DNA of 32,000 nt from NCBI GenBank assembly GCA_025839675.1, contig CP104013.1, positions 1,350,001 to 1,382,000 of the forward strand, written 5' to 3'. Under the pieces are notes generated by a model. The model was given only the letters and a program-made list of their open reading frames with translations, was not told the DNA's origin and searched no databases. A program made the translations under genes and the position numbers. This stretch comes from Candidatus Lokiarchaeum ossiferum. Lineage in GTDB: Archaea > Asgardarchaeota > Lokiarchaeia > Sigyniarchaeales > Promethearchaeaceae. This document shows positions 1-32,000 of this stretch, piece after piece (the first letter of the stretch is position 1; each line of letters starts with the position of its first letter).

Positions 1-372
1 CATAAATTTTATTTAAATAAAACAAAATCAGGTGTTTTATCGCTAGTTTTCTTTTGGACTGGTGCCCCGACTATAATTGGAATAGTAGAAGCAATCCTCT
101 ACCTAACAGACGATGAAGAAATGTTCCAGCAAAGAATGCAATTAACCGATAACATCCCAAAAAATCCTTCCCGAGACAGACTTGTGGCAGCAATCTTAGG
201 ATTAATTGGTTTAGGTGGATTTGGAGCTCATCACTTCTTTATGCGAAATCCACGCGCAAAATATTTCCTAATCTTCTGTTGGACTGGTATCCCATTGATT
301 GTTGGTTTTTTTGAAGGATTGATTTATTTACTAGAACCTTTGGAGAATTTTACCCAGCGATATTATTACTAA
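1..372 (+). CDS. TM2 domain-containing membrane protein with two TM2-like repeats; the 5' end lies outside the window
   Basis: Frame 1 is open from base 1. It translates HKFYLNKTKSGVLSLVFFWTGAPTIIGIVEAILYLTDDEE and then ...GLGGFGAHHFFMRNPRAKYFLIFCWTGIPLIVGFFEGLIYLLEP. That is two copies of the G-x-H-x-F-(Y/F)...W-T-G-(I/A)-P...(V/F)-E-x-(I/L)-x-Y-L pattern typical of TM2 domains. Stop TAA is at 370-372. Confidence 0.7.
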   Translation, partial: HKFYLNKTKSGVLSLVFFWTGAPTIIGIVEAILYLTDDEEMFQQRMQLTDNIPKNPSRDRLVAAILGLIGLGGFGAHHFFMRNPRAKYFLIFCWTGIPLIVGFFEGLIYLLEPLENFTQRYYY

Positions 373-383
373 TTTTTTTTTTT
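373..383 (+). terminator. T11 tract immediately after the TM2 gene stop (archaeal oligo-T terminator candidate)
   Basis: An uninterrupted run of 11 T starts one base after the TAA. Archaeal RNA polymerase terminates at oligo-T tracts. Confidence 0.4.
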
Positions 384-507
384 GTTTCTTTTGCCAAAGT
401 AATCCATTTATCTTCTTTTTTTTTAGATATCTTGGAAAAGATTTCAATTCCCTTATCAAGTGAGGTTATTGACTCTGAATTTAGTTTTAAATTGTAATTA
501 CAAAGAC

Positions 508-846
508 CTACTTTAATAGAGTTTGGTAAATATACCATCCGTTTGGATCGACCTTAATAGCATACTTTAATTCTTTCAAGGCAAGTTTATATTGGCCAGT
601 TTCATACAAAATCTCACCATAAATATCTCGATAATCGCCCCTTTGTGGTTTGAGAGAGACTATTTCCTTTGCCAGACTTAAAACAGATGATAAATCCCCA
701 TTGCTAATATAGCAGTAAATTAGGTGGTTTTTTAATGTCGAATTATCGTCAAAGTGGGGTTTAGTCTTTGATGATCTACCAAGCTTACATGAAAATCTAT
801 ACCCTGTAGGACAAGAAAAGAAGGAAAAAAAAGATCTTAGGTTCAA
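508..846 (-). CDS. Short TPR-repeat protein; start uncertain and the 3' end may be frameshifted
   Basis: ...LIYCYISNGDLSSVLSLAKEIVSLKPQRGDYRDIYGEILYETGQYKLALKELKYAIKVDPNGW shows about two TPR-like helix pairs (A-x-x-x-Y/L-x-x-A-I-x-x-D-P). It is co-directional with, and downstream of, the FN3 gene. Confidence 0.45.
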   Translation of the reverse strand: MNLRSFFSFFSCPTGYRFSCKLGRSSKTKPHFDDNSTLKNHLIYCYISNGDLSSVLSLAKEIVSLKPQRGDYRDIYGEILYETGQYKLALKELKYAIKVDPNGWYIYQTLLK

Positions 847-892
847 TCAATCAGCTATCGTGAGACTATACGGCGAATAGATGAGATTTAAA

Positions 893-3787
893 TCATTTTC
901 GCTTTTTCTTATAAATTATAGAAGCACCTACCACACCTATTAGAACAAGCAGCAGATCAATTGGTCCAAGGGGGGAGGAATCTTCTTCAATATGAAATGT
1001 ATCACTAATTCCAATGCTTTCCCCATATATATTTACTGCAACAATTTTGTAGTAATAATTCATATGAGGGACCAAATCACCGTCGTCGGTGAATTGCGTA
1101 ATCGTACTCGTTCCAATAATTTCATATGGGATATTTTCATCACTCGAATATTCAGCCGTATTATTTGCACGGTAAATATTATAATAAAGAATAGGAGCAC
1201 TTCCATTTGATAATGGTGCATTCCATTCAAGGATGTTATAAGGTACTCCATCAGCAAAATTTGATTCGATCCGCAATCCAGTCGGTGCTGAAGGAGTTTC
1301 CTTCAGTCGAGCACTCACTTGGTTGGATTTCTCACTTTCTCCAATAATATTGATTGCTTTCACTACATAAAAATAAATATATCCTTGAGTAACATTTTCA
1401 TCGATATATGAAGTAGTATTAGTATTTACAATTGCAATATAATCGGTTCCATTAGTGGTAGAACGATATACGGTATAGTTAAAGATCGGTTCCCCTCCAT
1501 TTGTTGAAGAAATATTCCAATAAAGTTGCACTTCAACAATATTTGTTATTGCTTGCAAATTTAATGGTTTAGAAGGCACTGTTGCGAATAAAGCCGGAAT
1601 TCCACTCACTTCATTTGATTGAGGGCCAACCGCATAGTTATTGACTGCAACCACATAATAATAATAGGTGATATTGTTTGTTACCGTCGTATCATTATAC
1701 TCTTCTGAAAAACTCGTTCCGATTTGAGTATAGGATGTGGTATCATTCGTGGAACGATAAATTTCATAGTGAATAATAGGACCAGTTCCAGTGAGCGCGG
1801 GAGCGTCCCATTGTAATTCTATTGTACAATTACTTGGTGTAGTTTGTAAATTTTGAGGCGCAGAAGGAGCGATTATGACGAAGATTGCACTCACTTCATT
1901 TGATTGAGGGCTAGCCGCATAATTATTGACTGCAACCACATAATAATAATAGGTGATATTGTTTGTTACCGTCGTATCATTATACTCTTCTGAAAAACTC
2001 GTTCCGATTTGAGTATAGGCTGTGGTATTATTCGTGGAACGATATATCTCATAATATTTAATTATACTTGCTCCACTGAGCGTTGGAACTTCCCATTGTA
2101 AACCTACCGTGCAATTACTTGGTGTGGCCTGCAAATTTTGAGGCGAAGAAGGACCATAACTTGCATAGGGAGTTGCATTGACTATTGAAGAACCTAAACT
2201 TTCATCATAATCATTGTATGTAGTAACATAATAATAGTAAGTAGTTCCATTCTCTACACTGGTATCATTATAATAAAATTCGTCATAATAAGAAAGACCG
2301 AGAAAATATTCCGGAAATCCTGTGGTGCTCCTTGTAGATCTATAGATATAAAAATATGTTAAGCCCCATGAAGAAGAACCATTACTTAATGGAGCATCCC
2401 ATTCAAGAAAAACAAACCCTAATCCTGCTTTGGCTGTAATATTTTCTGGAGGTGTTGCTTTGTTTAACACCGATGTATTGTTACTCTCTGCAATAGAGGA
2501 CGTGTTACTTTCTCCAATGGAGTTTACGGCAGTAATATAATAATAATAAGTTGTTCCATTTTCAATTTCAATATCAAAATACCGGAGCATAGTATTGTAT
2601 CCAATATACGAGAAACTCTCATTATCTTCAGAACGATAAATTCGATATTCATTGATGAGGGCTCCTCCATTTGAAACTGGTTTGTCCCAGGTTAGTTGGA
2701 TATAATCATCAGCATCCAAATAATCTTTTCCCGTTGATATCGATGGATTTAATGGGGCAGTAGGTACTGTTGACTGATTGACAGGAATTGCACTTGCGTT
2801 GTTTGAAAATTCACTTTCACCTGCAATACTAGCTGCAGAAACCTTGTAATAATATTCGTGTCCATTCGTTAGATTGACATCAATAGCATTCATACTTGAT
2901 GTATTGAATTGGTAACTAAATGAACCTCCAACATTAGTTGTACGGTAGATATTATACCACAATATTGTACTTCCATTATTCAAAATTGGTGACTCCCAAT
3001 GTAGTGCTACTGATTCATTCCCAGGGGTTGCTTGGAGGTTTGAAGGAAGTGAAGGAACTCCAATAGGGATCGCAGATACTATATTAGATTGATTACTCTC
3101 CTGGAATGTAAATATGGAAACATAATAAAAATATTCTGTCCCACACACCACATCATTATCTTGATAAGACAACTCCCAATTATATGCAGAATCAATAAAT
3201 GTAAAGATAGAATCATTCGTTAACGATCGGTAGATATTGTAGGAAGATTGAGGAAAAGCCGAAGCACCAGATGGAGCAGTCCAATTTAACTGGACATAGC
3301 CAATTTCCCCAGAAGCAGTGAGATTTTGTGGAGGTAGCATTGCAAGTGAGACAGCAGAAACAATATTGGAGGATTCAGACTCTTGCTCTTCCCAAGAAGG
3401 ATCGATTATCACAATACCTGCTGTAACAAAATAAAAGTATTCTATCCCAGGATCGCCAGTAAAATCTTGATAAGACAACTCCATACTAGATAGAGAAGTA
3501 ATAAATGTAAAGCTAGAATCATTCGTTATCGATCGGTAGATATTATATGACTCGACATTAATATTTACCCCAAACTCAGAAGCAGTCCAATTTAACTGGA
3601 CATAGCCAATTTCTCCAGAAGCAGTGAGATTTTGAGGTGGAGTATAAAAATTATCATCGATCGGCTCAGCTGAATCGAATATTTGTTGTTTTTCGAGTTT
3701 ATTCGTTGTTTCGGACTCAGAAAATGAGATTATTAGTCCAAAAAGATTTACCAAAATGATAAAGTAGATGACTTGTTTTGTTTTCAA
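893..3787 (-). CDS. Large secreted or cell-surface glycoprotein with nine fibronectin type III-like domains, an N-terminal signal peptide and a C-terminal TM anchor with a basic tail
   Basis: 964-aa ORF. The N-terminus MKTKQVIYFIILVNLFGLIISFS is signal-like. There are nine repeats of the pattern P-x-N-L-x-A...L-x-W-x-x-P...Y-x-(I/V)-Y-R-(S/T)...Y-Y-Y-x-V-x-A-x-N-x-x-G-E-S. I count more than 30 N-x-S/T sequons by eye. The C-terminus is EEDSSPLGPIDLLLVLIGVVGASIIYKKKRK (short motif, hydrophobic helix, Lys/Arg cluster). Confidence 0.9.
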   Translation of the reverse strand: MKTKQVIYFIILVNLFGLIISFSESETTNKLEKQQIFDSAEPIDDNFYTPPQNLTASGEIGYVQLNWTASEFGVNINVESYNIYRSITNDSSFTFITSLSSMELSYQDFTGDPGIEYFYFVTAGIVIIDPSWEEQESESSNIVSAVSLAMLPPQNLTASGEIGYVQLNWTAPSGASAFPQSSYNIYRSLTNDSIFTFIDSAYNWELSYQDNDVVCGTEYFYYVSIFTFQESNQSNIVSAIPIGVPSLPSNLQATPGNESVALHWESPILNNGSTILWYNIYRTTNVGGSFSYQFNTSSMNAIDVNLTNGHEYYYKVSAASIAGESEFSNNASAIPVNQSTVPTAPLNPSISTGKDYLDADDYIQLTWDKPVSNGGALINEYRIYRSEDNESFSYIGYNTMLRYFDIEIENGTTYYYYITAVNSIGESNTSSIAESNNTSVLNKATPPENITAKAGLGFVFLEWDAPLSNGSSSWGLTYFYIYRSTRSTTGFPEYFLGLSYYDEFYYNDTSVENGTTYYYYVTTYNDYDESLGSSIVNATPYASYGPSSPQNLQATPSNCTVGLQWEVPTLSGASIIKYYEIYRSTNNTTAYTQIGTSFSEEYNDTTVTNNITYYYYVVAVNNYAASPQSNEVSAIFVIIAPSAPQNLQTTPSNCTIELQWDAPALTGTGPIIHYEIYRSTNDTTSYTQIGTSFSEEYNDTTVTNNITYYYYVVAVNNYAVGPQSNEVSGIPALFATVPSKPLNLQAITNIVEVQLYWNISSTNGGEPIFNYTVYRSTTNGTDYIAIVNTNTTSYIDENVTQGYIYFYVVKAINIIGESEKSNQVSARLKETPSAPTGLRIESNFADGVPYNILEWNAPLSNGSAPILYYNIYRANNTAEYSSDENIPYEIIGTSTITQFTDDGDLVPHMNYYYKIVAVNIYGESIGISDTFHIEEDSSPLGPIDLLLVLIGVVGASIIYKKKRK
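1603..2172. repeat. Intragenic tandem duplication, 2 x 285 bp (one FN3 module each), nearly identical at nucleotide level over the module core
   Basis: The string cactcacttcatttgattgaggg... starts at 1603 and again at 1888 (offset 285 = 95 codons). About 140 bp following each start are almost base-for-base identical. The protein copies are PSSPQNLQATPSNCTVGLQWE... and PSAPQNLQTTPSNCTIELQWD... Confidence 0.9.
3194..3641. repeat. Second intragenic duplication, period 306 bp, covering the first two FN3 modules
   Basis: aataaatgtaaag(a/c)tagaatcattcgtta(a/t)cgatcggtagatatt occurs at about 3194 and about 3500. cagtccaatttaactggacatagccaatttc(c/t)ccagaagcagtgagattttg occurs at 3277 and 3583 (offset 306). 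Protein: PPQNLTASGEIGYVQLNWTA...YNIYRS(I/L)TNDS appears twice. Confidence 0.85.
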
Positions 3788-4409
3788 CTATTTGACCTCC
3801 ATAAATATTTAGTTATTTTTGCCCAATTTCCACTTTCTGGAAAAAAATGTGAACCTAAAGGCTCATAGGGCTCAAATGTAAAGAAATATCTCATTTATGT
3901 TCTAAATCCCTTTCTCCGTTAAAGAAACGACTATAAGATTCTAAGACATAATTAGACTTGTGTTCTTTGTGAAATCCCATTTGATTGTTATAAATAATAA
4001 TAGAACTCCACGTAATAACCTTATTATTTAAATACTAAAAAAAGGGGAGAAAGTAAACAAGTTTGCTTCATGATATCATCGTAACGATCAATGTTTTTTA
4101 CAGGGAATTTGAATGACCCTAAAGTTTTAGAAGATTTGTTCTTTGAAGTGTGGTATTATTTAGATTTATAATTTTTCGACAATGAAAATGTAAATAAATG
4201 CGAGAATACAACCTTTTTAATCCATTTGTTCATCTAATGCCTTTTTAAGACCCAAGAGCAAACACCTTGATAAAAAACTAGAAAACAGTAAGCAACCTTT
4301 ATATCTGCCTATTCTTGCTTTCTTGCAAACAATTTTGTATATGATTATTGAAAGGAAGAACCTTTTTAAGTGGATAAGATTATCATATTCACTAATAAAA
4401 TTCTGATTT

Positions 4410-5180
4410 ATGAAAAAATTCCTTAGAAGGGATGTAAATATGGCCTCAAGAGAAGAAAATGATCTCCCAAAACAAAATATAATAGATCCCAACATTCCTG
4501 TTGCCTATTCATTGATTTCTTTACCCCTAATTTATCTTATTGGATATTTTCTCTTTAATTTTCCTCCTTTTAATATATTTTTCGTACTTTTACAAAATCT
4601 TACCACGTATTCTGTTGCAATATTATCAAAGATATCTTTAATGCCCGAAGTACAAATAATTCATTCTTTTAATTCAATATTGACTGTTTCAGCTTCTGAC
4701 CCTGCTTTATTCTATGAAAATATTAACTGGCTGTTTTCAATCAACAAATGGTGCACTGCAATGAATATTGGGGTGTATATCATCGCGCTGGTATTAGTTA
4801 CACCAATTTTTCATAAAAGACAAGAATCTCATCCCTTAATTCAATCATTAGTCGGAAAAAAGGAATTATTTCTCAAATTAAAGGCTATATCTTTGATGTT
4901 ACTTCTTCTTTTTATCTTAAACTCTATTAGAGTCTGGTTATTTCTTTATTTATTCGTGATGTATGATATTCCCAAAGAAATCTCCCATGATCTGATTTAT
5001 AAACCTGTTATCTTTTCACTGGGAATTTTTTTTGTAGCAATGTTTCAGAAACTCGGAATTGATATAGCAGAGTTGATTTTATCTTGGTTTAAATCGATGC
5101 TCTTTATTGTTCAATCAGGAAGAGATTTTATCTTGCAGAAGTTTCAAAACAAAAAACCCTCTCGAGATGAAAAAAACTGA
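4410..5180 (+). CDS. Polytopic membrane protein, putative exosortase/archaeosortase-family transpeptidase
   Basis: 256 aa with about 6-7 predicted TM helices. Three motifs occur in the order expected for the exosortase/archaeosortase domain as I recall it (A-C-S-G-I-R ... A-N-G-L-R ... D-H-L-I-Y-G-W-x-F-F). They are INKW-C115-TAMNIG, LFIL-N171-SI-R174-VWLF and EIS-H193-DLIYKPVIF. The gene is divergent from the FN3 protein, which carries a tripartite C-terminal signal. An alternative start is Met11 (4440). Confidence 0.55.
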   Translation: MKKFLRRDVNMASREENDLPKQNIIDPNIPVAYSLISLPLIYLIGYFLFNFPPFNIFFVLLQNLTTYSVAILSKISLMPEVQIIHSFNSILTVSASDPALFYENINWLFSINKWCTAMNIGVYIIALVLVTPIFHKRQESHPLIQSLVGKKELFLKLKAISLMLLLLFILNSIRVWLFLYLFVMYDIPKEISHDLIYKPVIFSLGIFFVAMFQKLGIDIAELILSWFKSMLFIVQSGRDFILQKFQNKKPSRDEKN

Positions 5181-5188
5181 CTAAATAC

Positions 5189-5584
5189 TTGAAGCTATTG
5201 GGTGTAAGCATAGTAATTTGGATCACGCCATATTTTTGGGGACTGATTGTCCCATTAGATGTAGAGTTTCATCCGTTGATCTTACTTTATGAAATAAATG
5301 ATGGTTATTATGTCAGTCTAATATTGCTATTAGCATTATATCTAATCTTGACCCATGATCTCCAAGAAATCATGTTGAAAGAGTGTTTATTGGAAGGATT
5401 GGTGATAATGTGTCTTCAAATTACTTTTGACATCATATTTATGATTATTTTTCCTCCTCTCCCTTCACAGAAAATTCTTCTGTTTGTGGGAATCTCTCAT
5501 CTTTTGATCCCTTTTTGGCTCCTAATGTTTTATTGGATAATACAGAAAAAAAACGAACTATTCACAAAAAAAGATCATACTTGA
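5189..5584 (+). CDS. Small integral membrane protein of unknown function
   Basis: 131 aa with about 4 hydrophobic helices. The TTG start lies 9 nt after the stop of the upstream archaeosortase-like gene on the same strand, and there is no in-frame ATG for about 60 codons. The coding call rests on ORF length and TM-like composition only. Confidence 0.45.
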   Translation: MKLLGVSIVIWITPYFWGLIVPLDVEFHPLILLYEINDGYYVSLILLLALYLILTHDLQEIMLKECLLEGLVIMCLQITFDIIFMIIFPPLPSQKILLFVGISHLLIPFWLLMFYWIIQKKNELFTKKDHT

Positions 5585-5678
5585 ATGGGTCTCGACAACC
5601 TCTTTGAATTGAAAATCTGCCCATTCTTGGACGAATCCTAATAGTTGAAGAATGATGGGATAGCATCCGAAAAAACTC

Positions 5679-7412
5679 TTAGAAAAGATTTAATCCCAGA
5701 TCACTTAGGCTAAAAATACTTAAACCGATAGTAAAAATAATCTGGCAAATAAGAATAAAGGAAGAAATTTGGATCGCTCTCAGATTTATCCTATTTTTTC
5801 CTAACTTGCCTTTTTCTTTTTTTGCTAAGGAATAACAAATCATAGGACATAATAAAGGATAAAGTAAAGATAAGGGCAATATTACTTTAAGAACCAATCT
5901 TGAATCGTGGGGAAATATTTCTTTAGTTGTTTTCTCTTCTAACAAATCGATCCATTCGATCTGATTTAAAAGAAAATCAGCATCCATCATACCTAATGTA
6001 TACCATGGACGTTTTTCTTCTTTATCGTTATCCAAAATTAAAAGAGATTTCGCTTTTGGCATTTTTGGAGCTAATATGCTTGCAATCGTTCCAATTGCCC
6101 ATTCTAAACTTCCAAAATATCCAGTTTTTTCCCATACCAATAGAATTAGATAAATGAAGACAAATGACACCGCGATAATAAACATGGTGGTCCCAAAATC
6201 ATAGAGATCGGAATCCCCAACTAAAAATTCATTACCTAATGACAAAGAAATTAATCCAATAGGAATAAGGGCGAAAAATCGTTGGAAAGTGTAGATTGAT
6301 AATGCAGGTATCCCAAAACGACGGATAGGTCTGGAATACTTAGCAAAAGTGTTTGAAGCACCTCGAAATTCTAGGAGTCTAAAGAGCATCGTTATGGCAA
6401 TGATTTGCCCAGCAAGAACCATCAAGAACCACGGAAGCCAGTGAAGGTACAATCCATTTGATAAAGCCGTTATATCATCATAATCATTATCTAATGGGAT
6501 TAAAACATCAAAAGGGCCCACATCTTGAGTTACCATGAAGAAAATAGCAATCAAAATTCCTATAACACCGATGAATCCAGCAATTATGGCAGATTTAAAA
6601 AGATCTGAGGTTTTTTTCTGCTCTTTTTTTTCCGCTTTGAAAATCACTATCGCAATAATATTTCCCACAAAAGCATAGCTTAAATATGGAAAAATGGGTG
6701 TGTTTTGACCAGCAACAATAAGAAAAATAAAGTATTCGAAGTATTTAGTAATAGGCCAGCCCATCAGAGGCTGAGAAATATATTTATTTCCAGTAGGATC
6801 TAAATTGCTGGGATAGTCCGCCGTAGGATATCCAGGTATAAGTGATCTAATGGAATTCCAGATTGGTTGTGTTGCAATCAAAATAATTATACTAAGTCCA
6901 ATGAAAATCAGAATATTGCGATTAAATTTTAAATGCCCATTATTTCTACATAATACCGGGTATATAATTCCATTAATAATCATGCACACACTCAGACACA
7001 TCAATGGACTCATCACATAAGAATGCCAAATGATCCGAGTAAAATCAACAGGTCCCCAAATCAAAGTTCCCAAAAAACCATACTTTTGCAAGGTCCCTTC
7101 CACTATCAGCGCAATCATAAGTAATAAGAACCCAAATAACACTTGTCTTTTCATCACACTTTTCCAATCATTTCCTTTTTCTAAATTTCGCTGCATGGAG
7201 AAAATATTTCCCGTAGCACTGATCATTACGAACATACTTCCCCAACATCCAAAATAAACAATGAAGAGTAAAATTATAACTAAAATGATTGGATAATCAT
7301 TTAATTGTGATTCTAAGCTTTCTTCATCAAGTAAATCAGTAAATAGATGAATAAAACAAACACACATTATGCCAAAGCCGCGTAAAAAGTCAATTGTTAT
7401 ATATCGTCTCAT
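5679..7412 (-). CDS. DUF1624 / heparan-alpha-glucosaminide N-acetyltransferase (HGSNAT)-like membrane acyltransferase, long form
   Basis: 577 aa and highly polytopic. The N-terminus MRRYITIDFLRGFGIMCVCFIHLF matches the R-x-x-x-(I/L)-D-x-x-R-G-x-x-x-x-x-(M/V)-x-x-x-H signature of the DUF1624/acyltransferase-3-like families. Confidence 0.7.
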   Translation of the reverse strand: MRRYITIDFLRGFGIMCVCFIHLFTDLLDEESLESQLNDYPIILVIILLFIVYFGCWGSMFVMISATGNIFSMQRNLEKGNDWKSVMKRQVLFGFLLLMIALIVEGTLQKYGFLGTLIWGPVDFTRIIWHSYVMSPLMCLSVCMIINGIIYPVLCRNNGHLKFNRNILIFIGLSIIILIATQPIWNSIRSLIPGYPTADYPSNLDPTGNKYISQPLMGWPITKYFEYFIFLIVAGQNTPIFPYLSYAFVGNIIAIVIFKAEKKEQKKTSDLFKSAIIAGFIGVIGILIAIFFMVTQDVGPFDVLIPLDNDYDDITALSNGLYLHWLPWFLMVLAGQIIAITMLFRLLEFRGASNTFAKYSRPIRRFGIPALSIYTFQRFFALIPIGLISLSLGNEFLVGDSDLYDFGTTMFIIAVSFVFIYLILLVWEKTGYFGSLEWAIGTIASILAPKMPKAKSLLILDNDKEEKRPWYTLGMMDADFLLNQIEWIDLLEEKTTKEIFPHDSRLVLKVILPLSLLYPLLCPMICYSLAKKEKGKLGKNRINLRAIQISSFILICQIIFTIGLSIFSLSDLGLNLF

Positions 7413-7421
7413 TTTAGTTCA

Positions 7422-7474
7422 CAATATTTCCATTTGATATTCCCATTTGATAGTCTTCAATATTTCCATTTGAT
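7422..7474. repeat. Three direct copies of a (T/C)CCATTTGAT-containing element in the core promoter region of the 5679-7412 gene
   Basis: caatatttccatttgat is at 7422-7438, attcccatttgat at 7439-7451, and caatatttccatttgat at 7458-7474. The two outer 17-mers are identical. The elements lie 10-62 nt upstream of the minus-strand ATG at 7412. Confidence 0.6.
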
Positions 7475-8046
7475 TAAATTTAGTCAATCGATTACATGGT
7501 CTTTCTCTTTTCTTATTATAAAAAATTACTTATTTTTACAATCTAATCGAGAAACACGAAGTAATTTTAGTAACTTCTAATTACGAGTGATTTTTTCTAG
7601 AAAAATCTCAAAATGGAAGAGATTTTTATCAACCAGCCACAAGTATGGAAATTATGACTCAGGAAAAAATTTACATAATAAAAACTCATATATCTACAGC
7701 ACTTCATATCTTTATTCGAGGATTGGAAGGAGATGCATTACGTTAATATACTTTTGAGTTAGAAAGAAAGGTTTTATGAAAGAACTTAAGGTGAAAGAAT
7801 TTTAATTCGCGTTTCAATTGAGAAATTGAAAATTAGATACCAATTTAATTAAATTTCTTGTTAATTCATTTGAATCGGAAAACTTGAATTTTAACACTTA
7901 AGAAGAAAGCGCTAAATCAGCTGAAAGTAGTGCGAAGTGATTTTTCAGATCAGAACTCATTTTCATAAGGAGTAAGTATATTTAACGGAAATTAAAAAAT
8001 AGTAAAGATTTAAAATTTCAAAATCCTAAGAATTATTAGAGCACAT

Positions 8047-9501
8047 ATGAGTAGTAAATTTGGAATTTCCACTTATCATAATACCCAAGCGATTTATCAA
8101 AACCTTGATAAATTGCTTCAACAGCCCATTCTTGGAATAAAAGAAGACGCAATGACTAATTATCTAAATTATTTTGAGACTAAATGTCAAAAATCGAAAC
8201 ATATCATCACTGAAGCCAAGCAATATATTCCGGGAGGCGTACAGCATAATTTAGCTTTCAATTATCCATTTCCGATTGTGGTCACCAAGGCAGAAGGAGC
8301 TCACCTATATGATGTTGACGGAAACAAGTATATCGACTTTTTGCAGGGGGGAGGGCCAACAATTCTTGGAAGTAACTATCCTGCTATCCGCGATAAAGCG
8401 ATTGAAGTTCTTTCAACAGCAGGTCCAGTTACCGGATTATTTCATGAATATGAACTTAAAATTGCAAAACAAATCCATTCCTATATGCCCTCTATAGAAA
8501 TGTTTCGGATGCTGGGTAGTGGGACTGAATCAGTTATGACAGCACTTCGAATTGCTCGATTAGCCACTAAAAAGAAAAAAATAATTAAAATGGGAGGTGC
8601 TTACCACGGATGGAGTGATCAAATGGTATATGGATTACACATCCCCGGCACTCGCAGATTTGAAGCCCACGGGATCCCTGCTGCCTGCAGTCGACATACG
8701 CAAGAAGTATATCCAAATAATATAGGCGCATTAGAACGTAAATTACAATGGAATAAATTACGAGGAGGAACAGCTGCGGTTATTTTAGAACCCTTAGGTC
8801 CTGAAAGTGGTACTCGTCCGGTCGATCGAGACTATAATCAGAAAGTAAGAGATTTATGTGACAAATATGGCGCATTACTCATATTTGATGAAGTTGTTAC
8901 TGCATTTCGGGTTGGTTTGGGAGGTGCTCAAGGGTATTTTGGAATCAAACCAGATTTGACTATTTTTGGCAAAATAGTCGCTGGAGGCTATCCTGCAGCC
9001 GGTGGAATTGGAGGGAGAAAAGATTTAATTTCCTATCTCGCAGCAGGTTTGGAAAGCGGAAAGAAACGTGCCTATTGTGGTGGAACTATGGCCGCCAATC
9101 CATTAAGCGCCGCCATGGGATATTACACATTAAAAGAAATCGAGCGAACCGATGCATGTGTTAAAGCGGGGCAAGCAGGAGATCAAATCACCCAAGGACT
9201 TCAAAAATTAATTGAGGATTATGAACTCCCTTATGTTGCATATAATCAAGGCTCTATTAATCACTTAGAAACTGTAGGTGCAATGTTCATTAAACTATTT
9301 GGCTTGCAGATATTCAAAGCCTTAAAAGAAATAAAAGCCCGAAAATTCGCCATGGAACAGTATGGAGCAGCTTATATGGCCGAAGGGATGGTCACTCTTG
9401 CGGGAAGTCGTCTTTATACAAGTATGGCAGATACTCCAGATGTTATCACAGATGCATTACAACGATTTGAACGGGTGTTTCAAAATATTCAAAAGAAGTG
9501 A
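8047..9501 (+). CDS. Class III PLP-dependent aminotransferase/aminomutase, glutamate-1-semialdehyde 2,1-aminomutase-like paralog with an N-terminal extension
   Basis: KSKHIITEAKQYIPGGVQHN...AEGAHLYDVDGNKYIDF...GSGTESVMTALRIARLAT...LIFDEVVTAFRVGLGGAQGYFGIKPDLTIFGKIVAGGYPAAG. This has the GSA-aminomutase-type layout, including the D-E-V-x-T-x-F-R and (L/F)-G-K-(I)-x-(G)-G-G PLP-lysine motifs. About 45 extra residues precede the HemL-like start. Confidence 0.85.
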   Translation: MSSKFGISTYHNTQAIYQNLDKLLQQPILGIKEDAMTNYLNYFETKCQKSKHIITEAKQYIPGGVQHNLAFNYPFPIVVTKAEGAHLYDVDGNKYIDFLQGGGPTILGSNYPAIRDKAIEVLSTAGPVTGLFHEYELKIAKQIHSYMPSIEMFRMLGSGTESVMTALRIARLATKKKKIIKMGGAYHGWSDQMVYGLHIPGTRRFEAHGIPAACSRHTQEVYPNNIGALERKLQWNKLRGGTAAVILEPLGPESGTRPVDRDYNQKVRDLCDKYGALLIFDEVVTAFRVGLGGAQGYFGIKPDLTIFGKIVAGGYPAAGGIGGRKDLISYLAAGLESGKKRAYCGGTMAANPLSAAMGYYTLKEIERTDACVKAGQAGDQITQGLQKLIEDYELPYVAYNQGSINHLETVGAMFIKLFGLQIFKALKEIKARKFAMEQYGAAYMAEGMVTLAGSRLYTSMADTPDVITDALQRFERVFQNIQKK

Positions 9502-9503
9502 AA

Positions 9504-10163
9504 ATGATGAACGAAACAGAATTGGAAGTTAAAAAAATTGTTTGCGAAGCAGGAAAACGATTATCTACCAGCGGATTAGTTGCGGGAACATGGGGAAATA
9601 TCAGTTGTCGAGTAGATGATGATACGATGGTGATAACACCCAGTGGTGTAAATTATGATACTGCTTCAGAAGCAGATATGGTAGTAGTGAATTTACATAA
9701 CATGGAATATCAAGGTCAACATAAACCATCAACGGAAGTGGGACTACATGCCAAGATTTATTTGACCCGAAAGGAAGTGAATGCAATAATTCACACCCAT
9801 TCAATGAACGCATCAACAGTCGCAGCAGCGCGTCGTGAAGTTCCCCCAATATTGGATGATATGGCACAAATTGTAGGTCCATCCATTCGAGTTGCAGAAT
9901 ATGCCTTACCTGGGACAAAGAAAATCACCAATAATACGGTCAAAGCCCTCCGAGGTCGAAATGCGGTTTTAATGGCAAATCATGGAGCCTTAGCCGTGGG
10001 TCGAGATATTGAAGAAGCCTTTACCACATGTTTAGTTTTAGAGAAAGCATGTAAAGCATTTATCGAAGCAGAATTTATGGGAGGAGCTAAGTCCATTAAC
10101 AAATTCGAAGCTCACATAATGCATCAGTACTATTTACGTAAGTATTCAAAGAAAAAGCGATAG
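9504..10163 (+). CDS. Class II aldolase/adducin-family protein (FucA / AraD / MtnB-like)
   Basis: GLVAGTWGNISCR...MVITPSG...KPSTEVGLHAKIY...AIIHTHSMNAS...VLMANHGALAVGRDIEEAF. The catalytic Glu and the three metal-binding His positions of class II aldolases are present. A GTG at 9498 overlaps the upstream TGA, or ATG 9504 lies 2 nt after it. Either way this indicates an operon with the aminotransferase. Confidence 0.85.
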   Translation: MMNETELEVKKIVCEAGKRLSTSGLVAGTWGNISCRVDDDTMVITPSGVNYDTASEADMVVVNLHNMEYQGQHKPSTEVGLHAKIYLTRKEVNAIIHTHSMNASTVAAARREVPPILDDMAQIVGPSIRVAEYALPGTKKITNNTVKALRGRNAVLMANHGALAVGRDIEEAFTTCLVLEKACKAFIEAEFMGGAKSINKFEAHIMHQYYLRKYSKKKR

Positions 10164-10358
10164 AATTTGAAGAAAAAAGGAAAAAATCTGATCCACTTTC
10201 TATTCATTCCTTGGGAGGAAACTTCCTTTAAGTTTTTTAAACCTTTAATTTTTATATTTTACCTTGAAATCCATGATATTCTAAAGTAGGATCCCAGTAA
10301 AAATCAACAATTTTAACAAAATAAATATTAGAAGAAAGGAAAAAAAGGAAAAATTTCC

Positions 10359-10367
10359 AAAAAAAAA
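10359..10367 (-). terminator. T9 tract (A9 on the plus strand) about 20 nt downstream of the OsmC-like gene stop
   Basis: ccaaaaaaaaactc on the plus strand. This is an oligo-T on the transcribed strand just after the stop at 10387. Confidence 0.4.
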
Positions 10368-10386
10368 CTCAACAATCCAAAAAGTT

Positions 10387-10902
10387 TTATTCACTCTTTT
10401 TAATTTGGACTTTAGGAGTGATTGGAGAAGCACCATTAATATTGGTTATGATTGGGCAATGAGTTAACACTTTTTCCATCATTGCTTCGACTTTCTCTTT
10501 TGGAGCGGGGGATTTAATTTTTATTATAGGTTCCAATTTGTCATAACCAGCGAGTAAATTGTCATCTAAACCGAAAACAGCACCTAAATTAATATGACCT
10601 CGGCTGAATACCTTCAATTCATCGATTTGGATATCCATAATTTTAGACCAGAATTTGGTGACCGCAACAATACAAGCACCAATAGATCCAAGAATGACTA
10701 ATAATGGACTAGGACCTTCATTTAACCCATCTAAACCTGGAGGAGCATCAATCGTAAACACAAACGGTTTGGCACCCATTTTGACTTCGGTCTTCATGCC
10801 ATCAGGTAGCATGGTGCATTCAACATTAAAATTTTTTTCTCCTTTGGAGATATCTGCTTTAATCGCTTCGTATGTTTCTTTAAAACTTGGCATATTGATC
10901 AT
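10387..10902 (-). CDS. OsmC/Ohr-family peroxiredoxin-like protein
   Basis: GLDGLNEGPSPLLVILGSIGACIVAVTKF...KVEAMMEKVLTHCPIITNI. The two conserved Cys contexts (G-x-C-x and H-C-P-(V/I)) and the P-x-x-L-L motif of the OsmC fold are present. Confidence 0.75.
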   Translation of the reverse strand: MINMPSFKETYEAIKADISKGEKNFNVECTMLPDGMKTEVKMGAKPFVFTIDAPPGLDGLNEGPSPLLVILGSIGACIVAVTKFWSKIMDIQIDELKVFSRGHINLGAVFGLDDNLLAGYDKLEPIIKIKSPAPKEKVEAMMEKVLTHCPIITNINGASPITPKVQIKKSE

Positions 10903-11153
10903 CTATCTAACACATCAATATTCATCGAATTAATGAAAAAGAATGCGTCACGAATATGTATTCATATAGATTAATAAATTTTGGTTTTTTACTTTTGATA
11001 TCACTTTTTCAACATTTTTGCTGAAAAAAATAATCTTTTTGAAATAAAATTGACATAGTTTTAACAATTTTGATCAATCTATGGAACACTCAAAAATAAA
11101 TTGAGCAAAAAAAAAGGAGATAGAAAAAATGCCCATCGATTTAGAGCAAAAGT

Positions 11154-11843
11154 TTATTCTTGTTTAACTAATGTAGTACTGAGCAATAGATCAATTATTT
11201 TTTTCTTCTTGCGAATAAAAGGGACCGTTTGCAACACAATAATCATTTCAGAACCAATTTTTAAAGTCACAGTACCAGCACCCATAGAAATCAACTCGAA
11301 TATATCCGTGAATTCAATATTTAATTGCAAATTAGTGGTTGGAAATCGTTCAGATTTTCCTTGAGCCAGACCTTTGATATAGATCTCATTTTTTTCAATC
11401 TTGACAAAATGTACTTGAGCTTGGATAATTGCAGCAATTATTGTAAAGCCTAAAATTCCAAGAACCCATGCATAGAATTTAGAATCTAGAGTAAAATCAA
11501 ATAATGTACGAATACTTGCAATGAAAGCAAATAAATCAATCGTACCGTTATGATCCAACAAGACTAAACCCATTCCAATTAAAATAACTACAAGAAAAAG
11601 CACAAAGAACTTTATACTCGAGAAATCAAAGCCAACAATTACAAGATTTATGAAGAATATAAAAATCCAAATAATAGCAAGTTGCGAAATTGGCTCTCGC
11701 CCCAATTTTTCTCCCCCATATTGCACAACCAAGGCAATGAGAGTATAAATAAAAAGGGGATAAAATAAAATAATCTTAGAATAATTCTTTAACACTACGC
11801 GATTTTTGGGTTTTGTAGAATTTGCTTTAGTTTTCGAAGTCAT
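11154..11843 (-). CDS. Membrane protein with about 4-5 TM helices and a C-terminal beta-rich domain, possibly bPH/YdbT-like
   Basis: 229 aa. A hydrophobic N-terminal two-thirds is followed by HFVKIEKNEIYIKGLAQGKSERFPTTNLQLNIEFTDIFELISMGAGTVTLKIGSEMIIVLQTVPFIRKKKKI. This resembles bacterial PH (bPH_2) domains, but the domain assignment is tentative. Confidence 0.55.
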   Translation of the reverse strand: MTSKTKANSTKPKNRVVLKNYSKIILFYPLFIYTLIALVVQYGGEKLGREPISQLAIIWIFIFFINLVIVGFDFSSIKFFVLFLVVILIGMGLVLLDHNGTIDLFAFIASIRTLFDFTLDSKFYAWVLGILGFTIIAAIIQAQVHFVKIEKNEIYIKGLAQGKSERFPTTNLQLNIEFTDIFELISMGAGTVTLKIGSEMIIVLQTVPFIRKKKKIIDLLLSTTLVKQE

Positions 11844-11908
11844 ATAGATAGGTATGATTTTTCCACCTAAAGCCCTTTATATTCCAAGGGAGATAAAAAA
11901 AAGAAGCA

Positions 11909-13318
11909 TTAACGATAGAGATTCATTTTAATTGTTTCTTGAGTTATTCTTGCCTCTTCAGCAGCAAAAGCCATAAAATGGGATTCCATCGCGGTTTCAA
12001 TATCAGCATAGCCTGCCTTTTCCGGAGATTTTACACCAAGGAGAACAGATGTAAATGCATCCATCATTCCAAAATCACCCCCACCATGCCCCGCCATGTT
12101 CATTCCGGTTTTATAAACGGTTATTGGAATGCTATCACTAAAATTAGTCACTACCACTTCTTCGTGCTCTGCACGAAAAACTCCACGAATACTCCCTTTG
12201 GTTCCAAAAATTCGAATTTCCCTACCTTCTATATCCGATAATCCATGCACAGTTAAAGTGCCAGTTACTCCAGAGGGAAAATTGAAGGTAGAAACTTGAT
12301 GATCCACCACATCATTTCCTGTTTTATAGATACATTTTCCATAAGGTCCTTCTCGGAGAGCTTTCATCCGACCTTCGACGGTTAAATCAGTTGTGATGAT
12401 GCTAGATGGCCAATCCTTCCAGTCTAAGAATGATTTATATTTAGGGGCTAACTTAAATAGATGACCTGCCAGTTTACGGTGCTTTAATACAATTTTGGCT
12501 AAAAACTTTAAAAATTTATTAGAACTTGTAAAAATCTCTTGAATAATAGGTTTTCCACGAAGATATAAGGAAGGAGCATACCATGGGCAAGTTGACGCAT
12601 GACTACACCCATCAGTACATCGATCTGCTGCATTTTCAGGAGCATTTTCAGGACGATAATGGGAGAGGTTCCCCGTAGATTGCACATTGAGCGGTTGTTT
12701 TCCAATAAGCCAAAACATAAGATCTAAATCATGACAGCTTTTTGCTAAAATGAGAGGGGAAGAGGTCGCCTTATTTTTCCAATTGCCTCGCACAAAGGAA
12801 TGGCCAAAATGCCAAAAAGAGACATTTTCAGAATGATCATAATGAATTATACGCCCGATTCTACCAGAATCAACCACATTCTTAATAGATTTCCAAAACT
12901 CCGTATAGCGAAGTACATGTCCCACTTGAATATATTGATCCTTTTCTGTTCTTAATTTAACCAACTCTTGACATTCTGCCAAGTGAGGAGAAATGGGTTT
13001 TTCTAATAATATATGGTAACCCAATTCAATTGCCATTTTAGTAGGGAAAAAATGCTTATCATCTTGAGTACATATGAAAACAACGTCTGCGATCTTGCCC
13101 ACTGTTGGATTTAGGATATCTTCCCAGTTTGTATATGCATGAGAGTCGGGAATGTTATGAAGTGATTGATATCGTTTACGTTTTTCAGGTATAGGTTCAG
13201 CAACAGCAATCATTTTTAATCTATGAGGTTTTTCAAGGGCGTACAAACCATAGGCATCCACTCCCCGATTTCCAGCACCAATCATTATTCCGGTTACAGG
13301 AGTTCTTGTACTATTCAT
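11909..13318 (-). CDS. Gfo/Idh/MocA-family NAD(P)-dependent oxidoreductase, long form with a Cys-rich insert
   Basis: The N-terminal Rossmann motif is IMIGAGNRGVDAY...MIAVAEP...ADVVFICTQDDKHFFPTKMAIELGYHILLEKPIS (E-K-P motif). The insert is RCTDGCSHASTCPWY (C-x3-C-x5-C). Confidence 0.85.
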   Translation of the reverse strand: MNSTRTPVTGIMIGAGNRGVDAYGLYALEKPHRLKMIAVAEPIPEKRKRYQSLHNIPDSHAYTNWEDILNPTVGKIADVVFICTQDDKHFFPTKMAIELGYHILLEKPISPHLAECQELVKLRTEKDQYIQVGHVLRYTEFWKSIKNVVDSGRIGRIIHYDHSENVSFWHFGHSFVRGNWKNKATSSPLILAKSCHDLDLMFWLIGKQPLNVQSTGNLSHYRPENAPENAADRCTDGCSHASTCPWYAPSLYLRGKPIIQEIFTSSNKFLKFLAKIVLKHRKLAGHLFKLAPKYKSFLDWKDWPSSIITTDLTVEGRMKALREGPYGKCIYKTGNDVVDHQVSTFNFPSGVTGTLTVHGLSDIEGREIRIFGTKGSIRGVFRAEHEEVVVTNFSDSIPITVYKTGMNMAGHGGGDFGMMDAFTSVLLGVKSPEKAGYADIETAMESHFMAFAAEEARITQETIKMNLYR

Positions 13319-13458
13319 GATTGATTAAATTATTTTTTCTATATATGATCTCGGATTTCCATTTGTCTCTTATGTAAAAAAGACTTTAATTAGTTTAAAA
13401 AAAGAACACACAAATAATTCGAAAAAATTTTCAAGCACGATGCATTGACAAAGCTATC

Positions 13459-13716
13459 ATGGCACCTGATGAAGAAGAAATTGAAGAAGAAGAAGAATTT
13501 GTTGAAAAAACCTTCACTTGTCGCGATTGTGGCAACACAGTCGAATACGGAGAAGGTGATGATATGATTCACCTTTGCGATGACTGTTTGGAATTATATA
13601 AGGAAGATAAAATTTGGAAAGATTTCGATGCTGGAAAAATTGGAGAAGAAGATTTGACCAGTTTTGATCTCACCCCTTATTTGAATCCTAAAGGTAAGAA
13701 GAAAAAAGGAAAGTAA
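13459..13716 (+). CDS. Small acidic protein with a CxxC...CxxC zinc-ribbon-like motif and a Lys-rich tail
   Basis: MAPDEEEIEEEEEFVEKTFTCRDCGNTVEYGEGDDMIHLCDDCLELY...KGKKKKGK. There is no recognisable family, and T-rich tracts follow the stop. Confidence 0.5.
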   Translation: MAPDEEEIEEEEEFVEKTFTCRDCGNTVEYGEGDDMIHLCDDCLELYKEDKIWKDFDAGKIGEEDLTSFDLTPYLNPKGKKKKGK

Positions 13717-14231
13717 TTTTTCTTTATTTTTTGTAAACAAATTAATTTAAGGGAAGAATTCTGAGATTATGGAAGACTTCCGAAGAATTTTTCCAATTCT
13801 TTTTTTTGATTAAAAATTATTTCTCAATTTTTGGAAGCTAACTTGACGGATTTTTGTCGGAATAGATCAAAGATCCTACATTTTTTGAAAGCGAAGAGAT
13901 ATCCTTCAGATTAATAATAATATATAATAATTCCAACAATTCTACTGAATAATTCTAACACCAACGATTTAATAACCTTAATTTTCTCTATATTATCATG
14001 GCAGCTTCCACAGCACAAGTTCGACTGGAAGATTGTTTAATTTCTGAGGAACATCTTCCAAATTCTAAACCAAAGATGCGATGGGCAGACGAACTAGATT
14101 TTCCCCAAGATGAAATCTGGTTACGAATCCGATATCAGTGATAGGTCCTTTTTTTATTCCATCATTAAGGAATACGTAAAAAATAAAATGTGTTCTACCA
14201 ATTTTTATCCCTTATTTAAGAAAGTCCGAAA

Positions 14232-16040
14232 TTACTCATTAATTTCTTGATATAATTCTAAGTGGATTTTTCGAAGAATTTCAGAATCAAATTTCACTAC
14301 TTTCCGATCATAGGTCACCAACCCATTATACTCAATTTCTACATCGCTAGTTTGGGTGTAGATTATTCCACTCAACCCTTGTTTAATGAGAGGCTTAATT
14401 TTTTGCAGAAACAAGTCTTTGAATTTAGATTGCATTTCGGCTATATTTTGAAATTTTTTGTATCCAAATTTTTTCTTAGGATTCCATAGATGATCATCGA
14501 TCATAAGCGTATAGCCACCAAATTCTGAAAATATAATGACACGTTGACTTTCAAGAGCAGGGAGCTTGATTTTTTGAGAATAATTATGAATACTTTTAAA
14601 ATCTCCACATCCTTGATCAAACCATCCTGAAGCATGATCCACTAATCGACTAGGATCATGGTTTTTGATCATCGCGGAAATTCGTTCCGAGTCAAATTGG
14701 CCCCACGCTTCATTGAAAGGAACCCAAATTGCAATGGAAGGTACATTATATAACCCATCCAACATTTCTATTAATTCTGTCTCAAAATTCGATCGGAGAG
14801 CTGGATCTTTATAACCAGAAAATGCATAATGGCGATCATCACGAATCTTTTTCTTTAATAACATACTAATTATACCTTGACGATAGATCACCCCCTTTCC
14901 ACCGCCATTAGGCATGTCTTGCCACACAAGCATTCCAATTTTATCACAATAGTGGTACCAGCGAGCCATTTCAACTTTGATGTGTTTGCGAACTGAATTA
15001 AAACCCATAGCCTTCATCATTTTGATATCATAAAGTAATGCTTCATCACATGGCGCGGTATATAACCCATCGGGCCAGAAACCTTGATCTAACACGCCGC
15101 TCATAAAATAGGGGAGATTATTTAAGAAAAATCGTGTTTTACCAGACTTATCCTTATGTAAACAAAATTTTCGCATAGCAAAATAACTATCCACTACATC
15201 TATTACTTCTTCATTTTTCATCAGAGTGAACTTTATATCGTATAAATAGGGGGATTCTGGAGACCATAAATGAGGATTGGGAATTTTAATGGATACTTGG
15301 GATTTTAAGGGACCAATTTCTTTGATAAGCAACTTATTATCTTCAAAAATTTCAATTTGGCACTCCATTCCTTCTGTTATAGGTGTTGAAAAATCGATAG
15401 TTAAACATTCTTTATCAATATCGGGATTATAGCGAATATTTATGAAAGAATTTTTTGAAACTGGCTCTAACCAAACAGTTTGCCAAATTCCAGAAATTGG
15501 AGTATAGAAAACCATCGAGGGTTTCAACCATTGTTTCCCAGAAGGTTGGCGTCCTGTTTCAGAAGGATCCCATACTTCTACAACTAATTCGTTTTCTTGA
15601 TCACGCATTATATAATCAGAGATATTAAAAGAAAAGGGATTATAACCTCCTTTATGTTGACCAACGTTTTTTCCGTTCACATAGACAGTTGTTTTCCAAT
15701 CAACGGCGCCAAAATGAAGAATTACATCTTTGTGTTCCCATAATTCAGGAATTCGAAAGCTTCTGCGATACCAGATCTTGTTATTGGGCAAGATAGGTTG
15801 TTGAACTCCAGATAATGCCGATTCGGGACAAAAGGGAACTAAAATTTGGTGATCATATCGAGTAAGTATGGAAGAAGGTTCAGTTTCAATTCGAAAATCC
15901 CATAACCCGTTCAAATTTAGCCATTCACTGCGTTGCATCTGCGGTCTTGGATATTCTTGCCACACATTAGTTTCGGTAATAGAATCAGCCCATGGTGTCA
16001 TTAATGGAGCTTTTTTTTTAGCCCATGGAATTTGCGCCAT
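14232..16040 (-). CDS. Glycoside hydrolase family 2 protein (beta-galactosidase / beta-glucuronidase / beta-mannosidase-like)
   Basis: EYPRPQMQRSEWLNLNGLWDF...YRRSFRIP...ILHFGAVDWKTTVYVNGKNVGQHKGGYNPFSFNISDYI...ELVVEVWDP...GIWQTVWLEP...NSVRKH...IAIWVPFNEAWGQ...FSEFGG. This shows the GH2 sugar-binding, Ig-like and TIM-barrel signatures with N-E acid/base and E nucleophile contexts. No signal peptide is present. Confidence 0.9.
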   Translation of the reverse strand: MAQIPWAKKKAPLMTPWADSITETNVWQEYPRPQMQRSEWLNLNGLWDFRIETEPSSILTRYDHQILVPFCPESALSGVQQPILPNNKIWYRRSFRIPELWEHKDVILHFGAVDWKTTVYVNGKNVGQHKGGYNPFSFNISDYIMRDQENELVVEVWDPSETGRQPSGKQWLKPSMVFYTPISGIWQTVWLEPVSKNSFINIRYNPDIDKECLTIDFSTPITEGMECQIEIFEDNKLLIKEIGPLKSQVSIKIPNPHLWSPESPYLYDIKFTLMKNEEVIDVVDSYFAMRKFCLHKDKSGKTRFFLNNLPYFMSGVLDQGFWPDGLYTAPCDEALLYDIKMMKAMGFNSVRKHIKVEMARWYHYCDKIGMLVWQDMPNGGGKGVIYRQGIISMLLKKKIRDDRHYAFSGYKDPALRSNFETELIEMLDGLYNVPSIAIWVPFNEAWGQFDSERISAMIKNHDPSRLVDHASGWFDQGCGDFKSIHNYSQKIKLPALESQRVIIFSEFGGYTLMIDDHLWNPKKKFGYKKFQNIAEMQSKFKDLFLQKIKPLIKQGLSGIIYTQTSDVEIEYNGLVTYDRKVVKFDSEILRKIHLELYQEINE

Positions 16041-16101
16041 ATTAAATACTTTCTATGTTTTCCTATTAAAAATCTTTATAGCTTAAGACATAATAGTAAC
16101 T

Positions 16102-16956
16102 ATGAATTTAATTTTTGATGAACGAAAATGTACCAAATGCATGCAATGTAAGGCAATATGTCCAGCGGGAGTTATTTCACAAAACGAGGAGACAAAGCAA
16201 CCTTTTGAAAAATATCCTTTAGCTTGTGTTGAATGTGGACATTGTGTCGCAGTATGTCAATATGACGCAATCCAACACAAAATTCTTCCAACTGAAGAAT
16301 TCACCCTCATAAATCCAACAAATATAAGTTTTAACGATCTTAATGGGTTTATGAAACGTCGCCGAAGTATACGACGATATAAAAAGGAATCAATCCCAAA
16401 AGAGCACATTATTACTCTATTGGAATCAGTAAGATATAGTCCAACCGCAGAAAATGCTCAAGAATTAAAATATACCGTAATTACTAATCCAGATAATCTC
16501 TGGCAGATCAAATCAAAAATGGCTAAAATCTTCAATTTTGGTTATAGCGCCTCCAAGTTTTTTTTAATCAAAGCTTTGATGCCAAAGCGACTATTGAGTA
16601 GTTTAATCTCAATTATGGGCAGATGGAACAAAGGAAGTGAGAATGGAACAGAAGATCCCTTTTTACGTGGAGCACCTTGCTTAATAGTCATTTATTCAAA
16701 AAAGAAGGATTTCCTTAAAACGTGGGATGCTGGAATTGCAACCAATCATTTAATGCTTGCAGCACAATCTCTTGGTTTAGGAACAGTATGCAATGGATTT
16801 TTCGCAGTACTTGCGAATATATTTCCATCCTTAAAGAAAAAAGCCAAAATCCCACGTAAATTTAAAATTGTTGGAGCTTTGTGCGTTGGATACCCAAAAT
16901 ATGACTATGTAAAAACATGCACTCGTAAAATATTAGATTACAATATTTTTGAGTAA
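16102..16956 (+). CDS. Fusion of a 2x[4Fe-4S] ferredoxin domain with a nitroreductase-family domain
   Basis: CTKCMQCKAICPAG and CVECGHCVAVCQYDAI are two C-x2-C-x2-C-x3-C-P-type clusters. They are followed by RRSIRRYKKESIPKEHIITLLESVRYSPTAENAQ (nitroreductase FMN-binding N-terminus). Confidence 0.85.
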   Translation: MNLIFDERKCTKCMQCKAICPAGVISQNEETKQPFEKYPLACVECGHCVAVCQYDAIQHKILPTEEFTLINPTNISFNDLNGFMKRRRSIRRYKKESIPKEHIITLLESVRYSPTAENAQELKYTVITNPDNLWQIKSKMAKIFNFGYSASKFFLIKALMPKRLLSSLISIMGRWNKGSENGTEDPFLRGAPCLIVIYSKKKDFLKTWDAGIATNHLMLAAQSLGLGTVCNGFFAVLANIFPSLKKKAKIPRKFKIVGALCVGYPKYDYVKTCTRKILDYNIFE

Positions 16957-17017
16957 TTTTTATTTTTCTAGTTCAAAAGTTTCAAAAAGCTAAACAAATT
17001 CGTAACATGTGAGAATA

Positions 17018-17458
17018 ATGGGTGAAGATAGTGTGTTTATGGTAGGATATGGAACCTTTATCACCAACGAGACATATCTCAATTCTAAAAACGTTAAGGT
17101 ATGTATTGTTCCGAAACATCGACGATTATGGTTGAAAACAACAATATTTCCCTTTATATTACCAGATCCAACTTTTCCAGGCATTCATGCATTAATTTTC
17201 TCTATTAATAAAGCCCAATTAAAAAATCTTGATATTTATGAGGGAGTTGAGGCAGGATTATATTCACGCGAGGTTATTTCTGTTCAAGATCTCAAAGGAA
17301 ATAATTTTGAGGCGTATATTTATATCCCTACCAAAAAATGCATTGCAGAATATGAGTTATCTTTAGATAAAGATCCCACTGACTGTTGGATTGAAGAAAT
17401 TCAGAAAAATTCTAACATTTACGAAAAATATCCCCAATTAATCAAGAAACTGGACTAA
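17018..17458 (+). CDS. Gamma-glutamylcyclotransferase (AIG2/GGCT)-like protein
   Basis: VFMVGYGTF...PFILP...GIHALIFSINKAQLKNLDIYEGVEAGLYSREVISV...FEAYIYI follows the (Y-G-T-L)...(L-D-x-x-E-G-x-x-x-x-Y-x-R)...(A-x-x-Y) GGCT-like pattern. The ORF track starts at GTG 17009; the first ATG is 17018. Confidence 0.6.
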   Translation: MGEDSVFMVGYGTFITNETYLNSKNVKVCIVPKHRRLWLKTTIFPFILPDPTFPGIHALIFSINKAQLKNLDIYEGVEAGLYSREVISVQDLKGNNFEAYIYIPTKKCIAEYELSLDKDPTDCWIEEIQKNSNIYEKYPQLIKKLD

Positions 17459-17611
17459 TTTTTTCATCATTAAAGGAGCAAAACTTTTCTGCTTTTTTTA
17501 ATAGAAGAAAAATTCAATCACCCCAAGCAGATTCTGACCAAATCTGTGCAATTCTATTTCCAAAAACTTATGATGAAACAAAGTATAATTTACCAAATTA
17601 GATGTGATTTT

Positions 17612-19777
17612 ATGTTCGGTAGATTAATACGCAAGAAAATTTCAAGTATGATGCATTCGGAAAGTGATACTTCATTTGCACTTTCAGGAAAAACAATTCA
17701 AGATCCAGATATCAATCCTGAAATAGATAAAAATCTCACCACTGAAGAAAATGTTTGCATGCTTCTGAAGCAAATGACTTTGGAAGAAAAAGTAAACATG
17801 TTAGGTGGGGAAGAGAGTATGGCAATTTCGGGAGTACCTCGCCTTAAAATACCTCGTGTTTGGTGTTCGGATGCTACCGCAGGAGTACGATGTTTTGGAA
17901 AAGCAACAACTTTTCCTACACCCATTGCTATGGCCGCGACTTGGAATCGAGAACTGATGCAAAATATCGGAAGATCCATAGCAGAAGAATGTCGAGCAAA
18001 GGGAGTCTCTGTGCTTTTAGCACCAGGAATAAATCTTTACCGAGTGCCCACTTGCGGTCGAAATTTCGAATATATGGGGGAGGACCCTTTTTTAATTTCG
18101 GAATTAGTCGTTCCTTATATCAGAGGAGTTCAAGATAAAGGAGTAATCACAACAGTTAAACATTTTGCATGTAACAACTCAGATTATGATCGCCACCGCA
18201 TGAATTCTCAAGTAGATGAAAGAGCACTCCATGAATTGTATCTTCCCGGATTTAAAGCAGCTATTACTAAGGCAAAGTCTTACTCCATTATGTGTTCCTA
18301 CAACCCAATTAATGGAGTTTATGCGAGTGAAAATGAAAAACTACTAACGGATATCTTACGTAAGGAGTGGAAATTTAATGGTTTTGTTATTTCCGATTGG
18401 ACTTGTGTATACAACACCAAAGAACCCATTCTTGCAGGTCTTGATGTTGAAATGCCGAAAGGAGATTATTTAAACATGCAAAAAATCCAACCATTACTTG
18501 ATTCTGGTGATATAAAAGAAGAGGATATTGATAGGCATGTAAAAAATATCTTACGAGTATTTATTGAAACAGGAATATATTCAAGATCAATTAAAGATTC
18601 CCGTTATGAGGAGTTTAATTCGGATCATTCCGATGTTGCTCTAAAAACCGCACAAGAAGCAATAATTCTTTTAAAAAATGAAAACAGCATTTTACCTCTA
18701 TCAAAATCAAAGATCAAAAAACTGGTTGTATTAGGAAAAAATGCCCTACGCACAACTACAAGTGGGGGCGGATCGTGCTATTTCCGTACAGATGAAACTA
18801 TCAATATTTTTGATGGATTGAAACAATATATTGGAGAAGAGATTCAAATCGTCCCTCTAACACTATCTAAAACTAAAATATCTTTAGATGATGAAAGCAT
18901 ACTTAGAGATGCGGATGCCATTATTTATTGCACTGGATTTACGGAGGTAGAAGAAAGTGAATGTTGGGATCGTTCATGGAAATTGACAGATTCTGAGAAT
19001 ACCACTATCACAAACATATCTCAAATTAATCAGAAAATGGTGGTGGTGATAACAGCTGGCGCAGGGTTAGAAACAGAATCATGGATTCACCAAGTTCCGG
19101 CAGTTCTTCATAGTTTGTATCTGGGACAAAATGTTGGTAAAGCAATATGTCAAGTTCTTTTTGGTGAAGTGAATCCTTCTGGGAAATTACCATTTACCAT
19201 GGCGAAAAAATGGGAGGATTTTGAATCCACGAAAAATTATGTAAAGAAACCAGAAAAAGTGAATTTTCTTCGCATTTGGGGACCCCAAGGTAAAAAAGGA
19301 GTTCGAAAAATTTGGACTGCAAATTATAAAGAAGGTTTAATGGTTGGTTACCGACATTTTGATACCAATCAAGTCAAACCACAGTTTCCATTTGGATTTG
19401 GATTATCTTATACTTCCTTTGAGATGTCAAATCTTCAATTGTCTAAAAAGCAGATAAATCCGAATGAATCGATTTCAGTTTCTTTGGATATAAAAAATAT
19501 CGGAGAGGTCTCTGGGGCAGAAACTGTGCAATTATATATTCAAGATATGGAAAGTACTTTCTTTAGACCTTTAAAAGAACTAAAGGGCTTTGAAAAAATA
19601 TTTTTGGCTCCAGATGAATTGAAAGTTATCCATTTTGAGATCACAGAAGATTTACTTCAATTTTATGATGATAAATCAAGAAATTGGAAATCGGAATTAG
19701 GTTTATTTAAATTACTTATTGGGAATTCGTCACAAAACATTATTCTTGAAGATATTTTTGAATTGACTAAAATGTAA
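17612..19777 (+). CDS. Glycoside hydrolase family 3 beta-glucosidase/beta-hexosidase-like protein with a C-terminal Fn3-like domain
   Basis: MTLEEKVNMLGG...TFPTPIAMAATWN...GVSVLLAPGINLYRVPTCGRNFEYMGEDPFL...KHFACNN...MCSYNPINGVYASEN...GFVISDW (nucleophile Asp)...FPFGFGLSYTSF. The start is ambiguous (GTG 17546, ATG 17570 or ATG 17612). No signal peptide is present. Confidence 0.9.
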   Translation: MFGRLIRKKISSMMHSESDTSFALSGKTIQDPDINPEIDKNLTTEENVCMLLKQMTLEEKVNMLGGEESMAISGVPRLKIPRVWCSDATAGVRCFGKATTFPTPIAMAATWNRELMQNIGRSIAEECRAKGVSVLLAPGINLYRVPTCGRNFEYMGEDPFLISELVVPYIRGVQDKGVITTVKHFACNNSDYDRHRMNSQVDERALHELYLPGFKAAITKAKSYSIMCSYNPINGVYASENEKLLTDILRKEWKFNGFVISDWTCVYNTKEPILAGLDVEMPKGDYLNMQKIQPLLDSGDIKEEDIDRHVKNILRVFIETGIYSRSIKDSRYEEFNSDHSDVALKTAQEAIILLKNENSILPLSKSKIKKLVVLGKNALRTTTSGGGSCYFRTDETINIFDGLKQYIGEEIQIVPLTLSKTKISLDDESILRDADAIIYCTGFTEVEESECWDRSWKLTDSENTTITNISQINQKMVVVITAGAGLETESWIHQVPAVLHSLYLGQNVGKAICQVLFGEVNPSGKLPFTMAKKWEDFESTKNYVKKPEKVNFLRIWGPQGKKGVRKIWTANYKEGLMVGYRHFDTNQVKPQFPFGFGLSYTSFEMSNLQLSKKQINPNESISVSLDIKNIGEVSGAETVQLYIQDMESTFFRPLKELKGFEKIFLAPDELKVIHFEITEDLLQFYDDKSRNWKSELGLFKLLIGNSSQNIILEDIFELTKM

Positions 19778-19812
19778 GCGGTCATTTCTTTATTTAACTT
19801 CTCTTGATTTGA

Positions 19813-19820
19813 TTTTTTTT
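19813..19820 (+). terminator. T8 tract 36 nt after the GH3 stop
   Basis: The tract reads gatttttttta. It is an oligo-T terminator candidate. Confidence 0.4.
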
Positions 19821-19875
19821 AGAATATTCTCAAACACATAAATATAATAATTCTACCATTTTTTATTTAATAAGA

Positions 19876-21915
19876 ATGGTTGCTCTCTCAAATCAAAGAT
19901 GTTTAGTAATTCTAATCCTTTTTACTTCTATATTCATCAATCCAATTTACACAACTTCAGCTTTAAGTTCATTACAAGCAGAAACAATCAAAATTGGTGT
20001 TGATCGGGAGGCAGCTCCAATGGAATTTGAAGAACAAGGTCAACCCATGGGATTTAATATAGATATATTTGATCAAGTTTCAGCAAGTTGGGAAACTCAA
20101 AATCAATATTTATTCATGGAATGGCCAGATGTTTTGGATTCTGTGAATAATGGCAGTTTAGATGCAATGTTTGCCATAAAAACCGAAGAAAGGAGAGAAA
20201 TCTATGATTTTAGTGATCCTTTTCTAAATATATCATGGCGAATTTTTATTAGAGAAGAGCAACCTAAATTGAATTCAATCACAGATTTAGAAAACCACAC
20301 TGTGGCGGTCATTAAAAATTTCGCTGCTGATCAGTATTTGCAAAGTTTAAGTTTTCATTTCCATATTATTGAAGTAGAAGATACTGAAGAAGGATTGTCT
20401 TTACTATCAAAAGGAGAAGTATATGCATACTTTGGAAATTATCATTTGGGATTGTATTATGTTCAGCAAGAAGAGTTTAATAATATCATTCCAACAGGCG
20501 AAGAAATGGCAAAGCAAGAGATGTGCATTGCTGTCAAGAAAGGGAATTCTGAACTTTTATCAAAAATAAACATTGGACTTCAATTGTTATTTGAAAGTGG
20601 AAATTATACTCAACTCTACAATTCATGGTTCGGAGGTGATGTGCTTCCCGAAATAAACCCAACAATCATTCAAATAACATCAATTGTTATTGGAGGTTTA
20701 TTTGTGGTATTGATACTACTCGCAGCATGGAATTTCGCGTTAACTAAAAAAATTGAGGAAAAAACAGAGGATTTAAAGAAAACTAACAGATTATTGATGA
20801 GACAAGATAAAATCGAATCCATTGGAGTTTTAGCAGGAGGTATCGCTCATGATTTCAATAATTTCTTAACCTCTATTTTAGGAAATATTTCTTTAGCTAA
20901 ACTTGAGATTGGGGCAAGTAACAAAGATCTTTTTGAAATTCTTCAAGAAGCGGAGAACGCTTCAATAAATGCAAAAGATTTAACCCAACAACTACTCACT
21001 TTTTCAAAAGGAGGAAAACCAATAAAAAAAGTTATAAATATCGCCCCAATCATTCAGCGTTCAAGTGTTTTTGCGCTCCATGGAACGGATATTTCACTGT
21101 CGCTTGATATTGCTGAAGATATTTGGCCAGTTAGCGTAGATGAAGGGCAAATCACACAAGTAATTAATAATATTGTTATTAATGCCAAACAAGCTATGGA
21201 AAAAGGTGGAAAAATAAAAATCACAGCTCAAAATAAGGAAGAACCCGTCATTTCTCAGACATTATCCCCAAAAAAGAAATATATTGAAATAAAAATACAA
21301 GATCAAGGTATTGGAATCCCAGAAAGAAATATTACAAAAATATTTGACCCCTATTTTACTACAAAACCAACTGGAAATGGTTTAGGGCTTTCTATTTGTT
21401 ACAACATTATCAAAAATCACAACGGGGAGATTCTGGTTCAATCTGCGCAGATGAAAGGAACGACGTTTACGATTTATCTCCCCGCATCTGATAAACCAAT
21501 TGAAAATTTGAAGAATACAGAAGGAAAATTAATCAAAGGTTGCGGAAAAATAATAGTTATGGATGATCAACGCGGTATCCGAACTTTGTTAAAACTAATG
21601 CTAACTAAATTGGGTTTTGAAGTAGAAACATCTAGCGATGGAGAAGATGCAATTCAAAGATTTGAAAAATCAAAGTTGGAATCAAGTGGACTTCCAATTC
21701 TAATCTTAGATATCACTATTCCAGGGGGTATGGGAGGTATTGAAACACTAAAAATTTTAAAAAAAACAAATCCCAAGATTAAAGCAATTATCTCCAGTGG
21801 CTATTCTAATATAGCAGTAATGAGTGATTATAAAAAATACGGTTTCTTGGGTGTGCTCCCTAAACCCTTTTCTTTGATGGAATTAAGCAATTTATTGAAA
21901 GAAATTCTCGAATAA
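19876..21915 (+). CDS. Hybrid sensor histidine kinase: signal/TM, extracellular solute-binding (SBP family 3) domain, TM, HisKA, HATPase_c, receiver
   Basis: IKIGVDREAAPMEFEEQGQPMGFNIDIF...LDAMFAIKTEERREIYDFSDPF is the amino-acid-binding SBP_bac_3 pattern. The TM helix is IVIGGLFVVLILLAAWNFAL. The H-box is GGIAHDFNNFLTSILGN, and the N/G boxes are NAKQAM, DQGIGIP and GNGLGLSICYNII. The receiver is IIVMDDQRGIR...ILDITIPGGMGG...PKPF. Confidence 0.9.
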   Translation: MVALSNQRCLVILILFTSIFINPIYTTSALSSLQAETIKIGVDREAAPMEFEEQGQPMGFNIDIFDQVSASWETQNQYLFMEWPDVLDSVNNGSLDAMFAIKTEERREIYDFSDPFLNISWRIFIREEQPKLNSITDLENHTVAVIKNFAADQYLQSLSFHFHIIEVEDTEEGLSLLSKGEVYAYFGNYHLGLYYVQQEEFNNIIPTGEEMAKQEMCIAVKKGNSELLSKINIGLQLLFESGNYTQLYNSWFGGDVLPEINPTIIQITSIVIGGLFVVLILLAAWNFALTKKIEEKTEDLKKTNRLLMRQDKIESIGVLAGGIAHDFNNFLTSILGNISLAKLEIGASNKDLFEILQEAENASINAKDLTQQLLTFSKGGKPIKKVINIAPIIQRSSVFALHGTDISLSLDIAEDIWPVSVDEGQITQVINNIVINAKQAMEKGGKIKITAQNKEEPVISQTLSPKKKYIEIKIQDQGIGIPERNITKIFDPYFTTKPTGNGLGLSICYNIIKNHNGEILVQSAQMKGTTFTIYLPASDKPIENLKNTEGKLIKGCGKIIVMDDQRGIRTLLKLMLTKLGFEVETSSDGEDAIQRFEKSKLESSGLPILILDITIPGGMGGIETLKILKKTNPKIKAIISSGYSNIAVMSDYKKYGFLGVLPKPFSLMELSNLLKEILE

Positions 21916-21957
21916 ACAAAATTGTTAATGGAAAAACTATAATTCATTTGAGATTCA

Positions 21958-21967
21958 TTTTTTAAAA
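21958..21967 (+). promoter_or_regulatory. TATA-like box (TTTTTTAAAA) about 26 nt upstream of ATG 21988
   Basis: The position fits an archaeal leaderless promoter for the Met at 21988. The element overlaps the upstream in-frame ATG at 21967, which argues for 21988 as the true start. Confidence 0.35.
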
Positions 21968-21987
21968 TGGTTTTTATTTGGTCATAT

Positions 21988-22494
21988 ATGATTCGAGATA
22001 TCTTAGTGATTAGCAAAGCAGGTTTACCATTAGTAGCACTCAACTTTGGAAATTGTCACAGTTTTAAATCGAATCCATCAGAATTTGCAGGTTTGATCTC
22101 AATTATACAGCAGTATTGCAAAACTTTCACAGGTCAAGAAATCAACATTGTTGAAATGAATAAATTGAAAATCGGCTTTTATTCCAAAAGAGACTTGCAG
22201 TTTTGCATTATTTTTGATGTTGAAGATGATTCTACTAGCGCATTAAACAAAATTGAGATGATAGCTAAATTATTTATGACGTATTACGACGTTCAACTAA
22301 AAAATTTCAATGGAAATATCAATTTATTCAAAGATTTCGGAGATTTACTGATAACATCAAATATTGCGCAAAAAAATTGTGGAAATCGTGATGATTGCGT
22401 AGATTGTCCAAATAATGATAAAAATCTTGAAATTACAGAAATCCTTTCGATAAATAAAGCAAAGAAAATTTTCCATTCTTTAATTGATGTTTAA
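21988..22494 (+). CDS. Longin / sigma-adaptin (clathrin-adaptor small chain)-like domain protein with a Cys-containing C-terminal extension
   Basis: MIRDILVISKAGLPLVALNF...NIVEMNKLKIGFYSKRDLQFCIIFDVEDDSTSALNKIEMIAKLFMTYY aligns by eye with AP sigma subunits as I recall them (MIRFILIQNRAGKTRLAKWY...[48 protein letters not shown]). The C-terminal tail contains C-x6-C-x2-C. The ORF track starts at ATG 21967. Confidence 0.45.
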   Translation: MIRDILVISKAGLPLVALNFGNCHSFKSNPSEFAGLISIIQQYCKTFTGQEINIVEMNKLKIGFYSKRDLQFCIIFDVEDDSTSALNKIEMIAKLFMTYYDVQLKNFNGNINLFKDFGDLLITSNIAQKNCGNRDDCVDCPNNDKNLEITEILSINKAKKIFHSLIDV

Positions 22495-22522
22495 CTTTAG
22501 AAAACTTTGGAAATTGAACTGG

Positions 22523-22530
22523 TTTTTTTT
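22523..22530 (+). terminator. T8 tract 29 nt after the longin-like gene stop
   Basis: The tract reads ctggtttttttta. Confidence 0.4.
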
Positions 22531-22644
22531 AAATTCAACTTATGAACTGAAAGTTTTTTAGTAAATATGTTGATGAATTATTCGTTGTAATGTACGAACG
22601 GATTCGGATGAACATTGAATAACACACATCATCTTACTAAAGTT

Positions 22645-23805
22645 ATGGATATAACCACTCAAAAACCAAATGAAAAACGTGAATTTTTAAAAAAACTCAT
22701 TTTAGAACTTCACGAAACTGAAAATATGGATAAAGTGAAGAAACAATTTAAGTCAAAGTTTTCAGATGTTGATTCAACAGAAATCGCATCTATGGAACAA
22801 GAGTTAATCGAAAATGGAGAACTTACTGCAGAACAAGTAACAAAACTATGTAATGTTCATGTGGAAGTTTTTAAGGATGAATTAAATAACCAAAAAAGTG
22901 CAGAATTAATTCCAGGTCATCCGATTCATACGTATCGCGAAGAAAATAAGATTGCTTTAGATCTGGTTAGAGATTTACGAAAAGCAGTTAAACCACTCAA
23001 AATGATTAAACTCTCAAAAATTACCTCCCATTATACCCGACTTGAAAATCAACTATTTCCGATTCTTGAAAAAGTCGGATTTTCCGGACCATCCCAAGTA
23101 ATGTGGGCAAAACATGATGAAGTACGGAGGATGATCAATGATAAAAAGAAAGAGGAATTTCCCGCTTTACTTGATGAAATTGAGGGTCTTGTGTTTAAGG
23201 AAGAAAAAATACTCTTTCCCACGGCTCTTGAAAAACTCACAGAAGAGCAATGGATTGCAGTAAAACGGGGTGAAGAAGAAATAGGATTTGCATGGATAAA
23301 ACCTGGCACCCAATGGAATCCTGTCACACCAGAGCAAATTCATATAGGGAAAAATGAATCGAAAACTCCAATATCTAGGATGATAAGCAAGATTATTGAT
23401 TTAAGTACTGGAAAACTGGATCTTGAAGTGCTCGATCTCATTTTAACAATGCTTCCTGTCGATATTTCCGTTGTGAATGAAAAAGATGAAGTAATTTATT
23501 ATTCAAATAATCCAGATCGTGTCTTCCCCCGAAGTCCAGGTGTGATTGGGCGAAATGTCAAAAATTGTCATCCTCCCAAAAGCCAACATATCGTTAAACG
23601 AATCTTAGATGCCTTTAAAAACGGAAGCCAAAATACTGCTGAATTCTGGCTGGAGTTAGGAGGACAATTTATCTATATCCAATATTTTGCGATTCGAGAT
23701 TCCATGGGAAAATTCAGAGGGACTCTAGAGGTAACCCAAGATGTTACAAAAATTCGAGGATTGAAGGGAACCCAACGGTTATTAAATTGGAATGAACAAC
23801 ACTAA
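22645..23805 (+). CDS. DUF438 - hemerythrin-like - PAS-like domain protein (putative O2/NO/iron-responsive sensor)
   Basis: REFLKKLILELHETENMDKVKKQFKSKFSDVDSTEIASMEQELIENGELTAEQVTKLCNVHVEVF is the DUF438 pattern. GHPIHTYREENK is a hemerythrin HHE-like region. The C-terminus DISVVNEKDEVIYYSNNPDRVFPRSPGVIGRNVKNCHPPKSQHIVKRILDAFKNGSQNTAEFWLELGGQFIYIQYFAIRD matches the conserved PAS-like module of this family. The first ATG is 22645 (TTG 22615 in the track). Confidence 0.85.
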   Translation: MDITTQKPNEKREFLKKLILELHETENMDKVKKQFKSKFSDVDSTEIASMEQELIENGELTAEQVTKLCNVHVEVFKDELNNQKSAELIPGHPIHTYREENKIALDLVRDLRKAVKPLKMIKLSKITSHYTRLENQLFPILEKVGFSGPSQVMWAKHDEVRRMINDKKKEEFPALLDEIEGLVFKEEKILFPTALEKLTEEQWIAVKRGEEEIGFAWIKPGTQWNPVTPEQIHIGKNESKTPISRMISKIIDLSTGKLDLEVLDLILTMLPVDISVVNEKDEVIYYSNNPDRVFPRSPGVIGRNVKNCHPPKSQHIVKRILDAFKNGSQNTAEFWLELGGQFIYIQYFAIRDSMGKFRGTLEVTQDVTKIRGLKGTQRLLNWNEQH

Positions 23806-23820
23806 CATTAATCATTCCTC

Positions 23821-23831
23821 TTTTTTTTTTT
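23821..23831 (+). terminator. T11 tract 16 nt after the DUF438 gene stop
   Basis: The tract reads cctc followed by 11 T. Confidence 0.45.
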
Positions 23832-23882
23832 ACATTTCATAACCTTTTCTTCTCAACGGATTATGGTAAAAAATAAATGGAG

Positions 23883-23890
23883 TTTTATAA
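23883..23890 (+). promoter_or_regulatory. TATA-like box TTTTATAA about 25 nt upstream of ATG 23912
   Basis: The spacing is typical of an archaeal leaderless promoter, and there is no SD-like purine tract before the ATG. Confidence 0.4.
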
Positions 23891-23911
23891 GATCCAAATT
23901 TTAATTATATC

Positions 23912-24412
23912 ATGTTTAAGAAAGATGATATTACATTAGCTGACATTAAATCAACACCCAATCCTGCAGTAGACTATATTAAATCCCATGACACCTACAA
24001 AGGGAATTTTGTGAGTTACACTCCAAAATCTGATGTCTTGAGCAAAATAGCAGATTGGTTGAAAACAAATGATGAAAAATTGACCATCGTTGCATTCGGA
24101 GCATCTTGGTGTGGTGATTGTGTGCGAAACATGCCAAAATTAGCAAAAATTGATGAAGTCATGAATAATGAGAAATTTTCAGCAGGAATTTTGGCTGATA
24201 TCAAAGTAATTCCCCCCTATGAGCGAGAAAAAGGTAAATTAATTTGGAAAGTTCCACCATCCCCTCCAGAAGCCCTCGATGAGAAATTTGATATGTTTCA
24301 CATCCCAGCGATCTTTATTTTTAATAAAGAAGGTAAATGTTTGGGGAAAATTGATGAAAATCCAGAACACACAGATACAGTGGAAGAAGAGATCTTACAC
24401 TATCTGAAATAA
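23912..24412 (+). CDS. Thioredoxin-fold protein with a WCGDC active site
   Basis: LTIVAFGASWCGDCVRNMPKLAKI...HIPAIFIFNKEGK shows the CxxC motif and the cis-Pro context of the thioredoxin/TlpA-like fold. Confidence 0.8.
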   Translation: MFKKDDITLADIKSTPNPAVDYIKSHDTYKGNFVSYTPKSDVLSKIADWLKTNDEKLTIVAFGASWCGDCVRNMPKLAKIDEVMNNEKFSAGILADIKVIPPYEREKGKLIWKVPPSPPEALDEKFDMFHIPAIFIFNKEGKCLGKIDENPEHTDTVEEEILHYLK

Positions 24413-24432
24413 AATCTTAGAAACATACTATC

Positions 24433-24440
24433 TTTTTTTT
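24433..24440 (+). terminator. T8 tract 21 nt after the thioredoxin-like gene stop
   Basis: The tract reads tatc followed by 8 T. Confidence 0.4.
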
Positions 24441-24490
24441 ATTATTTCTTATGAATTAACACAAATCTAGCACGTGTAGATGTGATTACA

Positions 24491-25291
24491 ATGAAACTCG
24501 AGAACATTCCAAAAATAGGATTAGGTACATATCAAATGACAGGGGAAAAATGTACTAATGCGGTTGTAGAAGCAATTGATATCGGATATCGACTTATTGA
24601 TACAGCACAATTATACCGAAATGAAGAAGATATTGGAGTTGCACTTCAAAAATCTTCAGTACCTAGAGAAGAGTTAATTTTGGCTTCCAAAGTGTGGGTT
24701 ACAAATTTAAGCCCGAAGCGTGTCATTTCAAGCACGGAAAAAAGTTTGCAAAAGTTGAAGACAGATTACTTAGACATCATGTATATTCACTGGCCAGCTG
24801 TCCGATATAATGTCAAAAAAACTATTGGAGCCTTCCAGCAATTGCTGGATGAAGGGAAAATTAAAGCATTTGGTGTATCAAATTTCACCCCAAAATTAAT
24901 AGATGATATAGAAAAATTCAATTCCATTAGAATCTGGGGTAATCAAGTAGAGCACCATTTGTTACTACAACAGAAACCAATGAGAAGTTACTTAGAAAAA
25001 CAAAACATGAAAATGGTTGCATATTCACCATTGGCTCGAGGAAAGGTCTTATCTTTACCGATAATTCAAGAATTAGCACAAAAATATGAAAAATCTCCGA
25101 GTCAAATAGCCCTTGCTTGGATAATGGCACATAATGTCATTCCAATTCCTAAGGCTTCAAGTAAAAATCATCTCAAACAAAATTTCAAAGCCCAAGAAAT
25201 CGTTTTAACTGAAGAAGATATGATTAAACTAGATAATCTTCAGATCCAAAAAAGATTATTTTCACCTCCAATCTTATCTCCGAAATGGTGA
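24491..25291 (+). CDS. Aldo/keto reductase (2,5-diketo-D-gluconate reductase-like, AKR)
   Basis: IPKIGLGTYQM...AIDIGYRLIDTAQLYRNEEDIG...ELILASKVW...YLDIMYIHWP...FGVSNF...NQVEHHLLLQQ...VAYSPLARG...IPKASSKNHLKQN. The catalytic D-Y-K-H tetrad contexts are present. ATG 24491 is preferred over GTG 24482. Confidence 0.9.
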   Translation: MKLENIPKIGLGTYQMTGEKCTNAVVEAIDIGYRLIDTAQLYRNEEDIGVALQKSSVPREELILASKVWVTNLSPKRVISSTEKSLQKLKTDYLDIMYIHWPAVRYNVKKTIGAFQQLLDEGKIKAFGVSNFTPKLIDDIEKFNSIRIWGNQVEHHLLLQQKPMRSYLEKQNMKMVAYSPLARGKVLSLPIIQELAQKYEKSPSQIALAWIMAHNVIPIPKASSKNHLKQNFKAQEIVLTEEDMIKLDNLQIQKRLFSPPILSPKW

Positions 25292-25297
25292 TTGTTC

Positions 25298-25305
25298 TTT
25301 TTTTT
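25298..25305 (+). terminator. T8 tract 7 nt after the AKR stop
   Basis: The tract reads tgattgttc followed by 8 T. Confidence 0.4.
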
Positions 25306-25316
25306 CATAACAATTC

Positions 25317-25326
25317 TTTTAAATAA
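25317..25326 (+). promoter_or_regulatory. TATA-like box TTTTAAATAA about 26 nt upstream of the TetR ATG
   Basis: The position fits a leaderless archaeal promoter. It abuts and overlaps operator-like element O1. Confidence 0.45.
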
Positions 25327-25341
25327 CTGAGTTTTACTCAT
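25323..25341. promoter_or_regulatory. Operator-like element O1: ATAACTGAGTTTTACTCAT (palindromic core TGAG-N5-CTCA)
   Basis: It lies between the TATA-like box and the tetR ATG (25348). It is 17/19 identical to O3 at 26144-26162. Confidence 0.55.
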
Positions 25342-25347
25342 ATTTGT

Positions 25348-25989
25348 ATGCCAGAGGATAGTGTTCATCCGAAATTTCGTCGAGATCGTCAAGGGAAAAT
25401 CAACCATATAATCAAAGTTTTTTTTGATTTGGTGAAGGAAAAAGGCTATAAAAAAGTAAGCACTAATTTAGTCGCCAAAGAAGCGGGTGTAAGTATCGGA
25501 ACAATCTATCGTTATTTTCCCGAAGGAAAACCGGCAATAATTCGAGAACAATTTAATGAAATATCAGAAAACTTCATAGATTTTTCAGATGTAATCAAAA
25601 TTATTACCAAAAATGATAAAGAAGCAATAACGAGATTTATCAAAAAATACCTGACTTCTCACAGGGACAGTCACACCCTTCATGAAGCCTTTGAATTAGC
25701 GCAAATCGAAAGCCGAGAAATTTTTAGCATGAATGGGGATAATTTAAAAAACTACATCAAGCAATTTTTAACCAAGGCAAAGGATTCTTACCCGATATTA
25801 AGCAAAATTCCCGTAAAAGATGCACAACTTGCATTTTTGGCAGGAATAGATCTAATCGACCATTCGGTCCACCAACATCTCTTTTATGCCCCAATTTTTG
25901 CTTCAGATGAAGAATTAATAGATTACCTTGTTGAACTATTTCAAATGACACTAAATCGGTTTATTTTTAAAAATATGCAAATTAATTAG
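25348..25989 (+). CDS. TetR/AcrR-family transcriptional regulator
   Basis: The N-terminal HTH is IIKVFFDLVKEKGYKKVSTNLVAKEAGVSIGTIYRYFPEGKPAII (T-x-x-x-I-A-x-x-A-G-V-S-x-G-T-x-Y-x-Y-F pattern). The C-terminal ligand domain is helical and variable. Confidence 0.85.
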   Translation: MPEDSVHPKFRRDRQGKINHIIKVFFDLVKEKGYKKVSTNLVAKEAGVSIGTIYRYFPEGKPAIIREQFNEISENFIDFSDVIKIITKNDKEAITRFIKKYLTSHRDSHTLHEAFELAQIESREIFSMNGDNLKNYIKQFLTKAKDSYPILSKIPVKDAQLAFLAGIDLIDHSVHQHLFYAPIFASDEELIDYLVELFQMTLNRFIFKNMQIN

Positions 25990-26114
25990 CTCGTTTTATT
26001 CAATTATTCCAAAATTGCGTATAAAGTTTTTGATCAGTTGTTTTTCGATTCAAAATTCATTTTTATCACTTATTGAGAGAGATAGTTTGTGACAATCAAT
26101 GGGCTCTTCAACTA

Positions 26115-26133
26115 ATATATGAGCACTACTCAT
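26115..26133. promoter_or_regulatory. Operator-like element O2: ATATATGAGCACTACTCAT (perfect ATGAG-N5-CTCAT palindrome)
   Basis: 15/19 identical to O3 and located 29 bp upstream of it. It flanks an AT-rich TATA-like stretch (26134-26147). Confidence 0.5.
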
Positions 26134-26143
26134 TTATTATATT

Positions 26144-26162
26144 ATAACTGAGTCCTACTCAT
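26144..26162. promoter_or_regulatory. Operator-like element O3: ATAACTGAGTCCTACTCAT
   Basis: It has the same arrangement as O1 (TATA-like A/T stretch, then ATAACTGAGTnnTACTCAT). It lies about 165 nt upstream of ATG 26326. Confidence 0.55.
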
Positions 26163-26325
26163 TTATGAAAAAAGTGATTTTAAATGGTAAAAACCCTAAA
26201 TTATAAATTTAAATTAGACCTAGGACAAATGTCTCAGGTTTGTATACGAGAAACAGATTCAATAATCAAAAATGAAGGATCAAGATTTCAAAAGAAAGAT
26301 CAAGAAATTCAGGGAGAACACCTAA

Positions 26326-27657
26326 ATGACTAAACGCATTTTATCCATCGATATTCTTCGTGGGTTTGGGATTATTTTTGTAGTTCTACTTCATGCTTTA
26401 GCCTTCCGAATATTTGGGCAAGATCGCAGTCAAATTCAACAAATTTGGGAAACAACTCCCCCAATCTTAATCATCTTAGCATTGCCATTTGTAATTATTA
26501 CATTATGGGGATCAGTATTCACATTTCTTGGTGGTGTCTCAGTCACTTATTCAATTATTCAAACTGAAAATCGAAATAGTGAAGACGTGCCCAACAAGAT
26601 TCAACATCATTTAGTAAGGAGTCTAATTATTTTGGTGCTTCAATATGTTTTCCTTGCCTTGTTTTCAAACCAAATTTCGGGAAATACATCCCAAATAACG
26701 CACTCACTAATCACGGGATTTTTTGAAACATTGAGTTTCGATACACCCAGTTTCTTGCACTATTTTACCGCAGGAACTTTAGAGGCCATTGCTGCAGGAA
26801 ATATTGTGGTTTCTTTAATTTTATATTTACAATGGAAACGCAATAAGCTCACTAATTTCTCTCACACTTCCAGACGATTTATCATGATTGGGCTAATAAT
26901 TATAATATTCACATTTATAGCTTTTGAAATTATAGGAGATCAAGCAGCCAACATATCATTACTTCAGCAAAATGAAAAATGGGGTCAACTATTGCTCTTT
27001 ATCAAAATTTTTGCTGGAAGATATAGTTTATTCCCCACGCTATCCTATGCAATGTTTGGAGCGGTATTTGGGTATGCTATCGCTAGTAATCAATCCTATA
27101 ACGAAATCAAGAAGTATGGTTTTATTATCGGGGGTATATTTATAGGAATTTTCATGATCTCTCTTCTTCGCGGATTTAATTACATTAAAGACCTCGCAGG
27201 TGAAAATTTACCGCTAAATGTGTATTTGTTTAATCTAGGAGGACAAATGGTCACTTTTACCGCTTTACTCAAAATTGATTATAGTTCACCAAAGAAACGA
27301 GAAATTCATAAAAAACGAGCAAGAATTTTCTTACTTTTCGGAAATTTAACACTCACAATATATTTCTTTGAAGGTATAAATTCAATTCTTTTATATCGAA
27401 TATTTGCCAGCATCTTTTCAATCAATTTTGTGTCGAATGCATGGCTTGTCTTTTTATATGAAAATATGATATTTTTGATTTGGGTAATAATATTGACTTT
27501 ATGGGGTAAATTAAAATTCAATTTCACTATTGAATATTGGATTGGCCTAATCGAGAATAAAGTTAGAAAACTCTTCAATCAAAGATATGTACAAGAAAAC
27601 GAACCCGAATTAGGTGTTTTTAGTGAAATTAAGAACCCAATAATTGTATTAAAATAG
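26326..27657 (+). CDS. DUF1624 / HGSNAT-like membrane acyltransferase, short paralog
   Basis: MTKRILSIDILRGFGIIFVVLLHAL has the same N-terminal signature as the 5679-7412 gene. The protein is 443 aa and polytopic. An AGGGAG purine tract lies about 10 nt before the ATG. Confidence 0.7.
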   Translation: MTKRILSIDILRGFGIIFVVLLHALAFRIFGQDRSQIQQIWETTPPILIILALPFVIITLWGSVFTFLGGVSVTYSIIQTENRNSEDVPNKIQHHLVRSLIILVLQYVFLALFSNQISGNTSQITHSLITGFFETLSFDTPSFLHYFTAGTLEAIAAGNIVVSLILYLQWKRNKLTNFSHTSRRFIMIGLIIIIFTFIAFEIIGDQAANISLLQQNEKWGQLLLFIKIFAGRYSLFPTLSYAMFGAVFGYAIASNQSYNEIKKYGFIIGGIFIGIFMISLLRGFNYIKDLAGENLPLNVYLFNLGGQMVTFTALLKIDYSSPKKREIHKKRARIFLLFGNLTLTIYFFEGINSILLYRIFASIFSINFVSNAWLVFLYENMIFLIWVIILTLWGKLKFNFTIEYWIGLIENKVRKLFNQRYVQENEPELGVFSEIKNPIIVLK

Positions 27658-29076
27658 ATGAAGTTTGATACAGTATTTTCTTTTTTTTTGATACTTTTAA
27701 TATCTTTGAAAGTGACATATTTTTCTATGAGTTTACTTTCACAAATTGCTGTTGGAGTCTGTTTTCTAATTATTATTATTGTTCTTTTCTTTGATGAAAA
27801 TGATTATCTCACCTATTCAGTCTTGCTTATATTAATTGCAGCAGGTATTTCAGCAATAGAACTTGAAGAAGCAAGACATATTGAAACTTACATAAATGCA
27901 ATAGACTGGGAAGTTGTGTTCTTTCTAATAACAATGTTTACTATCGTTGAAATTCTCAATGAAGCCCGCGTTTTTCATGAGATTGCAAAATGGATTGTAT
28001 TTCGATATAAAAATAACATTCGGAAAATGTTTTATGTGATCTGCATTATTTCAACTCTAAGTGCTTCAATACTGGAAGATTTAAGTGTAGCGATCATTTT
28101 TATTCCAATTATCGTATTAACTTGTAAAGATCTTAATATTAATCCAACACCCTTTTTACTCGGCATGACTATTTGCATCAATTTAGCTGCAACATTAACT
28201 CCATTTGGTTCAGCCCAAAATCTTATGATATCAAACTATTTTGGGTTATCCTTCTCTTTCTTTGTCTTAAAATTTGGCCCCTTCTTTTTGGGATCCACCA
28301 TTATCACCCTAATACTTCTTGATTACTTTGTCTTATCAAAAGAAATTAAAAGAAAATGGAAAAATTCATGTGACGAGCACAAAACAGATTTATCAATCAT
28401 GGAAAACGAAGAATTAAAACTTGCAGAGGATCTTCGGACTGATTCAAAGATAATTATCATCAATTTGATTGCTTTGATAATATTTATTGTATTATTACTA
28501 ACAATTCATCAAATTCACGTCGCTGGATTGATTGGGATGTTGATTTTTGTTTTTATTAATCCTCGAATTGGAAAAGCAAAAAAAAAACGCCCAGAACTTT
28601 CGCATTTTTTTCGTAAAGTGGATTATAAATTGATTTACTTTTTTATTTGTCTCTTTATTTTAGTAAATCTTATGGAATTAAATGGAACCATCTTGATTAT
28701 GGAATCTATAATTCAGAATGCAATTTTTGATAATATTTTCATCCTATCTATTTTAATCCTCATAGTCACATCTCTCTTCTCTGGATTTATGGACAATGCT
28801 CCAGTAACCATAATTTTTATGCCAATTATTAAAATCTTGGTTGAAACAGCAGGTTTTGAACTAGTTCCTTTAATTATTGCTTTTGTCCTTGGAATTAATT
28901 TGGGAGGAAATTTTCTTCCCCAAGGAAGTGCTGCCGATATGATGACGTTGGAATTATCAGAAAAATATTGTGTTCAAGATTTGACTTATAAAAAATTAAC
29001 TATAGTGGGCGGATCATTTGCTTTTTTACATATAATATTGGGAGTAATATATCTGGCGATTATCATATATCTTTAA
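27658..29076 (+). CDS. ArsB/NhaD-superfamily (CitMHS/YbiR-like) ion/anion permease
   Basis: 472 aa with more than 10 TM helices. DWEVVFFLITMFTIVEILNEARVFHEIAKWI and GFMDNAPVTIIFMPII are the characteristic re-entrant motifs of this superfamily. The ATG directly abuts the upstream TAG (27655-27657), which indicates an operon. Confidence 0.75.
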   Translation: MKFDTVFSFFLILLISLKVTYFSMSLLSQIAVGVCFLIIIIVLFFDENDYLTYSVLLILIAAGISAIELEEARHIETYINAIDWEVVFFLITMFTIVEILNEARVFHEIAKWIVFRYKNNIRKMFYVICIISTLSASILEDLSVAIIFIPIIVLTCKDLNINPTPFLLGMTICINLAATLTPFGSAQNLMISNYFGLSFSFFVLKFGPFFLGSTIITLILLDYFVLSKEIKRKWKNSCDEHKTDLSIMENEELKLAEDLRTDSKIIIINLIALIIFIVLLLTIHQIHVAGLIGMLIFVFINPRIGKAKKKRPELSHFFRKVDYKLIYFFICLFILVNLMELNGTILIMESIIQNAIFDNIFILSILILIVTSLFSGFMDNAPVTIIFMPIIKILVETAGFELVPLIIAFVLGINLGGNFLPQGSAADMMTLELSEKYCVQDLTYKKLTIVGGSFAFLHIILGVIYLAIIIYL

Positions 29077-29233
29077 CAATATTTCTAATAATGTTCCTTT
29101 AAGAATTCATTTAAAGTGTAGAAATTGTAAAAAAAATCCCATTTGTGAATAATAAATAAAGAAGATTTGGTTTTTTATGCACTTTCGGTGATTCTTTCAA
29201 GGTAACAGATATGTTTTTTTTCTGATGGCTATT

Positions 29234-29488
29234 CTATTCAGTAGAAGAATCAGGTAAAAATTCCGGATGTTCCAGTAGCCATTTACTCAAATTATGGGCC
29301 GATTCTAAATCAGGATCTTCCATGAGCGATTTTTCATATAATAATTGGATCTGACTTTGATAGGGATTCACATTCTCTTTTTTCAAAGGAATTTTTTCAT
29401 TAGAGTCAATCTCTGACACTTCCAAAATAATCTTATCTTCGGGAACTGCTGAAACCCTCTTTTGCGCCCGTTTTTTAAATAATCTCAA
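29234..29488 (-). CDS. Hypothetical small charged protein
   Basis: 84 codons of non-repetitive, protein-like composition (…NPYQSQIQLLYEKSLMEDPDLESAHNLSKWLLEHPEF…). The only available start is TTG, with no upstream ATG before an in-frame stop. Confidence 0.3.
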   Translation of the reverse strand: MRLFKKRAQKRVSAVPEDKIILEVSEIDSNEKIPLKKENVNPYQSQIQLLYEKSLMEDPDLESAHNLSKWLLEHPEFLPDSSTE

Positions 29489-29884
29489 TCTTGATCCATC
29501 TTTCCTTTTTTACTAAGGTAATAAAAATACAATGAGTATTTAATTTTAGGTGTCAAATAGAGAAATTATCTAATAGTTCATTTTTTACATTTTTTTTATC
29601 AAAAATTGATGCCTCTAAAAAATTACCAAGGCCAATAAAAAATAAAAACATTGTCTGATAGAATAACTTGGTGAAAGAAAACTATGAGTGATCATTTTCT
29701 CCAGAATAAGCAAGTTTAACACATGTTTTAGAAATAATCCTCCAGGTTCGCCACGAACTTCTGTTTTTACTAAAATCCACTTTGGAATAAATTGTTTTAG
29801 AGAATTTTCTCCGCAATGGATATTAGCACAAGATTTTTTTCTCCCTTTTAACCAAATTAAAAACTCAACTTTAGGTGAAACCCG

Positions 29885-32000
29885 ATGGAAAACTATTTAG
29901 AACAATTCAGAGCCATTGAACAAAAATGGCAAAGCCGATGGCAAAAAGACGCCGTATTTAACGGAAAAATCGATAAAACCAAACCGAAATGGTTTATCAC
30001 GGTACCCTATCCCTATACTTCGGGACCACTGCATATTGGACATTGTCGGACGTACAATTTAGGGGATATTTTTGCGAGGTATAAACGACAAACGGGCTTT
30101 AATGTTATGTGGCCTATGGCATACCACATTACTGGAACACCCATTTTATCAATATCTTCGCGAATTGAACGTAAAGAACCAAAAGTATGGGATCAATACC
30201 GAAAATATGTGGGCATCTATGAGAAAAATCCCCAAAAAGTCGATGAAATCATTTCTTCATTCACTGAACCGATGAATGTGGCCATGTACTTTGCAAAACA
30301 TCTGATGCAAGATTGGCAATCCATGGGATTTTCCTTAGATACCAGTCGCCAATTTACCACTGGTGATCCCGAATATAAGAAATTCATTGAGTGGCAATAT
30401 CATCATTTACATAAGAAGGAATATATCACCAAAGGCACCTATCCCATTTTATGGTGTAAACAATGTCAAAATGCGGTGGGTGAAGATGATATATTAGGTG
30501 GAGATGAGCAAAAAGTTGAAGTTTCAGAATTTGTGGGCATGAAATACAAATTCGATGCAAAAACCTTCATCGTCGCCGCAACTTTACGCCCAGAAACAAT
30601 TTATGGAGCGACCAATTTATGGGTGCATCCCGATGCCACTTATTCAAAGATTCATATTGATGGAGAACAGTGGATTGTTGCAGGTGATGTAATACCGAAG
30701 TTACGGGAGCAAAATCATGAAATCGCAATCATTGAAGAATTTCCAGGAAGCAAATTAGTAGATCATGAGATTGAGGTACCTTGGACAGAGCAGAAAATTC
30801 CAATTTACCCTGCAATTTTTGTTAATACTGCTCATGCTACAGGCGTAGTATATAGTGTCCCAGCCCATGCTCCTTTCGATTATGCCGCGATTAAAGATTT
30901 ACAAGCGGATGATGCAACAATTGAGAAATATAATATTGATCGTGATCGATTATCAGCAATTATGCCCATTTCCATCATTTCCGTAAAACAATATGGAGAA
31001 TTTCCAGCCGTGGAAATATATGAACGGATGAGGATAAAAAATCAAGATGATGCAGAACAGTTAGAAAAAGCAACCCAAGAACTGTATCGGGATGAATTTT
31101 ATTCTGGGATCATGAAAAAAAATACAGGGATCTTTGCCGGAATGAAGGTAGAACACGCCAAGGATCATGCCGCGATAAAATTCTTTGAACAAAAGATCGC
31201 TTCAAAGATATATGAAGTATCACGAAAAGTTCAATGTCGGTGTGGTGAAACGGTTTCAGTTGCGATTTTGAAAGATCAATACTTCTTAAATTACGCAAAC
31301 ACGGAATGGAAAATGCAAGCAAAAGAAATGTTGGATCAAATGACAATCACCCCCAAAAAATATCGATCCAGCTTTGAATTTACATTCAATTGGTTAGACA
31401 AACGTCCCTGCGTGCGAAAACGAGGCATCGGTACAGAATTTCCGATCACTAAAGGAAAAGGGTGGATCATCGAATCCTTAAGCGATTCGGTGATTTATAT
31501 GGCCTTTTATACCATCATTCGAACGATTCATGAAGCAAAAATTGAAGATCAGCAATTAACCATTGAATTCTTCGATTATATTTTCAAGGATCAAGGTAAC
31601 ATTGATGATGTATTCCAGCAAACCAATATACCCAAGAATGTTCTAAACCAAATCAAGCAAGAATTTGAATATTGGTATCCCAATGATTTCCGTCATACAG
31701 CGATTGCACATATATCCAATCATCTATCCTTCGCAGTATTTCACCATGCAGCCATTTTTGCTAAGAACTATTGGTTGAAATCCTTTTCATTGAATAATAT
31801 GTTAATACGGGAAGGAAAAAAGATGGGTAAAAGCAAAGGAAATGTCATCCCGATGGCAGAAATTCCCAAAAAATATAGTGTGGATTTGACCCGCTTACAT
31901 TTAGCCTCAGTAGCGACAGCCGATTCAGTAATTGATTGGAAGGAGCAAGAAGTTATGCATTCATTGAAACGGTTGATAAAATTTTGGGAATTAGTTGAGA
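29885..32000 (+). CDS. leuS: Leucine--tRNA ligase, archaeal/eukaryotic type (3' end outside window)
   Basis: I translated the frame from ATG 29885 by hand and it stays open. It reads MENYLEQFRAIEQKWQSRWQKDAVF...FITVPYPYTSGPLHIGHCRTYNLGDIFARYKRQTGFNVMWPMAYHITGTPI (HIGH motif) ... editing-domain region ... KMGKSKGNV (KMSKS motif at 31820-31834) ... DSVIDWKEQEV. This ORF is absent from the supplied track, which is consistent with it running off the window edge. See the rejected note about the last 20 nt. Confidence 0.9.
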   Translation, partial: MENYLEQFRAIEQKWQSRWQKDAVFNGKIDKTKPKWFITVPYPYTSGPLHIGHCRTYNLGDIFARYKRQTGFNVMWPMAYHITGTPILSISSRIERKEPKVWDQYRKYVGIYEKNPQKVDEIISSFTEPMNVAMYFAKHLMQDWQSMGFSLDTSRQFTTGDPEYKKFIEWQYHHLHKKEYITKGTYPILWCKQCQNAVGEDDILGGDEQKVEVSEFVGMKYKFDAKTFIVAATLRPETIYGATNLWVHPDATYSKIHIDGEQWIVAGDVIPKLREQNHEIAIIEEFPGSKLVDHEIEVPWTEQKIPIYPAIFVNTAHATGVVYSVPAHAPFDYAAIKDLQADDATIEKYNIDRDRLSAIMPISIISVKQYGEFPAVEIYERMRIKNQDDAEQLEKATQELYRDEFYSGIMKKNTGIFAGMKVEHAKDHAAIKFFEQKIASKIYEVSRKVQCRCGETVSVAILKDQYFLNYANTEWKMQAKEMLDQMTITPKKYRSSFEFTFNWLDKRPCVRKRGIGTEFPITKGKGWIIESLSDSVIYMAFYTIIRTIHEAKIEDQQLTIEFFDYIFKDQGNIDDVFQQTNIPKNVLNQIKQEFEYWYPNDFRHTAIAHISNHLSFAVFHHAAIFAKNYWLKSFSLNNMLIREGKKMGKSKGNVIPMAEIPKKYSVDLTRLHLASVATADSVIDWKEQEVMHSLKRLIKFWELVE

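Follow-up and report, generated by a model that had tools for sequence, protein, structure and literature searches.

Organization of the locus

A 32,000-nucleotide stretch of the Candidatus Lokiarchaeum ossiferum genome (the window) carries two divergent genes, NEF87_001096 and NEF87_001097, and a further open reading frame outside the annotation (Table 1). NCBI annotates every gene from NEF87_001096 to NEF87_001098 as 'hypothetical' and places the start of NEF87_001097 at Met11 (position 4440). All the features and coordinates that an earlier note on this DNA assigned to the three ORFs are present, and the divergent spacing, which it put at about 620 bp, measures 622 bp. Both promoters are presumably located in this intergenic region, in which we found no ORF with a coding signal and no Rfam family. 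The region is 100% identical in a second L. ossiferum assembly, and the whole locus is identical between the two available assemblies; their comparison therefore yields no evolutionary signal.

Table 1. Features of the NEF87_001096/NEF87_001097 locus, with positions counted from the first nucleotide of the window
Feature	Position	Strand	Description
FN3 protein gene NEF87_001096	893-3787	(-)	964 aa, TTG start
C-terminal tripartite tail of NEF87_001096	896-994	(-)	aa 932-964
Divergent intergenic region NEF87_001096/NEF87_001097	3788-4409	.	622 bp
Exosortase/archaeosortase-family gene NEF87_001097	4410-5180	(+)	256 aa ORF
Hydrophobic ORF outside annotation	5189-5584	(+)	131 aa, TTG start

NEF87_001097 is related to heimdallarchaeosortases

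The earlier note described NEF87_001097 as archaeosortase-like, and this homology is borne out by a match to the NCBIfam heimdallarchaeosortase model NF045528 (E=4.1e-14, 53.1 bits), in an end-to-end alignment (profile positions 7-197 of 199 with aa 39-230 of the protein). The score is nonetheless under the 130-bit curated cut-off, which for this equivalog model applies to the whole protein, and true members of both classes (10 scored individually) reach 171-257 bits. A local HMM trained on 101 members gives NEF87_001097 a score of 69, and the lowest-scoring member 217.5. The family link is made through NF045528 and not by a direct match to the profiles that the earlier note had suggested: TIGR04178 (exo_archaeo) reaches only 11.9 bits (E=0.22) against a cut-off of 23, although its sub-threshold alignment covers the correct region (aa 151-212), and Pfam Exosortase_EpsH (PF09721) does not match, nor does any other Pfam family. 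There is also no direct profile match to the ArtA model. When 102 family members were run against the same profiles, all 102 matched heimdallarchaeosortase, 92 matched TIGR04178 (E<=1e-3), and 53 matched ArtA. Membership of NEF87_001097 in the superfamily is thus transitive, because it matches NF045528 and 92/102 of the NF045528-family proteins match TIGR04178. NEF87_001097 is a true, very divergent homolog in the exosortase/archaeosortase superfamily.

A phmmer search of 1.84e9 representatives returned only four real relatives, all of them above the heimdallarchaeosortase cut-off. The best of these, P0002, aligns over its whole length at 31% identity (E=2e-16), and no relative above that identity is present among the 1.84 billion representatives. 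The 70 genome loci of the family that we collected are labelled Heimdall-, Hod-, Thor-, Hermod- or Kari-archaeota, Promethearchaeota/Promethearchaeati, or simply 'archaeon', and none carries the label Lokiarchaeum. We found no description of the heimdallarchaeosortase family in the literature searched. We note that the curated family NF045528 was not named in the earlier note.

A candidate surface glycoprotein with a tripartite tail

NEF87_001096 is, from its sequence features, a candidate secreted surface glycoprotein. Nine FN3-type modules are recognizable by their recurrent P-x-N-L...W / Y-Y-Y pattern, Pfam fn3 matches at E=3e-35 (7 passing stretches), a signal-like helix spans aa 5-23 near the N-terminus, and there are 39 N-x-S/T sequons, which is above chance (17.1 +/- 3.6 in 1000 composition-preserving shuffles). 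The nine FN3 modules, signal peptide, and more than 30 sequons of the earlier note are all confirmed.

The protein ends in HIEEDS-SPLGP-IDLLLVLIGVVGASIIY-KKKRK, in which S-P-L-G-P directly abuts the tail helix (aa 940-958) with no spacer and KKKRK stands at the extreme C-terminus, the same succession of motif, helix, and basic cluster that had been described earlier. Of the attributes of tripartite signals that Haft lists, the tail shows numbers 1, 4, 5, and 6 (a C-terminal location, a hydrophobic helix, a basic cluster of 2-5 residues, and an N-terminal signal peptide); numbers 2, 3, 7, and 8 are the presence of several per genome, at least three near-invariant signature residues, sharing by unrelated proteins, and the existence of tail-less homologs (bioRxiv 10.1101/2023.06.07.544157).

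Two Asgard sorting-tail models are available in NCBIfam, Loki-CTERM (NF033507, cut-off 19.9 bits) and Heimdall-CTERM (NF045529, cut-off 24 bits). Loki-CTERM gives NEF87_001096 14.8 bits as a whole protein, which is below the cut-off, and 20.1-20.9 bits as an isolated tail, just above it; because the whole-protein score falls short, annotation pipelines do not call the tail. The corresponding Heimdall-CTERM scores (14.6 and 19.1-20.1 bits) are both below 24. It is the order of the helix together with the basic cluster that produces these borderline scores, and S-P-L-G-P does not: the alignments (Loki-CTERM positions 5-27, Heimdall-CTERM positions 7-26) cover the helix and basic cluster only, replacing or deleting S-P-L-G-P shifts the tail score by 0-3 bits, and 0/14 helix shuffles reach the native score on either model. 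Among six generic Asgard C-terminal anchors, Heimdall-CTERM matches none and Loki-CTERM matches one, at 16.7 bits. The earlier note proposed S-P-L-G-P as the recognition motif and the tail as undescribed; neither proposal is established, with the motif contributing 0-3 bits and two pre-existing models on both of which the tail is borderline. No second instance of the tail came to light, in searches of limited reach.

A possible pairing of the two genes

One-to-one dedicated systems with neighboring genes are a recognized category (bioRxiv 10.1101/2023.06.07.544157), and the earlier note suggested that NEF87_001097 and NEF87_001096 may be such a pair. Asgard DNA contains few signal-plus-tail proteins (13 in 1.06 Mb), and NEF87_001096 is the single ORF of this kind in the 41 kb around the locus; the adjacency of a sortase-like gene and a signal-plus-tail gene is expected by chance in roughly 2.5-5% of cases. 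Adjacency and tail architecture are the grounds on which a sortase-substrate pair is plausible, if somewhat less than probable; the FN3 protein as the substrate is not established. No orthologous gene pair was found elsewhere, and since the two genes are neighbors in one lineage, regular co-occurrence cannot be shown. The reading that we tentatively prefer, and which taken as a whole has a fair though not quite even prospect of being correct, is that NEF87_001097 arose by rapid, lineage-specific evolution from the Asgard heimdallarchaeosortase branch and would still be active, with the FN3 protein as its substrate.

A different, rather unlikely explanation is that a real, active enzyme adjoins the FN3 gene by coincidence, such that NEF87_001097 would be a general sorter whose tail-bearing targets are encoded at other loci (true Loki-CTERM proteins, for instance), and the FN3 protein one of many substrates or none. 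Canonical family members lie mostly beside Sec61-beta and housekeeping genes, not substrates, with Sec61-beta no more than 2 kb away in 22/30 class-K loci (a context that is our own observation and not a curated family criterion), and this stand-alone, housekeeping setting implies one-to-many systems. Consistent with a general role, and counted for the preferred reading as well, NEF87_001097 is the sole family member from L. ossiferum among 110 profile matches. The generic Loki-CTERM model scores the tail about as high as any other does. However, adjacency would then have to be ascribed to chance, it is odd for a general Loki-CTERM enzyme that 15 billion proteins include no ortholog from other Lokiarchaeia, and the extreme divergence of NEF87_001097 suggests altered specificity over a conserved general role. 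The window itself contains no Sec61-beta. The family is not uniform: one class is linked to Sec61-beta, another forms a second class, and some paralogs lie next to substrates. Divergent paralogs at four loci (L061, L067, L070, and L072) adjoin signal-plus-tail proteins, which is a precedent for the pairing in the preferred reading.

Conserved positions, fold, and divergence of NEF87_001097

Three motifs follow one another in NEF87_001097, KWCTAMN (aa 113-119), LNSIRV (aa 170-175), and SHDLIYKPVIF (aa 192-202). Across 101-102 family sequences Cys115 is invariant, and Asn171 (100%), Arg174 (99%), His193 and Asp194 (98%), and Lys198 (at least 98%) are conserved; NEF87_001097 retains all of these as well as Thr116. 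The order Cys / N-x-x-R / His, which the earlier note had given as conserved in such enzymes, holds across the family, and the Cys, Arg, and His are conserved in relatives. We take Cys115, Arg174 (of N-x-x-R), and His193-Asp194 as putative catalytic residues. The superfamily is suspected to use Cys/Arg/His as its triad (bioRxiv 10.1101/2023.06.07.544157), and Cys173 and Arg214 of ArtA are essential by experiment (PMC9263693). His193 is not universal, position 193 being Glu in the nearest relatives, P0002 and P0036.

Hydropathy and an AF2 model (pLDDT 82, pTM 0.73) both give a multi-helix membrane protein, with a fold that appears compatible with the family. We read the distribution of charges as agreeing with four helices and an N-in orientation, which would place Cys115, Arg174, and His193 on the outer face. 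We found no solved structure of any family member for comparison. At the highly conserved columns, NEF87_001097 agrees at 25/66 and is changed at 41/66, and near-invariant residues have been replaced (His178->Phe, Gln119->Asn, Gly201->Ile, and Gly204->Leu); it could be a degenerate or re-functioned enzyme.

These replacements, including those of His178, Gly201, and Gly204, fit an explanation in which NEF87_001097 is a decaying or re-purposed relic without processing activity, and the FN3 protein a plain type-I membrane protein whose helix serves as its permanent anchor; an ordinary type-I anchor likewise consists of a helix and a basic cluster. It would also agree with the position of NEF87_001097 as a singleton lineage without close relatives, its sub-threshold scores on every curated model, the failure of S-P-L-G-P to match any model, and the lack of both His residues in P0002 and P0036. 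We consider this unlikely, however, in that the ORF is intact, in frame its codon statistics resemble those of expressed genes in the window, the AF2 model is confident, and exactly the putative catalytic residues, with Thr116, Asn171, and Lys198, survive the heavy change elsewhere. NEF87_001097 most probably remains active, as a cysteine endopeptidase or transpeptidase embedded in the membrane.

The earlier note also suggested the 131-aa ORF as a sortase accessory, and a three-component module could be imagined from its TTG start on the same strand 9 nt past the NEF87_001097 stop, its hydrophobic character with three or four helices, and an in-frame codon score that is positive and the best of three frames, unlike intergenic controls; but this is very improbable, as the ORF has no homologs and no Pfam or NCBIfam match, is not called at NCBI, has no related ORF beside 70 family members (the small downstream ORFs in L002 and L003 are unrelated), scores +0.03 to +0.14 for coding versus 0.13-0.32 in confident genes, and gives an AF2 model with pLDDT 57 and the first 40 residues disordered.

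A proposed model for surface-protein attachment

If NEF87_001097 is a diverged, active heimdallarchaeosortase acting on its neighbor, as we prefer, the FN3 protein would be exported through Sec by its N-terminal signal peptide, N-glycosylated at many of its 39 sequons, and transiently held in the membrane by the C-terminal helix, the KKKRK end lying on the cytoplasmic side. Cys115, Arg174, and His193 would lie near the outer-leaflet ends of the enzyme's helices, and NEF87_001097 would cut at or near the helix boundary, which is the S-P-L-G-P / I-D junction. By analogy with Haloferax ArtA, the new C-terminus may then be passed to a membrane lipid, a step that the scheme takes over from the ArtA mechanism. 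The outcome would be a nine-module glycoprotein anchored by lipid instead of by a helix.

The L. ossiferum envelope has no ordered S-layer, and bears on its single membrane 'complex surface proteins' that are proposed to mediate cell-cell contacts relevant to eukaryogenesis (PMC9834061). A bolder and rather doubtful extension of the model is that in L. ossiferum a heimdallarchaeosortase became a private enzyme for one target, with a new signal, S-P-L-G-P plus a specific helix, which would lipid-anchor one giant, hyper-glycosylated nine-FN3 protein, itself one of the 'complex surface proteins' seen by cryo-tomography. L. ossiferum is among very few cultured Asgard archaea, and the locus supplies a specific candidate for surface-protein attachment that is accessible to experiment, comprising a sorting enzyme annotated only as 'hypothetical' and a candidate substrate. 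It also illustrates that curated cut-offs can miss a highly diverged archaeosortase-superfamily member whose catalytic positions appear intact.

Comparison with known systems

Heimdallarchaeosortase (NF045528) is the nearest family to NEF87_001097, with a similar length (~250 aa) and helix layout and with K-x-C-T, N-x-x-R, and H-D-x-x-x-K in the same order and positions. NEF87_001097 differs in its score (53 vs 130 bits), its agreement at 25/66 conserved columns, the lack of Sec61-beta synteny, and its Lokiarchaeon host. Heimdall-CTERM (NF045529), the partner signal of heimdallarchaeosortase, resembles the NEF87_001096 tail in its helix and basic cluster (19-20 bits for the isolated tail), but the tail remains below the cut-off of 24, and the first six positions of the model are unmatched. 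Loki-CTERM (NF033507) was described from Lokiarchaeota, and the isolated tail passes its cut-off (20.1-20.9 vs 19.9 bits), but the first four model positions, presumably the signature, are unaligned. No curated sortase model with Loki-CTERM as its partner was found, and Loki-CTERM is unmentioned in the literature searched.

The sole experimentally characterized archaeosortase system is ArtA/PGF-CTERM of Haloferax volcanii. ArtA belongs to the same superfamily and is a polytopic cysteine enzyme of the membrane in which a Cys and an Arg are essential. It acts on a surface protein that is heavily N-glycosylated and ends in a tripartite signal whose motif abuts the helix (PMC9263693, PMC7157517). 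The ArtA motif is P-G-F, whereas that of NEF87_001096 is S-P-L-G-P; ArtA has many substrates, none of them encoded beside it; and its third essential residue is Arg253, not His.

The dedicated systems VPEID-CTERM/exosortase E and JDVT-CTERM/MrtJ are defined by regular co-occurrence over many genomes, whereas the NEF87_001097 pair is found in a single lineage. Haft et al. are said to have described exosortase E in 2012 as a single-target system. The L. ossiferum locus shares with both of these systems the placement of one enzyme gene beside one target gene, and neighboring genes are, according to Haft, the diagnostic feature of dedicated systems (bioRxiv 10.1101/2023.06.07.544157).

Relationship of NEF87_001097 to the heimdallarchaeosortases

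Exact-sequence searches place the window in Candidatus Lokiarchaeum ossiferum. The ORF coordinates given by the earlier note agree with our ORF listing (see the table), and the three enzyme motifs that it described in the 256-aa protein NEF87_001097 are present at residues 113 to 119, 170 to 175, and 192 to 202. This protein matches the heimdallarchaeosortase (heimosortase) model NF045528 end to end (profile positions 7 to 197 of 199; E=4.1e-14), with a score of only 53.1 bits where the curated cut-off is 130. The general exosortase/archaeosortase signature TIGR04178 gives 11.9 bits, below its cut-off of 23, and a Pfam search including PF09721 returned no match; direct membership through these two models was therefore dropped. 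In an exhaustive phmmer search of 1.84 billion representative proteins, just four genuine relatives emerged, all of them above the heimosortase cut-off and none more than 31% identical to the query; no orthologous enzyme was recovered elsewhere.

A profile search gathered 110 family proteins; those with names are mostly called 'heimdallarchaeosortase', and they derive from Hodarchaeales, Thor-, Odin-, and 'Promethearchaeota' MAGs. The superfamily link is solid, though transitive, because every one of the 102 aligned members is matched by NF045528, 92 are also recognized by TIGR04178, and 53 by the ArtA model. The proposed homology to exosortases and archaeosortases thus stands by way of NF045528, although not by direct matches to TIGR04178 or PF09721, and NEF87_001097 is almost certainly a homolog of this superfamily. 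A local HMM built from the remaining 101 members gives it 69 bits, versus 217.5 for the lowest-scoring of these members; judged by sequence, it is a real but extreme member. No second L. ossiferum protein was found among the 110 family matches, and NEF87_001097 seems to be the organism's sole member of the heimdallarchaeosortase branch.

Features at the L. ossiferum locus and at family loci in other genomes
Feature	Locus	Coordinates	Strand	Remarks
NEF87_001096, FN3 protein, 964 aa	window	893-3787	-	TTG start; NCBI 'hypothetical protein'
NEF87_001097, sortase-like, 256 aa	window	4410-5180	+	NCBI 'hypothetical protein', 246 aa, from Met11
131-aa ORF	window	5189-5584	+	TTG start; absent from NCBI annotation
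NEF87_001098, HGSNAT_cat/acyltransferase-3-like, 577 aa	window	5679-7412	-	Convergent with sortase-like gene; NCBI 'hypothetical protein'
HGSNAT_cat/acyltransferase-3-like	window	26326-27657	+	
Sec61-beta	L028	10963-11124		
Sec61-beta	L027	10973-11134		
Sec61-beta	L002	7367-7552		
Sec61-beta	L004	10967-11113		
Secreted helix-plus-basic-tail protein(s)	L061	10192-12632		
Secreted helix-plus-basic-tail protein(s)	L067	5738-6880		
Secreted helix-plus-basic-tail protein(s)	L070	494-1318		
Secreted helix-plus-basic-tail protein(s)	L072	7514-8509		
Secreted helix-plus-basic-tail protein(s)	L064	3290-4675		
Family paralog region	L077	10001-12708		
Family paralog region	L077	17758-19904		

Putative catalytic residues and predicted topology

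The conservation of Cys, Arg, and His noted for this superfamily is borne out by 102 aligned sequences: Cys115 and Thr116 never vary, and Asn171, Arg174, His193, Asp194, and Lys198, conserved to 98% or more at each position among the relatives, are all present in NEF87_001097. Cys, Arg, and His are the suspected superfamily triad (bioRxiv 10.1101/2023.06.07.544157), and Haloferax ArtA requires Cys173 and Arg214 (PMC9263693). Of 66 columns that are highly conserved in the family, the protein departs at 41; among the changes are Phe for His178, Asn for Gln119, Ile for Gly201, and Leu for Gly204. A point of caution is that Glu replaces His at both positions in P0002 and P0036, its closest relatives. 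Because the suspected triad is selectively retained, we favor a still-active enzyme with altered specificity over a catalytic relic, and predict, with somewhat better than even confidence, that the protein is active.

Searching the PDB by fold and by sequence identified no relative. An AF2 model with the family alignment as input is confident (pLDDT 82, pTM 0.73), and positively charged residues are concentrated at the N-terminus, in the loop at 131 to 152, and at the C-terminus. From the modeled helices combined with this charge distribution we infer an N-in topology, in which Cys115, Arg174, and His193 would lie close to the outer face, at the height of the junction of motif and helix in a substrate.

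The FN3 protein and its C-terminal tail

The divergently transcribed FN3 protein has the features attributed to it by the earlier note, with nine FN3 modules, an N-terminus resembling a signal peptide, and KKKRK after a C-terminal helix; in agreement with the >30 glycosylation sequons noted, we counted 39 N-x-S/T sites (one per 25 residues), compared with 17.1 +/- 3.6 in shuffled sequences. Its gene contains internal DNA repeats (1599-1868 versus 1884-2153, and 3119-3328 versus 3425-3634), each with an offset close to one FN3 module; modules 6 and 7 share 88% DNA identity, and modules 1 and 2 share 80%. These repeats indicate recent tandem module duplication.

The tail has the helix and basic-cluster architecture proposed for it, showing attributes 1, 4, 5, and 6 of Haft's tripartite-signal list, with the motif directly abutting the helix. 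Against the Loki-CTERM model (NF033507) the whole protein scores 14.8 bits, under the cut-off of 19.9, and the tail alone scores 20.1 to 20.9 bits, narrowly reaching it; for Heimdall-CTERM (NF045529) the values are 14.6 and 19.1 to 20.1 bits, with a cut-off of 24. Removing the basic cluster abolishes the CTERM matches. Composition-preserving shuffles of the helix (n=14) all score below the native tail (best 17.7 and 12.7 bits), and among six generic Asgard C-terminal anchors none matches Heimdall-CTERM and one matches Loki-CTERM (16.7 bits). Judged by these controls, the tail helix resembles known Asgard sorting tails more than expected by chance. S-P-L-G-P is at most a candidate recognition motif, and it is not the part matching the CTERM models; changing it to alanines or deleting it lowers the tail scores by just 0 to 3 bits. 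The controls predict a contribution of the helix no smaller than that of the motif. A metagenome scan with the C-terminal third of the FN3 protein returned no match, which is not a sign that its tail is unique. We found no mention of Loki-CTERM, Heimdall-CTERM, or heimdallarchaeosortase in the literature searched, and all three are database models only.

Genomic contexts of the family

A genome scan located 70 family loci in named MAGs, none titled Lokiarchaeum, and these split into class K (n=30; K-A-C-T-G, with His178 in most) and class R (n=39; R-A-C-T-G, without His178); individually tested members of both classes score 171 to 257 bits with NF045528. A Sec61-beta gene lies within 2 kb, often immediately downstream of the enzyme gene, at 22 of the 30 class-K loci and at no class-R locus (n=39), and genes for an RNA methyltransferase (Methyltrn_RNA_3) and ATP synthase subunit D are often near class-K genes with Sec61-beta. 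We found no description of such a conserved linkage between a sorting enzyme and the translocon. Given these contexts, the typical family gene is stand-alone and housekeeping-like, and is not beside substrates.

An exception to this pattern occurs in class R: among the 12 loci with Met at position 178, four (L061, L067, L070, and L072) have signal-plus-tail proteins, with a signal peptide and a C-terminal helix and basic cluster, adjacent or one gene away; in L070 and L072 these genes are divergently oriented, as in the window. No curated CTERM model matched the tested tails of the Met178 loci. An [I/L]-P-[I/V/A/L] motif occurs near the cytoplasmic end of the helix in tails of L061 (two of three), L067, and L072, all adjacent, and in the more distant L064 protein (..LLILPIIVMHRRKTKK, ..AIPLIRKKVK, ..LVIPALIIRSKRK, ..FIPVVILWRRLK, and ..LLPILRKKYRSQ), and is absent from the L070 tail and the third L061 tail. 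These tails may represent an undescribed sorting signal of Heimdallarchaeia.

Flanking genes and the second assembly

The earlier note saw the 131-aa ORF as a possible accessory component, a role for which we found no support: it has no homolog and no Pfam or NCBIfam match, no counterpart lies near the 70 family members, and ORFs downstream of canonical loci are unrelated. We rejected a frameshifted, lost C-terminal part of the sortase because canonical members end where NEF87_001097 ends. The ORF is hydrophobic, spans 131 codons within a 498-bp gap unannotated at NCBI, and has a weak but positive in-frame codon score; structure prediction was uninformative. It may encode a genuine small membrane protein, which would be lineage-specific, or else be a chance ORF in T-rich DNA. 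An Rfam search of the 622-bp divergent intergenic region between the FN3 and sortase-like genes matched no family, and an RNA element there was dropped.

Enzymes of the HGSNAT_cat/acyltransferase-3 type acetylate glycans across membranes. Both polytopic proteins of this type in the window open with the same R-I-x-S/T-I-D-x-L-R-G-F-G-I, and they could conceivably modify surface glycans, as candidates only.

The second L. ossiferum assembly (CP163304.1) is 100% identical across 893-5678, so dN/dS is uninformative. The assemblies are mosaic (regions at window 822-828, ~10345, and 5679-13000); differences start inside the acyltransferase gene and reach 4 to 5% by 10 kb, with only 89 to 92% identity beyond. 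CP163304.1 also differs by two insertions: one of 1.48 kb immediately downstream of the FN3 gene, containing two ORFs of no known function (238 and 209 aa), and one of an IS110-family transposase close to window position 10345.

Proposed enzyme-substrate pairing and comparison with known systems

The FN3 protein is a plausible substrate of the sortase-like enzyme, although we regard it tentatively, as a candidate only. It is the sole signal-plus-tail ORF within 41 kb, and only 13 such ORFs occur in ~1.06 Mb of Asgard DNA around the 70 family members, giving a chance adjacency of ~2.5 to 5%, which is suggestive of pairing, short of decisive. Heimdall-CTERM matches none of the seven of these ORFs that were scored, and mining this DNA therefore supplied no bona fide example of that signal. 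By cryo-tomography, L. ossiferum lacks an ordered S-layer, and its single membrane bears unidentified, complex surface proteins (PMC9834061); in the related Promethearchaeum syntrophicum N-x-S/T glycosylation is demonstrated and no S-layer protein was detected (PMC11284389). A nine-FN3 protein beside an archaeosortase relative with intact catalytic residues is a reasonable candidate for such a surface structure and its anchoring route.

A Heimdallarchaeota LC_3 contig (L077, MDVS01000002.1) encodes two family paralogs 7 kb apart, P0036 lacking both conserved His residues and P0034 canonical, with a PEMT/ICMT-family membrane methyltransferase gene beside or near each. By analogy, this arrangement is reminiscent of eukaryotic CAAX processing, in which a protease works together with a carboxyl methyltransferase. 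Overall, the L. ossiferum locus belongs to a known type of system from which it has diverged strongly.

Follow-up and report, generated by a model that had tools for sequence, protein, structure and literature searches.

A stand-alone longin-fold protein of Lokiarchaeum and its Asgard-wide family marked by four conserved cysteines

Introduction

Does a small archaeal protein whose sequence recalls the sigma chains of clathrin adaptors bear on the origin of vesicle coats, or does it belong with the longin and Roadblock domains that serve as platforms regulating the GTPases of eukaryotic membrane traffic and that are abundant in Asgard archaea? The question is raised by one gene in a 32,000-nt stretch of Lokiarchaeum DNA, the whole of which we call the window; the 168-aa product of this gene (21988..22494, forward strand) is referred to as the window protein. 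It had been predicted to be a longin small chain of the sigma-adaptin/zeta-COP type with an added cysteine-bearing tail, and its closeness to the adaptor subfamily was thought to be informative about how coat adaptors arose. Dozens of Asgard longin families have already been published, as has a 'mu/sigma subunit of AP complex' eukaryotic signature protein (ESP), which weakens the premise of novelty in the original prediction. Asgard ESPs of the longin/Roadblock superfamily were reportedly covered by Klinger et al. in 2016.

Results

Gene start and flanking signals

The listed open reading frame (21967..22494, +) codes for 175 aa. The true start is probably Met 21988, which begins the MIR(D/N) motif found in all four close homologues and in most of the wider family and gives 168 aa, the length of the called gene of the Ca. 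Lokiarchaeum ossiferum orthologue as well (Table 1). The ATG at 21967 was rejected as start codon because the extension it would add is found in no homologue; this segment overlaps the AT-rich sequence TTTTTTAAAA (21958-21967). The block TATAAT-TCATTTGAGATTC, lying between the stop codon of the kinase gene and the start of the longin gene, is kept in four orthologous loci and constitutes a putative promoter of the longin gene itself. The T8 run downstream is shared with L. ossiferum and is not conserved in the more distant orthologous loci.

Table 1. Features of the longin gene and its product, in window positions
Feature	Position	Strand	Basis and remarks
Putative own promoter region	21937..21967	+	TATAAT-TCATTTGAGATTC block, then TTTTTTAAAA
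In-frame upstream ATG + 7 codons	21967..21987	+	Probably untranslated; extension in no homologue
CDS, 168-aa 4-Cys longin	21988..22494	+	Stop codon included; ORF listing, MIRD/MIRN start kept in homologues
Longin core, residues 1-123	21988..22356	+	AF2 (pLDDT mostly 84-98), Foldseek, hhalign/Pfam
C23-H24, beta2-alpha1 loop (motif of the family: FG-E-C-H-S); candidate for the first metal ligand	22054..22059	+	Conservation
Cys knuckle, residues 131-141, N-C-G-x4-C-x2-C-P-N (C131, C137, C140)	22378..22410	+	Conservation
C-terminal tail, residues 147-168	22426..22491	+	Short helices 149-152 and 155-162; AF2 pLDDT 58-79
T8 run, possible archaeal oligo-T terminator	22523..22530	+	29 nt past the stop codon

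A longin fold with a C-terminal extension

The AlphaFold2 (AF2) model of the window protein has longin topology (pLDDT 87, pTM 0.82), with a core of beta1 (residues 2-9), beta2 (14-19), alpha1 (30-48), beta3 (54-57), beta4 (60-67), beta5 (70-77), alpha2 (82-105) and alpha3 (111-123). Foldseek related it to many longin domains with a probability of 1.00, and the 61 PDB matches at E<=1e-3 span sigma, zeta, delta and mu-N chains, Mon1-Ccz1, TRAPP, Sec22b, BLOC-3 and CPLANE. As modelled, then, with this topology, structural matches to several independent longin families and Pfam longin matches among its relatives, the window protein is a stand-alone longin-fold protein of the longin-fold superfamily (SNARE-like clan), and the longin part of the original prediction stands.

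The end of the tail, AKKIFHSLIDV, is weakly amphipathic (hydrophobic moment 0.64, z 1.3 versus shuffles, net charge 0), and a strongly basic, amphipathic tail occurs in a subset of the family only. A C-terminal membrane-targeting helix is convincing for that subset; for the window protein we keep it as a mere lead, because the amphipathicity is weak.

An Asgard-wide family of 4-Cys longins

An exhaustive phmmer search returned 85 representative clusters at E<=1e-3 and 41 at E<=1e-10, from Loki-, Thor- and Heimdallarchaeota, the window protein matching family members with E-values of 1e-97 to 1e-10. The named members, from Ca. L. ossiferum, Thorarchaeota and Heimdallarchaeota, are all labelled 'hypothetical protein' and carry no precomputed Pfam domain, and an NCBIfam search of the window protein gave no meaningful match. 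A genome scan with a profile of five close sequences detected seven loci. The family is defined by F-G-x-C-H-S after beta2, N-C-G-x4-C-x2-C after alpha3, a length of about 160 aa and a MIR(D/N) start; with FGNCHS (20-25) and NCGNRDDCVDC (130-140), the window protein belongs to this Asgard-wide '4-Cys longin' family, which is unannotated in databases.

Several relatives are fusion proteins. Six of them have the order longin(Cys)-Roadblock-Ras GTPase (Pfam Ras, E 1e-20 to 1e-31), which AF2 resolves in P0055 into a longin (1-125), a Roadblock (159-279) and a GTPase domain (313-476), and P0077 joins the longin to Robl_LC7. In P0070 a TRASH metal-binding domain (29.3 bits against a cut-off of 27) stands at the C-terminal position where others have the Cys segment, and in P0063 there is a winged helix of DUF742-like type (E 2.6e-4). 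The fusions point to Roadblock and Ras-like GTPase partners, not to coat components.

A conserved cysteine site

All four cysteines (C23 and the triad C131, C137 and C140) are present in 39 full-length representatives, and most members have exactly four cysteines overall. In the 37-sequence alignment C131 and C140 are invariant, C137 is conserved in at least 90% and C23 is nearly invariant; in P0036, C23 and C137 are lost together. The six GTPase fusions keep the triad invariantly and mostly lack C23, and all six have a cysteine at the start of alpha2 (window-protein position 87) that looks like a relocated fourth ligand. These patterns, together with the TRASH domain of P0070, suggest that C23, C131, C137 and C140 probably hold a metal, co-conservation and longin topology suggesting that C23 lies near the triad. 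The AF2 pLDDT drops to 75-79 across the Cys segment. The original prediction rightly reported a cysteine-bearing C-terminal extension foreign to sigma chains; its motif C-x6-C-x2-C should read C-x5-C-x2-C. It had missed the fourth conserved cysteine, C23, which is followed by H24 in the beta2-alpha1 loop.

Two known metal modules were rejected because their ligand patterns differ and no profile matched: TRASH (PF24273 / PF08394), which had no match to the window protein at E<=10, and the folliculin-type zinc module, the position of which differs as well. In the searchable papers on Asgard longins we found no mention of the conserved four-Cys site with its C-terminal knuckle.

The likeness to sigma chains and its limits

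The only longin Pfam match of the window protein was Clat_adaptor_s (PF01217) with 19.0 bits (E 0.0015), which is below the curated gathering cut-off of 22.5 bits and covers profile positions 1-94 of 142, leaving alpha3 and the C-terminus unaligned; hhalign likewise aligned residues 1-100 only to sigma. The orthologues P0002 and P0003 scored 18.2 and 12.7 bits. Among 37 family members, Pfam assigned Clat_adaptor_s to six at E<=1 (none above the score of the window protein), Fuz_longin_1 to five, Longin to three (best E 4.5e-6, P0051) and Intu_longin_1 to one. The relative P0070 clears the Clat_adaptor_s cut-off with 24.5 bits, and P0070 and P0073 clear the cut-offs of two different longin families.

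AP-2 sigma was the top PDB sequence match and, in the PDB profile search, the only adaptor chain at E<10, and the best nine Foldseek matches were AP-1/AP-2 sigma chains (E 1e-6 to 2.5e-5). The TM-scores of sigma (0.44-0.50), Sec22b (0.52) and BLOC-3 (0.59) do not set the sigma chains apart on the modelled structure. BLASTP aligned residues 1-100 to AP2S1 with 26/100 identities (pairwise E 7e-7), and the score of 16.1 bits, compared with a maximum of 10.2 bits among 1000 AP2S1 shuffles, places the similarity beyond chance. The AP2S1 sequence used in the original prediction was accurate, as it agrees with PDB chain 2jkr_I over its full length (142 aa, 309.5 bits), and the identities counted on it (8/20 and 12/30, including F-C-I-x-x-D-V-x-D) recur in the BLASTP alignment. 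The adaptin-like helix L-x2-I-x6-F-x2-Y did not survive: it shares almost no identities with sigma-2 and is a generic amphipathic helix.

This resemblance has a narrow range. With phmmer the window protein scored 16.1 bits against AP2S1, 5.7 against AP1S1, 0.9 against AP3S1 and -0.6 against COPZ1, that is, at the sequence level it resembles sigma-2, weakly sigma-1, and neither sigma-3 nor zeta-COP. When compared by hhalign with two shallow reference profiles, of sigma/zeta and of SNARE longins (4 and 3 sequences), the five-sequence Lokiarchaeum clade favoured sigma/zeta (84%, E 7.7e-6) over SNARE longins (1.6%), whereas with the other 32 family members SNARE longins led sigma/zeta by 27% to 17%. 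A family profile without the Lokiarchaeum clade scored 16.1 bits with VAMP7 and 10.9 with AP2S1; VAMP7 reached 15-16 bits against the family HMM, but only 3 bits against the window protein itself. Judged by sequence, the sigma likeness is real but weak and confined to the Lokiarchaeum clade. The predicted sigma/zeta-type small chain is thus upheld in its fold and in the ranking of sigma in the Pfam, PDB and Foldseek searches, and falls short in its sub-cut-off score and its near-zero score with zeta-COP; the specific closeness to the adaptor subfamily is not supported, and a likeness so weak and clade-confined has little bearing on the origin of vesicle-coat adaptors.

Genomic neighbourhood

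The upstream neighbour encodes an SBP_bac_3-HisKA-HATPase_c-REC hybrid kinase and the downstream neighbour a DUF438-hemerythrin-PAS_10 protein, domain architectures that agree with the predicted hybrid histidine kinase and hemerythrin sensor; the window further contains thioredoxin-like and Fer4-nitroreductase genes. As predicted for the adjacent genes, no GTPase or adaptin-like gene was found, and this holds for the whole window. The Asgard origin is confirmed by the Ca. Lokiarchaeum ossiferum orthologue (P0001), which is 93% identical and fully syntenic. Orthologous loci with identities of 93, 73 and 59% have the longin gene 52-93 nt downstream of the hybrid kinase seen in the window; the P0002 contig lacks the hemerythrin gene. 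In a Heimdallarchaeote the gene is divergent from an adjoining PAS-GAF-PAS-HisKA-HATPase_c kinase. Rubrerythrin/ferritin-like genes are near the gene in the Thor block, where the specific upstream genes (116 aa and 176 aa) are not family paralogues (hhalign probability <1%) and have no Pfam match. The kinase adjacency of the Lokiarchaeum loci does not extend to the Thor context and four others, which have no kinase, and sensor kinases are numerous in Asgard genomes, so that two adjacencies in about seven contexts are only suggestive. Conserved synteny was set aside as a guide to function, as none of these roughly seven independent contexts has a GTPase, Roadblock or adaptin-like neighbour.

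Comparison with known systems

With the AP sigma/COPI zeta chains (PF01217 / IPR022775) the window protein shares the longin fold and a similar size, and with sigma-2 also the N-terminus MIR-x-IL, the 'A-G' turn after beta1 and the F-C-I-x-x-D-V-x-D of beta5. It differs from them in its sub-cut-off score, its unaligned alpha3 and C-terminus and the lack of large-adaptin or mu genes nearby; sigma chains lack its probable Cys4 clasp and its tail. The sigma affinity is no family-wide property of the 4-Cys longins, the fusions of which are with Roadblock and GTPase domains. SNARE longins (VAMP7, Sec22b, Ykt6; PF13774) share the fold, and VAMP7 scores at least as high as sigma-2 once the Lokiarchaeum clade is removed, but neither a SNARE motif nor a transmembrane anchor is present in the window protein. 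Bacterial/archaeal Roadblock-GTPase-sensor kinase modules, MglB-MglA and the Streptomyces conservons (CvnA-D: kinase, Roadblock, DUF742, GTPase), offer a functional analogy only: a platform of the same superfamily is tied to small GTPases and sensor kinases, P0063 has a DUF742-like winged helix and a kinase adjoins the gene in the Loki and Heimdall lineages, whereas the window protein is a longin, not a Roadblock, and has no GTPase or DUF742 gene nearby.

The published Asgard longin/Roadblock-superfamily ESPs (Liu et al. 2020/21; Tran et al. 2024) come from the same organisms, have the same fold class and include fusions with Ras/Rag-like GTPases and Roadblock; the 4-Cys longins are distinguished by the conserved four-Cys site and the C-terminal knuckle. 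In MK-D1, longin/Roadblock genes are generally not in operons with GTPases (Tran et al.), and the same is seen here. Folliculin/Lst7 combines a longin with a split, putative zinc-binding module and regulates GTPases as GAP for RagC/Gtr2 (PMC3438538, PMC4703059). A longin plus a split Cys/His metal motif is a precedent for the 4-Cys site, but the folliculin ligands (HxCx2H...Cx2C) are N-terminal, whereas those of the window protein are C(H) in the beta2-alpha1 loop and C-x5-C-x2-C after alpha3, and the window protein lacks the DENN domain. Folliculin gave no Pfam match at E<=1, and no FLCN chain was among the best 50 Foldseek matches.

Discussion

Starting from the observed fold, family, conserved cysteines and fusion architectures, we favour as the best overall explanation (probability about 0.6) that the protein is no coat subunit but a longin platform, clasped by a metal, that serves signalling through small GTPases or two-component systems. 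Past alpha3 the chain would fold back, so that C131, C137 and C140 together with C23, and possibly H24, would bind one metal centre that fastens the C-terminal extension, like a clasp, to the end of the sheet. The metal is probably a structural zinc; an Fe-S cluster is a possible, less likely occupant. The protein would dimerise with itself or with a Roadblock/longin partner, as characterised longin/Roadblock domains do, and the dimer would provide a platform that binds and regulates a Ras-superfamily GTPase encoded elsewhere, as GEF, GAP or effector scaffold. We rate this GTPase step close to an even call. The six longin-Roadblock-Ras fusions and P0077 argue for it; fusions in paralogues do not prove the same partner for a stand-alone protein, and some longin domains, such as those of SNAREs and coat small chains, do not regulate GTPases. 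The platform may furthermore sit in a pathway fed by two-component sensor kinases, as suggested by the sensor kinases flanking the gene in both the Loki and the Heimdall lineages. Longin/Roadblock dimers are known to form GTPase platforms and Asgard longin/Roadblock-GTPase fusions have been reported (PMC10933270), and many longin fusions to two-component domains have been described (Liu et al., 10.1101/2020.10.19.343400).

If the window protein were a genuine member of the AP sigma/COPI zeta lineage, it would be a proto-adaptor of a primitive coat-like complex, in which it would pack on a large subunit built of HEAT/ARM repeats, and the resemblance of the Lokiarchaeum clade to sigma would be ancestral signal that has been retained. 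The Pfam, PDB and Foldseek rankings of the window protein, the hhalign preference of its clade and the score of P0070 are consistent with such a history, as are the IPR022775 proteins reported from other Asgard phyla (preprint). It is nevertheless improbable, given a sub-cut-off score over 94 of 142 profile positions, about 0 bits with sigma-3 and zeta-COP, a preference that is gone once the clade is removed, and relatives spread across four Pfam longin families. Furthermore, no adaptin-like, mu-homology or HEAT-repeat gene lies near the gene in the window or in related loci, and the fusion partners seen are Roadblock, GTPase, TRASH and wHTH, never a mu-homology domain. On the favoured reading the window protein is not a clathrin/COPI adaptor small chain, and it resembles sigma-2 through shared longin ancestry and through residues that are peculiar to the Lokiarchaeum clade. 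Even less credible is a Roadblock/LC7 (MglB-like) protein mistaken for a longin. Roadblock structures, including the Asgard MK-D1 Roadblock 7yh1, are among the Foldseek matches (E ~3e-4 to 7e-4) and a faint Robl_LC7 match (E 0.076) occurs in a single member of the 37, but longin matches are better by about two orders of magnitude, and a Pfam search of the window protein gave no Robl_LC7 match. We rejected this assignment on the AF2 topology, which lacks the N-terminal helix and has two C-terminal helices, as in longins; in P0055, moreover, the longin domain is followed by a separate canonical Roadblock, the two distinct folds side by side.

The neighbourhood could also be read as the sign of a redox- or metal-sensing accessory of two-component signalling, in which a Cys4 Fe-S cluster or redox-labile zinc modulates the adjacent hybrid kinase and/or the hemerythrin-PAS sensor and no GTPase is involved. 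In favour of it are the kinase adjacencies in Lokiarchaeum and the Heimdallarchaeote, the redox-flavoured neighbours (hemerythrin, thioredoxin-like and Fer4-nitroreductase in the window, rubrerythrin/ferritin-like in the Thor block), the longin fusions to two-component domains and a Cys triad ending in C-P, like ferredoxin motifs. However, kinase synteny inside Lokiarchaeum may reflect short evolutionary distance alone, the Loki and Heimdall kinases have unrelated sensor modules, the kinase and the hemerythrin gene are each absent from some contexts, and the longin gene seems to have its own conserved upstream block, which together make this role rather unlikely. It is unlikelier still that the four-Cys site is a redox- or metal-responsive switch (Fe-S or labile zinc) that either clamps the C-terminal tail or sets it free and so couples oxygen, redox or metal status, perhaps through the neighbouring kinase or hemerythrin sensor, to Asgard small-GTPase signalling; we know of no such principle in any eukaryotic longin domain.

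With a sigma signal limited to one clade and below threshold, this apparently sigma-adaptin-like Lokiarchaeum protein should not be counted as evidence for archaeal coat adaptors. The analysis also defines a tractable subfamily of Loki-, Thor- and Heimdallarchaeota, probably clasped by a metal and in some relatives naturally fused with Roadblock and a Ras-like GTPase, for which the 93%-identical Ca. L. ossiferum orthologue makes metal content, dimerisation and GTPase binding directly testable. If the metal site is regulatory, it would represent a new way to control a longin platform.

Predicted fold of the window protein

The ORF that gives rise to the window protein is listed from a position upstream of Met 21988 (Table). 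In the alignment, MIR(D/N) forms the N-terminus in 4/4 close homologues and in most of the wider family, which matches a start at Met 21988 and thus probably a 168-aa product; the orthologous gene call in Ca. Lokiarchaeum ossiferum is likewise 168 aa. An AlphaFold2 model computed from 37 family sequences (pLDDT 87, pTM 0.82) has the element order β1-β2-α1-β3-β4-β5-α2-α3, which makes the modelled topology that of a longin domain. A Roadblock topology was rejected, since Roadblock starts with a helix and the modelled order does not. The longin-like fold expected in the original prediction is therefore what the model shows. A Foldseek search of the PDB with this model yielded 61 matches at E ≤ 1e-3, covering adaptor sigma, mu-N, zeta and delta chains, Mon1-Ccz1, TRAPP Bet5, Sec22b, BLOC-3 and Fuzzy/Inturned, and Roadblock proteins ranked lower.

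Similarity to adaptor sigma chains

The original prediction had placed the protein close to the adaptor small chains by comparison with an AP2S1 sequence, which proved correct (end-to-end match with PDB chain 2jkr_I, 309.5 bits over 142 residues). BLASTP aligned the window protein to AP2S1 with 26/100 identities (residues 1-100, pairwise E 7e-7), and the two blocks singled out earlier contained exactly the 8/20 and 12/30 identities that had been counted. The similarity exceeds chance: it scores 16.1 bits, and none of 1000 shuffles rose above 10.2 bits. The supposedly adaptin-like helix showed almost no identities with sigma-2 in a proper alignment. For the window protein alone, three methods nominally place sigma at the top: the Pfam Clat_adaptor_s profile (E 0.0015), the PDB sequence search, in which AP-2 sigma ranked first (E about 0.04-0.09), and Foldseek, in which sigma chains were the top nine matches (E 1e-6 to 2.5e-5).

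To this extent the proposed closeness stood, but every specificity test of it failed. The Clat_adaptor_s match reached 19.0 bits, below the curated cut-off of 22.5, and covered profile positions 1-94 of 142, while the Foldseek TM-scores did not discriminate (sigma 0.44-0.50, Sec22b 0.52, BLOC-3 0.59). Among paralogue sequences checked against the PDB, the 16.1 bits obtained with sigma-2 dropped to 5.7 with sigma-1, just 0.9 with sigma-3 and -0.6 with zeta-COP. The family HMM gave 17.0 bits for AP2S1 and 15.2 for the longin domain of VAMP7; once the five Lokiarchaeum-clade sequences were removed, VAMP7 (16.1 bits) ranked above AP2S1 (10.9 bits). In hhalign comparisons, for which the references were shallow profiles of two groups, sigma/zeta and SNARE longins, the whole family (37 sequences) gave 61% for sigma/zeta (E 8e-5) and 24% for SNARE longin, the Lokiarchaeum clade only (5 sequences) 84% and 1.6%, and the family minus this clade (32 sequences) 17% and 27%, respectively. 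Relatives within phmmer reach were spread over four families of Pfam longins: P0070 and P0073 pass the cut-offs of Clat_adaptor_s and Intu_longin_1, respectively, P0085 falls just short of Fuz_longin_1, and P0051 matches Longin. It follows that the sigma-likeness belongs to one shallow clade within a generically longin family. An alternative account, that the Lokiarchaeum clade retains ancestral residues, appears improbable to us. As a feature of one shallow clade, the sigma-likeness cannot carry the bearing on the origin of vesicle-coat adaptors that had been attached to it.

The 4-Cys longin family and its conserved cysteines

A word-indexed search found four relatives only, whereas an exhaustive scan with HMMER over 1.84 billion representatives returned 85 at E ≤ 1e-3, 41 of them at E ≤ 1e-10. 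The window is Asgard DNA, and the closest homologue of its longin protein, at 93% identity, is annotated as hypothetical in Ca. Lokiarchaeum ossiferum. Named family members belong to Lokiarchaeum, Thorarchaeota and Heimdallarchaeota; every one carries the label "hypothetical", and precomputed Pfam domains exist for almost none. A typical 4-Cys longin, as we call the family, is about 160 aa long and has exactly four cysteines, one in F-G-E-C-H-S after β2 and three in N-C-G-x4-C-x2-C-(P-N) after α3. In the window protein these are C23, which is followed by H24 in the β2-α1 loop and had been overlooked, and C131, C137 and C140, which form C-x5-C-x2-C and not the C-x6-C-x2-C reported originally.

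All four cysteines are present in 39 full-length representatives; 13 sequences with only the triad are fragments with a truncated N-terminus, and one relative, P0036, has lost both C23 and C137. In the six GTPase fusions described below, the triad is invariant, C23 is mostly absent, and 6/6 have a cysteine at the start of α2, equivalent to window position 87. The strand order of the longin sheet is 2-1-5-4-3, with the β2-α1 and β5-α2 loops exiting at one end, and a ligand could therefore plausibly shift between them. Together, the cysteine patterns argue for a single four-ligand metal site, which would tie the C-terminal extension to the core. Over this segment of the window protein, the pLDDT drops to 75-79. 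A putative metal site fits Folliculin/Lst7, where a split putative zinc module is likewise combined with a longin domain, and it would also fit P0070, which carries a TRASH metal-binding domain where the window protein has its C-terminal Cys knuckle. P0070 is 182 aa long, and its longin core scores 24.5 bits (Clat_adaptor_s cut-off 22.5) and its TRASH domain 29.3 (cut-off 27). The literature on Asgard longins that we searched contains no mention of a four-Cys clasp or of the relocated-ligand version in GTPase fusions.

Domain fusions and C-terminal tails

Domain fusion is the strongest functional evidence for the 4-Cys longins. Six relatives of 478-497 aa (P0034, P0055, P0058, P0065, P0082 and P0086) combine the Cys-containing longin domain with Roadblock and, at the C-terminus, a Ras-family GTPase (E 1e-20 to 1e-31 for Pfam Ras). 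The AlphaFold2 model of P0055 comprises a longin domain (1-125), a canonical Roadblock domain (159-279) and the GTPase (313-476), and P0077 joins longin to Robl_LC7.

In a subset of the family (e.g., P0012, P0008, P0045 and P0024), the C-terminal end is a strongly basic, amphipathic helix, for example KFLSRIRKLFRKL, GFLSWLRKVFKK or SFLSRFKSFFFKK. We take these helices to resemble membrane-targeting ones of the MinD/FtsA type; the tail of the window protein is only weakly amphipathic. The distant relatives P0063, P0085 and P0088 carry appended winged-helix modules (DUF742-like, TrmB-like and NPRL3 C-terminal HTH-like). The NPRL3-like arrangement is similar to the NPRL2/3 architecture discussed for Asgard archaea by Liu et al. 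(10.1101/2020.10.19.343400).

Genomic context

Table. Features of the window and of related loci
Feature	Position	Strand	Description
Longin ORF	window 21967..22494	+	175 aa in the ORF listing
Hybrid kinase gene	window 19876-21915		upstream of the longin gene
TATAAT-TCATTTGAGATTC block	window 21937-21957		between kinase stop codon and longin start; conserved in 4/4 orthologous loci
DUF438-hemerythrin-PAS_10 gene	window 22615-23805		downstream of the longin gene
Fibronectin type III protein	window 893-3787	-	964 aa, five repeats
ORFs of 443, 256 and 131 aa	window 26326-27657 and 4410-5584	+	no Pfam match
Heimdallarchaeote neighbour	L014 3710-6748	-	1011-aa PAS-GAF-PAS-HisKA-HATPase_c sensor kinase, divergent from family member
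Topoisomerase IB domains	L016 1-2015		Topoisom_I_N, Topoisom_I, Topo_C_assoc; eukaryote-type
Collinear region	CP163304.1 1,383,824-1,400,330		collinear throughout with the window neighbourhood

The original prediction had noted that no small GTPase or large adaptin-like gene lies adjacent; GTPase, Roadblock and adaptin-like genes are in fact absent from the entire window and, across roughly seven independent contexts, do not adjoin family members. A sensor histidine kinase adjoins the longin gene in two lineages, that of Lokiarchaeum (loci at 93, 73 and 59% identity) and that of a heimdallarchaeote. As a functional clue this adjacency is at most suggestive, since the sensor modules are not related to each other and a kinase neighbour is lacking in other lineages. 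The heimdallarchaeote kinase echoes the hybrid kinase of the window. The conserved intergenic block may be a promoter or regulatory element and, together with a T8 run after the longin stop codon, suggests that the longin gene has its own transcription unit. Ca. L. ossiferum and the 59%-identity contig both have the DUF438-hemerythrin-PAS_10 gene; the 73%-identity contig (L009) lacks it and has the thioredoxin-like gene directly after the longin gene.

In six Thorarchaeota loci (L004-L007, L015 and L016), a conserved same-strand block precedes the 4-Cys longin, encoding a ~240-aa protein, one or two proteins of 150-157 aa that resemble ferritin/rubrerythrin, and proteins of 116-126 and ~175 aa, which match no Pfam family and show no paralogy to the longin. 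The topoisomerase IB domains of L016 lie ~5 kb upstream of the family member. Elsewhere in the window, the product with fibronectin type III repeats matches the second Ig-like domain of phage tip attachment protein J (E 1.7e-13) and is probably a surface protein, and the 443-aa ORF directly adjoins the gene for a CitMHS-family transporter, a pair kept in Ca. L. ossiferum.

Proposed function

Asgard longin/Roadblock proteins form a class of eukaryotic signature proteins on which much has been published: Liu et al. described 130 asCOGs and also reported many proteins in which longin is fused to domains of two-component signalling (10.1101/2020.10.19.343400), and 41 longin domains are predicted in Loki (PMC10933270). 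IPR022775 proteins ("mu/sigma subunit of AP complex") have been presented in a preprint for Balder- and Freyrarchaeota. Because such proteins are already published, the window protein is not of a new kind. Longin/Roadblock dimers have been described as platforms on which small GTPases are bound and regulated, and longin/Roadblock-GTPase fusions have been noted in Asgard genomes (PMC10933270). Beyond the fold, family membership, cysteine pattern and fusions observed here, we infer a metal site, dimerisation and a GTPase partner for the window protein: it would be a metal-clasped longin platform that would dimerise and regulate a small GTPase encoded elsewhere, possibly as part of a kinase-fed pathway.
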